64,000 nucleotides of DNA from Ignavibacteriota bacterium (GTDB taxonomy: Bacteria; Bacteroidota; Ignavibacteria; UBA10030), in NCBI GenBank assembly GCA_963727825.1, contig CAVSHO010000001.1, positions 192,001-256,000 of the forward strand. The letters run 5' to 3'. The stretch's first letter is position 1; every line of letters starts with the position of its first letter. The translations under genes were made by a program, and so were the position numbers. Positions 1-64,000 of the stretch are shown here, piece after piece. The notes beneath the pieces were generated by a model. That model worked only from the letters and a program-made list of their open reading frames with translations. It searched no databases and was not told the DNA's origin.

Positions 1-459
1 ACTGGTTTCATGATGATTGATCCACTCCATCGTTATACTCAGGATGAGTTATCAGAATCCAATATTCCGATGGCGGCAGTTGTGAGTGGTTCATTTAAAA
101 GTTACTTCTCTGCGACAGGCGGAGAAAATAAAGCGTTCGTGCCGCAAGTAACGAAAAGTCCCGATACGCGTATAATTGTAGTGGGCGACGGCGATTTTAT
201 GAAAGATGACTTCGCAAGCAGTCGCGGTAATCTGACGTTCTTCATTAATATTGTGGATTACCTTGCAGATGATGCAGGCTTGATTACAATTCGTTCTAAG
301 GATGTTGCACAGCCGCCGTTGGATCAAATTTCAGATGGAACGAAAAAACTGCTGAAATATGGCGATTTGATTTTACCGCCGTTACTCGTTATCGGGTACG
401 GTTTATTCCGATGGAGACGACGTGTTGCACTGAAACGGTCGTTCGAAGCTCAGATATAA
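1..459 (+). CDS. GldG-like/ABC-type uncharacterised transport auxiliary protein, C-terminal part (5' truncated by window)
   Basis: Frame open from base 1; 'RIIVVGDGDF...N..FFINIVDYL..D.GLI.IRSK' followed by a C-terminal TM helix and RWRRR; followed by a DUF4340-like gene. Confidence 0.75.
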   Translation, partial: TGFMMIDPLHRYTQDELSESNIPMAAVVSGSFKSYFSATGGENKAFVPQVTKSPDTRIIVVGDGDFMKDDFASSRGNLTFFINIVDYLADDAGLITIRSKDVAQPPLDQISDGTKKLLKYGDLILPPLLVIGYGLFRWRRRVALKRSFEAQI

Positions 460-487
460 GTTTGGGAAGTGTAAAAGGTAGATAGAA

Positions 488-1378
488 ATGAAAAAGAACA
501 CATACATTCTAATTGGTTTATTCGTTTGCCTCTTAATCATAGCATTCCTTGTTTTGCAAAAACCTGGAGAACAAAGTGTGAATTCGGCAATTGCCGGATC
601 GCTATTCACGATTGATTCACTCTCGGTAGATAAGCTTGAAATTAAGACACCTGCCTCTTCTCTTCTATTGGAAAAGCGCGGCGTTGAGTGGTTTGTCGCT
701 AAACCGATCAATTATAAGGCTGATCAGGCGAACGTTTGCCAGATCATCCATCAGATAAAAAATCTTGAGATTAAAAATGTTGTTTCAGATAAACCTGAAA
801 AGTATTCCGTGTTTCAAGTTGATCAAACCGGAACGCAGGTGACAGTGTATGAAAAAGGCGTTGAGAAGGCATCATTCATTTTGGGCAAGATGGCAGCAAA
901 TTATTCGGAATCATATGCACGCAGATTAAACTCTAATGATGTACTTATTATCGAAGGTGCATCTAATTATATGTTTGGTCGTCCAGTAAAAGATTGGCGT
1001 GATAAAACAATTTTAACGACGCCGAAAGAAAGCATCAAAGGAGTGCAATATCAGTATGGCGACACAACCTTTAACGTTACGTTTAGTGACAGTGCGTGGT
1101 TTGTCGGAAAAGATAAAGCACAGCAATCTGTAGTAGAAGGTATTATATCTACGCTCTCAAACTTTCAAGCAGATGATTTTATTGACAGCACCATTTCGCC
1201 CAAAGTATCGGCAATGATAACTTATGCCGGTGCTCAGCTTCGCTTCTCATTCAACAAAATTATAAACAAGTATTACGTTCAGTCTTCCAATTCGCCGCAA
1301 TGGTTTGTGTTGGAACAGTGGAAAGCAAACCAAGTTTTAAAACGGAAGAAGGAAATAATTGAAACAAGTAAAAAATAG
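488..1378 (+). CDS. DUF4340 domain-containing protein
   Basis: N-terminal anchor, 'W...P..YKAD', 'F.LGK...SYAR', 'WRDKTIL'; typical partner of GldG-like genes. Confidence 0.7.
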   Translation: MKKNTYILIGLFVCLLIIAFLVLQKPGEQSVNSAIAGSLFTIDSLSVDKLEIKTPASSLLLEKRGVEWFVAKPINYKADQANVCQIIHQIKNLEIKNVVSDKPEKYSVFQVDQTGTQVTVYEKGVEKASFILGKMAANYSESYARRLNSNDVLIIEGASNYMFGRPVKDWRDKTILTTPKESIKGVQYQYGDTTFNVTFSDSAWFVGKDKAQQSVVEGIISTLSNFQADDFIDSTISPKVSAMITYAGAQLRFSFNKIINKYYVQSSNSPQWFVLEQWKANQVLKRKKEIIETSKK

Positions 1379-1507
1379 AAAAAATAAGTAGAAGCTATCT
1401 TAAAAATGCCATTTGCTGTAAGGGTGACTTAAAATCATTTTTGAGATGTCTTATAGAAAGTATCAAAGAAAGACAACTTTTTGACCGCGAGTTTCTGAAG
1501 GCAGATG

Positions 1508-1545
1508 AGGAAGCCCTTCGATAAGGAGGGCTTCCTGATTTTTAT
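1508..1545 (+). terminator. Probable intrinsic terminator
   Basis: aggaagcccttc/gagggcttcct hairpin followed by gatttttat. Confidence 0.65.
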
Positions 1546-1562
1546 CTCATCGGTACAATTCC

Positions 1563-1591
1563 TTGCTTACGGAAGCATTTTTGATTACTTT
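1563..1591 (+). promoter_or_regulatory. Putative sigma70-type promoter of the PPIase operon
   Basis: TTGCTT-17 nt-TACTTT, about 50 nt upstream of ATG 1642. Confidence 0.45.
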
Positions 1592-1641
1592 TTCATCTGG
1601 CAACAGTTCCTATCATATTAAAATCAAAGGTTACGAGATCT

Positions 1642-3636
1642 ATGACGCACAAACTAATTTTCGGAATCAGCATTATTCCAGTTCTTTTTTTATTAGGATG
1701 CGGAACATCGAACCCAATAGTTGCTACCGTTGGCGATGAAAAAATCACACTTAAATATTTTGAAGACAGCTACGCCAAAGACAACGGCGGCTGGGATACC
1801 AGCGCCATCTCATCGGTAGAAGACCGGCAGCGATTTCTTGACTTACTTATTAAATATAAACTAAAAGTGAAAGATGCACACGCTCAGGAACTTGAAAAAG
1901 ATTCTGCTATTATTAGTGAAATGAAAACCTACAACAACACTGTTGCTCAGTCCTATATAATTGAGAAAGAAGTCGTAGAACCGGGATTGGAGCGGATGTA
2001 CAATAGGAAAAAAGATGAAGTTCGCGCCAGCCACATTCTCTTCAGCCTTAAACTAAAAGCATCGCCTCAGGATACACTCGCGGCATATGAACAGGCGATG
2101 AATACTATTGCGAAAATTCCACAAGTTCCATTTGACACGCTTGCGTTCAAATACTCGGAAGATCCGTCGGCAAAAGTTAATTATGGCAATTTAGGGTTTT
2201 TTTCTGGAGGCAGAATGGTGCCTGAGTTTGAAGATGCAGCTTATTCACTTAAGTCCGATGATTACACTAAAACTCCGATTCGAACGCAGTATGGGTACCA
2301 TATAATTAAAGTAACGGGTCGCCAGCCGAACTCAGGGTCGGTACGCATTAGTCACATCCTTCTACGATTCAAAGAAGACTTGAAAGATACAGATGCGGTG
2401 CGTGATACTGTCTGGATGATCTACCGCAAACTCAAGAGCGGAGCAAGTTTCACTGAAATGATGCAAAAGTACAGTCAAGATCCGAAAAGTGTGGCAAACA
2501 ATGGCGACATCGGTTTTTATGAACGCGATCGGCTTCCACAAAATGTTGCTGATATATTTTATAAAATGAAATTAGATTCAATCTCTGAACCGATGCGATT
2601 CAATTATGGTTTTCACATCTTCAAACTCACGGAGAAAAAGGCACTGCCATCGTTTGCGGAGATGCAGAAAGACCTGAAAGAGCAGTATAAACAAGTACGG
2701 TACCAACATGAATACAATCAATACGTACTGGAATTGAAAGCAAAATACAATGTTGGTATTGATTCTTCAGCTGTACGCAAATTGATATCATCTTTGGATA
2801 CGACTAAATTATCAGGTAGCGAAGGATGGAGAGATACACTATCAGCAGAAATGTTGAAAACGACGATTATCCATAGAACAGGTACTCCATTCACAGTAAA
2901 TGATTTAATAGAAAATGTACTCACAACAAACGATTTTAAAAATTATGTCTTAACGCCTGATAATATTTGGCTGCTAACAAATAAACTGCTTGATGTTGCT
3001 GCGCTCGAAGAACATGCAAGTCATGCCATAGAAAGATATCAAACGCTGGCAAATCTTCTTAAGGAATATGCAGAAGGAATTCTCCTCTATCGGATTGAGC
3101 AAGACGAAGTATGGAAAAAAACAATAGTGAATGACTCGCTTTTGAAAGAATATTACAATGCACATAAAGAAGAATATCGCTGGCCGGAACGTGTCAACTT
3201 TGCAGAAATATATACAATAACGGACAGCATGGCAAAGGCAGCTTATTGGAAAGTACGATATGGCGAAGACTTTCTGGACGTCGCGCAAGAATATACAAAT
3301 CGTTCTGGATATCGAGAGAAAAAAGGTGTTTGGGGAATTCAACCATTCGCATCAAACGACTTATCGCTTAAAGCCTCAACAATGGCAATAGACAGCGTAA
3401 CCGAACCATTCCAATATCAATCAGGCTGGTCAATTATTAAAGTGCTTGCTAAGGATACTGCACATGTGAAGAGTTTTGAAGATGCGACACCGGAAGTTGC
3501 AAGTGGTTATCAAGATATGGCATCAAAACAACGCGAACAAGATTGGATAGAAACTCTCAAGAAAAAATATCCAGTAACTATTAATAAAGAAATATTGACA
3601 GAAGCATTTAAAAGGAAACGGGTTGAATCCCAGTAA
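1642..3636 (+). CDS. Multi-domain parvulin-type peptidylprolyl isomerase lipoprotein
   Basis: Lipobox LLGC; rotamase motifs 'VRASHIL', 'GNLGFF...MVPEFEDAAY', 'YGYHIIK', 'RISHILL'. Confidence 0.9.
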   Translation: MTHKLIFGISIIPVLFLLGCGTSNPIVATVGDEKITLKYFEDSYAKDNGGWDTSAISSVEDRQRFLDLLIKYKLKVKDAHAQELEKDSAIISEMKTYNNTVAQSYIIEKEVVEPGLERMYNRKKDEVRASHILFSLKLKASPQDTLAAYEQAMNTIAKIPQVPFDTLAFKYSEDPSAKVNYGNLGFFSGGRMVPEFEDAAYSLKSDDYTKTPIRTQYGYHIIKVTGRQPNSGSVRISHILLRFKEDLKDTDAVRDTVWMIYRKLKSGASFTEMMQKYSQDPKSVANNGDIGFYERDRLPQNVADIFYKMKLDSISEPMRFNYGFHIFKLTEKKALPSFAEMQKDLKEQYKQVRYQHEYNQYVLELKAKYNVGIDSSAVRKLISSLDTTKLSGSEGWRDTLSAEMLKTTIIHRTGTPFTVNDLIENVLTTNDFKNYVLTPDNIWLLTNKLLDVAALEEHASHAIERYQTLANLLKEYAEGILLYRIEQDEVWKKTIVNDSLLKEYYNAHKEEYRWPERVNFAEIYTITDSMAKAAYWKVRYGEDFLDVAQEYTNRSGYREKKGVWGIQPFASNDLSLKASTMAIDSVTEPFQYQSGWSIIKVLAKDTAHVKSFEDATPEVASGYQDMASKQREQDWIETLKKKYPVTINKEILTEAFKRKRVESQ

Positions 3637-4471
3637 ATCTCTTTTCGCTGTTCTTCTTGCTATAATGGCAATCGGTTGTTCCAAGAATGCACCGGACAAA
3701 ACTCCTGTTGCTCGCATCGACAATCAGACACTGGCGCTGGAAGAAATCCGTGCGCATCTTGACACAACGCGCGAACCATCACAGGCACAAATTCAGCAAT
3801 ATATTCAACAGTGGCTCACAGAGGAATCTTTATATCGTGAGGCAATAGACCGTGGTCTCGACCATACGGATGAGATAAATCAAAAGGTGGAGGATGTTCG
3901 GCGGCAACTGGCAATCAATGCATTGTTAGAGAAAGAAGTATACTCCCAACAGACATCAAACTTCTCCACGCAAGATATTCGTCGGTATTATGATACACAT
4001 ATTAAAGAATTTAATGTGATGCAGGATGTAGCATTAGTCAGCTTTGCACTTTTTAAGAATCGAGACGTCGCAACAGAATTTCGTAACCTTGTATTGAAAG
4101 GAACCCCGTGGAATTCTGCACTCAATCAAGAGGCGCAAGCGATTGTGACACGTATAGATTCATCTTACCAGACTCAAGCAACCCTGATGCCGGCAGAGTT
4201 ATGGCGAGTCGCATCAAAATCAACAAGCCGCGAGCTTTCGTTCCCAATAAGTACCGATAATGGTTATTATATTCTCGTAGTGTGGAAATTCATCAAGCAG
4301 GGGCAGACGGCAGATGCACCTTTAGTGGAACAAGAAATACGCGGACGGCTGACTGTGGAACGACGGCGCCAGATATTCAATCAACTTGTTCAGAACCTTC
4401 GCGCAAAACATGCAATTCAAGTATTCACTAGTACGGCATCCGATTCGGGAAAGTCTAAAACAGAAGAATAG
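3623..4471 (+). CDS. PPIase-like lipoprotein (SurA/EpsD-like)
   Basis: Lipobox AIGC, 'PVARID', 'LYREAIDRGL', degenerate rotamase 'S.PISTDNGYYIL'; lies between two PPIases. Confidence 0.75.
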   Translation: MNPSKSLFAVLLAIMAIGCSKNAPDKTPVARIDNQTLALEEIRAHLDTTREPSQAQIQQYIQQWLTEESLYREAIDRGLDHTDEINQKVEDVRRQLAINALLEKEVYSQQTSNFSTQDIRRYYDTHIKEFNVMQDVALVSFALFKNRDVATEFRNLVLKGTPWNSALNQEAQAIVTRIDSSYQTQATLMPAELWRVASKSTSRELSFPISTDNGYYILVVWKFIKQGQTADAPLVEQEIRGRLTVERRRQIFNQLVQNLRAKHAIQVFTSTASDSGKSKTEE

Positions 4472-4479
4472 GAAAATGT

Positions 4480-5754
4480 ATGAGGAAAGTTTGTAGATTC
4501 TTAGTGTATCTTTCTCTTTTGATTCCAGCCGCGTTGTCGGCTCAAACACTTGTTGATCGAATTGTTGCGGTAGTAGACAAAGAAATTATTACCGAATCGG
4601 AGTTGAACGAGCGTGTTAAATTTCTTGCAATGCAAAAAAGCATTGATCCGAACCAGGCTGGACTGCGCATGCAAGTGCTTGATGGGTTAGTTTCAGAAAA
4701 ACTCATGCTTGCACAAGCATTAATTGATAGTGTTGAAGTAACAGAAGACGAAGTAACTCGCGGACTTGATCAGCAAATAGCAAACTTCGTTCGGCAGGTT
4801 GGCTCTGAACAGCGTGTGGAACAGATGTACGGAAAATCCATTAGCCGTATAAAGCGTGAGTACCGAACCGAAATAAAAAATCAGCTGCTTGTACAAAAGG
4901 AACAACAACAGCGCGAAGCTACAATTTCGGTAACGCATCGTGAGGTGGAAGATTTTTTTGTATCGTTCAAAGATAGTCTTCCGCAGGTTCCGGAGGAGTT
5001 CGAGTTAAGTCATATTTACATTGTGCCAAAACCAGACACGGCAGTAGAAGCAAAAACCAGAATTGTAATGCAATCTATTCTTGACAGCATTCATGCCGGC
5101 GGGGATTTTGCGTACTTCGCAAAACGTTATTCAACAGATCCGGGTTCTGCCGCAAGCGGTGGTGACCTCGGCTGGGAAAAACGCGGAGTGTTTGTCCGTG
5201 AATTTGAAGAAACTGTGTTTGGGATGAAAGAAGGCGATGTTTCACGCATTGTGAAAACACAGTTTGGATTTCACATTATTCAGTTGCTTGGCAGAAGGGG
5301 TGAATCGGTGCATGCGCGCCATATCCTTATGAGGATTGAGAAGGGGCCTGCAAGCGATTCTGCGGCAGTTGATACATTGCGGGTTCTTCGGGAGAGGGCA
5401 CTCAAAGGAGAATCTTTTGAAGAATTGGCGAGCAAATATTCTGAGGATGAGGACACAAAAACCATAGGCGGCGATTTAGGCAAACTGACTGATGACCAAC
5501 TCCAGCCGGATTTTGCGAAGCAAATCAAAGAAATGAAGGCAGGGGAAATTAGTGAACCGCTTCGTACGGTGGTAGGATCTTCATACGGCTTTCATATTGT
5601 TTGGATGCGTAAACGAACAGCACCACATGCTATTAATTTAAAGGACGACTTTAAGCGCATTGAGCAGCTTGCGCTCTGGATGAAGCGGAATAAACAAAAT
5701 GCTGAATGGATTGATGAACTGAAGAAAACTTTCTATGTCGATGTCAGGCTCTGA
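4480..5754 (+). CDS. surA: Periplasmic chaperone/PPIase SurA
   Basis: 'VDRIVAVVDKEIITESEL' SurA N-terminus plus two parvulin domains (GGDLGW, FGFHIIQ). Confidence 0.85.
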   Translation: MRKVCRFLVYLSLLIPAALSAQTLVDRIVAVVDKEIITESELNERVKFLAMQKSIDPNQAGLRMQVLDGLVSEKLMLAQALIDSVEVTEDEVTRGLDQQIANFVRQVGSEQRVEQMYGKSISRIKREYRTEIKNQLLVQKEQQQREATISVTHREVEDFFVSFKDSLPQVPEEFELSHIYIVPKPDTAVEAKTRIVMQSILDSIHAGGDFAYFAKRYSTDPGSAASGGDLGWEKRGVFVREFEETVFGMKEGDVSRIVKTQFGFHIIQLLGRRGESVHARHILMRIEKGPASDSAAVDTLRVLRERALKGESFEELASKYSEDEDTKTIGGDLGKLTDDQLQPDFAKQIKEMKAGEISEPLRTVVGSSYGFHIVWMRKRTAPHAINLKDDFKRIEQLALWMKRNKQNAEWIDELKKTFYVDVRL

Positions 5755-5792
5755 TTGGCGGTGCATATACAACACAGAACACTGGTGAAATT

Positions 5793-6797
5793 GTGGCGAA
5801 AATAATAAAACCAAACGATGATGTTGAATCCGTAAAACGGCTCACGAAGGCATATGCGAGCCTGCGGGCGGAAATTGGCAAAGTGATTGTTGGACAAGAC
5901 ATCATTATCGAACATCTCTTCATCACGCTGCTTTCACGCGGGCATTGCTTGTTAATCGGCGTACCGGGATTGGCGAAAACACTCCTGATAAAAACATTAG
6001 CGCAAGCACTGGATTTAAAATTCAGCCGTATTCAATTTACACCTGATCTCATGCCGAGCGATATAACAGGAACTGAAATTATCGAAGAAAATATTTCCAC
6101 AAGAACAAAGGCGTTTAAGTTTATTCATGGACCGGTGTTTGCAAACATTGTTCTTGCCGATGAAATTAACCGTACACCGCCGAAAACACAAGCTGCTCTT
6201 TTGGAAGCAATGCAAGAACATCACGTAACGGCTGCCGGTGAGACCTATGTGCTCGATGAACCTTTCTTCGTTCTTGCAACACAAAATCCGATTGAGCAGG
6301 AGGGAACATATCCATTACCTGAAGCCCAGCTCGATCGGTTTATGCTCAATCTCTGGTTAGACTATCCGTCGTTCGCCGAAGAAGTTCAAATTGTTAAATC
6401 AACGACAAGTAAATATGACGCATCGATAAAGCATGTTCTTTCTGCCAGCGATATAATCGAGTTTCAAAAACTTGTACGCAGTGTACCTGTTGCAGATAAC
6501 GTCATTCAATTTGCAGTTAGGCTGGTAGATTGCACTAGACCATCCTCATCTGGCGCACCGGCCTATATTAAAAATTGGATTCGTTGGGGTGCAGGCCCAC
6601 GTGCATCGCAATATTTAATTCTTGGCGCCAAATCGCGCGCGATTCTTCATGGACGTTTCACACCAGACATAGAAGATGTAAAAGCAATTGCAGGGCCAGT
6701 ATTGCGTCATCGTCTCGTGACAAGTTTCAACGCAGAGGCAGAAAATGTTTCGGCGATCCAGATTGTAGAAAAATTGATTCAGGATGTGAAATCGTAA
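5793..6797 (+). CDS. MoxR-family AAA+ ATPase
   Basis: GVPGLAKT, RIQFTPDLMPSDITG, LADEINRTPPKTQAALLEAMQE, ATQNPIEQEGTYPLPEAQLDRF. Confidence 0.95.
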   Translation: MAKIIKPNDDVESVKRLTKAYASLRAEIGKVIVGQDIIIEHLFITLLSRGHCLLIGVPGLAKTLLIKTLAQALDLKFSRIQFTPDLMPSDITGTEIIEENISTRTKAFKFIHGPVFANIVLADEINRTPPKTQAALLEAMQEHHVTAAGETYVLDEPFFVLATQNPIEQEGTYPLPEAQLDRFMLNLWLDYPSFAEEVQIVKSTTSKYDASIKHVLSASDIIEFQKLVRSVPVADNVIQFAVRLVDCTRPSSSGAPAYIKNWIRWGAGPRASQYLILGAKSRAILHGRFTPDIEDVKAIAGPVLRHRLVTSFNAEAENVSAIQIVEKLIQDVKS

Positions 6798-6815
6798 TTA
6801 AAAAATTTGAGAAGC

Positions 6816-8880
6816 ATGATGCGAATATTGAATATATCGATGCTTCTTCTTGCCTTGGTTACTGCACCTGCAGCAACGCAAACCAATCACTACTGGATTG
6901 TATTACATAATAAAGTGGTTTCGTCTTCTCTTCAAAAAAAACCACAGTCTCTTGGTATTACAGAGCGGGCGCTAAAGCGGCGTGCGAAATCCCTTCCTCC
7001 AGATAAGTTAATTGATGAATTTGATTTACAAATTTCAGAATCTGCTCTATCTCAAATCAAACAAACGGGAGTAAAAATTCGCGTTGTATCACGCTGGCTG
7101 AATGCCGTGTCGGTCGAAGCAACACCGCAACAGCTTCAACTGCTCAATGCCCTTCCGATAGTTTCGAAATGCGAACCGGTGGTGCGATTCAAAAATTCAT
7201 ATCCCGTGCCATCGCCAGTGACACAATCACAACTTATGAAATCATCAGGCGTTCAGACATTAAATTACGGGTTATCTGCAACACAGCTCACCAATATGAG
7301 AGTTGTTGATCTTCATGCAATTGGTGTGAATGGCACAGGCGTTCTTATCGGTATGATAGATGATGGATTCAACAATTACCGAACGCATGTGGCATTAAAG
7401 AATATTCAAGTAATTGCTACGTATGACTTTATTCATAACATTGTTGATGTTTCTAAGCAACCTTGGGAAGACACTACAAGTCCGAGTCAAGGCAATCATG
7501 GTGCGGGCACATTATCTGCAGTCGGTGGATTTGATAACGGAAATATGATAGGTGCGGCGTACGGCGCTTCATTTCTTCTTGCAAAAACAGAGATGGATAG
7601 TAGTGGAAACTCAGCGGATTTCCCTAGCGAAGAGGATACATACGTAGCAGGTCTCGAATGGGAAGAGCGCCTTGGTGCTGATATTACATCTTCTTCGCTA
7701 GGTTATAAAGAATTTGAAGATTCACTTTTTGTGCCGTTACCATACTATACGACTGCCGATATGAACGGAAAGACAACAAAAGTCGCCCGCGCTGCATTGA
7801 TAGCGTCGCGTAAAGGTGTGCTCGTAGTGACAGCAATGGGCAACGAAGGTTCAATTAGTGGCAAGGGGAATCAATCTCAGCGGGCAGATACAACACTTAT
7901 ATCTCCTGCCGATGCCGACAGTATTATCTCTGTGGGAGCAGCATCATCAGACGGCGAACTTGCGGTGTTCAGCAGCTGCGGTCCAACTGCTGATGGCCGT
8001 ATAAAGCCGGAGGTGGTTGCACAAGGTGTAGGAGTATATTGGGCTGATGGATCAACAACAACAGGTTATAGTAACGTCTCGGGCACATCGTGTTCTACGC
8101 CTCTGGTTGCCGGTGCTGCAGCGTTAATACTTTCTGCACATCCACAACTTACGAATATGCAAGTGCGTGATGCATTGATGAGAACAACTGTTCAAAGAAA
8201 AGATGGAACATCGGAAACTGCAATATATCCAAATAACTATTACGGTTATGGATTTGTTGATGCGTATGATGCTGCGTTATCCGCTGGACCTGTATTCAGT
8301 AATATTCCTGAGGTGACCACAGTCAATAATCAATTGATTGTTTCTACATTCATTATCTCGAATACTGGAATCTTAAACGATTCTCTTTTTTTTTATTATA
8401 GTATCAATGGGAACGTTTTCAATCGTGCTCATCTTCAGCCTACAAGTAATGCTCATGAATTTAGTGCGTTCAATCCCAAATTCTTCTAATGCAATTTCGG
8501 TAGTGGGATATTTTTCGATGTACGACAGCACAAATCAACATTATATCTACCCGGCTGTTGATACAATACAACATTTGCTTACAGTTGAAACATCTCTGCC
8601 GCAGAATTACGCATTATCGCAAAACTATCCTAACCCGTTTAATAGTGAAACAACATTCTTATTTGATTCTCCAGTAAGCGAAGAAATAGAAGTGATGGTG
8701 TTCAACGTCCTGGGTCAGAGAGTGAAGACGATATATCAAGGACAATCAGTTGCAGGTATAAATACTTTTCGATGGGATGGAACTGATGAACAAGGAATAC
8801 ATACTGCGACGGGCGTATATTTTGCCCGCTTAAAAACGCCGCGGACTATTCGTTCTATCAAAATGTTATATCTCAAATAA
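6816..8880 (+). CDS. Secreted S8 (subtilisin-like) serine peptidase with T9SS C-terminal sorting domain; one frameshift near 8470
   Basis: Triad IDDG / NHGAGT / GTSCSTP; ORF 8407-8880 supplies 'YALSQNYPNPFN...WDG.D...GVYFARL'; removing one T from gcgttcaatc joins HEFSA to SIPNSSN. Confidence 0.85.
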
Positions 8881-8889
8881 TTACTGCCG

Positions 8890-11055
8890 ATGCCGGAGCT
8901 TCATCTTTCTCTTTTATTCCATCTTGTTTTACTTCTACTTGCTGTTGTATGTTCCATTATGTTATCGTTGTTTGTGTACCGTAGCACCGTGCCTCCTGTT
9001 TCATTTGTAAAACGGTACATGTTAATTTCTCTCCGAAGTATCGGATTACTTTTATTATTCCTTCTTCTTGGGGAACCACTGCTTTCGCTAGTTACTCATT
9101 CTGTTGATCAACCTGTCGTTGCAGTACTGGTGGATAATTCTCAAAGTATGGCAATAACCGACCGGGCAGGACGCCGGGAGGACATTCTTAAATCTATTCT
9201 CCATTCTGATATATGGAAAAAAATCAACAAAGAAGGAAGATTGACGTATTCAATATTTGACACAAAAGTCAGAAATCTTAAGGCTATTACCGATGATTCG
9301 TTGACATTCAAAGGCGAAGCGACTGACATAGCAGAAGCATTGAAATCGGTTAAGCAAATTTCTGCATCGTCTAATCTAAAAACTGTTGTGTTAATCACAG
9401 ATGGTAATTCGACAATCGGAATGAATCCATTATATGAAGCAGAAGAAATAGGTGTACCGGTGTTCATTGTTGGTATTGGTGATACAATCGAGCAGAAAGA
9501 TCTTCTCATCCGTAAAGTACTGACAAATGAGATCACTTATGCCGGGACCAAATTACCTGTAAACGTAACAGTGCATAGCGCTGGATTCGGCGGCGAACAA
9601 GTGAAAGTATCTCTCCGTAATGGTGCAACAATACTTGATGAGAAGTCGTTGACATTAGACAGCGGTACACGTGATTATATTATTCCACTCTCGTTTGTGA
9701 CGGAGAAAGAAGGGATGCAGAAATTTACGGCAGAGGTCTCGAATCTTCCGGGAGAATTAACACTACAGAATAATCGTATGAGTTTCTTCATTAAGATTCT
9801 TAAGAGCAAGCTGCGCGTTGCACTGATTGCTGGCGCGCCAAATCAGGACGCAGCGTTTATCAGGCGTGCGATAACGAATGATAAAAATGTTGAACTAAAT
9901 CCTTTCATTGAACAGAATGATGGGCAATTTTTTGAAAACATTTTGAATGAAGATGCGTTGAAAACGGTTGATTGTATCGTGCTTGTCGGATTTCCAACAG
10001 AACATAGTGATCCGCGAAGTTTGCAAATGATTTTAGATGCTTCGGCATTAGCAAAACCGTTTCTGATAATACTGAGCAGAACTATAGATTTTGGGAAACT
10101 CCATGCGTTGGACCAGCTGTTACCGTTCAATGTTGAGAATGGTACAAGCAATGAGCTCCAAATCTTTGCCGCGATTCCCGAAACTCAGCGGAATAATCCA
10201 ATCTTAAAGATTAGTGCAAATAGCGATAACGTTGAATTATGGTCTAAACTTCCGCCCGTGTTCCGCCAGCAGGGAAATTTCCGTTCAAAGGTCGAATCTG
10301 AAGTTCTTGCCACTGTTCGTTTGCAATCAACTACGCTTACTGATCCATTTATCGTGGCAAGGAACGTGAACAAAAAGAAATCTATCGCAGTGCTCGGTTA
10401 CGGTTTATGGCGTTGGAATATGTTATCAGATGCGGGAAACGGAACGGATCAAATGCTTGATCATTTCATGAGCAATGCTATTCGCTGGCTGACTACACAA
10501 GAAGATTCGCGTAGAATTCGAGTGCAATCATCCAAGCATATATACACGACGCAGGATGCGATCGAGTTCATTGCTCAAGTGTACGACGATAATTATCAGC
10601 CATTGGACGATGCCAATATTGAAGTGCGCGTGCAAAATGGAAGTGAAACAAGTTCAATATTATTAAACGCACTTGGCAGCGGCCAATATCAAGGTGAGTT
10701 TGAATCTTTACGGGAAGGTGACTACAAATTCATAGCGACGGTAATGGCTAACGGAGCGGCAATTGGCAACGATCAAGGTACATTCTCTGTCGGCGGCCTC
10801 AATGCAGAATTCCTTGATACACGAATGAACAAACCGTTGCTTCAACAGATTGCAGCGCAAACAGGCGGGCGGTATTATGACAGCAATAATTTCAGTTCGC
10901 TTGCAAATGATGTAACAGCTTTGCCAGATTTCAAACCGCGTGACAAAAGCAAGTCAGCAGAAATTGAAATCTGGAATTCAAGATGGATGCTCATGCTTGT
11001 TGTCTTTATTTTTACGCTCGAATGGTTTTTGAGGAAACGGAATGGAATGTTATAA
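8890..11055 (+). CDS. VWA domain-containing membrane protein
   Basis: MIDAS 'LVDNSQSM', 'VLITDG'; C-terminal 'LEWFLRKRNG'; near MoxR. Confidence 0.85.
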   Translation: MPELHLSLLFHLVLLLLAVVCSIMLSLFVYRSTVPPVSFVKRYMLISLRSIGLLLLFLLLGEPLLSLVTHSVDQPVVAVLVDNSQSMAITDRAGRREDILKSILHSDIWKKINKEGRLTYSIFDTKVRNLKAITDDSLTFKGEATDIAEALKSVKQISASSNLKTVVLITDGNSTIGMNPLYEAEEIGVPVFIVGIGDTIEQKDLLIRKVLTNEITYAGTKLPVNVTVHSAGFGGEQVKVSLRNGATILDEKSLTLDSGTRDYIIPLSFVTEKEGMQKFTAEVSNLPGELTLQNNRMSFFIKILKSKLRVALIAGAPNQDAAFIRRAITNDKNVELNPFIEQNDGQFFENILNEDALKTVDCIVLVGFPTEHSDPRSLQMILDASALAKPFLIILSRTIDFGKLHALDQLLPFNVENGTSNELQIFAAIPETQRNNPILKISANSDNVELWSKLPPVFRQQGNFRSKVESEVLATVRLQSTTLTDPFIVARNVNKKKSIAVLGYGLWRWNMLSDAGNGTDQMLDHFMSNAIRWLTTQEDSRRIRVQSSKHIYTTQDAIEFIAQVYDDNYQPLDDANIEVRVQNGSETSSILLNALGSGQYQGEFESLREGDYKFIATVMANGAAIGNDQGTFSVGGLNAEFLDTRMNKPLLQQIAAQTGGRYYDSNNFSSLANDVTALPDFKPRDKSKSAEIEIWNSRWMLMLVVFIFTLEWFLRKRNGML

Positions 11056-11067
11056 AGAAGGAATCAT

Positions 11068-11607
11068 ATGAAGCTTTCACGATATTTGACATGGCTGGTA
11101 GGATTTTTTGTTTTTGTCTCTCCTTTTTCATATCTCAAATCTCAGACTGCTGATCGGCACCATCAGTGGTGGGTAAATCTTGGAGCTGGCCCGGGATTGG
11201 TTAGCAGTACTTTTGCGATGAACGCTGGTATGGAGTACTGTTATCAATTTGACCAAAGCGTTATCAGTGCACGGATACTTGGCGTAACAAATTATAATCC
11301 AACTGTGCAAGAGATCGATCAGTCATATACAATCTACAAAATGGCTGACTATGGAATTCTTTACGGACCAATTTGGCAAACGGATTGCGGTTATATTTCA
11401 GTCGGAGCCGGAATTGGAATGGTGCGAGCGGCATACGAAACTCCGATTGACATCGCAACAAATACAAGCGTCAGTTTGCCATTTGAGGCGCAATGGTTCT
11501 GGCGTTTTACATCGTACGCCGGAATGGGTCTATATGCCTATGCAACATTAAACTATGAAAAACCGTTATACGGTGTGATGTTGTGTGCTCAACTTGGCGC
11601 TTGGTGA
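11068..11607 (+). CDS. Hypothetical secreted protein, probable small outer-membrane beta-barrel
   Basis: Signal peptide, alternating aromatic/Gly strands, C-terminal Trp. Confidence 0.55.
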   Translation: MKLSRYLTWLVGFFVFVSPFSYLKSQTADRHHQWWVNLGAGPGLVSSTFAMNAGMEYCYQFDQSVISARILGVTNYNPTVQEIDQSYTIYKMADYGILYGPIWQTDCGYISVGAGIGMVRAAYETPIDIATNTSVSLPFEAQWFWRFTSYAGMGLYAYATLNYEKPLYGVMLCAQLGAW

Positions 11608-11723
11608 ACAAGCGAATAACGGCATATTTTTTATCAATAATATCCTGAGATGAAGGATAATGTACAACCAACAACACACAGCTCAATGCACTTCACTGCA
11701 ATTTTTTCTATCTTGATTCCAAT

Positions 11724-14285
11724 ATGACTCGGTTTTATTTACTATTATTCCTTTTTTCCCTCCCTGTAGTTGGATCGGCATACGCACAAACAGTAGCTGC
11801 AGATACTACAAAGGTACGAAGTTCCGTTCAAGATACTACAAAACGCAGCGCGAATGCAGGCATTGACACTGTTGTAAATTATTTCGCAAAAGATTCTATT
11901 ATTTATTCCCTCCGCACTCGTTATATGAATCTATATGGTAAGAGTGAGATGCGGTACCAAACTATTGGATTGAAAGCAGAACGCGTGAATGTGAACTGGG
12001 ATAATGCTACACTAATTGCACATGGTGTGCCGGATACCGTAAAAGCTGATTCTGTAATTGGCAAACCTATTATGCGCGACGGCAGTGAAGAGTATAAAGG
12101 CGATCAGGTGAAATATAATTTTCGCACACGGAAAGGAAAGATTACTATTGGCAACACGCAAATGGATAACGGGTACTATGTTGGCGATCAAATTAAAAAA
12201 GTGGAACCCGATGTGCTTTGTGTTGCAGACGGCATTTATACAACATGCGATTTGAAAGATCCTCATTTTTATTTTGCCAGCCCAGAAATGAAAGTATTTA
12301 TAGGTGATAAAGTTGTCGCAGAGCCCATATATTTATATATTGCGGATGTACCTGTCTTTGCTTTGCCATTCGGAGTATTTCCCGCGCACAGTGGGCGTTC
12401 ATCCGGTTTAATCGCTCCGGCATATGGTGATGACAATCAATATGGATGGTATCTAAGTCATTTAGGATATTACTGGGCTGCCAGTGATTATTGGGATTTG
12501 GCAACGAAGTTCGATTTATATTCTCGAGGACGATGGCAAAATCAAACAGATATTCGCTATGCGCTTCGGTATAACTTTGGCGGCAGTATTAGTGCCCGAA
12601 TAACCAGCACTCCAGAAGGCGAACCGAGCGATCCGGGCTACAATAAATCGCGCGACTATTATGTGAACTTCACGCATGGACAACAAATTAGTCCGTCATC
12701 AAATCTCAGCGTCAATTTCACTTTTATGAACAGCGACTATTTCAGGAACAACAGTTTCAGTCTTAGCGAAATTCTACAGCAGAATATGGAATCGTATGCC
12801 ACTTATTCAAAGAGTTGGGAATCTTCCAACCGATGGTTGTCAATTAACGTGTCGCGAGATCAAAATCTGACTACCAATGAAACCAGCGAGGTACTACCTT
12901 CGATCGCTTTTAATCAAGGAACGATTTTTCCATTCCGCAAGCAGACGAAAACACGTGGCCTTTCAACTACACCAGAATCCGATCTGAGTTTTGCTGAACT
13001 TTTAGGATTTAGTTACAATGCAAATTTCAACTCTACTCTTTCAAAGGTTGCCTCGTTAGTTTCGGCAAAATTAGATACATCACAAGTGGGACTTAGTCAA
13101 ATAAACGATTTTACCAACACAAATACGCAATCGCTAACGCAAAATATTTCACTAAGTATTTCTCCCAAACTTGGTTATTTCACAGTATCGCCTTCTTTCT
13201 CGCTAAGTGATACGAGAACGTGGACGCAGGCAAAGACGCCGGCAATGGACACGGTCAATAGTGATAGTCTGCGTATATATAACAGCAGCAGAAATCAGGT
13301 TATTATAGGAGATCTGAACACTGGCGTTAATGTGAGCACCCGATTCTACGGATTGTTCCAGCCGAATATCTTCGGCATCACAGCATTCCGTCAGACTGTG
13401 ACTCCCACAATCGGTTTGTTTTATAATAAACAGATTTACGGTGATAATATACCGAAGTATTCAATGACAGGTTCATTCAGCGTCGGAAACATTTTCGAAA
13501 TGAAATATCAAAAGAACGACAGCGCAAAAACAGAAGATAAAATACAGCTGCTCAATCTCAGCGGTAATTTCAGCTATAATTTTGCCGCGGACTCGATGAA
13601 ATTCAGCAATATAAATATTAACTACCGAACAGATATTGGACAATATCTCAGTGTTGGAGGAAATGCAAGTTATAATCTTTATGTCTTTGATCCGGCAGCA
13701 AACAACGGCCAAGGTGCTCGTGTGAACAAGTTCCTTTTAGAAGAGCAAGGTAAGTTCGGTGATCTAACAAATTTGACGCTCAGTTTATCCACCTCATTTA
13801 AAGGTGATAAGAAACAGAAGCCAAGTGAAGCTGGTATTCCGGATCTAATAAAGCAAGAACAGGCAGCAGTTTCGGGTGAAGGATCAATACAGCCAAGCCA
13901 GAGAAAAATGTACTATTCAATCTATGATATAGAAGATGCAGATTTCAGCATTCCTTGGAACATCACATTTGGCTATAACTTTTCACAATCGCGGCCGACT
14001 CCACAAAACTATTCACGCTCTTCTACAATCAATGCAAGTCTTTCATTTAATCTGACCGAGAAATGGCAGATTGCTACAAGTGGTTCGTATGACTTTGTCA
14101 ATAAAGAACACTTTATTCCATCTGTCAGCGTAACGCGGGATCTTCATTGCTGGGCAATGTCTTTTTCATGGTATCCAATGGGAACGCTCGAAGGCTACAG
14201 ATTTGAATTGAAAGTCAAAGCCCCGCAGCTTCAAGATTTAAAATTAACAAAGCAAAGCAACGACCGCGGGAATTATAGCTATTAA
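11724..14285 (+). CDS. lptD: Putative LPS-assembly protein LptD
   Basis: 'YTTCD...PHFYF', 'P.YLYIADVP..ALPFG.FP', 'GYYWA.SDYWD', 'RDLHCW.MSFSW.P', 'LQDLK'. Confidence 0.9.
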   Translation: MTRFYLLLFLFSLPVVGSAYAQTVAADTTKVRSSVQDTTKRSANAGIDTVVNYFAKDSIIYSLRTRYMNLYGKSEMRYQTIGLKAERVNVNWDNATLIAHGVPDTVKADSVIGKPIMRDGSEEYKGDQVKYNFRTRKGKITIGNTQMDNGYYVGDQIKKVEPDVLCVADGIYTTCDLKDPHFYFASPEMKVFIGDKVVAEPIYLYIADVPVFALPFGVFPAHSGRSSGLIAPAYGDDNQYGWYLSHLGYYWAASDYWDLATKFDLYSRGRWQNQTDIRYALRYNFGGSISARITSTPEGEPSDPGYNKSRDYYVNFTHGQQISPSSNLSVNFTFMNSDYFRNNSFSLSEILQQNMESYATYSKSWESSNRWLSINVSRDQNLTTNETSEVLPSIAFNQGTIFPFRKQTKTRGLSTTPESDLSFAELLGFSYNANFNSTLSKVASLVSAKLDTSQVGLSQINDFTNTNTQSLTQNISLSISPKLGYFTVSPSFSLSDTRTWTQAKTPAMDTVNSDSLRIYNSSRNQVIIGDLNTGVNVSTRFYGLFQPNIFGITAFRQTVTPTIGLFYNKQIYGDNIPKYSMTGSFSVGNIFEMKYQKNDSAKTEDKIQLLNLSGNFSYNFAADSMKFSNININYRTDIGQYLSVGGNASYNLYVFDPAANNGQGARVNKFLLEEQGKFGDLTNLTLSLSTSFKGDKKQKPSEAGIPDLIKQEQAAVSGEGSIQPSQRKMYYSIYDIEDADFSIPWNITFGYNFSQSRPTPQNYSRSSTINASLSFNLTEKWQIATSGSYDFVNKEHFIPSVSVTRDLHCWAMSFSWYPMGTLEGYRFELKVKAPQLQDLKLTKQSNDRGNYSY

Positions 14286-14366
14286 AGATCTCAGAATTAG
14301 TCGTGCGGGCAGAATAAAAATGCCTGATAAATAACTTACCAAAAATGTCCTTCGTATGTTAAACAA

Positions 14367-14396
14367 AACGCCCGTTAGAAATTTCTAACGGGCGTT
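14367..14396. terminator. Perfect 30-bp palindrome, probable bidirectional terminator between lptD and clpX
   Basis: aacgcccgttagaaatttctaacgggcgtt between convergent genes. Confidence 0.75.
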
Positions 14397-14423
14397 CGAT
14401 TAACGATTGCCTTATTTAAACTG

Positions 14424-15683
14424 TTATGCAGATTTCCGTTCTTCGTATAAGTAAACGGGGTCTTTCGCTTTGATGATAGTATCTTTAGTGATAATGCACT
14501 TCGATACATTTTCCCGAGAAGGCAAGTGGTACATTACATCGAGCATAACCGATTCAATGATAGAGCGGAGCGCACGAGCGCCTGTACCGCGTTCCATAGC
14601 TTTATCTACTACGGACTTAAGTGCGTTCTCTTCCAACTCCAACTCTACACCTTCCAGCGCAAAAAGTTTTTGGTACTGCTTCACGATTGCATTACGCGGC
14701 TGGGTAAGAATATTCAAAAGCGCCGCCTCATCAAGCGGATCAAGTGTAGCAGTGACAGGCAGGCGACCTACAAATTCTGGAATAAGTCCGTACTTCAGCA
14801 AGTCACCCGGTTCTACTTGTTGTAATAATTTTTCACGTGACTTGCTTTTTTTGCCTTTCAAATCAGCGCCGAAACCAACAGGATTTTGACTGATCCGGTG
14901 CTCTATGATTTTTTCTAATCCATCAAATGCACCGCCGCAAATAAATAAAATATTCCTTGTGTTGATGTTAATAAGACTTTGTTCCGGATGCTTTCGTCCG
15001 CCTTTTGGTGGAACGCCTGCGATTGTGCCTTCAAGAATCTTCAGCAGTGCTTGTTGTACACCTTCGCCGGAGACATCGCGCGTAATTGATGCGCTATCAC
15101 CTTTTCTTGCAATTTTATCGATTTCATCTATATAAACAATCCCACGTTCTGCTTTCTCAATATTGTAATCAGCGTTCTGTAATAGATATACAAGAATCGT
15201 TTCAACATCGTCACCCACATATCCGGCTTCGGTCAGTGTTGTCGCATCAGCAATTGCGAATGGAACATCAAGAATGCGAGCAAGTGTTTGCGCCAGTAGC
15301 GTCTTGCCGGTTCCAGTCGGGCCAACAAGCAAAATGTTGCTTTTTTCGATTTCAACGTCATCAAGATTTGACATCTGATCGCTGGCATCAATTCGTTTAT
15401 AATGATTGTACACAGCAACAGCAAGTGTACGTTTGGCTAAATCCTGACCTACCACAAATTCGTCGAGCGCTTTCTTAATATCAATTGGTGTAAGCGAGCG
15501 CCTGAAACCAAACCGCCGCGCATTAATCGCCGCCATATTATTTTTAATGATATCAACGGAGCTGGCAACGCAGAGATCGCAAATGTATACATCTGGTCCT
15601 GCGATGATACTGTTGACTTCTTCCGGTGTGCGCCCGCAAAAGGAACAGGCTATTTTTTCGCCCTGTCTAGGTTTTTGTGTCAT
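14424..15683 (-). CDS. clpX: ATP-dependent Clp protease ATPase subunit ClpX
   Basis: CSFCG zinc finger, [33 protein letters not shown]. Confidence 0.98.
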
Positions 15684-15725
15684 ATTATTTCCGGCTATTT
15701 GTAGCTGCCGGCACTTTACAAACGA

Positions 15726-16352
15726 TTACTTTTCTTTTTTCGTTTCGGCGGTTCGTTTCACGAGGATGTTGTCTATTAATCCGTATTCTTTTGCTTCAGA
15801 GGCGGCTAAGTAATAGTCGCGATCAGTATCTTTTTCAATCTGATCCAACGGACGTTCCGTATGTGCGGCAAGAATTTCATTTATCCGTTTCTTCGTTTTA
15901 AGAATTTCTTCTGCCTGAATGCTTATATCTGATGCAGTACCTTGCACGCCACCCCACGGCTGATGAATCATTACCCGCGCGTTTGGAAGTGCTGTACGTT
16001 TTCCTTTCGTTCCACCTGCTAGCAGCACAGCCGCCATACTTGCAGCCATACCTATACAGATGGTTGAAACATCTGGTCGAATATACTGCATCGTATCATA
16101 AATCGCAAGTCCGGCAGACACACTCCCGCCTGGACTGTTGATGTACAGGTGGATATCCTTATCCGGATCATCCGATTCAAGAAACAGCAATTGGGCAATT
16201 GTCAAACTGGCAACTGTGTCGTCGATCGGAGTGCCAAGAAATACGATGCGTTCTTTAAGCAATCGTGAAAAAATGTCGAACGACCGCTCACCACGGCCGG
16301 TCTGTTCCACGACAATTGGAACGAGCTGATTATAAATTTTCGGATATGCCAT
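15726..16352 (-). CDS. clpP: Clp protease proteolytic subunit
   Basis: [34 protein letters not shown]. Confidence 0.98.
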
Positions 16353-16375
16353 AATGTAATTTTCCTTCTAATCGC

Positions 16376-17641
16376 TTATACTTTTTCTGGAACTTCCTTG
16401 ATCTTCGAGGAGTTCACAAGAATCTTTAATAATTTATCACCGATTAACTTGTCCTTGATTTGGTCGGAGGATTTGTAGTAATTGATAAGGCGGTCTTTTG
16501 GAATTTTAATTTTAACGGATTCTTCTTCCGCCAACTTTTCGAGATCTTCGTCGGAAACGGTAACATTTTCTGCTTTGATTAATTCTTCACGTAGCAGCGC
16601 CCACTTTGCCTGATAGATTGCATAGGTGCGGTTCTCTTCTTTGAACTTTTCTTCGTTAAATTCGGATGGCAGTCGCTTATCAGGATATTCATTTTTAATT
16701 TCTTCCAACAATCCGTCGAGCACACTGCGAATAAGCGATTCCGGCACTTGAAATTCATGACGCCGGATAATTTCCGCAGTTAATGAATTGATTGCCTGCC
16801 GTTCACTTTTTTCTTTCCAGTAAGCAACAATCTCTTCTTTGATATTCGTGCGCAACGTCTCTACCGTATCGAATTTGTTTTTCGTGACTTTAGCAACAAA
16901 AGCTTTGTCTAATGTTGGTAATGTTACCTTCTCTATTTTTTTAACGATAATTTGTGTCTTAACGGTGTGCGTCTGTTCAGCATGTTTGTGATCAAACTGC
17001 ACAGAATATTCACCATTTTTCTTAGCTTCTTTCAATGCATTTTTAAACGGTTGTTCAAGTTGTTCATCGGCAAGATAAAAACGAACATTCTCGCTCTTCT
17101 TATCAATCAACGGTGCTCCGGTTTCATCTAAGTCCTGTAAAGTTACTGTGACGATGTGCTCTTGGGAAGTAACGACTTCGACCTCCTCCATCGCTGCGTT
17201 AGCTCGCTGTAAACGGATTAGTTCTTTTTCCACTTCGTCATCAGTGATCGTGTGAACGATTTTTTCTACTTCGATGCCCTTGTATTCTTTTACTATAATC
17301 TGCGGCCGGACATCAAATTGGATTTTACATCGAAAACTTTCACCATGTTTGTAATCCATATCAACAAGGGTAGGTTCGCCGATCGGTTTTAATTCTTTTT
17401 CCTTTACCGCCTGCCGATAAAATTCTGCGGCAATTTCATTAAGAGATTCATTCTCAATTAAATCACCATACAACTTTTTAATTATGTCAATCGGCACTTT
17501 ACCTTTTCGGAATCCGCGAATCTCAATCTTCTTCCGATATTCCAAATATGCTTTGTTGAAATGAGGTGATAGATCTTCCGGTGTAGCTATAATTTCTGCC
17601 GAACGCAGGACATCCGATAATGATTGAATAGTAACTTCCAC
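16376..17641 (-). CDS. tig: Trigger factor
   Basis: GFRKGKVP signature; GTG start at 17641 with aaggaag SD; upstream of clpP-clpX. Confidence 0.95.
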   Translation of the reverse strand: MEVTIQSLSDVLRSAEIIATPEDLSPHFNKAYLEYRKKIEIRGFRKGKVPIDIIKKLYGDLIENESLNEIAAEFYRQAVKEKELKPIGEPTLVDMDYKHGESFRCKIQFDVRPQIIVKEYKGIEVEKIVHTITDDEVEKELIRLQRANAAMEEVEVVTSQEHIVTVTLQDLDETGAPLIDKKSENVRFYLADEQLEQPFKNALKEAKKNGEYSVQFDHKHAEQTHTVKTQIIVKKIEKVTLPTLDKAFVAKVTKNKFDTVETLRTNIKEEIVAYWKEKSERQAINSLTAEIIRRHEFQVPESLIRSVLDGLLEEIKNEYPDKRLPSEFNEEKFKEENRTYAIYQAKWALLREELIKAENVTVSDEDLEKLAEEESVKIKIPKDRLINYYKSSDQIKDKLIGDKLLKILVNSSKIKEVPEKV

Positions 17642-17671
17642 GTAACTTCCTTTACATAATGATATGACCTG

Positions 17672-17850
17672 TAGGCACGAAGGAACTTGAACCCGCACGG
17701 ATTATCCATCCCGCAAAACTGCTGTGGGTAGAGGGGGAGTTGAACCCCCATGGATTACTCCACTAGCTCCTAAGGCTAGCGCGTCTGCCAGTTTCGCCAT
17801 CTACCCGAAATAGTTTTGCGGGACGCGTCTGCCAGTTTCGCCACGTGCCC
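17672..17850 (-). pseudogene. Split outer tRNA-Leu-like gene (5' half 17824-17850, 3' half 17672-17708) enclosing the intact tRNA-Leu
   Basis: GGGCACG...CGTGCCT-A acceptor; D-arm identical to the inner tRNA; TGGATAATCCGT variable arm; GCGGG-TTCAAGT-TCCTT weakened T-arm; anticodon arm replaced by 12-bp IR at 17709-17720/17812-17823. Confidence 0.85.
17725..17806 (-). tRNA. tRNA-Leu(TAG), intact, CCA not encoded
   Basis: GGGTAGA/TCTACCC acceptor, D-arm TGGCGAAACTGGCAGACGCG, CTAGC-CTTAGGA-GCTAG anticodon arm, variable arm, GGGGG-TTCAACT-CCCCC T-arm, discriminator A. Confidence 0.97.
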
Positions 17851-17910
17851 GTTGCGAAAAATGCCCAATAAGCTGGGCATTTTTCAAAATGCTTACAATT
17901 AGGCGTTTTT

Positions 17911-17939
17911 AATATAAGAACCGATTGAATGAAAAGCAA
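17911..17939 (-). promoter_or_regulatory. Putative sigma70 promoter for tRNA-tig-clpP-clpX
   Basis: TTGCTT-17 nt-TATATT on the minus strand. Confidence 0.6.
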
Positions 17940-17964
17940 AAAGGGATTCATAATGAATCCCTTT
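17938..17964 (-). terminator. Intrinsic terminator of the TPR gene
   Basis: aaagggattca-tta-tgaatcccttt-tt on the minus strand. Confidence 0.7.
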
Positions 17965-17990
17965 CCGTATCGCACTTTGAGAATTGAAAA

Positions 17991-19904
17991 CTACTTACCA
18001 GTTCGTTGAAGTTCATTTAGTTTCGTGAGGAAATCGACCGCCTCTTGTTTTGTCGGATCGAGACCAATAGCATTGTTAAAATACTCTCGCGCCTTCTGAT
18101 AATTCTTTACATTTTGATGCTCTCGGCCAAGTTGAATATTGGTTTTATAACTTTTAGGATTAAGTAAAAGAGCATGCTCGTAACACTGTATCGCACGCGC
18201 AGGATCAGCATCGCCGCCATATGCCACGCCAAGATCAAAATTGACTTTCCAGTAATCATTTCCTTTGGCAAGGGCAGTGGTCAGCACATTGATGATTTCT
18301 TTAAAATTACTCTGTTTGAGATAAAGATTACAACTTTCGCTATAGGCACTCAAGTACATAGTGTCTATTTGATAGGCGCGTTGAAATGAATAGTTAGCAC
18401 GTATCGGATCACCAGTGCGATTGTAAAACTTCCCCTGAGCAAAAAAGCCGTAAGCAAAATTCGGTGCAATAAGTGTGATTTGTTGATACTTATCCTTCGC
18501 ATTCTGAATGTCTTTTGCCTGCTCAAATTGCTCCGCTTCGTCGAACATCTTCATCACTTCCGATGAGATATGCTGTTCGTGGTTTGTTATGATTACACGG
18601 AGCATATCAAATCGGGCGATAATCTCTGGATCATAACACTTGCGAAATATTTCGACAATCTCTTGTTTTGCGCTGGTGAAATTGCCATAATAATAATCGT
18701 TCACTGCCTTAAGCATGGAATAGTAGGGCTGTGAAAACGAAATTGTATCTTTCTTCAGATTCGGCAAGAAATCAATTGGAAAAATTGGAATATGCGTCTG
18801 CCAACGTTCATTGCAAATCCGGATGAATGTCTCGTATGATCCGGTATCGTTGTATTTCGCTAATCGCGCTTGATAGTCTTCCGGAATCGCCATCTTTAAC
18901 TCTGTAGCAGTAGTATCGGCAAAATTGAGCGATGAAAATGCCGATGCCAATGTTTCAATCATGTTGATATACCGGTAGCCAATTTTACTTGTTGCAGATC
19001 CTTCGATAATCCATCGTATATTTTGGTCGTCCAGAGTGTGCTGAAGTGAATCCCGAAAGCTTGCGGCTTGAGCAAGAGAGATGCGGCATCTATCTAAAAT
19101 AGGTGCGACTGCTGTATCAAGCGAACCGACATTCCATTCGATACGTGGCAATGAATCAAGGATGTACTTGAACGTCGGCTTGAGACCGTCTACCAGTGCG
19201 ATTCGTGATTTTAAATCCGTTTGAACATTTGCAGCAGCTGATTGAAACGAGGCTGAGGTTTCGTTATATAAGTCTTCGAAGCATTGAGTGCGTTTAGATT
19301 TATATTCATCATACAGAGTAAAAATTTTGTAATTAGCATCACTTAAAATTTGTTCATATGAACCTATTGCTGATTTGAAGCGTTTTGCGACTACCGCGGT
19401 TTCTGCTTGCTTTGCAAGGTCGCTCACAATTGTGAAGCCAGGCCAAAATTCCTGAGGTACTTTAAACTCCACTTGATTCGTTGCTTCGTCAATCGGACAC
19501 TGAAATAAGAAAAGAAGATTGAGTTTGAAGGTTTTAGGAAATCCAAGCAAAATAGAGTTGTTCCCTCCAGCAATCAGTTCTCCTTTCCAAGCGATGGGAA
19601 TTTTCTTTTCGTCTTGATAGATGTTCACTCTGGAAAGTTGATCTTTTATAAAATCCTGATCAAGTTGCCAATCTTCCACAGATGTGACAAGAAAGTAAAA
19701 ATACTGTCCACTGTTAACATTGTCGCTGGTTAAAGGCAGTTGTCGATTCTCATTTGATAATTCGATCTTAACGGTGCGCGGTCCGCCAAGCCCAAATAAG
19801 CCGGACTTCGCTTTTATTTTCAATTGAACAGATGGAGCTTGCGCATTTAAAAGCGATGTAATGCAAAGGAGACCAGAGAGCAACGATAAAAATCTGGTAT
19901 TCAT
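17991..19904 (-). CDS. Secreted tetratricopeptide-repeat protein
   Basis: Signal peptide; C-terminal TPRs (A...Y..AL.LNP, A.EYF..AI.LDP). Confidence 0.8.
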   Translation of the reverse strand: MNTRFLSLLSGLLCITSLLNAQAPSVQLKIKAKSGLFGLGGPRTVKIELSNENRQLPLTSDNVNSGQYFYFLVTSVEDWQLDQDFIKDQLSRVNIYQDEKKIPIAWKGELIAGGNNSILLGFPKTFKLNLLFLFQCPIDEATNQVEFKVPQEFWPGFTIVSDLAKQAETAVVAKRFKSAIGSYEQILSDANYKIFTLYDEYKSKRTQCFEDLYNETSASFQSAAANVQTDLKSRIALVDGLKPTFKYILDSLPRIEWNVGSLDTAVAPILDRCRISLAQAASFRDSLQHTLDDQNIRWIIEGSATSKIGYRYINMIETLASAFSSLNFADTTATELKMAIPEDYQARLAKYNDTGSYETFIRICNERWQTHIPIFPIDFLPNLKKDTISFSQPYYSMLKAVNDYYYGNFTSAKQEIVEIFRKCYDPEIIARFDMLRVIITNHEQHISSEVMKMFDEAEQFEQAKDIQNAKDKYQQITLIAPNFAYGFFAQGKFYNRTGDPIRANYSFQRAYQIDTMYLSAYSESCNLYLKQSNFKEIINVLTTALAKGNDYWKVNFDLGVAYGGDADPARAIQCYEHALLLNPKSYKTNIQLGREHQNVKNYQKAREYFNNAIGLDPTKQEAVDFLTKLNELQRTGK

Positions 19905-20063
19905 TTGAAACCTCGGGCAATCAAAGTGAATATAAAAATCTAAATTCTTACGAGAAGAATATAGAAAAACAGAGCCGTAGATGCAACGATTCGTTCAGTC
20001 AACTCCTTGAATTCCTCCACATTTTTTGGTACATATAACATAAGTGCAAAAAGCGATTCATGC

Positions 20064-20087
20064 CCGTCCCGCCTTGTTGCGGGACGG
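20064..20087. repeat. GC-rich palindrome of the TCCCGC...GCGGGA type in the leader of the M50-lysA unit
   Basis: ccgtcccgc-cttgtt-gcgggacgg, perfect 9-bp stem. Confidence 0.6.
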
Positions 20088-20110
20088 ATTGTATCTGAAA
20101 GGATGTTTAA

Positions 20111-20785
20111 TTGGATTCTCTTTACATATTGCCGATTCTTCTTTTTTCCATCGTTGTGCACGAGGTAGCACATGGCTGGATGGCGTTGAGGCTTGGTGAT
20201 TCCACTGCGCGTGATTCCGGCAGATTGACACTCAATCCACTTCCTCACATTGACCCGATTGGTTCCATTGCTATTCCGCTCCTTTCATATTTTGCCGCTG
20301 GTTCTGTATTTATTGCATGGGCAAAACCAGTGCCGATAAATCCTGCAAACTTCCGCAATTTTCGCCGTGATGATATCTTGGTATCTATTATTGGACCGTT
20401 TTCCAATTTACTTGTCGCGTTTTTCTGCGCTGTGTTTTACGTTATTTCGGAACGTTTTTTTGGTCCATTAAACCTGATTGAAGGTAATTTTCAACGCGAG
20501 ATTGCGGCGTTCTTGATTCATATGTTTGCAGCTGGCATTACTTTGAATATATTTCTCGCAATTTTTAACTTAATTCCAGTGCCGCCGCTTGACGGTTCAC
20601 ATGTATTATCAGCTTTACTTCCGGCAGAAATAGCTGAGCGGTATCGGCAAATAGGATTCTTCGGGATACTACTTGTCATCTTGTTGATGCGGTTAGACCT
20701 GTTCCGGAATTTTATCTTCACGGTTGTAATGGCTGTACGTATTCCGTATGAAATCTTCATCCATCAATTTTTATTTACGGTTTGA
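20111..20785 (+). CDS. Site-2 protease (M50 family)
   Basis: HEVAH, GRLTLNP..HIDP.G, FNLIPVPPLDG. Confidence 0.95.
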   Translation: MDSLYILPILLFSIVVHEVAHGWMALRLGDSTARDSGRLTLNPLPHIDPIGSIAIPLLSYFAAGSVFIAWAKPVPINPANFRNFRRDDILVSIIGPFSNLLVAFFCAVFYVISERFFGPLNLIEGNFQREIAAFLIHMFAAGITLNIFLAIFNLIPVPPLDGSHVLSALLPAEIAERYRQIGFFGILLVILLMRLDLFRNFIFTVVMAVRIPYEIFIHQFLFTV

Positions 20786-20802
20786 TTTATTGAAACTTGC
20801 TT

Positions 20803-22071
20803 ATGGATTACATTGCCTATAAGGAAAACATTCTGTACTGCGAAGATATTCCGCTAAGCGAATTGGCTGAAGAGTACGGAACGCCGCTGTACGTGTACAG
20901 TAAAAACCGCATTATAGAAAAATATCGTTCTTTTGTTGGTGCATTGGGAGACGTTAGGTATCAAGTGTGCTATGCACTGAAGGCGAATGCCAATCATCAT
21001 ATATTAAAATTGCTTGCTACTGAAGGCGCGGGAGCGGATGTGGTTTCTGCAGGGGAATTATATTTGGCATTGAAAGCCGGGTTTTATCCAGAAAAAATTG
21101 TATTTGCAGGCGTGGGGAAACGAGAAGATGAAATCGAATTTGCATTAAAACAGAATATTTTTTCCTTCAATGTTGAGTCGGTATCAGAGTTACATACAAT
21201 TTCACGTGCAGCGCTGCGTGTAGGAAAGAAAGCTCGCATTTCACTACGCATTAATCCAGATATTGATGCACAAAGTCATCCGTACATCACTACTGGTTTG
21301 CAGTCGAGCAAGTTCGGAATTGAAGCATCGAAGGCGATAGAAGTGTACACGTATGCTGCAACGTTGTCGTCTTTGGAATTAGTGGGTATTCACACGCACA
21401 TTGGTTCACAAATCACGAAGGTAGAGCCGTTTGTTGCAACAGCTAACTATATTGTCGGGTTAGTCGGAAAATTACATGAAGCCGGTATCAATTTAACACA
21501 TATTGACTTTGGAGGCGGTTTTGGCGTTCAATACATTAATGTTGTTTCGCATGAGGCGATCCCACAAGAGGAAACATCGAACAACATCGTGCCAATTACT
21601 ACGGAATTTATTAAGGCGGTACTACCCATCCTGCAGACAACAGGTTGTTCTATCTGGATCGAACCTGGCCGTTCAATTATTGCAGATGCCGGCGTTTTGA
21701 TTACTCGTGTTATCTCCACAAAAGAAAATGCGATAAAGAAATTTGTCATTGTGGATAGTGGTATGAATGATTTAATACGACCCAGTCTCTATCAAGCGTA
21801 CCATCAAATTGTTCCTCTATCCATCAATACATACGAGAATGAAAAGGTGGATGTTGTAGGTCCAATCTGCGAGAGCGCCGATTTTTTTGCTCGGGATCGA
21901 TTGCTTGCAAAAAGCAATGCCGGAGATTATCTTGCGGTACTTACAACTGGCGCATATGGTTTTGTTTTAAGTTCTAATTACAATGGCCGGCCTCGTCCCG
22001 CAGAAATTCTTGTTATTGGAGATCGCGTTCGTATCATCCGCCCCCGACAGACTTTGGAAGAGTTGGAATAA
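20803..22071 (+). CDS. lysA: Diaminopimelate decarboxylase
   Basis: YALKAN, SKFGI, HIGSQ, DFGGGFG, EPGRSI, GPICES.D, GAYG...SSNYN. Confidence 0.97.
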   Translation: MDYIAYKENILYCEDIPLSELAEEYGTPLYVYSKNRIIEKYRSFVGALGDVRYQVCYALKANANHHILKLLATEGAGADVVSAGELYLALKAGFYPEKIVFAGVGKREDEIEFALKQNIFSFNVESVSELHTISRAALRVGKKARISLRINPDIDAQSHPYITTGLQSSKFGIEASKAIEVYTYAATLSSLELVGIHTHIGSQITKVEPFVATANYIVGLVGKLHEAGINLTHIDFGGGFGVQYINVVSHEAIPQEETSNNIVPITTEFIKAVLPILQTTGCSIWIEPGRSIIADAGVLITRVISTKENAIKKFVIVDSGMNDLIRPSLYQAYHQIVPLSINTYENEKVDVVGPICESADFFARDRLLAKSNAGDYLAVLTTGAYGFVLSSNYNGRPRPAEILVIGDRVRIIRPRQTLEELE

Positions 22072-22217
22072 TCGTTATTTTAATTTAATTCGAACATTAT
22101 TCCTATTCTATTTTTAATGATTATTCTTTTCGCTGATAATTCCATGGGTTTTTCTCGCAAAACTGCTAATTCTATTTATAGTCGATCATTTATCTTTCTT
22201 ACTTTATTTGTGAAATT

Positions 22218-22706
22218 ATGAATGAAATACTAAAAAACAATCTCGAAAGAATGATACAACTTGCAGAAGAATTCTTTGCGGCAAAAAACGATCCTTCACA
22301 AATTTCTGTTAATGGGAAGGTGATGCTCAGACTCAAAAATATTCATCCGGATACAATAACAGAGAAACGCACAAGCAAGGGACCGATTGCCTGGATTTTG
22401 ATAATTCCAACTACACATAAATTAATGCGGCAGTTTATAACAAAAAAAATAAATGAAAAAGATTTGTATAAAAAAAATCCATTGCACGTAACGTATGATT
22501 CCATTTATTTATGTTCTGCATTAGTCCTTCCGGAATATCGAGGAAGAGGACTGGCAAAGAGCTTGATGGTAAAAGCGATCAAGTCCATTCAGAAGGATCA
22601 TCCAATTAAATGTCTCTTCTATTGGGGATTTAGCATTGAAGGGAAGAAATTAGCTGCATCAGTTGCTAAGGAGCTTTCCTTACCGTTATACAAACGTGCA
22701 AAATAA
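22218..22706 (+). CDS. Hypothetical protein with GNAT-like acetyl-CoA-binding motif
   Basis: 'SALVLPEYRGRGLAK'; AT-rich. Confidence 0.6.
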   Translation: MNEILKNNLERMIQLAEEFFAAKNDPSQISVNGKVMLRLKNIHPDTITEKRTSKGPIAWILIIPTTHKLMRQFITKKINEKDLYKKNPLHVTYDSIYLCSALVLPEYRGRGLAKSLMVKAIKSIQKDHPIKCLFYWGFSIEGKKLAASVAKELSLPLYKRAK

Positions 22707-22809
22707 TTCAATTCGATGATATACTGAATTGTTTATTGTTGTCTTCTTTTAATAATCGTTCGGTTTTTGTATATTTTATAAATCAAATACAATACGTTAT
22801 GGCAGAATT

Positions 22810-24495
22810 ATGACAACGAACGAGAAAAACGATTTTATCCGCGAGATCATTGATGAAGATCTCAAAACCAATAAGTTTGAAGGACGCGTGCATACGCGCT
22901 TCCCGCCCGAACCAAACGGTTACCTTCACATCGGTCATGCCAAATCCATTCGCTTGAATTATGGAATTGCCAAAGACTACAATGGCAAATTCAATCTTCG
23001 GTTTGATGACACCAATCCTGAGAAAGAGGAACAGGAATATGTTGATTCAATTATCGAGGATGTGAAATGGTTGGGAGGCGATTTTGAAGACCGCCTTTTC
23101 TATGCTTCGGATTATTTTAATCAGATGTACCAATATGCTATCGCTCTCATCAAAAAAGGAAAAGCGTACGTGTGCGATCTTTCCGCTGATGAAATCCGTG
23201 CAACACGCGGAACGTTAACAGAACCCGGTAAAGAAAGTCCTTACAGAAATAGAAATGTTGAAGATAATCTTGATTTATTTGAACGAATGCGCAAAGGAGA
23301 AATTCCAGATGGAACAAAAACCTTGCGCGCAAAAATTGATATGGCTTCACCGAATATAAATCTTCGTGATCCGATAATGTATAGGATTATTCATGAGGAA
23401 CACCACCGGCAGGGAAACAATTGGTGCGTCTATCCAACGTATGATTGGGCACATGGCATAGAGGATTCCATCGAAGGAATCACGCATTCCATCTGCACAC
23501 TCGAGTTTGAAAATCATCGGCCGCTGTACGATTGGTATATAAATGAGTTGGGTATCTATCATCCTCAGCAAATCGAGTTTGCGCGATTAAATATTACGTA
23601 CACAGTTTTGAGTAAAAGAAGATTACTTCAGCTTGTTCAAGAAAGACATGTCTCCGGGTGGGACGATCCGCGCATGCCTACTATTGTTGGTTACCGACGC
23701 CGCGGTTACACTTCTGATTCAATAAAAATATTCTGCGATAAGATTGGTGTCTCTAAGAAAGACAGCATCATCGATGTAGCAATGTTAGAGTGGAGTATTC
23801 GCGAGGATTTAAATAAACACGCCCAACGTGCAATGGCCGTGCTGAATCCTGTTAAAATTGTTATCACGAATTATCCGGAAGATAAAGTGGAAGAACTGCC
23901 GGCTGTGAATAATCCCGAAGATGAATCAGCAGGAACTCGAATGATCCCATTTGGCCGGGAATTGTATATCGAGCAGGATGATTTTCGCGAAGTACCGCCG
24001 CCAAAATATTACAGACTTTCTCCGGGCACTGAAGTTCGATTGCGTTATGCATACATTATCAAATGTGAGAAGGTGATTAAAGATTCAAAGGGGAACGTTG
24101 CAGAAATTCATTGCACTTATGACCCGACAACAAAGAGTGGAGAACCGGGCGCCGCTCGGAAAGTAAAATCAACAATCCACTGGGTATCTGCAAAGGATGC
24201 ATTAAATGCAGAAGTGAGATTATATGATAGGCTCTTCATCAAAGAGAATCCCGATGATGTTGAAGAAGGAAAGGATTTTCTTTCCAATCTCAATCCGAAT
24301 TCTTTGCAGGTGCTTACTCATTGCAAAGTGGAACCAATGCTTGGCGCAGCATCGCCGGGAGACCGTTTTCAGTTTGAACGAACAGGATACTTTTGTGCCG
24401 ACGCAAAGGATTCCAAGTTGGGTGCGCCGGTCTTCAATCGTATTGTCACGTTGAAGGATACATGGGCGAAGATTGTACAGCAAGGAAAGAAGTAA
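22810..24495 (+). CDS. glnS: Glutamine--tRNA ligase
   Basis: [48 protein letters not shown]. Confidence 0.97.
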
Positions 24496-24625
24496 ATATG
24501 GTGATTTAAAATGACGCCTTAGAAAGTACGTTCACAAGAGTTTTTCATTTACCCGCTTGTTATCCCTTACCGAATTCAGCAAGAAAATGGTTGTTTGTAT
24601 AAAAAGCAAAAATCTATCTCTACTT

Positions 24626-25336
24626 CTATAGTGATTTGGATCGAGGTTCTTCTTCAACATTCATCCGATAACCAATACCGGATTCAGTTAAAAAGATTTT
24701 AGGATTTGTCGGATCGGTTTCAATTTTTTTTCGCAATTGTCCAACGTACACACGAGTGTACTGTGCTTCTTCTGCAAATGATGGCCCCCAGACTTGTTCC
24801 AAAATAAACCGGTGAGTCAAGACGCGTCCCGCGTTTCGTATAAAGAGTGCCAGCAGCGAATATTCTATCGCGGTAAGCTTGACAATTTCTTCTCCTTTTT
24901 TCACGATGCGTGCTGATAAATCAACAGTAAGGTTGTGAGAAGTAAAGACGTCTTTTTCCTGCACAGTCGGACGGTGACGAAGAGCCGTTCGTACGCGCGC
25001 GAGCAATTCTCCGGTACGAAATGGCTTAATAAGATAATCATCGGCACCGGCATTCAAGCAGGAAATAATATCGCTTTCTGTATTGCGCACAGAAAGGATA
25101 ATCACGGGAAGAGCCGCCCACTCTCGAATCCGTTTCAGCACGGTAAGCCCATCCAAATCCGGCAAACCGAGGTCAAGTATGATGAGTTCCGGCCGCTCTG
25201 TTCCAGCCATAACAACCCCTTCATTCCCTGTTTTAGCAAATTTCAAACGATACCCGTTTGGTTCAAGAGTCAATTGGAGTAATCGGCGAATTTGGATTTC
25301 GTCGTCCACGACGAGAATGATCGGTTCAGTACTCAT
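24626..25336 (-). CDS. kdpE: Response regulator KdpE
   Basis: OmpR-family receiver plus winged helix; 'RVYVGQLRKKIE.DP..P...LTE.GIGYR'; follows kdpD. Confidence 0.93.
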   Translation of the reverse strand: MSTEPIILVVDDEIQIRRLLQLTLEPNGYRLKFAKTGNEGVVMAGTERPELIILDLGLPDLDGLTVLKRIREWAALPVIILSVRNTESDIISCLNAGADDYLIKPFRTGELLARVRTALRHRPTVQEKDVFTSHNLTVDLSARIVKKGEEIVKLTAIEYSLLALFIRNAGRVLTHRFILEQVWGPSFAEEAQYTRVYVGQLRKKIETDPTNPKIFLTESGIGYRMNVEEEPRSKSL

Positions 25337-28001
25337 ATCTTTTCTGGTATGCTTTCTATCGGAAGTTCGATCGTAAACTCTGCACCGCCAGATGTTCTAT
25401 TGCGGACGGAGAGTGTGCCGCGATGAGCTTCTATAAATCCTTTTGCAATAGGAAGGCCTAACCCGGTGCCACCTGATGCCGTGCCTTCTGCGCGGTAAAA
25501 TTTTTCGAATACTCTTTTAAATCTGCTGTCGGGACACCCGTTCCATGATCAGCCACAGTGATGATACACCGGTCCTCATCGATACGCGCATTGATTTCAA
25601 TCGCTGTTCCATCGGGAGTGTGAATGGAAGCATTGTAAATAAGATTTGTCAGTGCTTGTTCCATCAACCCAAAATCCAGTTTCACCAGCGGAAGCCCTTC
25701 CTGCACTTCTATTGTTATAGGATGATGAACAAGTTCTTGTTCAAGGCCTCTCACAGTAACATTGATAATGTCACGAACATCACACCAGTCCAGTTTGGGT
25801 TGAATCATTCCAGATTCAAGCCGTGTCATATCCAACAAGTTTGCAACGAGGCGATTGAGACGTTCTGCTGCGACGTGAATTTCTGTGCTCAGTTCTTTTA
25901 TTGTCCCGACAGCATCCGATTCTTGTCCAGCAAGCAAGTTTTCCGACGCGCCCATGATGGCGGCGATGGGTGTCCTCAATTCGTGCGAGATGGAATTGAA
26001 CAGCGTTTTGTAGAGTCGCTCCGATTCTGCCACCGCAATGGATTTCTTAGTAACTTCATTCAATAATTCCCGTTCGACCGCTGATGCAATCTGTGCAATA
26101 AAATTCTCAAGCAGAGTTTCGTAATCGATTGTCATTTTTTCATCGCGCTGCGGTTTTACACCAATCACCCCGAGCGGATAGCGCGGTCCGGACATGGAAA
26201 AGTATGTTGCCTGCGCAAAGGGAAGCGTGTCGGTATGTTTGCCGGCTTTCTTTTCGTTCCAGTACGTCCATGCCGCAACACTCGATTCCTTTTCATCCGG
26301 CATCCACGAGCTCGCTGTATGCGGCTTATGGTTAATATCCCCATCCGCATCACCAAGAAAGACTGCAACATCAGCATTGAAAAATTTTTTAATATTCAGA
26401 ACTGCAGCAGTTATGACCTCGTCTTGCGAATGCGACGACGAAAGATCTTTGGTCAAAGCAAAGAGCGCCGAAGACCTCATTTCACGCTGCCGGACTGCCT
26501 TTTCTCGCTCCCTCACTCGCGCAGACAACGTTCCGGTGACTACTGCAACAAGGAAGAACATTGCAAGCATCAATACGTCTTCTACATGACCGACAGAAAA
26601 AGTAAAGATGGGAGGGATGAATAGATAATCCCACGCCAAGGCACCGAATGCGGCACCGACAAACACCGGGCCGCGTCCCATACGCAACGGGAGGAGCGAT
26701 ACTGTAAAGAGAATAATGAGTGAAACTGTTCGATACCCCACAAAGGATGTAAATGGAAAACAAGCGAGTGCGACACTCAGAACGATAAATGGGGCCAATA
26801 CGTACTGAGGAAGGCCGGATTGGATATTCGGAATTCGGTACACACTGGGCTGCGGTTTCTCTCCTTCTTCATGTCCAACAATGTAAATATCGATATCTTG
26901 ACTTCGTTTCAGTAGGTTGTCAACAAGTCGCGATGTGCGAAAGAAAACTTGTCTTTTTGGTTTTCCGATCAGAATTTGTGTCGCATTTTGCTCGCGAGCT
27001 ACACGCAATAGCGCACCTGCGATATCTTCATCGGAAGTTGTGATAATCTCTGCATCAAGCTCCTTTGCAAGTTTGAAGTTCTTTGCGAGTTGTTCTGTTT
27101 CTTGTTCCGTTATCTTTGCCGAAGTTTCAACGTGGACGACAACCCAAGATGCATCCATGGTATACGAAATTCTGCGCGCCCATCGAATGACGGATAGTGA
27201 TTGCGGGTCAGCACTTATACCGACGATTAATCGTGTTCCGGATTTCCATGTTTGTGAAATCCGTTTCGTCTGTTTGTACTCTCGTAACTGTTGATCGACG
27301 CGTTCAGCCGTCAAACGGAGAGACATTTCTCTAAGAGCGGTGAGATTTCCTTTCCGGAAAAAATTCTCAATTGCGCGCTTCGAGCGTTCGGGAGTGTAAA
27401 CCTTGCCTTCTACAAGCCGTTTCAGGAGCTCATCCGGTGAAATATCTATCACTTCAACTTCATCTGCGGCTTCAAATATCGAATCAGGGACAGTTTCATG
27501 GACAATACTGCCGGTGATCTGCGCAACTGTTTCGGCACGGCTTTCGAGATGCTGAACATTTAGTGTGGTAAAGACATCAATGCCATTATCGAGCAACTCG
27601 AGCACATCCTGATACCGTTTTGTGTGCCGGCTTCCTGGTACGTTTGTGTGGGCAAGTTCATCCACAAGTACTAATTGTGGCTTTCTGGAAAGAATAGCAT
27701 CTAAATCCATCTCTTCAAGCATAGTCTCCCGGTACTCGAAAGTCTTTCTTGGAATAATCGGCAGATTCGAAAGAAGAGCTTCAGTTTCAGATCGTTTATG
27801 TGTTTCTACAAATCCAATAGCAACATCGAGACCTTTTAATAGAGCAACCTGAGCGTCTTTCAGCATATCGTACGTTTTCCCCACACCGGCGCACATGCCG
27901 AAGAATATTTTCAGCTTCCCCCTTTTTTCCTTTTCTTCTTCCTTTTTTATAAGGTGAAGGAGCGTATCGGGATCGGGACGTGTATCATTAGTTACTGGCA
28001 T
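25333..28001 (-). CDS. kdpD: Sensor histidine kinase KdpD; one frameshift near 25516
   Basis: KdpD domain (GVGKTY.ML, LVDELAHTN), Usp, 4 TM, SHELRTP; adding one A to the A4 run restores RVFEKFYR...GTGLGL ending in ATGA overlap with kdpE. Confidence 0.95.
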
Positions 28002-28094
28002 AGGGAAATATAGTCACATTCAAAATAAGATGCATCTAACTGCTTATTTCAGCTGAAAAACAGAGAGACGGTGTAATAATGTGCATACTAAATT

Positions 28095-28301
28095 TTATCG
28101 TGGGTACCAACTTTTCCAATCTAAATGGTCAGGTGTGTACTTAACCAGATAATCATGAGAAAGAAATCCTGCCAGGAATCCGATAAGAAGTGATAATACG
28201 ATAACAATTACCATGTGCTGAAATCGGGTTCTTCCTTCAGGTAATTCTTCTTCCACTAAATCTTTTTGTTCTTTCATATCCTCGATCCCCCTTCTTGGCA
28301 T
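28095..28301 (-). CDS. Small single-pass membrane protein between kdpB and kdpD
   Basis: One hydrophobic helix (IVIVLSLLIGFLAGFL); starts 2 nt after kdpB stop, or at MKEQ (28277). Confidence 0.55.
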   Translation of the reverse strand: MPRRGIEDMKEQKDLVEEELPEGRTRFQHMVIVIVLSLLIGFLAGFLSHDYLVKYTPDHLDWKSWYPR

Positions 28302-28303
28302 AA

Positions 28304-30406
28304 TTAAATAATCCTCATTGCTACCATCAGCATATCGATCAACTTGATGCCTATAAACGGAGCGATGACACCGCCGACTCCATAAATGAGCAAGTGTTTT
28401 CGAAGTAATTGCACCGCACTCATAGGCCGATATTTCACACCTTTCAACGCCAAGGGAATTAATGCCACAATGATTAACGCATTAAAGATGACTGCGGACA
28501 GAATGGCGCTTTCGGGCGTGGCAAGTTTCATAATATTTAATGCATTCAATACTGGATACGTGGTTGCAAATGCAGCGGGAATAATGGCAAAGTATTTTGC
28601 AACATCGTTTGCGATGCTGAATGTAGTAAGAGTTCCGCGTGTCATTAGAAGCTGCTTGCCGATTTCTACGATCTCCATCAGTTTTGTCGGATTGCTGTCG
28701 AGATCGATCATATTAGCAGCTTCACGCGCAGACTGCGTACCGGTATTCATTGCCACAGCGACGTCTGCTTGAGCGAGCGCCGGAGCGTCGTTAGTTCCAT
28801 CGCCGGTCATTGCGACGAGCCGTCCGCCTTTTTGATAATCACGAATCAATTTCAATTTATCTTCCGGCTTTGCTTCAGCAAGAAAATCATCTACACCGGC
28901 TTCAGCTGCGATGGCAGTTGCTGTCAAAGGATTATCGCCGGTGATCATGACTGTTTTAATTCCCATCTTGCGCAAGTGAGCAAACCGATCTTTAATTCCA
29001 CCTTTAACAATATCTTTCAAATGAATAACACCGAGTACTTCCTTGTTTTCGGCGACAACCAACGGAGTGGCACCGGCGCGACTGATATCCTGCACTGTCT
29101 GCTGGACTGCAGATGGAAACACGCCGCCCTGTTGTTCGATATAGAGTTTCATTGCCTCAGTAGCGCCTTTTCTGATAATCCGTTTACCATTTTTCCCTTC
29201 GGGCTGAATGTCAGCTCCGCTCATGCGCGTTTGTGCACTGAAGGGAACAAAATGTGCTGCAATCTCATGAATATCTCGACCGCGCAGGCCATATTTCTCT
29301 TTGGCAAGAATAACTATTGACCTGCCTTCTGGTGTTTCATCTGCAAGCGAGGCGAGCTGCGCTGCATCCGCTAAACGTTCTTTGGAAATTCCTGGTGCGG
29401 GAGTGAATTCCGTCGCCATTCGATTTCCGAGCGTTATCGTACCGGTCTTATCCAGCAGCAGAACATCGACATCGCCGGCAGCTTCAATAGCTCGCCCGGA
29501 AGTCGCTATCACATTATGCCGAATCATCCTGTCCATGCCGGCAATTCCGATTGCGGAAAGAAGTCCGCCGATCGTCGTAGGAATCAAACAGACAAGGAGG
29601 GCAACGAGCACTGTTACGGTAACAGGCGCTCCATGGCCTGCGACCTCAACACTAAACAGTGAAAAAGGAAGAAGTGTTACGCATACGATAAGAAAAATAA
29701 TGGTGAATGCGGCAAGCAAAATATTGAGAGCTATTTCATTTGGAGTTTTTTGCCGCTTGGCGCCTTCAATCAGATGTATCATTCTATCGAGGAAACCGCC
29801 ACCGGGTTCTATGGTCACACGAATAATCAGCCAATCGGAAAGTACGCGCGTACCTCCTGTGACTGCACTCCGATCACCACCGGATTCACGAATGACAGGG
29901 GCACTCTCGCCGGTAATCGCGCTTTCATCCACGGACGCGATGCCTTCCACTACCTCACCATCAGCTGCAATAATATCTCCAGCTTCAACAAGATAGATAT
30001 CTTCTTTTTGTAAATCTGTGGATGTGATGACATCAAAGGTCGAGTTCCGTTGAGGATTGTGCAGACGTTTTGCCGTTGTGTCCCGGCGTGAGCGGCGTAA
30101 TGCTTCCGCCTGCGCTTTTCCACGTCCTTCCGCCAATGCTTCAGAAAAGTTTGCGAAGAGAACCGTGAACCACAACCAAAGCGACACAAAACCAATGTAC
30201 CATGCCGGTGCTTCCCCAGTGCCGAATAATGCTTGAATCCATAATGCCGTTGTGAGGACACTTCCTACTTCCACTACAAACATCACGGGATTTCGTGCCA
30301 TCTTCCATGGATTTAATTTTCTTATGGAATCGATACATGCGCGAAGATACATTTCCCGATTCAATCCTAAAGGCTTTTTCAATTGCTGTGAATTCAAAGT
30401 TGCCAT
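28304..30406 (-). CDS. kdpB: K+-transporting ATPase subunit B
   Basis: DKTGT phosphorylation motif, [29 protein letters not shown]. Confidence 0.98.
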
Positions 30407-30427
30407 TCTATAATTTCCTTCTTTCTA

Positions 30428-32170
30428 CTAATGTATCATCAATAAATGTTCAACGATCGGGCCGAGCGCGAGAGCTGGCAAGAAATTTAATGCACCAACA
30501 ATCAAGACTACTGCGATAAGCCAGAAAATAAACAATGGCGTATGTGTCGGTAATGTTCCTTCAGATGCAGGAACCAGTTTCTTTTTGACAAGAGAGCCTG
30601 CGAGCGCTAATGTTGGGACGGCAAGCCAATACCGGCCGATCAACATTGCCAATCCACCAGTGAGATTGTAAAATGGTGTGTTCACGTTTGCGCCGGCAAA
30701 AGCGCTTCCATTATTATTTGCTTGCGAAGTAAAGACATAGAGAATCTCACTAAATCCATGAGGACCGGGATTCATTATCCCCGCTTTTCCAGCAGCGGTG
30801 ACAACCGCAATTGCTGTAAGAACAAGAACCGTGATCGGCATAATGAGAATTAAGAGGGATGCCATTTTCATTTCGTACGCCTCAATTTTATGGCCAAGAT
30901 ATTCGGGTGTGCGGCCGACAAGTAATCCAGCCACGAATACAGCGACAATAACAAAGATCAGCATTCCGTAAAGTCCAGACCCAACCCCGCCGAAGACAAC
31001 TTCCCCAAGATGAAGCATAATGAGCGCTATCATTCCACCGAGCGGTGTGTAAGAATCGTGCATGGAATTCACGGAACCATTTGAAGCAGCTGTTGTTGCA
31101 GTTGCCCAAACGGCAGAATTAGGTATGCCGAACCGCACTTCCTTTCCCTCCATATTGCCGCCAGGATTGATGGAAGTCGATTGTTGATTTACCCCGAGTG
31201 CAGTGAGTTTCGGATTGCCTGAACCTTCAAGACTGTACATCCAAAACACTGCTACGACAAGTATCATCATCATAGCAGCAAAGATCGCCCACCCCTGGCG
31301 TGTATCCTTTACCATCTTACCAAATGTGTAACACAACGCCGCAGGTATGAGTAGAATTGCAAGCATCTCTAAGAAATCCGTCAGTGGTGTCGGATTCTCA
31401 TACGGATGAGCTGAATTGACGTTAAAAAAACCGCCGCCGTTTGTACCCAGTTGCTTAATAGCAATCTGAGATGCCACAGGCCCCATTGCTAGAACTTGGT
31501 CTGTTACTTTCACACCGCTGGTGTCGGCTGTTACCTGGAGAAAAGGTACTGAGACGTATGCAGAATTATTTTGGATAACTCCCTGCGAAACAAGTACAAG
31601 CGAGAAGATAATTGCAAGAGGTAGAAGTATATAAAGTGTACTGCGAGTCATATCCACCCAAAAATTTCCAAGGGTCTTTGCCGAGTGACGAGCGATTCCG
31701 CGAATGAAAAGTGCAAGCAGAGCCATTCCTGTTGCCGCTGAAACAAAATTTTGTACCGTCAGGCCGAGCATCTGCGTTAAGTAGCTCATGGTTGTCTCGC
31801 CACCATATCCTTGCCAGTTTGTATTAGAAGCAAAGCTGACGGCGGTATTGAATGAAGAATCTGGAGTAACGGCTGCCATTCCCTGAGGATTCAAGGGAAG
31901 AAATTGCTGCAAACGTTGCAACGCGTACACAAACAAAAAACCGACAAAATTAAAAAGAAGCATTGCGAGAGCATTTGCCTTCCAATCCATCTCCTCATCA
32001 GGGCTAATCTTTGCCAGACGATACAACAGGCGTTCCAGTGGACCGAGAACAGGATCGAGAAACGTTTTTTCCTGCTGGTACACGCGAGCCATAAATGTAC
32101 CAAGCGGTTTGGCAAGCAGCGTGAGTACCGCGATATAAAATGCAATCTGTAGGATTCCATTAGGTGTCAT
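30428..32170 (-). CDS. kdpA: K+-transporting ATPase subunit A
   Basis: NTNWQ.Y.GE, KQLGTNGGGF, SNGSVN.MHDS, NNGSAFAG. Confidence 0.98.
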   Translation of the reverse strand: MTPNGILQIAFYIAVLTLLAKPLGTFMARVYQQEKTFLDPVLGPLERLLYRLAKISPDEEMDWKANALAMLLFNFVGFLFVYALQRLQQFLPLNPQGMAAVTPDSSFNTAVSFASNTNWQGYGGETTMSYLTQMLGLTVQNFVSAATGMALLALFIRGIARHSAKTLGNFWVDMTRSTLYILLPLAIIFSLVLVSQGVIQNNSAYVSVPFLQVTADTSGVKVTDQVLAMGPVASQIAIKQLGTNGGGFFNVNSAHPYENPTPLTDFLEMLAILLIPAALCYTFGKMVKDTRQGWAIFAAMMMILVVAVFWMYSLEGSGNPKLTALGVNQQSTSINPGGNMEGKEVRFGIPNSAVWATATTAASNGSVNSMHDSYTPLGGMIALIMLHLGEVVFGGVGSGLYGMLIFVIVAVFVAGLLVGRTPEYLGHKIEAYEMKMASLLILIMPITVLVLTAIAVVTAAGKAGIMNPGPHGFSEILYVFTSQANNNGSAFAGANVNTPFYNLTGGLAMLIGRYWLAVPTLALAGSLVKKKLVPASEGTLPTHTPLFIFWLIAVVLIVGALNFLPALALGPIVEHLLMIH

Positions 32171-32259
32171 TCGAATATCTCCGGTTTCAATAGTGCGACA
32201 AATAAATATGCGAAGAGGCCAATTGCTATAATTCCCGAAATGATATAGAGCCAGCTCAT
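32167..32259 (-). CDS. kdpF: KdpF peptide (MSWLYIISGIIAIGLFAYLFVALLKPEIFE)
   Basis: Hand-translated; 'YLFVALLKPE.F' signature, GGAG SD, ATGA overlap with kdpA. Confidence 0.9.
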   Translation of the reverse strand: MSWLYIISGIIAIGLFAYLFVALLKPEIFE

Positions 32260-32366
32260 AATTTCTCTCCTGTTTTATTTTCTCCCAGGACTTCGCACAT
32301 CTTTATAAGTCCCCAAGTGAGAATGAAAAATAAGATTGCGATACCAATATAAATGATGTCGTCCAT
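32256..32366 (-). CDS. Small hydrophobic Kdp-associated peptide (MDDIIYIGIAILFFILTWGLIKMCEVLGENKTGEKL)
   Basis: Hand-translated; GGAGG SD, single TM, ATGA overlap with kdpF. Confidence 0.8.
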   Translation of the reverse strand: MDDIIYIGIAILFFILTWGLIKMCEVLGENKTGEKL

Positions 32367-32368
32367 AA

Positions 32369-32965
32369 TTATTTTCCTCCTGATAACGATTGCATTTTAT
32401 CAAGTGCAAGATTCAACCTGAGAACATTCACACGAGGTTCTCCAAGAAATCCTAATTGTCTTCCTTCAGTGTATTGAACAACCAACGAATGAAGTTTATC
32501 CTGACTCAGATTTCTAATGCGTGCTACCCGCGGAAGCTGGTAAAGGGCAGCCGCGACACTGATGTGAGGATCAAGACCGCTTCCTGAAGACGTTACAATA
32601 TCTACCGGGACAGGCTGCGTGTTCGAGGAATCTACAGCTTTCAAGTCCTGAATTCTTTTCTTGACTCCATCGAGATATACCTGATTGATCGGTCCGTTAT
32701 TTGATCCTGATGATGCTGCGGCGTTATAAGGAAACGGACCTGTTGCCGATGGGCGGCTCCAAAAGTATTTCGAATCGCTAAATGGCTGGCCGATTAATTC
32801 AGATCCAAAAACTTTTCCATTATTTTTCAATAAGCTTCCATTAGCTTTTGAGGGAAAAACAAGCTGCGCAATTCTTGTGACAAGAAACGGATAGAACACG
32901 CCGGTGAGCACAGTGAAGAGCACGAGTGTGATAACAGACGTGCGAAGATATTTGAGCAACATCAT
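32369..32965 (-). CDS. kdpC: K+-transporting ATPase subunit C
   Basis: ANGSL, GSELIGQ.F, YFWSRPSA, SGSGLDPHIS, GEPRVNVL.LNLALD. Confidence 0.97.
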   Translation of the reverse strand: MMLLKYLRTSVITLVLFTVLTGVFYPFLVTRIAQLVFPSKANGSLLKNNGKVFGSELIGQPFSDSKYFWSRPSATGPFPYNAAASSGSNNGPINQVYLDGVKKRIQDLKAVDSSNTQPVPVDIVTSSGSGLDPHISVAAALYQLPRVARIRNLSQDKLHSLVVQYTEGRQLGFLGEPRVNVLRLNLALDKMQSLSGGK

Positions 32966-33048
32966 CGTGAATTTCTCCAATTGTCTTTTAGGATTTTTAG
33001 AATTGCATCTTTAAACAGAAGCGATGTGATGGTAAGTTTCGATATCAT
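32962..33048 (-). CDS. Putative 28-aa leader ORF (MISKLTITSLLFKDAILKILKDNWRNSR)
   Basis: AAGGAG SD; stop overlaps kdpC start (ATGA). Confidence 0.5.
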   Translation of the reverse strand: MISKLTITSLLFKDAILKILKDNWRNSR

Positions 33049-33137
33049 AATAATCTCCTTTTCATATTTGCGGTTCTAATATGGCAAGAGAAGTGGTACA
33101 AACGCAATCAAGAGAGTCTAAAAAGAGATGATCGAAG

Positions 33138-33155
33138 TATAAAAGGATTATAAAA
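33138..33155 (-). promoter_or_regulatory. Putative KdpE-binding site
   Basis: TTTTATA-atcc-TTTTATA direct repeat with 11-bp period upstream of the kdp operon, resembling the E. coli TTTATA-n5-TTTACA box. Confidence 0.6.
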
Positions 33156-33179
33156 ATTTTATTGAGGAAGTACATAATG

Positions 33180-33210
33180 AAAACAGGATACTAGTATCGT
33201 ATCCTGTTTT
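33180..33210. terminator. Hairpin, probable terminator insulating the kdp promoter
   Basis: aaaacaggatac/gtatcctgtttt 12-bp inverted repeat. Confidence 0.6.
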
Positions 33211-33374
33211 GGATATGAAGCATGAAGGTTGATGAATCTAAATTAAAATGTGAACAATAGCACTGTTAGTCTCTCAATTCCTTTTTATTATTGAGCTCAA
33301 TATAAAGAAGCTGGGAAAGAAAGCAATCAAGGAGAGATAAAAAGAGGTGCAAAAATGATTAAGAAAATATAAAA

Positions 33375-34187
33375 CTATCCGCAGTAACCTGTTGCTCTAT
33401 TGTATATCATTGTTGGCTGCCAATTTAGGCCTTTCCCTAATATCATTCGAGGGGCAGTACGATATTCCTGAAATCCTTCTGATATCAAGTATTCTCGTGC
33501 AAGTGTATTAGCTGATGGAACGATTGCGGTCGTTATTCCACGATTTAATTGCAGCTTCATTAATTCTATGCCAGCATCTGCATTACGTGCCATAATTAAT
33601 CCTCTACCAAAATCAGGCAGATAAAATCCCGTGATACCAGTGGATGTGTCAGTTGTATAAACCAAGCCTGTTGAAAAAAATCTCTCGATGAATTGAAATC
33701 GACATTCCCCTGTAACTTCTCTATCTAATTCTTTGACTAATAAAAAATCTTCCTGCCGCATTTCTCGCACATTTGATATGTGTCGAGTTTGTGCAATCGA
33801 GTCCCTTTTATAAAACACGTACGTCGAATTTATTTCAAAGCCGAGCTTTCTATAGACAGGTTCTCCCATCTCACTTGCAATCAATAAATGGCTGACGCAT
33901 CCTTTACTTCGGTTGTAATCTATGAAATGATTTGTGATTCTTTGTCCTATCCCTTGTCTTCTATATTCTGGCAACACTATTATAGTACCAAGCCAGCCAA
34001 TAGCGCCATGAATCATATCGATCCCACAACCAACAATCCTACCGTCGACTTCTGCCACCGCTGGATAAAAATAAGAATGACCGAAATGAAAGTAGAACAA
34101 TTTTGGTAGATCCAAATTCCAATCTTCGGGAGGAAAATTTTGTAATTGGTGTATTTCTGATTCCAATATTTGTCTGATCCTCAGCAT
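33375..34187 (-). CDS. GNAT family N-acetyltransferase
   Basis: 'IGWLGTIIVLPEYRRQGIG', 'G.PVYRKLGF'; second degenerate GNAT domain. Confidence 0.85.
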   Translation of the reverse strand: MLRIRQILESEIHQLQNFPPEDWNLDLPKLFYFHFGHSYFYPAVAEVDGRIVGCGIDMIHGAIGWLGTIIVLPEYRRQGIGQRITNHFIDYNRSKGCVSHLLIASEMGEPVYRKLGFEINSTYVFYKRDSIAQTRHISNVREMRQEDFLLVKELDREVTGECRFQFIERFFSTGLVYTTDTSTGITGFYLPDFGRGLIMARNADAGIELMKLQLNRGITTAIVPSANTLAREYLISEGFQEYRTAPRMILGKGLNWQPTMIYNRATGYCG

Positions 34188-34239
34188 AAATCTTTCCTAT
34201 AAAACATTTTTAAACAGTGCTTTCTTTTATAAATAGCGG

Positions 34240-34296
34240 AATAATTCCCTCTCCTTGCAAGAGAGGGTCAGGGTGAAGTCAAATAAAAGAAATGAC
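34240..34296 (+). repeat. REP-like palindromic repeat (uninterrupted copy)
   Basis: ttccctctcc...gagagggtcagggtga; 50/57 nt match to the minus-strand copy at 47510-47615 once its insert is removed. Confidence 0.8.
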
Positions 34297-34378
34297 ATAT
34301 TAAAAAGCCGAAAATATTGCATTATAAAAAATATACTGACCAGAACCAATTTATTTCAGAATTCAACACACACGGGAA

Positions 34379-36043
34379 TTATTGAGATGGAGGTAATGCG
34401 GGCTCTGCAAAAATTGTCTTTTCCCGCTCCACCATCACAGTTCCCGCCGGTACGCCTTTGGGTTTTCTTATGTACTTTCCTTCGCACATTGTCACAGGTA
34501 CAAGTTTTGATTTCTTCATCTTACTATAATATGCTGCGATCCCTGCTGCCTGCTCGATTGCCTGTTTGCTCACTTCACCCTTGCCTGTTCTAATTTTCAA
34601 AACAACATGCGAGCCACCAACGCCGCGCGCATGAAACCAAAGATCGCTCTTTGCTGTATGGCGTGTTGAAAGGAGATCGTTGTTCTCGCTGCTCTTTCCT
34701 GCCCACACTTGAAAGCCGCCGGCAACTGTAAAGACTCGGAATGGCAGCAGTTCTTCTTTTTTCATCTGTCCTGATTTCTCTGCTTTCAATCCGAATTGCG
34801 AAAGCACCTTCTGGTTTTCCTCCGTAAAATGTTTTAAATCTTCGGATGTAGATATGTCTTCCATGCGATCTAAAAGCAGAGAGATGGATTTCTGCCGCCG
34901 CGTCAATTCCACAATACGATGCCTCTGTTCTTCTATCGCATGTCGGGATTTTTCAGCTTTTTCGAAGTAACGCTCGGCGTTTTTTGCCGGCGTTAAGTGC
35001 TGGTCAAGCGGAATTTCTACAAGCGCATTGGAGCCGCTGACAAAATCTTCTACCATCGCCGCTGTTTCGCCTTTTTTAAGAAGATATAATTGCGAGATTA
35101 AAAGTTTGCCGAATAATTCGTACTGCTCTGCACGATTTGGCTTTTCTGCTTCTGCTGCAATTTTGTAAAGTGTATGCTGTGTGTGTTCACGATCGCGTTC
35201 CAATACCCGGATAATATTCTCTTTTTCTTGGAAAACGCTTTTTTCATGGTACAAATTGGCGCGATATGTTTGAATTGCTTCCGATACGGAATTATAATCT
35301 TGAAACGTGAAATCACTTAAGTGACGTAATGGAATAATAGAAAACCTCATTGGCGATGTTCCGTCAAAGTATACGCGCGGTGATGGTGGAGCAAGAAGTT
35401 CTGCTTTCATTCTTTTTGCAGAGTCAAGCAGTCGAGCGATATCATTTTCCGCAAGAGCATTAACCATTTGCTCACCGTCCAGACCGATGCGTGCCAACAG
35501 TTCTCTTATTAGTACCGGACCAAATTGCGGAAGCATACGCTTGAGTGCTATTGCCAGTGGTTGAACGGTATACAAAGAAATAAAAATATCTGGTGCTATT
35601 GTACTAGACTCAAAATGAATAGAATCAATTCCCGTGACCTTAGCATCAGATTTCTTCAAGAACATTTCGGTGATTGTTCCACTCGTATCAAGCAATAAAA
35701 CATTCGCTTTCGATCCGAACAATTGTGCTATAAGTTCGCGCTTATCTTTTAAACGAATATGCATTTGTCGATCAGCCGGATGCATGAAAACTTTATCGAT
35801 TACAGTACCCTGTATGTCAGTAAAAAGATTTGCAGAGTTCCGCCGTGCACGGGCAAAAGTTCTGCGTGCATAGATAAAATTATTCGCAGGTTCACATCCG
35901 ACAATGATAACAGCCGGTGTCTCTTCAAATGAAATCACCAATTCACACCGATGTTGGGTAAAAATCTCGTTCACCGTTTGCCCGGCAAACTCGTGCTCTA
36001 ACTCTGTTGCAATGTGAACTAATGTATAATAATTTGTAACCAT
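34379..36043 (-). CDS. NFACT family (RqcH/FbpA-like) protein
   Basis: NFACT-N (DR, FG.KANVLL), 'NAERYFEK', NFACT-R 'GK....ND.L, WFHA....GSHV, AA.IAAYYSK'. Confidence 0.9.
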   Translation of the reverse strand: MVTNYYTLVHIATELEHEFAGQTVNEIFTQHRCELVISFEETPAVIIVGCEPANNFIYARRTFARARRNSANLFTDIQGTVIDKVFMHPADRQMHIRLKDKRELIAQLFGSKANVLLLDTSGTITEMFLKKSDAKVTGIDSIHFESSTIAPDIFISLYTVQPLAIALKRMLPQFGPVLIRELLARIGLDGEQMVNALAENDIARLLDSAKRMKAELLAPPSPRVYFDGTSPMRFSIIPLRHLSDFTFQDYNSVSEAIQTYRANLYHEKSVFQEKENIIRVLERDREHTQHTLYKIAAEAEKPNRAEQYELFGKLLISQLYLLKKGETAAMVEDFVSGSNALVEIPLDQHLTPAKNAERYFEKAEKSRHAIEEQRHRIVELTRRQKSISLLLDRMEDISTSEDLKHFTEENQKVLSQFGLKAEKSGQMKKEELLPFRVFTVAGGFQVWAGKSSENNDLLSTRHTAKSDLWFHARGVGGSHVVLKIRTGKGEVSKQAIEQAAGIAAYYSKMKKSKLVPVTMCEGKYIRKPKGVPAGTVMVEREKTIFAEPALPPSQ

Positions 36044-36056
36044 TGCTATTTGTCCG

Positions 36057-36153
36057 TTATCCACAAATCTTAACTAAAGTCCGTAAAAATGAAAGGAATT
36101 GCAATCCCGATGTGGATAACTCGTGGATAGTGAAGTGCAAATGATGTGCAAAA
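36057..36153. promoter_or_regulatory. Cluster of DnaA boxes
   Basis: TTATCCACA 36057-36065; TGTGGATAA 36111-36119; cGTGGATAg 36122; aGTGCAAAt 36134; TGTGCAAAA 36145-36153. Confidence 0.65.
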
Positions 36154-36160
36154 GTAAGTC

Positions 36161-36189
36161 TTGCCGTATCCTCGAATTTTCCGTATATT
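36161..36189 (+). promoter_or_regulatory. Putative sigma70 promoter of the yicC-gmk-rpoZ operon
   Basis: TTGCCG-17 nt-TATATT. Confidence 0.55.
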
Positions 36190-36221
36190 TTGTTGCATTA
36201 GTCTAATTAAAGGAGTCTATA

Positions 36222-37103
36222 GTGGCAGCAAGTATGACCGGCTTTGGCCGCGCAGAAGTCAACAAAGACGGCATTACCGTCAGGACGGAAGTTCGCAGTG
36301 TGAACAGTCGCTATCTCGATTTAACACTGCGCTTGCCGCGAAACTTTTCTCAGCGAGAAAAAGAGCTGAAAGATATTGTCCGCACGTTTTTAAATCGGGG
36401 CAATTTGAATATTACTGTAAAAGTTGAACATGATTCAAACGATGTTGTTCCATTAAAAGTGAATAAAGCGGCGGCAAAATCGTACTACAAACTTCTGAAT
36501 GAAATCCGCAAGTCCGTAAAATTGCGCGAACAAGTAAAACTCGAACACTTATTAACGTTTTCTGATGTGCTCGAACCTGTGGATGAAGAAGAAACCGATG
36601 AAACCGAATGGGAACTAGTACAAGAATCAGTCCGCCAGGCGCTTGAGAGTCTTAACGCAATGCGTGCTCAGGAAGGAAGCGAATTAGCTGCCGATCTCGA
36701 AAAAAGAATTCGCTGGATGGATGAGACTTTGAATGAATTAGAAAAACTTTCTAAAGAACGAATTCCCGAAGAGCGTAAAAATTTACAAGAACGCATTGCG
36801 GAATTAGTAGAAGACAAATTTGTTATCGATCAAAACCGGTTAGAACTAGAAATAGCACTACTGGTGGATAAATTGGACATTACGGAAGAATGTGTCCGTT
36901 ACCGCAGTCATATTAAATATTTTCTGGAAGCACTTAACAAGAATGAAGCCGCAGGCCGAAAGTTAAACTTCCTTGTTCAGGAAATGAACCGTGAGGCAAA
37001 CACTATAGGCTCCAAATCTAGCGATGCCACAATAGCACATCTAATTGTTGGATTGAAGGAAGAATTAGAAAAAATTCGGGAACAGTTGCAGAACATAGAG
37101 TGA
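36222..37103 (+). CDS. YicC/YloC family endoribonuclease
   Basis: SMTGFGR, SVNSRYLD, GRKLNFLVQEMNREANTIGSK, EKIREQLQNIE. Confidence 0.95.
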   Translation: MAASMTGFGRAEVNKDGITVRTEVRSVNSRYLDLTLRLPRNFSQREKELKDIVRTFLNRGNLNITVKVEHDSNDVVPLKVNKAAAKSYYKLLNEIRKSVKLREQVKLEHLLTFSDVLEPVDEEETDETEWELVQESVRQALESLNAMRAQEGSELAADLEKRIRWMDETLNELEKLSKERIPEERKNLQERIAELVEDKFVIDQNRLELEIALLVDKLDITEECVRYRSHIKYFLEALNKNEAAGRKLNFLVQEMNREANTIGSKSSDATIAHLIVGLKEELEKIREQLQNIE

Positions 37104-37672
37104 TGAGCGGAAAACTAATTATGATTGCCGCTCCAAGTGGTTGCGGTAAAACGACAATCGCAAAAGCGATTTTGGCAAACCATCCCGATATATTGTTCTC
37201 AGTTTCGGCAACAACGCGCCCGAAACGTGACAGCGAAGTGGAAGGAAGAGATCATTTTTTCCTCACCAAAAATAAATTTGAAGAATATCTCCGCAATGGT
37301 AATTTGGCAGAATGGGAAGAAATTTACGGCAATTATTATGGAACATTAAAGAGTGAGATCAATCGGGCGATTCAGAATGGCCGCATAATGTTGTTTGATA
37401 TAGATGTGAAAGGCGCATTGTCGATTCGGAAACATTTTCCGAATAATTCCATTCTTATCTTCATCAAGCCGCCAAGTTTTGAGGTATTGAAAAGCAGATT
37501 GGAAAGTCGCAATACAGAGAACCCGGAAACACTTAAATGCCGGTTGGAGCGTGTACCGCTGGAAATGGAACAAGGGCAGCAATTTGATTATCAAGTCGTG
37601 AACGATGATTTGCAAAAAGCCGTCAACGAGGTTGATAAAATAGTTCAAGCGAACATCAAGAATATTATTTAA
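37103..37672 (+). CDS. gmk: Guanylate kinase
   Basis: APSGCGKTT, SVSATTRP.R, YYGT, DIDVKGA. Confidence 0.96.
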   Translation: MSGKLIMIAAPSGCGKTTIAKAILANHPDILFSVSATTRPKRDSEVEGRDHFFLTKNKFEEYLRNGNLAEWEEIYGNYYGTLKSEINRAIQNGRIMLFDIDVKGALSIRKHFPNNSILIFIKPPSFEVLKSRLESRNTENPETLKCRLERVPLEMEQGQQFDYQVVNDDLQKAVNEVDKIVQANIKNII

Positions 37673-37701
37673 TCACATTCATAGTCAATGGAGGTAGAAC
37701 A

Positions 37702-38058
37702 GTGTCAGTCAAACCAGTAGCAATGCATGAATTTCTACAACAAACCGGTAACGTTTACGAAGCTATAATTGTGGCTTCTAAACGCGCGCGGCAAATTCAT
37801 GATGATATGAAAATAGAATTAACGCAGCAGCTCGAAACGCTGAAAGCATTGAATGCAACACCGGAACCGGAAGATGATATGGAAGTCGCAATTGTCAACC
37901 CGGATCAGCTCAAAATCAGTTTAGAATTTGAAAAAAGGCCTAAACCGACAGAAATTGCGATCAACGAAGTGCGAGAAAAGAAAATCCCATATCATTATAA
38001 GGAGCACACCGACTTTTTCGCTAAAGAAACTTCTAAAGATACTTCGACAGAAGAATAA
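37702..38058 (+). CDS. rpoZ: RNA polymerase omega subunit
   Basis: 'GNVYEAIIVASKRARQI', 'FEKRPKPT..A'; gmk-rpoZ-coaBC synteny. Confidence 0.9.
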   Translation: MSVKPVAMHEFLQQTGNVYEAIIVASKRARQIHDDMKIELTQQLETLKALNATPEPEDDMEVAIVNPDQLKISLEFEKRPKPTEIAINEVREKKIPYHYKEHTDFFAKETSKDTSTEE

Positions 38059-38069
38059 CGAGAAACGTA

Positions 38070-39278
38070 ATGCGCGGCAAGCATGTCTTGATTGGTGTCA
38101 CAGGTGCGATTGCGGCATACAAAGTTGGCTATCTCATTCGTGAACTGATAAAGTCCGGTGCAGATGTTAAAGTAATGATGACAGAAGCGGGAATGCGCTT
38201 CGTTACACCTCTCACGTTCTCGGTACTTTCAAAAAATCCGGTCTTCACAGATCTGTGGTCAAGCAACCAATCATCGGATTCCGAAATTAGCACGCAACAC
38301 ATTGATCTTGCCAACTGGGCAGATGTTCTTGTTATCGCACCGGCTTCTGCGAACACAATCGCTAAACTGACTTACGGCATTTCTGATAATCTGCTGACCG
38401 TTGTCTCTCTTGCAACCGCTCGATCAATTATTCTTGCACCAACAATGGATGCAGAGATGTATCTTAATGCCGTCACGCAGAAAAATCTAACAATCTTAAG
38501 AGAACGCGGCTATCTCATCATCCCGCCGGCAGAAGGTGAGCTTGCCAGCGGCTTGAGCGGACCGGGGCGTTTGCCTGAAATCAAAATTATTGTTGAGACG
38601 ATTGAAAAAGTTCTTGATCATTCAAAACAGGATTTGAGGAATAAACGAATCCTTGTCACTGCCGGACCTACATTTGAAGCAATAGATCCCGTTCGTTTTG
38701 TAGGGAATCGTTCTTCCGGAAAAATGGGATTTGCAATTGCGAATGCCGCAGCGCAGCGCGGCGCAGTTGTAACACTTATCTCCGGACCAGTAGTTCGTGA
38801 AACACCGCGCAATGTCAAACGCATCGATGTCGAATCGGCGCAGGAAATGTTGACCGCTGTTCTTGCACATATTAAAAAAACAGATGCTGTGATTATGTCG
38901 GCGGCAGTCGCGGATTTCACACCTATCCAACAAGCAAAGCATAAGATAAAAAAACAGCTCGACAGTGAAACACTGGAGTTAAAGTTGAAAGCAACACCGG
39001 ATATTCTTGCAACGCTCGGGAAAAAGAAGCGGAAAATGGTGCTTGTCGGATTTGCATTAGAGACAAAAGACGAACTTACCGATGCGAAAAATAAACTTCG
39101 GAAAAAAAATCTTGACTTCATTGTGCTTAATTCTTTTAATGAACGTAATCGCGTGTTTGGCTCCGACGTTAACACAGTTACACTGATCGATAATCTTGGT
39201 AATGTTGAAAGACTTCCCAAACTGTCGAAGTTTGATGTAGCGAACAAGATTCTCGATAAAATTATAACGCTAAATTAA
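38070..39278 (+). CDS. coaBC: Phosphopantothenoylcysteine decarboxylase/ligase
   Basis: GAIAAYK, APASAN, TAGPT.EAIDPVRF..NRSSGKMG, VGFALET. Confidence 0.97.
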   Translation: MRGKHVLIGVTGAIAAYKVGYLIRELIKSGADVKVMMTEAGMRFVTPLTFSVLSKNPVFTDLWSSNQSSDSEISTQHIDLANWADVLVIAPASANTIAKLTYGISDNLLTVVSLATARSIILAPTMDAEMYLNAVTQKNLTILRERGYLIIPPAEGELASGLSGPGRLPEIKIIVETIEKVLDHSKQDLRNKRILVTAGPTFEAIDPVRFVGNRSSGKMGFAIANAAAQRGAVVTLISGPVVRETPRNVKRIDVESAQEMLTAVLAHIKKTDAVIMSAAVADFTPIQQAKHKIKKQLDSETLELKLKATPDILATLGKKKRKMVLVGFALETKDELTDAKNKLRKKNLDFIVLNSFNERNRVFGSDVNTVTLIDNLGNVERLPKLSKFDVANKILDKIITLN

Positions 39279-39322
39279 GTAATCTCCAGGGCATTAATTG
39301 TTCCTTAGGTGAATCATTTCGC

Positions 39323-40150
39323 ATGTCTCTCAACGAAGAACTCAAAAACATTCTTACCGATACTGAACGATTCCTGAAACAGCAGCAGGAGTTGTACGGC
39401 GACACTATTTTTGTACAAAAAAACGAGCCATTTCCTGCCGACTTAACACAGAAACCTGCATCGATAAATATTGCGCCCGCTGCTCCCGAGGTCGATCTCT
39501 TTGGAAACGCTGTTCAACCGATTACAAATAATCATAAAATTGGAGAGTCAATTTTGCCGGCATATCCTAAAGAATCATGGACAGAAACAAAGAATCTTGT
39601 AGAATTAAATAATGCAATCAACACTTGTATGAAATGCAGTCTTGGAAAAACAAGAACCAAATTTGTATTTGGCGTTGGAAATTCGAAGGCAGATGTAGTA
39701 GTTGTCGGCGAAGCACCGGGGGCTGATGAAGATGAAAAGGGCGAACCATTCGTTGGGCGCGCAGGACAATTGCTAAATAAGATTCTTGAAGCAGTTCAAT
39801 TTAGGCGAGAAGAAGTTTTTATTTGTAACATTTTAAAATGCCGTCCACCGAATAATCGTGACCCGCAAACGGAAGAAATTGATTGCTGCGAACCGTATCT
39901 CTGGAAGCAATTAGAAATTATCAAGCCAAAAATAATTCTCTGTGCCGGGCGCATTGCCGGTCAATCGCTGTTGAAGACGAATTCTTCGTTAACGCTTCTA
40001 CGCGGCAAGGTGCATGATTATCGAGGCATTCCGCTAATGGTAACGTATCATCCGGCGGCATTGCTTCGTAATCCTCATTGGAAGAGACCATGCTGGGAAG
40101 ACATGCAGCAGTTTCGGAAATTGTACGACGAGATGAAAAGTGGAAAATAG
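39323..40150 (+). CDS. Family-4 uracil-DNA glycosylase
   Basis: [38 protein letters not shown]. Confidence 0.95.
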
Positions 40151-40154
40151 AATA

Positions 40155-40268
40155 CAAATCACAAAGGACAAGCTTCAAACAAATTCCAATATTCAATATC
40201 CAACATCAAGAATTTATAAGTTGTTTTTTGAAATTTGTTTGTGATTTGAATAATTGTGGTTTGGAATT
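40155..40268. repeat. Heptamer-periodic imperfect inverted-repeat element
   Basis: caaatcacaaa (40155-40165) / tttgtgatttg (40238-40248); CAA-phased 7-mers on the left, TTG-phased on the right. Confidence 0.55.
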
Positions 40269-40282
40269 TATTCTTAAATGAC

Positions 40283-41443
40283 ATGGATAAGAAAAAAGAA
40301 TATATCGCCAATTTGAAAAAAGCATGGCGCGACGAAATGCTAAGCGCAACGAATTATCGCGCACTTGCCGAACAGGAAAAGAATCCGGAAAGAAAATCTA
40401 TTTTCATCCGTATGGCAGAAGCAGAAGATCGCCATGCCGCGCGATGGACGGCGCGGTTGAAGGAATTAGGAATTGAGATGGGTTCATTCAGGGAAAACCC
40501 AATTGAGTTGTTACGGAGAAGGATGCTGCTTAAAAGTTCTCCTGAAGCAGCCGCTCAAATGCTTGAAGTTGGCGAGAACGACGCCGATAAATTATATGAG
40601 GTGATGATTAATGCTGCAGAGAGCGACGCAGAACGTGAATTATTGCTCGATGTCCAGCGGGAAGAGAATGCTCACAGTCTGATGTTGCAAGAGATGTCAA
40701 GTTCACGCGTCATGCAGCATCCGCAAAGCCGGTTGGAGCGCATTCTTGGAAGAGAAAAATGGCATGTCACTGCCGGCGGCTGGATTGGTCAGGCAATTTA
40801 CGGAGTAAACGATGGGCTCGGCGCGGCATTCGGTGTCGTAAGCGGGGTGGCAGGTGCAACAGCAGCAAACAGTGAATTTATATTATTGAGCGGACTTGCA
40901 GTAGCAGTTGCATCCGCGTTATCGATGGGTAGCGGTGCGTACCTCGCCACGAAATCCGAACGCGAAGTGTACGAATCAGAAGTTGAAAAGGAAAAGCGCG
41001 AGATTGAAGAACATCCGGAAGAAGAACAGGAAGAGATGGATTTGTTCTATCAGCTCAAAGGATTCTCGCCGGAAGATTCCAAGAAAATGGCGGCAAAACT
41101 TGCCGAGCAACCGGAACAATTCCTAAAAACTCTGGCACATGAAGAATTGGGACTTTCAGAAAAGTCGTTTCCGAACCAATGGAAATCGGCATTCAGTGCA
41201 ATGATCAGTACAGCACTTGGCGCCATCATCCCAGTTCTTCCTTTCATTTTTTGGTCTGGAATGGAAGCGCTCATTATTTCGTTTATCATTAGTACGGCAG
41301 CACACTTTGCAGTCGGTGCATCGAAGGTGCTTGTTACCGGACGCTCGTGGCTCAAGAGCGGCACCGAGATGACACTTGTTGGACTGGGTGAAGCAATCAC
41401 GACGTATCTTATCGGTATGCTTATTGCACCAATGATTAGATAA
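40283..41443 (+). CDS. Rubrerythrin-like + VIT1/CCC1 iron transporter fusion
   Basis: 'AEAEDRHA', 'REENAH' ExxH motifs; VIT1 'IYGVNDGL', 'ALSMGSGAYLA.KSE'. Confidence 0.9.
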   Translation: MDKKKEYIANLKKAWRDEMLSATNYRALAEQEKNPERKSIFIRMAEAEDRHAARWTARLKELGIEMGSFRENPIELLRRRMLLKSSPEAAAQMLEVGENDADKLYEVMINAAESDAERELLLDVQREENAHSLMLQEMSSSRVMQHPQSRLERILGREKWHVTAGGWIGQAIYGVNDGLGAAFGVVSGVAGATAANSEFILLSGLAVAVASALSMGSGAYLATKSEREVYESEVEKEKREIEEHPEEEQEEMDLFYQLKGFSPEDSKKMAAKLAEQPEQFLKTLAHEELGLSEKSFPNQWKSAFSAMISTALGAIIPVLPFIFWSGMEALIISFIISTAAHFAVGASKVLVTGRSWLKSGTEMTLVGLGEAITTYLIGMLIAPMIR

Positions 41444-41497
41444 AAGTATTTTAGCTACGAATTTCAACTCGCGGAATTTGTAAGGAGAATAAGTTGT

Positions 41498-42928
41498 ATG
41501 TCAGATCCAAGAAATATAATCGACTTCAACACACCGCAGTCGGTTTCGACAGAAGGGCGTGTGCCGCCGCAAGCAGTGGATGTAGAAGAAGCTGTCATCG
41601 GAGCGATGCTGTTGGAAAAAGACGCTATCGCCAAAGCGATTGAAATCCTGGATGACACCGCCTTTTATAAACCTGCGCATCAAAGCATTTATCGTGCAAT
41701 GATGGCGTTGTTTGAACGAAGCGAGCCGGTCGATCTCATTACGCTTACAGAGGAACTCCGCCGGCGCGGCGATCTTGAAAAAATCGGCGGCGAATATTAT
41801 CTCACCGAGCTCACAACAAAGGTTTCAAGCGCTGCAAACATAGAATATCATGCGCACATAGTATTAGAACGAGCGCTAATGCGGCAATTGATTCATTCGT
41901 CATCAGAAGTCATCAATCGTGCATACAGCGAAACCGAAGATGCACTCGGCTTGCTTGATCAAGCTGAACAGAAAATTTTCGATATCTCCGAACAGCGGAT
42001 GAAGAAAAGTTTTGTCTCGATGAATACAGCCGTGCATAAAACTATGGATATGCTGCAAAGTATTCACGGCAAGCACAGCGGTGTTACCGGAGTGCCGTCG
42101 GGATTTGCCGATCTTGATGCACTCACGGGCGGATTCCAGCCATCGGATCTCATTATTATCGCAGGCCGTCCGTCACAAGGGAAAACAGCGCTCGCGCTTT
42201 CAGTTGCGCGCAATGCAACAGTGCTGCATGATATTCCTATCGGCATGTTCAGTCTTGAAATGTCCATACAGCAATTAGTGATGCGATTGATGTGCGCAGA
42301 AGCGCGCGTGGATGCGCACAAGGTTCGCACTGGCCGCTTGCCGGAAGATGAATGGAAAAAGTTAAGCACAAGCGTCGGCCGCCTCTACAAAGCAAAGATG
42401 TTTATCGATGACACACCCGGACTTGCTGTGTTAGAATTGAGAGCGAAAGCACGCCGGCTTAAAGTAGAACACGATATCGGCCTCATAATAGTAGACTATC
42501 TTCAATTGATGCAGGGACCAAGAAATGCTCAGAGTCGTGAGCAAGAGATCTCCGCTATCTCCCGATCGCTCAAAGCGCTCGCGAAAGAATTAAATATTCC
42601 GGTAATTGCATTGTCGCAATTAAATCGTTCTGTTGAATCGCGCAACGATAAACGACCTGCATTATCCGACTTACGAGAGTCCGGTGCCATCGAACAGGAC
42701 GCCGACGTTGTTGTTTTTGTTCATCGTCCCGAAATGTTTGGTATAACAGAACAAGATAATGAACCGACAGAAGGCCTTGCAGAAATCATCATCGGCAAAC
42801 AGCGTAATGGTCCTACAGATACCGTAAAACTGCAGTTCATCAAGAATTACGCGAGGTTCGAAAGCCGAACTGTCTTTCGTCCTGAAACGTACTTGCCGGA
42901 AGAGACGCCGGACGCAACGCCGTTCTAA
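41498..42928 (+). CDS. dnaB: Replicative DNA helicase
   Basis: AGRPSQGKT, FSLEM, IVDYLQLM, LSQLNR, DLRESGAIEQDAD, KQRNGP; no intein. Confidence 0.98.
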   Translation: MSDPRNIIDFNTPQSVSTEGRVPPQAVDVEEAVIGAMLLEKDAIAKAIEILDDTAFYKPAHQSIYRAMMALFERSEPVDLITLTEELRRRGDLEKIGGEYYLTELTTKVSSAANIEYHAHIVLERALMRQLIHSSSEVINRAYSETEDALGLLDQAEQKIFDISEQRMKKSFVSMNTAVHKTMDMLQSIHGKHSGVTGVPSGFADLDALTGGFQPSDLIIIAGRPSQGKTALALSVARNATVLHDIPIGMFSLEMSIQQLVMRLMCAEARVDAHKVRTGRLPEDEWKKLSTSVGRLYKAKMFIDDTPGLAVLELRAKARRLKVEHDIGLIIVDYLQLMQGPRNAQSREQEISAISRSLKALAKELNIPVIALSQLNRSVESRNDKRPALSDLRESGAIEQDADVVVFVHRPEMFGITEQDNEPTEGLAEIIIGKQRNGPTDTVKLQFIKNYARFESRTVFRPETYLPEETPDATPF

Positions 42929-43049
42929 ATTCCAAATGCTAATTGTAGGATGCCGCTTGAACAATAAATTTGAAAATACAAAGTTAGATTTTAAAGGAAG
43001 AATACTAATCTTCTAATTGTTCATTAATCATTAGTCACTGTTCATTCTT

Positions 43050-43924
43050 ATGAATTGCCGCACATTTCTTCAATTAATTCCTATTCTTGTAATGTTCCCC
43101 TTTTTCATTCAACAGAAAAAAAATGACGGTCGAAGATTCCTGTTGATCCGAACGAATTGATCTGCAAGAACAAATTCAATCTCGCCGATTCTCTGAAGTT
43201 GCGTGAGAAACCAATAAATGAAGTTGTTATTGCGATTGCAAAATCTTTCATCGGCACAGATTATACTGCCAATACCTTAGATGCGCCGGGCAAGGAACAG
43301 CTCATTGTCAATCTGCAAACACTCGACTGTGTAACTTTCTACGAAAACTCACTTGTGCTCGCGCGTTGTATCAAAAAGAACAAACTGACGTTTAACGATT
43401 ATAAAAAGGAACTCCAATTTGTCCGTTATCGTGGCGGCGTCATAGATGGCTATGCGAGCCGTCTCCATTACACGTCGGATTATTTTTTTGACAATGAAAA
43501 AAAATCTGTCTTAAAGGATGTAACGAAAGAACTTGGCGGAGTGCCAATCAATAAGAAAATCAATTTTATGTCCACACATCCGGATTTATATCTTCAATTG
43601 AAAAACTCCTCAGAGAACGTCAAAGAAATTAAAAAGATTGAAGATGAAATGAAAACGCGAACGACATACCACATTCCTAAAGCAAACATTAAAAGAATAG
43701 CATCGCTGATTAAGAACGGCGATATCATCGGAATCACCACGACAATTGATGGGTTGGATTGCACGCATACAGGCATTGCTATCTGGCAAAAAGGAAAACT
43801 GCATTTACTTCACGCGCCTGTTCCCGGCTCGAAAGTGCAAATCACTGAATTGCCGCTCTGGGATTATCTTGCAAAGATCAAAAAGGATGAAGGAATTATA
43901 GTTGCGCGTCCAATTGAACCATAG
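43050..43924 (+). CDS. DUF1460 (amidase-like, NlpC/P60 fold) protein; signal-peptide region frameshifted near 43115-43140
   Basis: 'Y.A.TL, L.VNL..LDCVTF.E, RYRGG...GY.SRLHY.SD, GLD.TH.G, LLHA'; upstream ATG 43050 encodes MNCRTFLQLIPILVMFPFF in another frame. Confidence 0.8.
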
Positions 43925-43940
43925 ATAAGCTGAGGATAAA

Positions 43941-44717
43941 TTGAGTGTAGCCTTAAAAATGCGAGATGAAGAGATTTGTGAAATGGCTCGATGCTTTCTT
44001 GAAAAGTATCAACCAAACACATTAAAGGTTCCACAACGCACTGATCTTTCAATTCTGTTAGACTTTATAAAAAAAGACTTTGGATTCTCATTTATTAGAA
44101 GCGATTTAGGCTCCGAAAATGACTCTAAAGTTCTCGGTTCAACTGATTTTCGGAACAAAACAATTTCCATTGATAGTTCATTCGAATCTGATGACTACAA
44201 CAAGTCAATTAGAGTCCCATTCGTGATCGCTCATGAGATTGGTCATTGCATTGTGCATGGTCCAAAGTACTCTGAATTGAAAATGGCAGGTGTTTTTGAT
44301 CAAGTCACTACAGATACGATGGATATGGTTACAGGAAAAAGAATTCTAAAAAATGAAAGAGATTTTATTGAACATCAAGCACATATTTTTGCCGCAAGTA
44401 TATTAGTTCCGGCTCAGACACTCAAAGCGGCATTGATAAAATCTCAAGAGAAAATTGGTATTAATAGAAAACGTGGCGTTATTTATTTAGATAAAAAGGG
44501 GTATAGTCACCGAGATTATCAACTCACTCTAATGGAGTTGAAGAGATTTTATTTTGTATCAAAACATGTACTAAGCATCAGATTACATCAGAACTCCCTA
44601 ATTGAAGGTCCAATTGAGAGAATTCCAAGTGTAGCAACTATATTTAAAAGAAATGGGATTAGATCAAATCAGAGTAAATTGGATAGAAGATTGATTCTTT
44701 TCATGATGGAAAAGTAA
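43941..44717 (+). CDS. ImmA/IrrE family metallo-endopeptidase
   Basis: 'F.IAHEIGH...H' and 'E.QA..FAA.IL.P'; TTG start with GAGGA SD. Confidence 0.85.
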
Positions 44718-45259
44718 GTGAAGAAACCGAAAATACACTTTCTCGTTTCTCTATTGTACAGGGTGACATTACTACTCAATCCGTGGAAGCTATTGTGAAT
44801 GCAGCAAACAACTCTTTACTTGGCGGCGGCGGAGTGGATGGCGCAATTCATTATGCAGCTGGATCTGGTCTTTTAGAGGAATGCCGCACGCTGGGCGGAT
44901 GTGAAACCGGCGGTGCCAAAATCACAAAGGGTTATAATCTTCCAGCAAAATTTATTATTCATACAGTTGGTCCAATATGGCAGGGCGGTAATCATAATGA
45001 GGACAAACTGCTGGCAAATTGTTACAAGAATAGCTTTGCACTTGCACGGAAACATAATATTGTCGTCATTGCATTTCCATCCATTAGTACAGGCATTTAT
45101 CGATTTCCTATTGAACGAGCTTCGCGTATTGCATTGCACGAAATTATCTAGGAACTTGAAACCAACACAAACCTTGAACGCGTTATCATCGTATGCTTTG
45201 ATAAAGCGACATACGAGGCATATTTAGCAGCCGAAAAGGAATTATCTAAAAAGAAATAG
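44703..45259 (+). pseudogene. Macrodomain protein (YmdB-like ADP-ribose/O-acetyl-ADP-ribose hydrolase) with in-frame TAG at 45149-45151 and no clean start
   Basis: 'VQGDIT....[20 protein letters not shown]', 'IHTVGP', '[12 protein letters not shown]'; the frame continues after TAG as ELETNTNLERVIIVCFDKATYEAY to TAG 45257-45259. Confidence 0.85.
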
Positions 45260-45280
45260 TGTTTTAAGAATAGAGATACG

Positions 45281-46265
45281 GTGAAAATGAAATTCAGAAA
45301 ATACAGTATCTTACTTGTCATCTGCTTTTTTGCCCGGTCGTTTGCTCAAAAACCAATTGTTAGTCCGCGCGATTCAGTGAAAATCAATTTCAACGGGAAA
45401 ATAATTGCAATTAACTATGGCAAACCTTCAATGCTTGGGCGGAAAATATTTGGAGAGTTTGTGCCGTACTATAAAGTGTGGCGCACCGGCGCCGGCGCAG
45501 CTACTGTGTTGACAACTGAAGCAGATCTTGAAGTGGATGGGGCGGTAGTACCGCGCGGCGCATATTCTCTATACACGCTTCCAGCTGAAGATCGCTGGAA
45601 ACTCATCATCAATAAACAAACAGGGCAGTGGGGCACTACTTACATGCCTCAGCTTGATCTTGCGCGCATCGATTTGAAAATTAAAAAACTAAAAACACCG
45701 ATTGAAGATTGCACATTCAAGCTGGAAAAAAATGGCATCAGCAGCGGGACACTAAAAATTGAATGGGAAAACACGTCGCTCTCTGTTCCATTTCACATTA
45801 GCAAGGATTCTCTGGTACCAAGTCCGCCGGATTCATCAGTAATTGTTATAAACGATAAACGATTATCAGTAAATTATTGCCGCCCATCTATGCGCGGCAG
45901 AAAAATTATGGGCAGCGTGGTTCAATACGGCGTTGTCTGGCGAACAGGCGCAAACGCGGCGACAAGCTTTTAAAACACAGACAGATATTATTTTGTCTGG
46001 TGTTAGGATACCGCGCGGGTCTTATACACTCTACACTCTTCCATCTTCTAAACAGTGGAAGCTCATCGTCAATAAGCAATCGGGGCAATGGGGAACAGTG
46101 TATAATGAAAAATTCGATTTTGCCCGCATTCCGCTGAAGAAAACAATATTGAAACAGCCAGTAGAAAAATTCACAATTGCCTTAGAACGCATTTCAGAAA
46201 AAACCGGTGTGATGAAATTGGCATGGGAGAAAACCCAGCTTTCTATAGACTTTCAATTAAAATAG
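45281..46265 (+). CDS. Tandem DUF2911 domain secreted protein; one frameshift near 45970
   Basis: Two repeats of 'SP.DS...Y..P.M.GRKI.G..V.Y..VWRTGA..AT...YSLYTLP...W.LI.NKQ.GQWGT'; removing one T from T4 joins the ORFs. Confidence 0.85.
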
Positions 46266-46275
46266 GAGAAAAGCT

Positions 46276-46506
46276 ATGGCAGCAAAGATTACGATAAAAA
46301 ACAACAGCAGTATTCGCGTAGAAGGTGAGTTTGAGTTGTTCGATATAGACGGCAATAAATTTGATCTTGCAGGGCGCGCATCAATCTCTTTGTGCCGATG
46401 CGGCCAGAGTAAAGACAAACCATTTTGTGATGGCACCCATCGCGCTTGCAATTTCCAATCAGACGTTAAAGCACACAAACTACCGCCAGTTACGCCGAAA
46501 GCATAG
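46276..46506 (+). CDS. CDGSH iron-sulfur domain protein
   Basis: LCRCGQSKDKPFCDGTH. Confidence 0.93.
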   Translation: MAAKITIKNNSSIRVEGEFELFDIDGNKFDLAGRASISLCRCGQSKDKPFCDGTHRACNFQSDVKAHKLPPVTPKA

Positions 46507-46530
46507 TTGATATAAAGGCAGAAGAATAAT

Positions 46531-47352
46531 TTAGATTGTGCTAGTTCGCTGCCTTATTACTTCATATAGAAACACTGCGCTTGCACTTGCTACATTAAGC
46601 GAATCTACGCCATACTGCATCGGAATTTCTACCGGCATATCGCATACTGAAAGAACCTGCGTTGAAACTCCGTTGCCTTCACTTCCAAACACAAGACAAC
46701 AATTATCGGAGAAATCTGTGCGTTGAATGCAATGTTCTTCTGTGTGCGGATGTGCTGCAAATATTTTAAATTGATGAAAGCGTTGAAGTATAGTTAGTGT
46801 TTCTACGAGATTCGTGCAATGAACTATCGGCATTTTGAATACTGTCCCCATAGAATTTCTCACCGCGCGGCGTAAGTAGGGACTGCTGGATGTCTCGCCA
46901 ACAAGAATTGCTTGCACACCAAATGCCGTGCAATTCCGTACAAGCACACCGATGTTTTCAGCATTGGCTAATCCGTCCATTGCAACAAATAAACGCGGTG
47001 ATAACGACCGTGTTAACACCGAATCAAGCGTTTCTTGTACTGGAATTTTTCCAAGCGCCATAATACTTTGATGCAAATTGTATCCGACGATTGTGTTAAG
47101 TAATTCTTTTTTTCCGATAAACACAGTTATTTGTTCGGGACGAGCGGCAAGTCGTTCCCGGTAATCTTCTAACCATTCCGGTGTTATCAGGACAGAGACA
47201 ATTTTATGATCACTCTCTAAAAGTCTCTGAACGACGAATGTTCCTTCCGCTATAAACATGCCTTTGCGAAACTGCTCGACCGATTGACGCAGAGTGCGAT
47301 ACGGTGTCAAGTCAGGATTATTGAGAGATGTAATGGAAACAGTTGTAATCAT
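46531..47352 (-). CDS. TrmH/SpoU family RNA methyltransferase
   Basis: FIAEG, N.ENIG...R, RRAVR.SMG, FGSEG.G, IPM..GVDSLNVA.A. Confidence 0.93.
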   Translation of the reverse strand: MITTVSITSLNNPDLTPYRTLRQSVEQFRKGMFIAEGTFVVQRLLESDHKIVSVLITPEWLEDYRERLAARPEQITVFIGKKELLNTIVGYNLHQSIMALGKIPVQETLDSVLTRSLSPRLFVAMDGLANAENIGVLVRNCTAFGVQAILVGETSSSPYLRRAVRNSMGTVFKMPIVHCTNLVETLTILQRFHQFKIFAAHPHTEEHCIQRTDFSDNCCLVFGSEGNGVSTQVLSVCDMPVEIPMQYGVDSLNVASASAVFLYEVIRQRTSTI

Positions 47353-47446
47353 GATTATTTTAGCGTAGAAATGGTTTGACAAAAAATGTTTTCTCGACGT
47401 AATTATTCAACATGATCTTGGATTGGACTAAATTTTTCGAATATTA

Positions 47447-47615
47447 TCTCCTCCCCTTATAGGGGAGGACTTCCACCAGAGGCGGATGCGCCTCTGGTGC
47501 AAAGGTGGGGTCATTTCTTTTATTTGACCTCACCCTCCGCCAACCAGCCCGCTGCGCGTTCTGGCGGGAAAGCAGGCGGACAAGTAACCTTCTCCTATTA
47601 GGAGAGGGAATTATT
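47447..47615. repeat. Composite REP-like element: two inverted arms, each interrupted by a GC-rich palindrome
   Basis: Arms ctccccttataggggag...ggtggggtca and tgacctcaccct...ttctcctattaggagaggg; inserts at 47473-47500 and 47537-47585. Confidence 0.8.
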
Positions 47616-47767
47616 TTGCTATTGACGCAAAAATACTAAGTAGTCATATCTTGATTAAAATACAAAGAAGTCGGCACCAAAACTAATTGCAAAATTAACA
47701 TTTTAGATGAACCGAATTATTGATATCATGCAATAAAAAAGTTTATTAATGGTTAAATAGGGTCTCA

Positions 47768-48652
47768 ATGAAATCCGCATTTAATAAAAAGAATATCACT
47801 TCTCTTCCCAACACTCCCGGGGTCTATATTTTTTATGGCGTCGAAGACATTCTGCTGTACGTTGGCAAAAGTAAAACGATCCGCGCACGTGTTCGCTCGC
47901 ACTTTGCCGCTCGAGACGAACGCTGGTTGACAAAGCGCATTTGCCGCATCGAAGTTCGAGAAACAGCCGGCGAGCTTGGCGCGCTTTTGTTAGAATCCCG
48001 GCTCATTAAAGAATTACGGCCGATGTACAATGTGCGTTCAAGACAGCCGCGGCGAATTATTATTGCAAGACGCGTAGATAATGAACAAGGATACACAACG
48101 GTCAAATTGGAAGCAGTAGACTATCTCGATATCAAACCGGACTCGCCCATACTCGGTATCTTCAAACATAAAACGCAGGCAAAGGAATTTCTTGATACGG
48201 TCGCCAAAACGCACAGGCTGTGTCCGAAACTTTTACGATTAGAAAATTCCGGCAGTTATTGCTTCTCGTACCACCTTGGACAATGTGACGGCGCCTGTAT
48301 GGGAGAAGAAGATGTTACAACTTACAATGCACGTGTGGAAGCGGCATTTGAAGCGCGGCGCATTATTGCGTGGCCTTTTAATGGTCCAGTAACTATAGAG
48401 GAAATCTCGAAGGATAAAAAACTGCGCGAAATATTTGTGATTGATAACTGGTGTTTAATCGAGAGCTACAAAGGCGACTGTAATACCGGAAAGAAATTCC
48501 GGGTATCGCAGAAATCTTCTCTGCATCGCTTTGATTACGACAGCTACAAAATCCTTTTCAGCTATGTGATGGAGGAGGGAAATAAAGTCAAGATAAAAAA
48601 ACAAACAAGTCAACACGCCAATAAAATTCGCACGCCATTAGAGACAGTCTAA
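47768..48652 (+). CDS. GIY-YIG nuclease of UvrC/Cho N-terminal type
   Basis: 'LP.TPGVY.FY......LYVGKS...R.RV.SHF', 'GELGALLLESRLIKEL.P.YN', Cys cluster 'C..YHLG.C.GAC.G.E'. Confidence 0.88.
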   Translation: MKSAFNKKNITSLPNTPGVYIFYGVEDILLYVGKSKTIRARVRSHFAARDERWLTKRICRIEVRETAGELGALLLESRLIKELRPMYNVRSRQPRRIIIARRVDNEQGYTTVKLEAVDYLDIKPDSPILGIFKHKTQAKEFLDTVAKTHRLCPKLLRLENSGSYCFSYHLGQCDGACMGEEDVTTYNARVEAAFEARRIIAWPFNGPVTIEEISKDKKLREIFVIDNWCLIESYKGDCNTGKKFRVSQKSSLHRFDYDSYKILFSYVMEEGNKVKIKKQTSQHANKIRTPLETV

Positions 48653-48686
48653 AGAACTAATTCCATACAAAATGTGTTAAACCAGT

Positions 48687-49337
48687 ATGGAAAACAGCAC
48701 TGCTTTACAACAATCTTGTAGTGAACGATTATACAAAATTGCTTTTGGGCTTGCTGTATTCACAATTCTTTACAATATAGCTGAAGGACTTGTTTCTGTG
48801 TACTTTGGGTATAGCGATAGCAGTCTAACCCTGTTCGGGTTTGGTGCTGACAGTTTTATAGAAGTTCTCTCTGGACTTGGTATAGCACATATGGTTTTAC
48901 GAATTCAGCGACAGCCGGATAGTAGCCGCGACAATTTTGAACGAACGGCGTTAACCATTACCGGCTATTCATTCTATGCATTAGTCTTCGGATTAGTTAC
49001 AACAAGCGGATATAATCTCTGGATAGGACGGAAACCTGAGACGACTCTTTGGGGTGTGATTATCTCAATAATATCAATTGCCGTGATGTGGACTTTGTTC
49101 TACAGCAAAACAAAAATTGGCAGACAGTTAGACTCAAATGCTATGCTTGCAGATGCTGAATGTACAAAAGTCTGCATTTCTATGTCCGTCATTTTGCTTG
49201 TATCAAGCGGCGTCTATGAATTAACGAAGTTTGCTCTTATAGATACAATAGGAACGGTTGGACTCGCGTATCTGTCTTTCAAAGAAGGGCGAGAATGTTT
49301 TAAGAAGGCAAAAAAGAATAACCATTGTTCTTGCTGA
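48687..49337 (+). CDS. Cation transporter (CDF/TMEM163-like)
   Basis: 'YN.AEG.VS', 'LFGFG.DSFIEV.SG', 'ADA.CT'; C-terminal HCSC. Confidence 0.8.
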   Translation: MENSTALQQSCSERLYKIAFGLAVFTILYNIAEGLVSVYFGYSDSSLTLFGFGADSFIEVLSGLGIAHMVLRIQRQPDSSRDNFERTALTITGYSFYALVFGLVTTSGYNLWIGRKPETTLWGVIISIISIAVMWTLFYSKTKIGRQLDSNAMLADAECTKVCISMSVILLVSSGVYELTKFALIDTIGTVGLAYLSFKEGRECFKKAKKNNHCSC

Positions 49338-49384
49338 AGCGCAAGAATTACTGCCAGATTTCGCATCTCTCTATTAAATCATTT

Positions 49385-51109
49385 TTAAAATGGTCTGCAA
49401 AATCTTAGAATGAATTGTACCGGTGCTGGGTGATCGGTGCGCCATGCAACACCTATGCGAAATGAACCGCTCCGGTTTGCCAGTGCTATGCCAAAGTCAT
49501 TCTGAAAATCGTTTAACTTAACCGCCTCAACACCTTCTAATGCCGAAGCCGCTGGTATTGCATTCCGTGTGAGTCCGGCATCTGATAAAAGCAAAATATT
49601 AACGTTATGGAAAATCCCCATAGGCCAGAAATCTAATTCCTCAAGAAAGCCGCCGTTGACTATCAGTTCTGCGTTGATGAGAAGCATACGGTTACCGATT
49701 TCAGATTTAAAGGGAAAGGCATTTATCGTACCCAAACCGCCTAACTCGAACATCTTTTGCAGCGGGAGATCACCATCAGAAGTACCGGCGCGCAAACGAA
49801 TATTAAAATTATCGTACCTACCAAGCGGTTGAAAACGGCGCAAGTCAAGGATGTACTGATCGAATTCAAACTCGCCGCCTAAATTTTTCTTCGCAAACTC
49901 AGCAGAAACATACAAGCTCCATCCTTCGGGTCCATGGCTCGTATTTGAAATAGTACTGACGCCGCCGCTCGCGATCATGCTGCGCATTTTACCCGGATCG
50001 ATAGCTGGATTTATACGAAACTCTTTGCCTCCGCCAAATATTGACCAATCAACTTTATTTGTCAGCGAATCGTATGTGTCCGCCAAATATGCGAACTTCA
50101 GTTCGTTTTTCAGGTAATCGTTTTTGGAATAATATGCTACATGTAATGTGTAGCCGTTCCGCTCAAAGTAATTGCGAAAATCTTCATGAATTAATAATGC
50201 CGCTGCTGTGTTTTCGTGCATTGAAATGATCCATTTATCTTTCGTATCAGTAAGACTGTATCCCTCGGCGCCCAGCTCGATAATGCCGCTTCCTTCATTT
50301 GTGAGGATTGCCAATTGCCGTACCAATCCAAGATTACCGCGCCACGTATGTGACTTCACTCCCCATCCTCCGGAACCGTACATGTTCCAATTTCGTTCTC
50401 CATCCCAATTATATTTTTTTTCGGAACTAAGACCGAGGAACACACCTTCTACTCGGTTATATCGGAAAATAAAATTATCTAAATTCATTTGCTCGTCTGA
50501 CCATGGTACATCGAACGTACGCGCGGTTTGCGAAAATTTTCTACGCGATGGACGAAAATTCAATTCTTCTTTTCTGGAATAATCTTCGAACCCTTTGATA
50601 ACTGCGCCGTCTTCTTTCAGTATGCTTCCATTTACAACACGCGCACTGCCTGTAATCTTGCCAGTGCGTTCCATATATAAATCGCCGCCTACCACCAGCA
50701 CGTTGCCATTTATTGTTCCATATACAGTCAGATTGCCGCCCTTCACAACAACATTATCGTCTATTGTTTCAGACTCTTCAATCACCTTATCACCGGAAAA
50801 TGATTGAGCACTGGTGTCGATTTCGCTGTCAGTGATGTTTGGTAACGTATGAGATGTAGATTCGATAGTGTCGTCTTCTGTAATTTGCTTATCATCGAAA
50901 GGCGAAGTCCACCGGTTAACTATATTGTTGACCATGTTATCAATATTGTTCCCAACATTATTTATTTCTTCTCCAATTTTATCGGCTTCGTATCCTATGC
51001 TCTCACCGATATCGTCGTCGTTCGTTTTCTTATGATTTGTTTGTGCGTTGGCAGAAAAAAATGATAAGATCAATGCGATGGCAATAATAAATATGATTAA
51101 GTTCTTCAT
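49385..51109 (-). CDS. Omp85/BamA-TamA-like outer-membrane protein with N-terminal beta-helix (bactofilin-like) segment
   Basis: Signal peptide at 51109; 'VVVKGGNLTVYGTINGNVLVVGGDL' repeats; barrel 'RYNRVEG', 'P.Q..F.LGG.GT..AF', C-terminal Phe. Confidence 0.7.
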   Translation of the reverse strand: MKNLIIFIIAIALILSFFSANAQTNHKKTNDDDIGESIGYEADKIGEEINNVGNNIDNMVNNIVNRWTSPFDDKQITEDDTIESTSHTLPNITDSEIDTSAQSFSGDKVIEESETIDDNVVVKGGNLTVYGTINGNVLVVGGDLYMERTGKITGSARVVNGSILKEDGAVIKGFEDYSRKEELNFRPSRRKFSQTARTFDVPWSDEQMNLDNFIFRYNRVEGVFLGLSSEKKYNWDGERNWNMYGSGGWGVKSHTWRGNLGLVRQLAILTNEGSGIIELGAEGYSLTDTKDKWIISMHENTAAALLIHEDFRNYFERNGYTLHVAYYSKNDYLKNELKFAYLADTYDSLTNKVDWSIFGGGKEFRINPAIDPGKMRSMIASGGVSTISNTSHGPEGWSLYVSAEFAKKNLGGEFEFDQYILDLRRFQPLGRYDNFNIRLRAGTSDGDLPLQKMFELGGLGTINAFPFKSEIGNRMLLINAELIVNGGFLEELDFWPMGIFHNVNILLLSDAGLTRNAIPAASALEGVEAVKLNDFQNDFGIALANRSGSFRIGVAWRTDHPAPVQFILRFCRPF

Positions 51110-51273
51110 GGGCGTACCATAATGTTTCAAAAACACCTTTTGCAATATTACGATATAATTGAACCCAAAGTTACAGAATTCTATTTGCAAGATAATTTGA
51201 GAACGGCTGATATTCAATTCTTTTACGAAAATTAGTATATTATAATGAACTTGTATAATAGAGGAGGAAAAAG

Positions 51274-52023
51274 ATGAGACTAGCAATTAACATCGACCAT
51301 GTTGCAACATTGCGAAATGCACGCGGAGGATACGATCCGGATCCAGTGAAAGCGGCGCTTATTTGCGAGGAAGCCGGTGCTGTTGGTATTGTGTGCCATT
51401 TGCGTGAAGACCGGCGACACATGAATGATGATGATGTAAAACGCCTCCGCTCCATGATCAAGAAAAAACTCGACCTTGAAATGGCAGCCACCGAGGAAAT
51501 TATCGGTATTGCCATTAAAATAAAACCTGATCTTGTAACGCTTGTGCCGGAACGCCGTATGGAACTTACAACCGAAGGCGGGTTAGATGTGGTCGCGCAG
51601 AAGAAATATCTCAGTGAAGTTGTTAAGCAATTCAAACAAAATAAAATTCCAGTGAGCTTGTTCATTGATCCCACAGAAGCACAAGTGCGTGCATCAGCAG
51701 ATATCGGAACGGATATGATAGAAATTCATACCGGCGAATATGCCGAAGCAAAAACCGAAAGCGAAGTGAGGGAACAATTCCAGCGAATTCAGGAAGCCGC
51801 AAAACTTGGCAAATCGCTCAAGCTTGGCGTCAATGCCGGCCATGGATTAGATTATGAGAATGTTGCATCGGTTGCGGCTATCCGCGAAATTGACGAAATG
51901 AGTATCGGTCACGTCGTAATCGTACGAGCATTGTTCGTTGGGTTAGATCAAGCAGTGCGTGAGATGATACATTTGGTTGAAGGAAGAACAAGCAAGATAA
52001 GGCGACTGATGGAAGAAGAGTAG
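51274..52023 (+). CDS. pdxJ: Pyridoxine 5'-phosphate synthase
   Basis: NIDHVATLRNAR, HLREDRRH, TTEGGLD, EIHTG.YA, NAGHGL. Confidence 0.98.
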   Translation: MRLAINIDHVATLRNARGGYDPDPVKAALICEEAGAVGIVCHLREDRRHMNDDDVKRLRSMIKKKLDLEMAATEEIIGIAIKIKPDLVTLVPERRMELTTEGGLDVVAQKKYLSEVVKQFKQNKIPVSLFIDPTEAQVRASADIGTDMIEIHTGEYAEAKTESEVREQFQRIQEAAKLGKSLKLGVNAGHGLDYENVASVAAIREIDEMSIGHVVIVRALFVGLDQAVREMIHLVEGRTSKIRRLMEEE

Positions 52024-52070
52024 GAGTGAAGAGATTATATCAACTCAAAATCAAGAAGTTGACTCACTAT

Positions 52071-53058
52071 CTATACTTTCATCGCTTCATCCAGCACAAG
52101 CTGATTTTTCAATCCTTCTTCTCCTGGCACAGGTAAAGCAGTATTATTGAGTATCGAATCGGAGAAGAGAGTTATTTCTTTTTCATATAGATTCGGAACA
52201 ATAATATTTTCCTCTCTTGTTTCTGCTGCCGTGCCATTTTTCCCTAACACAATCTTCAATGGAAGGGTTAAATTACTTGATGTAAAGTTTTCAGCATAAA
52301 GGATACCTTCCTGTCCAATTACTTCTATAATAGACCGGCGGAACGATGTAACAAAAGAACAATATATGCTTGCCGGCGTTCCTTGCGAAAACTTGAGTGC
52401 CAAAAGCGATGTCTGTTCTGTTGCGGTATCTGTTGGTATTGGTGCAAGCTGACTCTTCACTGAAATAACATTGTCATCTAATAAGTAACGGATAGTATCT
52501 AAACAGTGAACGCCAATATCGTAAGTCGGCCCGCCGCCTGCAATTTTTTTGTCTCGTAACCATTGCCGTTATTGAAAGGCGTGCATCGTAAATATATTCT
52601 GCTTTCACAAATTCAACTTTGCCAATAATATCCGAACGAATTAATTCCTTTATACGGATAATAATGGGAGAGAGGCGAACCATTTGCCCGACCATCAGCT
52701 TCACATTCTTGCTGCGGCAGACTTCGATCATCTGCTTGGCTTCTGCAACATTCATCGCCATTGGTTTTTCCACGAGAACATGCTTGCCGGCGAGTGCGGC
52801 TGTGATTGTATCCTGCGCATGCTGGACTACTGCGGAAGCGACAAACACTGCATCGATATCCGGATGGTTTGCTAATTTTTCTGCGGAATCAAACGCCAGC
52901 GGGACATGAAATGCACGCGCTTTTTCTGCAGCGTCAGTGAGCGAACGCTTCTGAAGCGCGACCAATTCCGAGTTTGTCGATGCTTGAATTGCAGGTGCGA
53001 CAGTACGTTCAGCAAAGTTTCCGAAGCCAAGAATACCATAACGAACTTTTCGTGCCAT
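52071..53058 (-). CDS. Gfo/Idh/MocA family oxidoreductase; one frameshift near 52570
   Basis: GILGFG, GKHVLVEKPMA; removing one base restores RQWLRDKKIAGGGPTYDIGVHCLD leading into ORF 52071-52460. Confidence 0.88.
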
Positions 53059-53210
53059 CTCTTCCTCCGTATCAGGATTATCTAAATTAAAAATACGGAA
53101 GAATGCTTATGAACCCAAATAGATTATTCTTTTAATTCCCATTGTTGAATCTCTCTTGTAGAACTTGTAGATTATGCCGTAACATTCCAATAACTTTTTA
53201 TGAGTCAGCA

Positions 53211-54905
53211 ATGACATCTAACAGTGGGCGACTAAAATTTACTCCGCAACGACCATTGCACATGCTGCAGCGTATTACGAGCAGGCGTAATGCTATGCTG
53301 CTCCTGCGCCTATTTCTCGCGTTTATAACTATCCTTATATTATATTCCATTGTATTTCAGTATCTAATGAATTTAGAAGGGCGGAGATATAGTTACATAT
53401 CAGGGTTGTATTGGATCATTTCAACCATGTGCACGGTAGGATTAGGAGATATTACTTTTTTAAGCGACCTTGGAAGGCTTTTTTCAATTCTCGTAATCAG
53501 CACAGGTATTTTCTTTTTACTTGTGCTGCTGCCATTTACCATTATTCAACTCTTTCAGTCATCAGCACGTGTTCCCCGCGAATTGCCGCAAAACACACGC
53601 GGCCATGTTGTACTGACGGAATATGGCGCTTTGACGAGCGCTCTAATTGAGCGGCTTGAGCAATATAATCAAAACTATGCTGTACTAGTTTCCGATATTG
53701 AAGAGGCAATGCATTTACGGGATCAAGGAATTAAAACCGTTGCAGGCGAGCTTGACGATCCGAACACCTTCAAGGAAATTCGTATTGAACAAGCAGCATT
53801 TGTTGTAGCAACTGGCTCCGATACTACCAACACATCGCTTGTATATACAGTTCGGCAGGTATCAAATGAAATCCCGATTATTTCTGTGGCAAGCGGAGAA
53901 CCAGCGGTGAAAATTTTAGAACAAGCCGGCTGTACGCATGTTCTTGCTCTCGATGAAATGATGGGTCAATCACTTGCGCGAAGAATAATTGCCGGCGATG
54001 CTATGGCGCACGTTATTGGGCAGGTAGATGATTTGGTAGTTGCAGAAGCGGCAGCCGCTGGTACGCCATTGGTCGGTAAAACTCTTGAGCAAGCGCATGC
54101 ATCTCATATTGTTGATGCGTCGATTATCGGAGTTTGGGAAGGCGGGGTATTCGTTCTACCTCAAAGGAACATGACCATCACTAAAAAAAGTATTCTTGTG
54201 CTTGCCGGGACACAAAACTACATTGACCGATACAACGAGTTGTTTTGCATCTACAATATTAATAGTGCACCTATTGTGATTATCGGCGGGGGAAGTGTCG
54301 GGAGTGCAATGGGACGTTCGATGAAAGAGCGGGAACTTGATTTTCGGATTATTGAGAAATCAAAGGAGCTTATTCTTGATGACAAACGATATATTCAAGG
54401 GGATGCAACGAATATTCAAGTGTTGAAACAAGCAGGTTTTTTTGAAGCGCCTGCCGTTGCAATTACCAGCCACAGCGATCCGATCAACATCTTTCTAACC
54501 ACGTATTGCAGATATTTAAGAAAAGATATTCAAATTATCAGCCGTGCAACATTAGACCGGAGCATTCATACATTACATACCGCCGGTTGTGATTTTGTTA
54601 TCTCGCATGCGTCTCTGGGTGCGAATAATATTTTCAACTTATCGAAACGCGGAAATATTTTGATGATCGCAGAGGGCGTCGATGTATTCCGCGTGAAAAC
54701 ACCCATAGCACTAATAGGCAAGACTATCAAATATGCATCCATTCAGGAAGAATGCGGCTGCAACATTATCGGTGTCAGTGCCAACGGATCGATGACAATC
54801 AATCCGTTGGTTGAGACAATACTTCCTGCTAATGGAGAAATTGTTCTAATCGGCAGTGTCGAATCGGAAGAAAAGTTTTTCCGTCAGTACAAACCAAAAG
54901 AATAA
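53211..54905 (+). CDS. Potassium channel family protein with tandem RCK (TrkA-N/C) domains
   Basis: Pore 'YW...TM.TVGLGDI', two TrkA_N/TrkA_C pairs (IIGGGSVG); start uncertain (53211 or 53262). Confidence 0.9.
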   Translation: MTSNSGRLKFTPQRPLHMLQRITSRRNAMLLLRLFLAFITILILYSIVFQYLMNLEGRRYSYISGLYWIISTMCTVGLGDITFLSDLGRLFSILVISTGIFFLLVLLPFTIIQLFQSSARVPRELPQNTRGHVVLTEYGALTSALIERLEQYNQNYAVLVSDIEEAMHLRDQGIKTVAGELDDPNTFKEIRIEQAAFVVATGSDTTNTSLVYTVRQVSNEIPIISVASGEPAVKILEQAGCTHVLALDEMMGQSLARRIIAGDAMAHVIGQVDDLVVAEAAAAGTPLVGKTLEQAHASHIVDASIIGVWEGGVFVLPQRNMTITKKSILVLAGTQNYIDRYNELFCIYNINSAPIVIIGGGSVGSAMGRSMKERELDFRIIEKSKELILDDKRYIQGDATNIQVLKQAGFFEAPAVAITSHSDPINIFLTTYCRYLRKDIQIISRATLDRSIHTLHTAGCDFVISHASLGANNIFNLSKRGNILMIAEGVDVFRVKTPIALIGKTIKYASIQEECGCNIIGVSANGSMTINPLVETILPANGEIVLIGSVESEEKFFRQYKPKE

Positions 54906-54965
54906 ACTTCTCCGATCGCTTAAACCTGCCCGCCGAAGGCACGCAGGCGGGGCGGTCGGAGAGGT
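54906..54965. repeat. Hairpin with an ACCTGCCCGCC...GGCGG element in its loop
   Basis: acttctccgatcgc/gcggtcggagaggt stem; insert 54924-54950. Confidence 0.65.
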
Positions 54966-55155
54966 ACTAAAACAGGTTTGCATTCTTTCCTATTTTCGAG
55001 TATTTTGAAATAGATCGTTCGATACGGCATCGCCACTCCGTTATCGATCGGAACCATAAATCTTCTCTTCGACTTTTTCCGGTTTCAAGAGAACTCTCTA
55101 TTATATAATGGTGTTATTCATAATGTGGCTTAACACAGAACAACGGATGATAAAT

Positions 55156-56148
55156 ATGATAAATTATAAAGAATTAGGATTGGTTAATTCGAAAGAATTA
55201 TTCCAGAAAGCTATAAAAGGCGGGTATGCGATTCCAGCTTTTAACTTCAACAACTTGGAACAATTGCAGGCAATCATTGGAGCATGCGTGGAGACTAAGT
55301 CGCCAGTTATTCTTCAGGTATCGAGTGGCGCACGAAAATACGCAAATCAGACACTGCTTCGGTACCTTGCACAAGGCGCTGTGGAGTACGCAAAAGAACT
55401 GGGCTGCGCTATTCCTATTGTACTTCATTTAGATCATGGCGATACTTTTGAACTTTGCAAATCTTGTATTGAATTCGGTTTTTCATCAGTGATGATTGAT
55501 GGCTCACATCATCCCTATGACAAGAATGTGGAACTGACCCGCCAAGTAGTTGAATACGCACATAAGTACGATGTTACAGTTGAAGGTGAGTTGGGCGTCT
55601 TGGCTGGTATCGAAGATGCAGTCTCCAGCGCTGTCACTCATTATACGAAGCCGGCAGAAGTGGAAGATTTCGTGAAAAAGACTGGTGTGGACTCGCTGGC
55701 AATTTCAATCGGCACTTCCCACGGGGCGAACAAGTTCAAGCCGGAACAATGCACTCGCACTGCTGATGGCGTATTGCTGCCGCCGCCGCTTCGTTTTGAT
55801 ATTTTGGAAGAAGTGGAAAAACGGATTCCAGGATTTCCCATTGTACTTCATGGCGCTTCTTCTGTACCGGTTGAGTTGGTGAAGATCATCAATGCCAATG
55901 GCGGCAAGTTGAAAGATGCGGTTGGAATTCCGGAAGACCAACTCCGCAGAGCGGCAAAATCGGCAGTCTGTAAAGTGAACATCGATTCGGATGGACGATT
56001 GGCTATGACGGCGGGTGTACGTAAAGCATTGATCGATAATCCGGCCGAGTTCGATCCGCGCAAATACTTAGGGCCTGCACGTGATCAACTCAAAGAACTT
56101 TACAAACACAAAGTCACAAATGTGCTTGGCAGTGCCGGTAAAGCGTAA
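55156..56148 (+). CDS. fba: Class II fructose-1,6-bisphosphate aldolase
   Basis: PAFNFNN.E, LHLDHG, SSVMIDGS, VEGELG, SIGTSHG, VLHG.SS, K.NIDSD, FDPRKYL. Confidence 0.96.
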   Translation: MINYKELGLVNSKELFQKAIKGGYAIPAFNFNNLEQLQAIIGACVETKSPVILQVSSGARKYANQTLLRYLAQGAVEYAKELGCAIPIVLHLDHGDTFELCKSCIEFGFSSVMIDGSHHPYDKNVELTRQVVEYAHKYDVTVEGELGVLAGIEDAVSSAVTHYTKPAEVEDFVKKTGVDSLAISIGTSHGANKFKPEQCTRTADGVLLPPPLRFDILEEVEKRIPGFPIVLHGASSVPVELVKIINANGGKLKDAVGIPEDQLRRAAKSAVCKVNIDSDGRLAMTAGVRKALIDNPAEFDPRKYLGPARDQLKELYKHKVTNVLGSAGKA

Positions 56149-56163
56149 GCACAAAAACGAGAA

Positions 56164-56210
56164 ACCTTCGGAGGGTTTTCTCAACTTATACCAAGTAACC
56201 TTCCGAAGGT
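56164..56210. repeat. REP-like inverted pair accttcggagggtt / aaccttccgaaggt
   Basis: Two self-palindromic 14-mers in inverted orientation after fba. Confidence 0.55.
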
Positions 56211-56221
56211 CTTCTACGACG

Positions 56222-56247
56222 ATCCCGCCTTGAGCGGGATTTTTTTT
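56222..56247 (+). terminator. Intrinsic terminator of fba
   Basis: atcccgc-cttga-gcgggat followed by T7. Confidence 0.8.
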
Positions 56248-56386
56248 ATCATAAGTAGAGACGTTCCCCACATTAAATTCATCACATCCAATTTTTACAT
56301 TTGCCGTTTGAGATATAGAAAATCCCGGAAAATATTTCTATATTTGCTGCGCACTTTGAACCTACACAAACATATGGAGCAATATT

Positions 56387-56755
56387 ATGGCTGGTGTCTA
56401 TGAACTCAATTATGAAGGTAAAACAATTCTCTGTATGGATATTACAGGTCTGCAATCAAAAGATAAACCAGAATTTCTTAAGCATGTTAAAAGTGCAAAA
56501 GAAATAATCCGGAAGCAGCCTCCAAAATCGCTTCTGGTTATTACAAAAGTAACAAATACAGGATTTGATACAGAGGTTGCAAACATCATTAAAGAGTATG
56601 CACAGCATAATACGCCATATGTAAAAGCGAGTGCAATAGTTGGAATATCAGGGTGGCAGAAAATAATTTTGACTGCGGTAAAAGCTTTGACGGGAAGGGA
56701 TTTCTATATAACAGATACAATGGAAGAAGCGCAGGAGTGGTTAGTTAAGCAATAA
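56387..56755 (+). CDS. Hypothetical protein, STAS/SpoIIAA-like fold likely
   Basis: 'PYVKASAIVG..G....IL', 'EEA.EWLV' ending; GGAG SD. Confidence 0.6.
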   Translation: MAGVYELNYEGKTILCMDITGLQSKDKPEFLKHVKSAKEIIRKQPPKSLLVITKVTNTGFDTEVANIIKEYAQHNTPYVKASAIVGISGWQKIILTAVKALTGRDFYITDTMEEAQEWLVKQ

Positions 56756-56869
56756 AAATTTAGTTATTCACGCCGGCAGTTATGCATTGGTTAAGAATTC
56801 TAATTTTGAGACAAAGTGAACGTCTCTTTATTTATTCAAGTATGTGAATTGATGATCGCTAATTCGATT

Positions 56870-57310
56870 ATGGTTGTCATTCAAAAAGAAATAAAACTCC
56901 GGCCACGCACCCGCGGATTTCATCTGGTCACGTCGGAAATAATTTCTCAAATCCCGGAGTTGAAAACAATTCAGCGAGGAGAGCTTCACGTATTTATCAA
57001 ACACACGTCAGCATCGCTCACACTCAATGAGAATGCCGATCCTACCGTGCGTGAAGATTTTGAAAAGCACTTTAACAAATTAGCTCCAGAGAATGCATCG
57101 TATTACGAACACGACACCGAAGGATCCGACGACATAACAGCACATCTCAAATCATCAATACTTGGAAGCAGCGTTTCCATCCCAGTCACAGATGGCAGAT
57201 TGAATCTTGGTACGTGGCAGGGAATTTATTTCTGCGAGCATCGCAATTATGGCGGAGTAAGAGAATTAGTCCTGACACTCATTGGAGAAGAAGAGGGTTC
57301 TTCGAAATGA
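56870..57310 (+). CDS. yjbQ: YjbQ/UPF0047 family protein
   Basis: RGFHL.T, HTSASLT.NENADP.VR, H..EG.DD..AHLKSS, LGTWQGIY.CEHR. Confidence 0.93.
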   Translation: MVVIQKEIKLRPRTRGFHLVTSEIISQIPELKTIQRGELHVFIKHTSASLTLNENADPTVREDFEKHFNKLAPENASYYEHDTEGSDDITAHLKSSILGSSVSIPVTDGRLNLGTWQGIYFCEHRNYGGVRELVLTLIGEEEGSSK

Positions 57311-57764
57311 ATAGACAATCCTTTTAGTATAAATATCGAATATAGCTCGTAACACCGGTTAATAATTCCATGCATTAAAAGTAAATCTGACACCGGTGGG
57401 ATTTTTTTTATGGTCATTGAGAGACTTTCTATGGACGATAAAATCAATTGCGTAAAGTGTCACAATTGGGCTGTTTTTTGAAAAAACTGCTTGTTTAATT
57501 GAAAATCATATATTATTCCGCAAAAACTCAGAAAGACAAAACTGTAAAGTAAAAAACCGTATTTATATTGATTCAGCGGGGTAGGAGAAAGAAGTTTTAA
57601 GAATACATGGATGAAAAAACGCAGGGCTTGTGAAAAGAACAATAAGTATTAATTTAAAGTTCTTCCATAATCCTTAACTAGAACATACGAATTGAACAGA
57701 ATTACTAACAACGCTTTAACCAAAAATTAATGTGCCTTTTTGTGCGTTAGCGCACAAAAAAGAC

Positions 57765-57793
57765 TTGACAAGTTTGTTGAATTCTCATATATT
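57765..57793 (+). promoter_or_regulatory. Near-consensus sigma70 promoter of the giant surface-protein gene
   Basis: TTGACA-17 nt-TATATT, preceded by palindrome tttttgtgcg-ttag-cgcacaaaaa (57737-57760). Confidence 0.75.
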
Positions 57794-57927
57794 GGTTGCA
57801 ATCAGTTGCCGAAGGAACGAGCTGTTTTATAAGTTCCCCTCGGTGTCCTTATCTAAGTTTAAACTCGGCGAGGCTTGCCGGGCAAAAATTCCCTAGAAAA
57901 TCATTTCACGAAATAAGGAGTTTACTA

Positions 57928-57960
57928 ATGATAAGATGGTTGACGTTCAATTCTAGTTAA
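57928..57960 (+). CDS. Putative 10-aa upstream ORF (MIRWLTFNSS)
   Basis: TAAGGAG SD 7 nt upstream, inside the predicted 5' leader. Confidence 0.35.
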   Translation: MIRWLTFNSS

Positions 57961-58053
57961 TTCCTATTGAAGTTCGGAATTCTTCAAAAGTTTTTTAAAT
58001 GATGCCAAAAAAGGCATTTTGAAATTTCAAATAATCTCTAATTGGAGGTACAA

Positions 58054-61000
58054 ATGTTTACAAAAAAACTTCTTAAACTTAGTGCACTGTTTGTAGTGCT
58101 GACTATAGTATTGAGTATCTCTGCGTTTGCTCAAACTACTATTTATGTAAGCGCAACCAATGGTGACGATGTGTTTGGTGCTGGCACATCCGGTAACCCG
58201 TATAGCTCGATCTCTAAAGCTATTTCTGTGGCGACTACGGGTTCTACTATATCTGTCCAAGCTGGGACGTACCAATCCAGCACAGTCAGGCCAGTTCAAA
58301 CAGGTGGAACGGGTGATGATGCTTTAGCGGTTACAGGATCATTGAACCTTACTTTTGTTGCTACTGCTCTAAATAGCGACACTACAGTATGGATTACAAA
58401 AGGTATTAATATTAATACAACAGGTACTGTTAACCTTGGCGTTACGGGGAAAGTCTTTAATTTGGGCACAACTGCTACTGCCTTGCAATTAACAGCCGGT
58501 ACATTGAATATTAGCCCTTATGTTGTTTTTGGTAGTGGCGCTATCCTTACTGTTAATAACGGAATAATGGTTGGTGTGCCAACAATTACAACAGCTCTTA
58601 ACGTCACATTCAATGGAACAAATGCAGTTGCTTCTACTTCTGCCTTCCTTCCTAACAGTCTTGGGACAGGTCTATTAACATGTGCCAAAACATCAAGTGC
58701 TCTTACTATTGATAATGCATCTTTGACATGTGCAGGAATCACTGTTAGCGGTGGAGGTGCCGTAACAATTGCAAGTAATATTACCAGCACAGCTAATATT
58801 AATATCACTGGCGCTGCTGCGGTTACATTGAATGGTAATCTTACACTCGGCACTGCAACTGCAGGCGCTGCATGCGATATTATCAACGCAAATAGCGGTA
58901 CACTTACAGTAGGCACAAGCTCTACTAACACTTTGACTATGTATACAACTGCTATTCAAGCTTCAGAAGCAACAGATGGAAACGTTGGAGAAATTAAAAA
59001 TACTGCTACAGGTAAAATTATTGTTAACTCAACTGTAACTGAAAATATTAAGAATACGGGTACCAGTACTGACGGTGGTGAACAACTTGTATTAACCGTT
59101 GGATTGCCGCTTATCAATAATACAGGTGGTGGAGCTGCGGCTATCACAATAAACGGAAATATAAGTTTTATTAATACAAACGTTGTTGGTAGTGTCCCGG
59201 CAAATAATCAGGTTAGTCATATTGTTACACTTTCTAATTCAGGTGCTGGCACTATTACATTGGGTGGTAGCATCCTTACACCGGCTTCGACAGCGGCTTT
59301 CACCACTCCTCCCTGGATAAATGTTATGTTATCAAATACAGGCGGTGGAACATTCGCAACCAGAGGTGCGGCATTAAGAGGTGTGGCGGGAACTCAAGGT
59401 ATTACTAACAGCACAGCCGCCGGCACAATGACATTGGGTCAACCAGGCGATGCATTCACAACTAATTACGATATTATGAATGACTTTGCCGGTTCAACTC
59501 TCACTCTTAATGGAACCGGAACTCTTGGCGGTGCATTAACTAATAATAATGCAACTTCAGTGGTAGCTCTTGGTGCGAATCAAACAATTGCAGGACTTGT
59601 AACTAATACAGGTAAAATTAAATTAAATACTTTTACACTTACATTGACCAAGACCACTGCAGCAGCGTTAGCTGGTGCAGGGGATATGTATTCAGTGACA
59701 ACAGCTACTATAGGTACAGGTGTTGTTGCATTTACCGGTGCAGTGGGTTCGTCAACATATACCGGTAATTTACCAAACGTTCAAATTGCCAGTGGCACTT
59801 CGTTTTCTCTCGCTGGCAATACCATATATGGTAACTTATTTACAGCAGGTTCAGGTACTGTTAGCCTTGCAGGTGCTACGGTTATCAAAGGCGACTTTGA
59901 CTTAACTGGCGCAGGTGTGGTTACAGTTAGTGGTGCATCATCTGTAGCTGGAAATGTTAATATGACTGCCGGCAGTATTACTTTAGCGGCTAATTTGACA
60001 GTTTCAGGTACATTTACTATGCCTCAAGGTAATTTTAATTTTGGTTCATTTTCTTTAATTCTAAATGGTAATTTTAACAGAACAGCGGGAACAATTACAG
60101 CTGGTACCGGCACTTTGGATTTTGAAGGTACTTCACCTCAAACATTCAATCCAGGTACTCAAATGAATGTTTACAATGTTACTGTTAACAATACAGGAAC
60201 GTATGTAGCTGGTGTGGTTACTAATGATATCGTTACTGTGTCGGGTTCTTTGTTTGTTCTAAATAACTTTAACCTTACCTCGGGTCAGGTTCAAATGGGA
60301 ACAAATAATATTAGAATGGATGGCAACACAAGTGCGAGATTCACAAATGGCGGCCGCGGTTACACAGCAAATGGTATCGGCGGTGTTGTCTTTGAAGGAT
60401 CTGGCGCACTTGCCGGTGCAGGTACTGGTGCGGTTATTACCGGCACTAATGCGTATTCTAATATTTTCGTAAGACTTACAACACAAACTAACAATGTATA
60501 CTGTCTTGGAGCGGTTAAAATTTCAGGCGTAATTACATTGGATGGCGGTGGGATTATTTGGAATACAACAGATAATGGTGCGGATGCGTTTAGTGCAAGC
60601 ACTTTGACGCTGGATCAAAGCTTAACAACTCCGGGTTTTCCGACAGTTGTTATCAATACAGCCAACGGACATCCCTCACCATTCTTAGTTAATGGAGCTG
60701 TTGCAGCATTAGCAGCGCCACAACCGGCATTTTCTCCTTCATGCCTATATAACTTATCTTATACAGGCAGCACTGGCGCAACAATGGGAGCGACCGATTT
60801 TGTTACCGGATATGTAAATAATCTTTCATTAGTACAGGGCACTGGCAAAACCATTACAGGTTTAGCTTCAATGGCTATTTTAGGTAACTTGAGTGTCGAT
60901 CCTCTTGATGTATTAAATCTTACCGGCGCAGGAACCTTGACTTTAAGCAGCAACACGGGTGCGCATACTGTTAATGGCACAGTTACCGCTGGAACAGTAG

Positions 61001-64000
61001 CAGTTACTGGTAATGCCGAGACCATCACAGGTGGTGTTGGAACCAGCAATACTTCTTCTATTGCTATTTTAACTGTGACAAACGCTTCAGGTACCTTTAC
61101 ATCAACAGGAATGAAAGTTCTTGGTACTGTTACTATTAATGGCACGGCGTTGGTTTCAAATATTACTATGAATACAACTACGGCAACGCTTACAACGTTT
61201 ACTAACACCGCTGGAACAACAACATTGAACTTGGCTTCGTCAGCAGTGTCTGCCGCTGGTAACTATGTTGTTACAGCCGGCTCTGTTGCGTTAACGATGG
61301 GTTCTGCTGCAGCTACAGCTACAATAGGCGGAACACTTGCTGTAGATGGTGGTACTCTTACGCTGGGTTCCAATGTATGGGTAACAGGAGCTGTTACGCA
61401 TGACGGATCAGGTGTGATTGCCTTAGGTAATTACAATTTGACCTTAGCTAATAACTATAATCATAATAACACAGCAACATTTTCAGCTGGAACCGGTGCA
61501 GTCGTAGCTGGTGGTGCAGGGACTCAAAATTACGTGCTGACTACAACGGCTACAACAGCGGTTACAATTCCTAACTTTACAGTTAATACAGCTGTTGGTA
61601 TTCAGATTCAATCCGCAGGCTTAATAGTTAGTAATTCGTTTGTTCATACCGTTGGTGATGTTGACTTAAATTCACTTCCATTAACAATCAGTGGAAATAC
61701 ATGGACATATACCGCGGGTACCTACTCTAATACAGGTGCTGCATCCACTGGTGTTGTTAATCTAACAGGCACAACGCTTGTGATAAATGGCAATGGTAGT
61801 CCGTCTCTCGCGTATGTAACAATAAATACAACAGGCAGCGTGACTATCAACCCAACCTCAGCGGCGGCGGCGAGAACACTGACAATCACCCAGTTACTGA
61901 CGCAGACCAAGGGTACACTTGCTCTGGGAATTAATAGCGTCGTGTTCACAGGTGGAACAGGATATACATTCACTGCGGGTTCGATCACGGCTTCAACTGG
62001 TGTGTTAAATTTCAATGGCGCTACGGGCTTTACACCCGGAGCTTCTAAATCATTGACAATTCCTAATTTAACGATCAGTGCTAATACATCGGTTGCCGGA
62101 ACAGATTCGTTCTATGTAGCGAATAATCTGACCTTTGGTACCGCTGCTACTACACTTACAGCAGCCGCAGGCCGTATGATATTGAATAATGGTGTGTTAA
62201 TAACTTGTGTAGGCACTGGTACATTATCAGCAGCCCCGGCATTTGCTGGTGTTGTAGATGTTACGTACAAGACGTTAGGCACTACAACAGGAAAAGAACT
62301 TCCAACTTCGGCGACTGCTCTTCGTAATCTAACGATCCAAGTTGCAACTTCATTAGGTGCACCCGCAACAGTTACCGGGACACTAACTTTAGGTAATAAT
62401 ACGGTTGTAGCCCTTACTACTACATCGACGAATTTTATTACCCTCGCAACTGGATCAACGGTTAATGTTTATGGCGGTTCAATTAGCGGTACTGCTGTTT
62501 CACCGGCAGGCCCTTATAACCTTACATATTCAGGTACCAATAATCCTTTATTGGTCACAAGTAAGGAGTGGCCCACAACTGCGAATATTACTACGTTGCT
62601 TATCGGTATGGGTTCTACGACTCCGACAGACGGTATTGTAAACTTGGATGCAAATAGAACGGTTGCTAATTTAACATTGAACTGTATTACAACAGGTTCA
62701 GGTCTTGACTTAACAAATACTGTTAGCACAGTACCATATAATCTAACCGTTACTCATCTGACAACCCTAACAAAGGGAACATTAACAACTACAACGTCAG
62801 GTGGTACAGTAATAGTACAAGGTGATGTTAATGCAGCAGGCGGTTCGTTTGGAGGTTCACTCCAAATGACATTCACTGGTTCTGTTGACCAAACTATAAC
62901 GACACCAAACGGTGGTGCCAGTGTTGGCAATATCACGATCAGTAAACCAAGAAATAGTAATGTTATAATTTCTGGCGGCGATCTTACATGTTCAGGTATC
63001 GTAACATTTAATTATGGATTGGTTAAAACAGGCGCAACAAACGCTCTTGTTCTTACAAGAGTCAGTGGCAGTGCTGCTCAGGGCTTTACTCACAATACAA
63101 CAGGAACCAGCCATGTTGTTGGTAATGTTAGACAAAATCTTATTATGAGTAATATAGTTGCGTTTGCAGCACATGACTTCCCGGTTGGCGATTCGGTTAA
63201 CTATCGTCCAGCAACTTTAACTTTCTATAATCCAAATGTTACTACTAGCACTGCACTTGGTGTTACGGCAACAGTATCTCACCAAAGTGTACGTCCGACA
63301 GGGACAACTGGTTTGCCAATTACAGATGGTATTAATGCTACAACAGATTTGTCGAGATATCCAAGCTTCTATTGGGCAATTTCTACATCTACAAGTTTGG
63401 GTGCAACAACCTTTAACTTGGGATTAACTGCTGCTGGATATGACACAACTCAAATAAATATCAATGATGTAGCATTGAATCAAGTTAAGATGATACGCAG
63501 AAGCGGTGGTCCAACACGATGAAAATAACTCTTGGAATCTGCAGGGTAATAGATTACGACAACTATGTTATTAATGGTGTCCCAACAGTTGTCAATGTTG
63601 GATCAACTAGTGGATTAATACCCGGAGGAGCAATCTACACATATGGCTTAAAGTCAACTCTAGTTGTATTGAATCCGATTGCTGACCAAACCTTAACGGC
63701 TACTAATAAAGTCTTCAAGGTAAAGTTAGGCAGTACCTCAGCGCCAGTCTTTGGCGGAAATACGGGTACACTGGTATTTGGTGCAAGCAGTTCTAATACC
63801 GATTATTGCATCGGTAAATCTGTTTTCCGATACACTAGTAGTTACGAACTTACGTGCAGGCACAGCCACTATCACTGTGACAGCTACAGATGTTGATAAC
63901 AGCCGTATTACAACGAGCTTTAATGTAACAACTAGCGGTGTTGGTGTTGAAGTTGCACAGACCGCTATACCGACAGTGTACTCATTGTCGCAGAATTATC
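58054..64000 (+). CDS. Giant Thr/Gly-rich beta-solenoid surface protein with Ig-like domain and T9SS sorting domain (3' truncated by window); frameshifts near 63517, 63548 and 63803
   Basis: GGAGGT SD, signal peptide, 'YVSAT.GDD...GT..NPY.SI.KAI' beta-helix cap, about 1800 aa of beta-strand repeats; corrected C-terminus reads GTATITVTATD...IPTVYSLSQNY. Confidence 0.88.

Follow-up and report, generated by a model that had tools for sequence, protein, structure and literature searches.

A replacement leucine tRNA gene nested inside the remains of a dead tRNA-Leu gene in Ignavibacteriota

A working leucine tRNA gene in an Ignavibacteriota bacterium (assembly GCA_963727825.1, contig CAVSHO010000001.1, positions 192,001 to 256,000) sits exactly where the anticodon arm of an older, now dead copy of the same tRNA used to be, and comparison with related bacteria shows that this kill-and-replace insertion has happened repeatedly, leaving several concentric shells of dead tRNA halves. 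In the window, by which we mean the whole 64,000-nt stretch that was analysed and in which all coordinates below are given, the minus strand from 17850 to 17672 holds the two halves of a tRNA-Leu whose anticodon arm (tRNA positions 27–43) is replaced by a perfect 12-bp inverted repeat, which in turn encloses a complete tRNA-Leu(UAG), the only one in the genome. The arrangement described in the earlier note proved correct to the base, whereas its interpretation was only partly supported. The parts, read on the minus strand, are as follows.

17824..17850 (minus), 5′ half of the outer (relic) tRNA-Leu, 27 nt: acceptor 5′ strand GGGCACG, U8 and the D arm, up to tRNA position 26.
17812..17823 (minus), 5′ arm of the inverted repeat (TCCCGCAAAACT), in which the first 8 nt, TCCCGCAA, are constant across lineages and the rest varies, as judged from 21 distinct layers.
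17807..17811 (minus), 5-nt leader (ATTTC) between the helix and the inner tRNA; the same leader is present in 5 nested genomes of the genus.
17725..17806 (minus), inner, functional tRNA-Leu(UAG), acceptor GGGTAGA/TCTACCC, 1 of 45 tRNAs in the genome; it is identical in 5 nested genomes of the genus and differs by 1–2 nt in 3 more.
17721..17724 (minus), 4-nt trailer (CAGC).
17709..17720 (minus), 3′ arm of the inverted repeat (AGTTTTGCGGGA).
17672..17708 (minus), 3′ half of the outer (relic) tRNA-Leu: variable arm, T arm, acceptor 3′ strand CGTGCCT and discriminator A, with 5–6 changes relative to the functional orthologue.
16376..17641 (minus), tig (trigger factor), with a GTG start at 17641, 30 nt downstream of the 3′ end of the relic; Pfam Trigger_N matches from residue 1, Trigger_C is also matched, and CLP_protease and ClpX domains are found in the next two ORFs (clpP and clpX).

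The inner gene was identified by ARAGORN as tRNA-Leu(tag) at 17724–17806, and it scored 56.5 bits against the Rfam tRNA family RF00005 (gathering score 29; model positions 1–71). A repeat search recovered, in addition to the perfect 12-bp inverted repeat, direct repeats of 28 nt (89%) and 36 nt (72%) between the inner and outer halves. The details given in the earlier note hold: the two tRNAs share an identical 20-nt D-arm stretch, both are preceded by C and followed by CAG, their acceptor stems differ by compensatory changes (GGGCACG/CGTGCCT against GGGTAGA/TCTACCC), and the outer T stem has one mismatch and two G-U pairs, although one of these defects, the 50:64 mismatch, is already present in the functional orthologue. 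RNAfold recovers the nested fold, consisting of the outer acceptor stem, a 14-pair helix and the inner cloverleaf, with an MFE of −77.7 kcal/mol (z = −4.04), and 0 of 200 shuffled sequences folded as well. That the outer halves are more than a chance resemblance is shown by the 5′ half, which is identical at 27 of 27 positions to the functional un-nested orthologue of the genus, by the 3′ half, which differs from it at 5–6 of 38 positions, and by recurrence of the arrangement in independent assemblies.

The outer gene is no longer recognizable as a tRNA by itself. The Rfam search returned no second tRNA match at E up to 1 in 15000–21000, and ARAGORN found only the inner gene, even with its intron option. 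Deletion of 17721–17811, a test that had been set beforehand, likewise yielded 0 genes, because it leaves a hairpin without a loop. However, when the inner anticodon arm was spliced in by script, the two outer halves were called tRNA-Leu(tag) by ARAGORN, indicating that the shell is a tRNA body.

The un-nested ancestral state is preserved in close relatives. Among 16 genomes of the genus, 9 carry the nest, while 7 carry a single GGGCACG-type tRNA-Leu(UAG) between the same flanks. The six functional un-nested copies of clade B differ from one another only in one V-loop base (the single clade-A copy, in genome G001, is of the clade-A type), whereas the outer 5′ halves of nested loci carry 0, 1, 1, 1, 2, 5 and 5 changes of 27 and the outer 3′ halves carry 1–6 changes of 38, or T-loop insertions, as expected of relaxed constraint. 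On a tig tree of 15 of the 16 loci, nested and un-nested species interleave, and the state needs at least 4 changes; a tree holding the nested species together is rejected (lnL −522.9, p-AU 2.5e-89), although the group used in the AU test was named after the tree had been seen. The tree cannot tell gains from losses, recombination of the locus among species would blur it, and un-nesting by gene conversion from the inner tRNA cannot be excluded. The outer variable arm follows the host clade, while the cassette is the same.

These comparisons also bear on the possibility that two tRNA-Leu alleles of a mixed population were misjoined in this genome, a metagenome-assembled genome with 6.55% estimated contamination. 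The nest is found in 9 of 16 genomes of the genus, including a one-contig assembly (G015), in a record titled chromosome-level (locus L031) and in JGI metagenome contigs. Logan contigs of other runs bridge both junctions (X3 records 12, 16 and 17; X14 records 6 and 8); they include DNA contigs of two other studies and contigs of an RNA library, although no single piece spans the whole 701 nt and stretches without cover say nothing. Parts of the locus are also present in metagenomic runs from peat and freshwater sediment. As far as contigs can show, an assembly artefact is refuted.

The same junction (...GACGCG|TCCCGCAA ... TTGCGGGA|TGG) is found at other loci of the Ignavibacteriales, with the inner and outer tRNA types swapped. 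In contigs representing one genome per species, 11 of 12 hits are tRNA-Leu nests, as are 9 of 9 metagenome hits. GGGCACG sits inside GGGTAGA at loci L023 and L040; L034 has GGGCACG inside GGGTAGA inside GGGCACG, plus a fourth 3′ remnant; L041, L078 and L079 have three layers; and L077 has the same junction around a tRNA-Leu(CAA). In every layer examined, the junctions lie at tRNA positions 26|27 and 43|44. Intact junctions are nevertheless rare. An exact two-sided pattern matched 7 of 401 genomes of a class-wide sample, with 1 control hit, and one of the 7 (L083) lies inside a coding region without a tRNA and is due to chance, leaving 6 real cases; L033 and L068, from the other searches, are also chance hits. 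A looser survey of the same class, using the 17-mer junction with 2 mismatches, gave 138 of 401 genomes, but because the reversed-pattern control hit about as often, it was discarded as noise. The junction had 0 matches in viral contigs, which does not show its absence from phages.

We therefore favor, with reasonable though not full confidence, a model in which this locus records a kill-and-replace event at an essential single-copy tRNA gene, in agreement with the first of two alternatives in the earlier note, that a mini-element bounded by inverted repeats and carrying a replacement tRNA took over the anticodon arm of the ancestral tig-linked tRNA-Leu. We consider our analysis to have shown that the ancestral tRNA-Leu(UAG), with acceptor GGGCACG, had exactly its anticodon arm (positions 27–43, 17 nt) replaced by a compact, protein-less cassette of 115 nt, composed of a 12-bp inverted repeat (constant TCCCGCAA/TTGCGGGA plus a lineage-specific extension), a short leader, a complete foreign tRNA-Leu(UAG) with acceptor GGGTAGA and a short trailer; that the inner tRNA now does the decoding while the two outer halves form a decaying pseudogene; and that the event is recurrent and horizontally mobile in Ignavibacteriales, since the cassette sits in different host backgrounds within the genus, inner and outer types are swapped in other genera, and new cassettes have gone into the anticodon arm of earlier cargo to build concentric shells. 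Other elements of the model are inferences: that the cargo must be a tRNA-Leu, because the insertion destroys the resident gene; that nests of unlike acceptor types persist because recombination between the repeated D arms would make a dead hybrid; and that insertion is directed at the anticodon-arm hairpin rather than at a flanking sequence, perhaps by homing-like repair of a break in the anticodon-arm DNA or by a hairpin-handling enzyme supplied in trans, for which the small GIY-YIG nucleases that flank many tRNA genes here, or the Y1 (IS200/RAYT-type) transposases, would be candidates. Several findings weigh against a dedicated element. No enzyme, free or circular cassette, or donor form was found; the cassette has no ORF; this genome holds only the one copy, unlike a typical transposon; and no known transposition chemistry removes exactly 17 nt of target.

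The second alternative in the earlier note, that processing releases a two-piece, anticodon-less tRNA-like RNA acting as a decoy or mRNA leader, is not supported as a function. A functional shell, held together by the 12-bp helix and the acceptor stem, could in principle serve as an RNase P/Z punctuation mark that releases the inner tRNA and defines the 5′ end of the tig-clpP-clpX mRNA, or as a decoy, and the nested MFE fold and the proximity of the tig start are compatible with this idea. Hairpin insertions in pseudo-tRNAs of this genome also mostly sit at the loops or arms of the cloverleaf. Furthermore, the helix covaries between lineages, with G-U pairs tolerated: 17 of 21 distinct layers have at least 3 contiguous pairs beyond the constant 8 bp, against 22.9% of 376 non-cognate arm combinations, although the 21 layers are not independent, as four come from the one cassette lineage of this genus. 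This covariation shows selection on pairing, but its purpose is only inferred and could be mobility, or RNA folding and processing. Contigs of an RNA library bridge the inner–outer junctions, but because they come from a relative (6–9 other letters) and may represent carried-over DNA, they are only a weak hint of the plausible co-transcription of the shell with the inner tRNA. A sigma-70 scan found no minus-strand promoter between the upstream terminator and the nest, from which we draw nothing, as the consensus may not fit this phylum. In contrast, 7 of 16 genomes of the genus do without the shell, and where it is present it accumulates changes at universally conserved tRNA positions, namely the G in the D-loop GG (L003 and L004) and U8 (L002). 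T-loop insertions of 30 nt or more occur in L005–L007, the 5′ half is lost in L010, and the helix decays in the older nests L005–L007 while the inner tRNA stays intact, so that the helix is not needed for the resident tRNA. We consider a functional shell unlikely.

A further possibility is that the halves are scars of ordinary islands or prophages, left by successive integrase-mediated integrations and deletions at this tRNA, or by a decayed element of the tRNA-dependent lysogeny type. The islands and prophages that target tRNA genes and rebuild the tRNA from their attP, in anticodon-loop and T-loop classes, use the same target gene and even the same sublocation, the anticodon arm, and leave displaced tRNA fragments. 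This tRNA is indeed an island target: in one genome of the genus (G004), a 48-kb insertion follows the inner anticodon loop, with a tyrosine integrase (PF00589, E 3.8e-27) at its edge and a Prim-Pol/VapE gene. Two other genomes (G013 and G019) have island-like ends just upstream of the tRNA, and several other tRNAs of the genome under study have one-sided partial copies. However, the G004 island leaves a one-sided 39-nt copy that keeps the anticodon stem and loop, with kilobases of island DNA, whereas in the nest both halves are present, 17 nt of the host are missing, a complete foreign tRNA is found, and only 17 nt and 16 nt lie between the inner tRNA and the outer halves. No common core is duplicated at the two junctions, the 21 distinct layers whose arms were extracted share one junction, and none of the roughly 20 nest loci has more than about 60 nt besides the tRNA between the arms. 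The earlier note was thus right that this is not the usual integrase att pattern. In the tRNA-dependent lysogeny of actinobacteriophages (Guerrero-Bustamante and Hatfull 2024, PMC10865867), an incoming element likewise disrupts an essential host tRNA gene without rebuilding it and carries a replacement, and at the present locus the destroyed outer gene and a same-isotype inner tRNA fit this description. There, however, the element is a whole prophage with a tyrosine integrase and a ~10-bp common core, and nothing is removed from the host, while here the insert is 113–160 nt with no gene but the tRNA, exactly the anticodon arm is missing, the ends are an inverted repeat and events stack concentrically; no prophage DNA is present in this or in about 20 other nest loci. 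We consider an island or prophage origin improbable.

Alternatively, there may be no dedicated mobility, and a nested allele created by a single ancient accident may have spread and stacked only by homologous or homeologous recombination through the conserved D and T arms (natural transformation, gene conversion), with occasional un-nesting by conversion from the inner tRNA. The constant TCCCGCAA/TTGCGGGA ends look inherited by descent, the 20-nt D-arm stretch is identical in inner, outer and un-nested genes, and interleaving of nested and un-nested alleles in the genus is as expected if alleles are exchanged. Yet the outer variable arm starts 0 nt from the junction and is host-clade specific, and outer D loops also differ between hosts of one cassette lineage (L034, L037, L039). 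No flanking marker is co-converted, and the 3′ crossover would have to fall within about 3 nt. In L077 the inner and outer variable and T arms share little sequence. Finally, pseudo-copies of tRNA-Gln and tRNA-Ser(UGA) in this genome, with different flanks, have exactly positions 27–43 replaced by the same hairpin, which argues for a structure-directed process. We consider recombination alone an unlikely explanation.

The hairpin is a recurrent entity. TCCCGC...GCGGGA hairpins number 45 against about 4 expected in this genome, and the same TCCCG...CGGGA hairpin replaces the anticodon arms of other pseudo-tRNAs, two of them at loci with small GIY-YIG genes. In this respect the cassette recalls MITEs and REPINs, which are protein-less elements bounded by inverted repeats and moved in trans, REPINs by RAYT/Y1 transposases: the size is similar (about 115 nt), there are terminal inverted repeats with compensatory variation and no ORF, and the genome has 9 Y1_Tnp matches. 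It differs in being a single copy at one specific site (the 12-nt arm with up to 1 mismatch next to a D arm occurs once in the 3.12-Mb genome), with no target-site duplication at the junctions, a 17-nt target deletion and a functional gene as cargo. Homing elements in tRNA genes, such as the group I intron of cyanobacterial tRNA-Leu(UAA), and freestanding GIY-YIG homing endonucleases share with the nest the precise occupancy of one site in a conserved gene, presence/absence polymorphism among close relatives and repeated invasion, and small GIY-YIG genes flank many tRNA genes in this genome, which has 14 GIY-YIG matches, although nothing links these or the Y1_Tnp matches to the cassette. Here, however, nothing is spliced, the host gene is replaced rather than restored, the cassette holds no endonuclease gene, and the cargo carries the same anticodon arm as the target, so that it can be invaded again. 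In the split tRNA genes of archaea (Nanoarchaeum split tRNAs with complementary leaders), two halves are likewise brought together by a 12–14-bp complementary helix placed at the anticodon stem, but they are joined into a decoding tRNA by the splicing endonuclease at a bulge-helix-bulge, whereas in this bacterium the helix is continuous, no anticodon loop exists and the halves decay.

A more speculative reading, which we regard as possible but less likely than not, is that this is a new kind of selfish element, an anticodon-arm swap cassette, in which a REP-like TCCCG...CGGGA hairpin would replace, by structure rather than by flanking sequence, the anticodon arm of a tRNA gene, and could invade an essential single-copy gene when its loop carries a replacement tRNA. 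Because the cargo presents the same target again, invasions would stack into a readable sequence of layers, and they may also drive the unusual acceptor-stem diversity of tRNA-Leu(UAG) in Ignavibacteriales. In this view, the small GIY-YIG genes that flank 10 of 14 matched sites next to tRNA genes, or the Y1 transposases, would supply the nuclease in trans.

Literature searches found no description of a tRNA gene nested in a tRNA gene, or of GIY-YIG genes flanking bacterial tRNA genes. If our reading holds, it shows a previously undescribed way in which an essential tRNA gene is turned over, neither mutated nor duplicated but overwritten from within by a 115-nt cassette that brings its own replacement. 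The concentric shells would be a physical record of successive replacements at one locus, making tRNA gene flow between species directly readable, and they offer a candidate explanation for why orthologous tRNA-Leu(UAG) genes of one bacterial order carry so many acceptor stems. The reading also points to a hairpin-directed DNA insertion activity, precise to the base and with no known enzyme, and links it to a wider population of mini-elements around tRNA genes in these genomes, comprising GIY-YIG genes and hairpin-bearing pseudo-tRNAs. For annotation, it warns that tRNA halves next to a tRNA need not be att sites.

Other origins for the structure were considered and set aside. The arms do not fit the core motifs of an integron attC site, and there is no bulge-helix-bulge of the kind required by an archaeal-type intron. 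Derivation of the outer gene from another leucine isoacceptor was rejected because none of the 5 other tRNA-Leu genes (6 in all) has a TCCCG anticodon stem. Self-duplication of the resident tRNA was rejected as well, since the inner gene differs from the outer at 12 or more positions, whereas un-nested relatives equal the outer.

On the minus strand, the window reads as follows:

17850-17824, minus strand: GGGCACG plus a D arm
17823-17812, minus strand: TCCCGCAAAACT
17811-17807, minus strand: ATTTC
17806-17725, minus strand: a complete tRNA-Leu(UAG)
17724-17721, minus strand: CAGC
17720-17709, minus strand: AGTTTTGCGGGA
17708-17672, minus strand: a long variable arm, a T arm, CGTGCCT and A

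ARAGORN finds one tRNA in the 64-kb window, the inner one, which Rfam scores at 56.5 bits, with no second tRNA reported at E up to 1. This is the only tRNA-Leu(UAG) among the 45 tRNA genes of the 3.12-Mb genome. The predicted fold of the 183-nt stretch is the nested one, consisting of the outer acceptor stem, a 14-pair helix and the inner cloverleaf (z = -4.04). Downstream, tig starts with GTG at 17641 and is followed by clpP and clpX. Upstream, at 17856-17885 on the minus strand and at the same place in eight further loci (L024, L027, L028, L034, L037, L076, L079 and L080), a hairpin followed by a U run sits between a conserved TATATT-like motif and the tRNA-Leu, in many genera, and may be a terminator or attenuator just upstream of the tRNA-tig unit. 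The earlier note had described a complete tRNA-Leu lying within the split halves of another, and its observation is confirmed; every detail it gave is correct.

Comparison with relatives shows that the outer halves are a former tRNA gene. In 7 of the 16 genomes of the genus sample, a single tRNA-Leu(UAG) with the acceptor GGGCACG lies between the same upstream hairpin and the same tig leader. The outer 5′ half in the window is identical to that gene at 27 of 27 positions, while the outer 3′ half differs from it at 5-6 of 38 positions, and the 17 nt between them (CTAGCCTTAGGAGCTAG, tRNA positions 27-43) are missing and replaced by the cassette. When the outer halves were joined in silico to the inner anticodon arm, ARAGORN called the product tRNA-Leu(tag), and a tRNA was still called when only the first 7 nt after TCCCG were supplied as a loop. 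In contrast, deletion of 17721-17811, which had been proposed beforehand as a test, leaves a loop-less hairpin and gives no call.

The arrangement is real and polymorphic. Nine of the 16 genomes are nested, including a one-contig assembly (G015) and a genome in which the inner tRNA is in addition split by a 48-kb island (G004). Logan contigs of other studies bridge both junctions, as do two contigs of a metatranscriptome library, the latter being a weak hint that the shell is co-transcribed. In a tree of the tig flank built from 15 of the 16 loci, leaving out G004, nested and un-nested species interleave and at least 4 changes of state are needed. A tree in which the nested species are held together is rejected (p-AU 2.5e-89), although that group was named after the tree had been seen. 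The outer variable arm is of the host clade's own type in both clades, while the cassette (arms, ATTTC leader, cargo and CAG trailer) is the same, so the cassette has entered, or left, different backgrounds with base precision.

The note had offered two interpretations, namely that a cassette carrying a replacement tRNA took over the anticodon arm of the ancestral gene, or that the outer halves form a functional two-piece RNA. Its interpretation is partly supported: the replacement cassette is supported, while the functional two-piece RNA is not, because the shell decays. While the six functional un-nested copies of clade B differ only in one variable-loop base, the outer 5′ halves carry 0, 1, 1, 1, 2, 5 and 5 changes of 27, which include the conserved D-loop G and U8. 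Outer T loops carry insertions of 30 nt or more at three nested loci of the genus (L005-L007), and at a fourth (L010) the 5′ half is unrecognisable. The helix is perfect or nearly so in nested loci L001-L004 and broken in L005-L007, whereas the inner tRNA is identical in 5 genomes and differs by 1-2 nt in 3. These patterns argue against a lasting function for the shell or the helix at a resident locus.

The same event is found elsewhere, and in layers. A scan of one genome per species (185,579 species) for the 23-mer comprising the D arm and the junction gave 12 loci, 11 of which are tRNA-Leu nests in records titled Ignavibacteriota, Ignavibacteriales or Bacteroidota MAGs, and a metagenome scan gave 9 of 9. 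Every layer examined has the junction ...GACGCG|TCCCGCAA and TTGCGGGA|TGG. In loci L023/L040 the roles are swapped relative to the window, with GGGCACG inside GGGTAGA, while locus L034 has GGGCACG inside GGGTAGA inside GGGCACG, with a fourth 3′ remnant outside. Loci L041, L078/L081 and L079 have three layers each, and another pair occurs in both orders, GGGCGGA-in-GGGCATG and GGGCATG-in-GGGCGGA. Locus L082, from another family of the class, has the outer acceptor GCGAGAG. In L077, a 56-kb metagenome contig, the same arms surround a tRNA-Leu(CAA) inside another Leu-like tRNA; outside this nest (around locus positions 1150-1450) lie a further 5′ half with a D-loop insertion and an exact 61-nt copy of the 3′ part of the inner tRNA, a mix of nest and att-like duplication. 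Intact two-sided junctions are rare, with 6 real cases in the 401 genomes of the class sample, although more decayed remnants flank the tRNA in other genera.

The first 8 bp of the arms (TCCCGCAA/TTGCGGGA) are constant, while the next 3-8 positions differ between lineages but stay paired.

Paired extensions beyond the constant part of the arms (5′ extension, 3′ extension)
AACT, AGTT
ACGC, GCGT
GTGT, ACAC
ATG, CAT
ATACA, TGTAT
CGC, GCG

Of 21 distinct layers, 17 have at least 3 contiguous extra pairs, against 22.9% of 376 non-cognate combinations, although the layers are not independent and four are from this genus. Arm type goes with cargo type (ACGC with GGGCACG in loci L034, L037 and L039), suggestive of cassette lineages. 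Leaders are 4-60 nt and trailers are 0-13 nt, mostly 3-6. A role for the pairing is an inference: because pairing is kept between lineages but lost in old resident copies, it may matter for the spread of the cassette rather than for expression of the tRNA.

The nest belongs to a wider population of mini-elements that live in tRNA genes. In this genome, hairpins with the stem TCCCGC/GCGGGA number 45 against about 4 expected, and those with CCCGCC/GGCGGG number 27 against 2; several are repeated units, for example GTCACTCCCGCGTACGCGGGAGTC at 5 places, and look like a REP family. There are also 9 Y1_Tnp (PF01797) matches. Pseudo-copies of tRNA-Gln(UUG) (contig C10, 74845-75160, and loci L092-L107) have exactly positions 27-43 replaced by TCCCGC-NNN-GCGGGA, with flanks unlike those of tRNA-Leu. 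Among the 16 genomes, this locus occurs in empty, one-sided (upstream-only) and two-sided states, and one genome (G006) has a full GIY-YIG ORF after the tRNA. A pseudo-copy of tRNA-Ser(UGA) shows the same exact replacement. A second small insertion family is represented by a ~55-nt double-hairpin module of the form TCCG-hairpin-CGAGATC-hairpin-CGGA, inserted in the loops of pseudo-copies of tRNA-Ser and tRNA-Asn (C7:93860-93950, C7:94160-94220, C7:94860-94920 and C12:44680-44740).

Of 14 GIY-YIG matches in this genome, 10 lie directly beside tRNA genes (Leu-CAG twice, Ser-GCU, the Ser-UGA/GCU spacer, Gln, Asp, Leu-CAA, Ser-GGA, Pro-CGG and Pro-GGG), and most have a partial tRNA copy bearing hairpin insertions on the far side of the ORF, which looks like a family of mini-elements living in tRNA genes. 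At C9:166610-167386, outside the window, tRNA-Leu(CAG) is preceded by two tandem 346-nt units, each of which holds the first ~31 nt of the tRNA, with a 19-nt palindrome inserted after GGCAGAC, plus an 83-aa GIY-YIG ORF, the one that was checked against Pfam (PF01541, E 1.2e-17). Within the window, a weak GIY-YIG match (31 bits) lies inside a 300-aa open frame at 47816-48031 (C1:239816-240031). Our analysis did not link any of these enzymes to formation of the junction.

The arrangement, its recurrence and its layering appear to be new. Literature searches found no description of a tRNA gene nested in a tRNA gene, or of GIY-YIG genes flanking bacterial tRNA genes. In tRNA-dependent lysogeny (PMC10865867), the logic of destroying the host tRNA and bringing a replacement is shared, but a whole prophage is involved and no host bases are lost. 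The features of a MITE or REPIN are partly present here, in that there are inverted repeats and no ORF, but the defining ones, many copies and a target duplication, are absent. Likewise, homing is resembled in the use of one site and in the polymorphism, but there is no endonuclease gene and nothing is spliced.

Ordinary integrase islands hit this very tRNA in G004, where a 48-kb insertion (C55:69044-117148; loci L008, L089 and L090) lies after the anticodon loop of the inner tRNA, with a tyrosine integrase (PF00589) at its left edge and a Prim-Pol/VapE-like gene and a DUF3644 gene inside. Such islands differ from the nest in leaving a one-sided copy, here a 39-nt direct repeat of the tRNA 5′ part, that keeps the anticodon stem and loop. 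Two other genomes of the sample (G013 and G019) have similar island ends just upstream of their tRNA-Leu(UAG). In the genome studied here, copies of positions 1-55 of tRNA-Arg(ACG), tRNA-Arg(CCG) and tRNA-Pro(UGG) (C11:156478-156532, C11:136006-136060 and C3:21236-21291) are each followed by similar sequence (AAAAAGC...TTTCAATTTCT...) and are probably ends of related islands that target the T loop.
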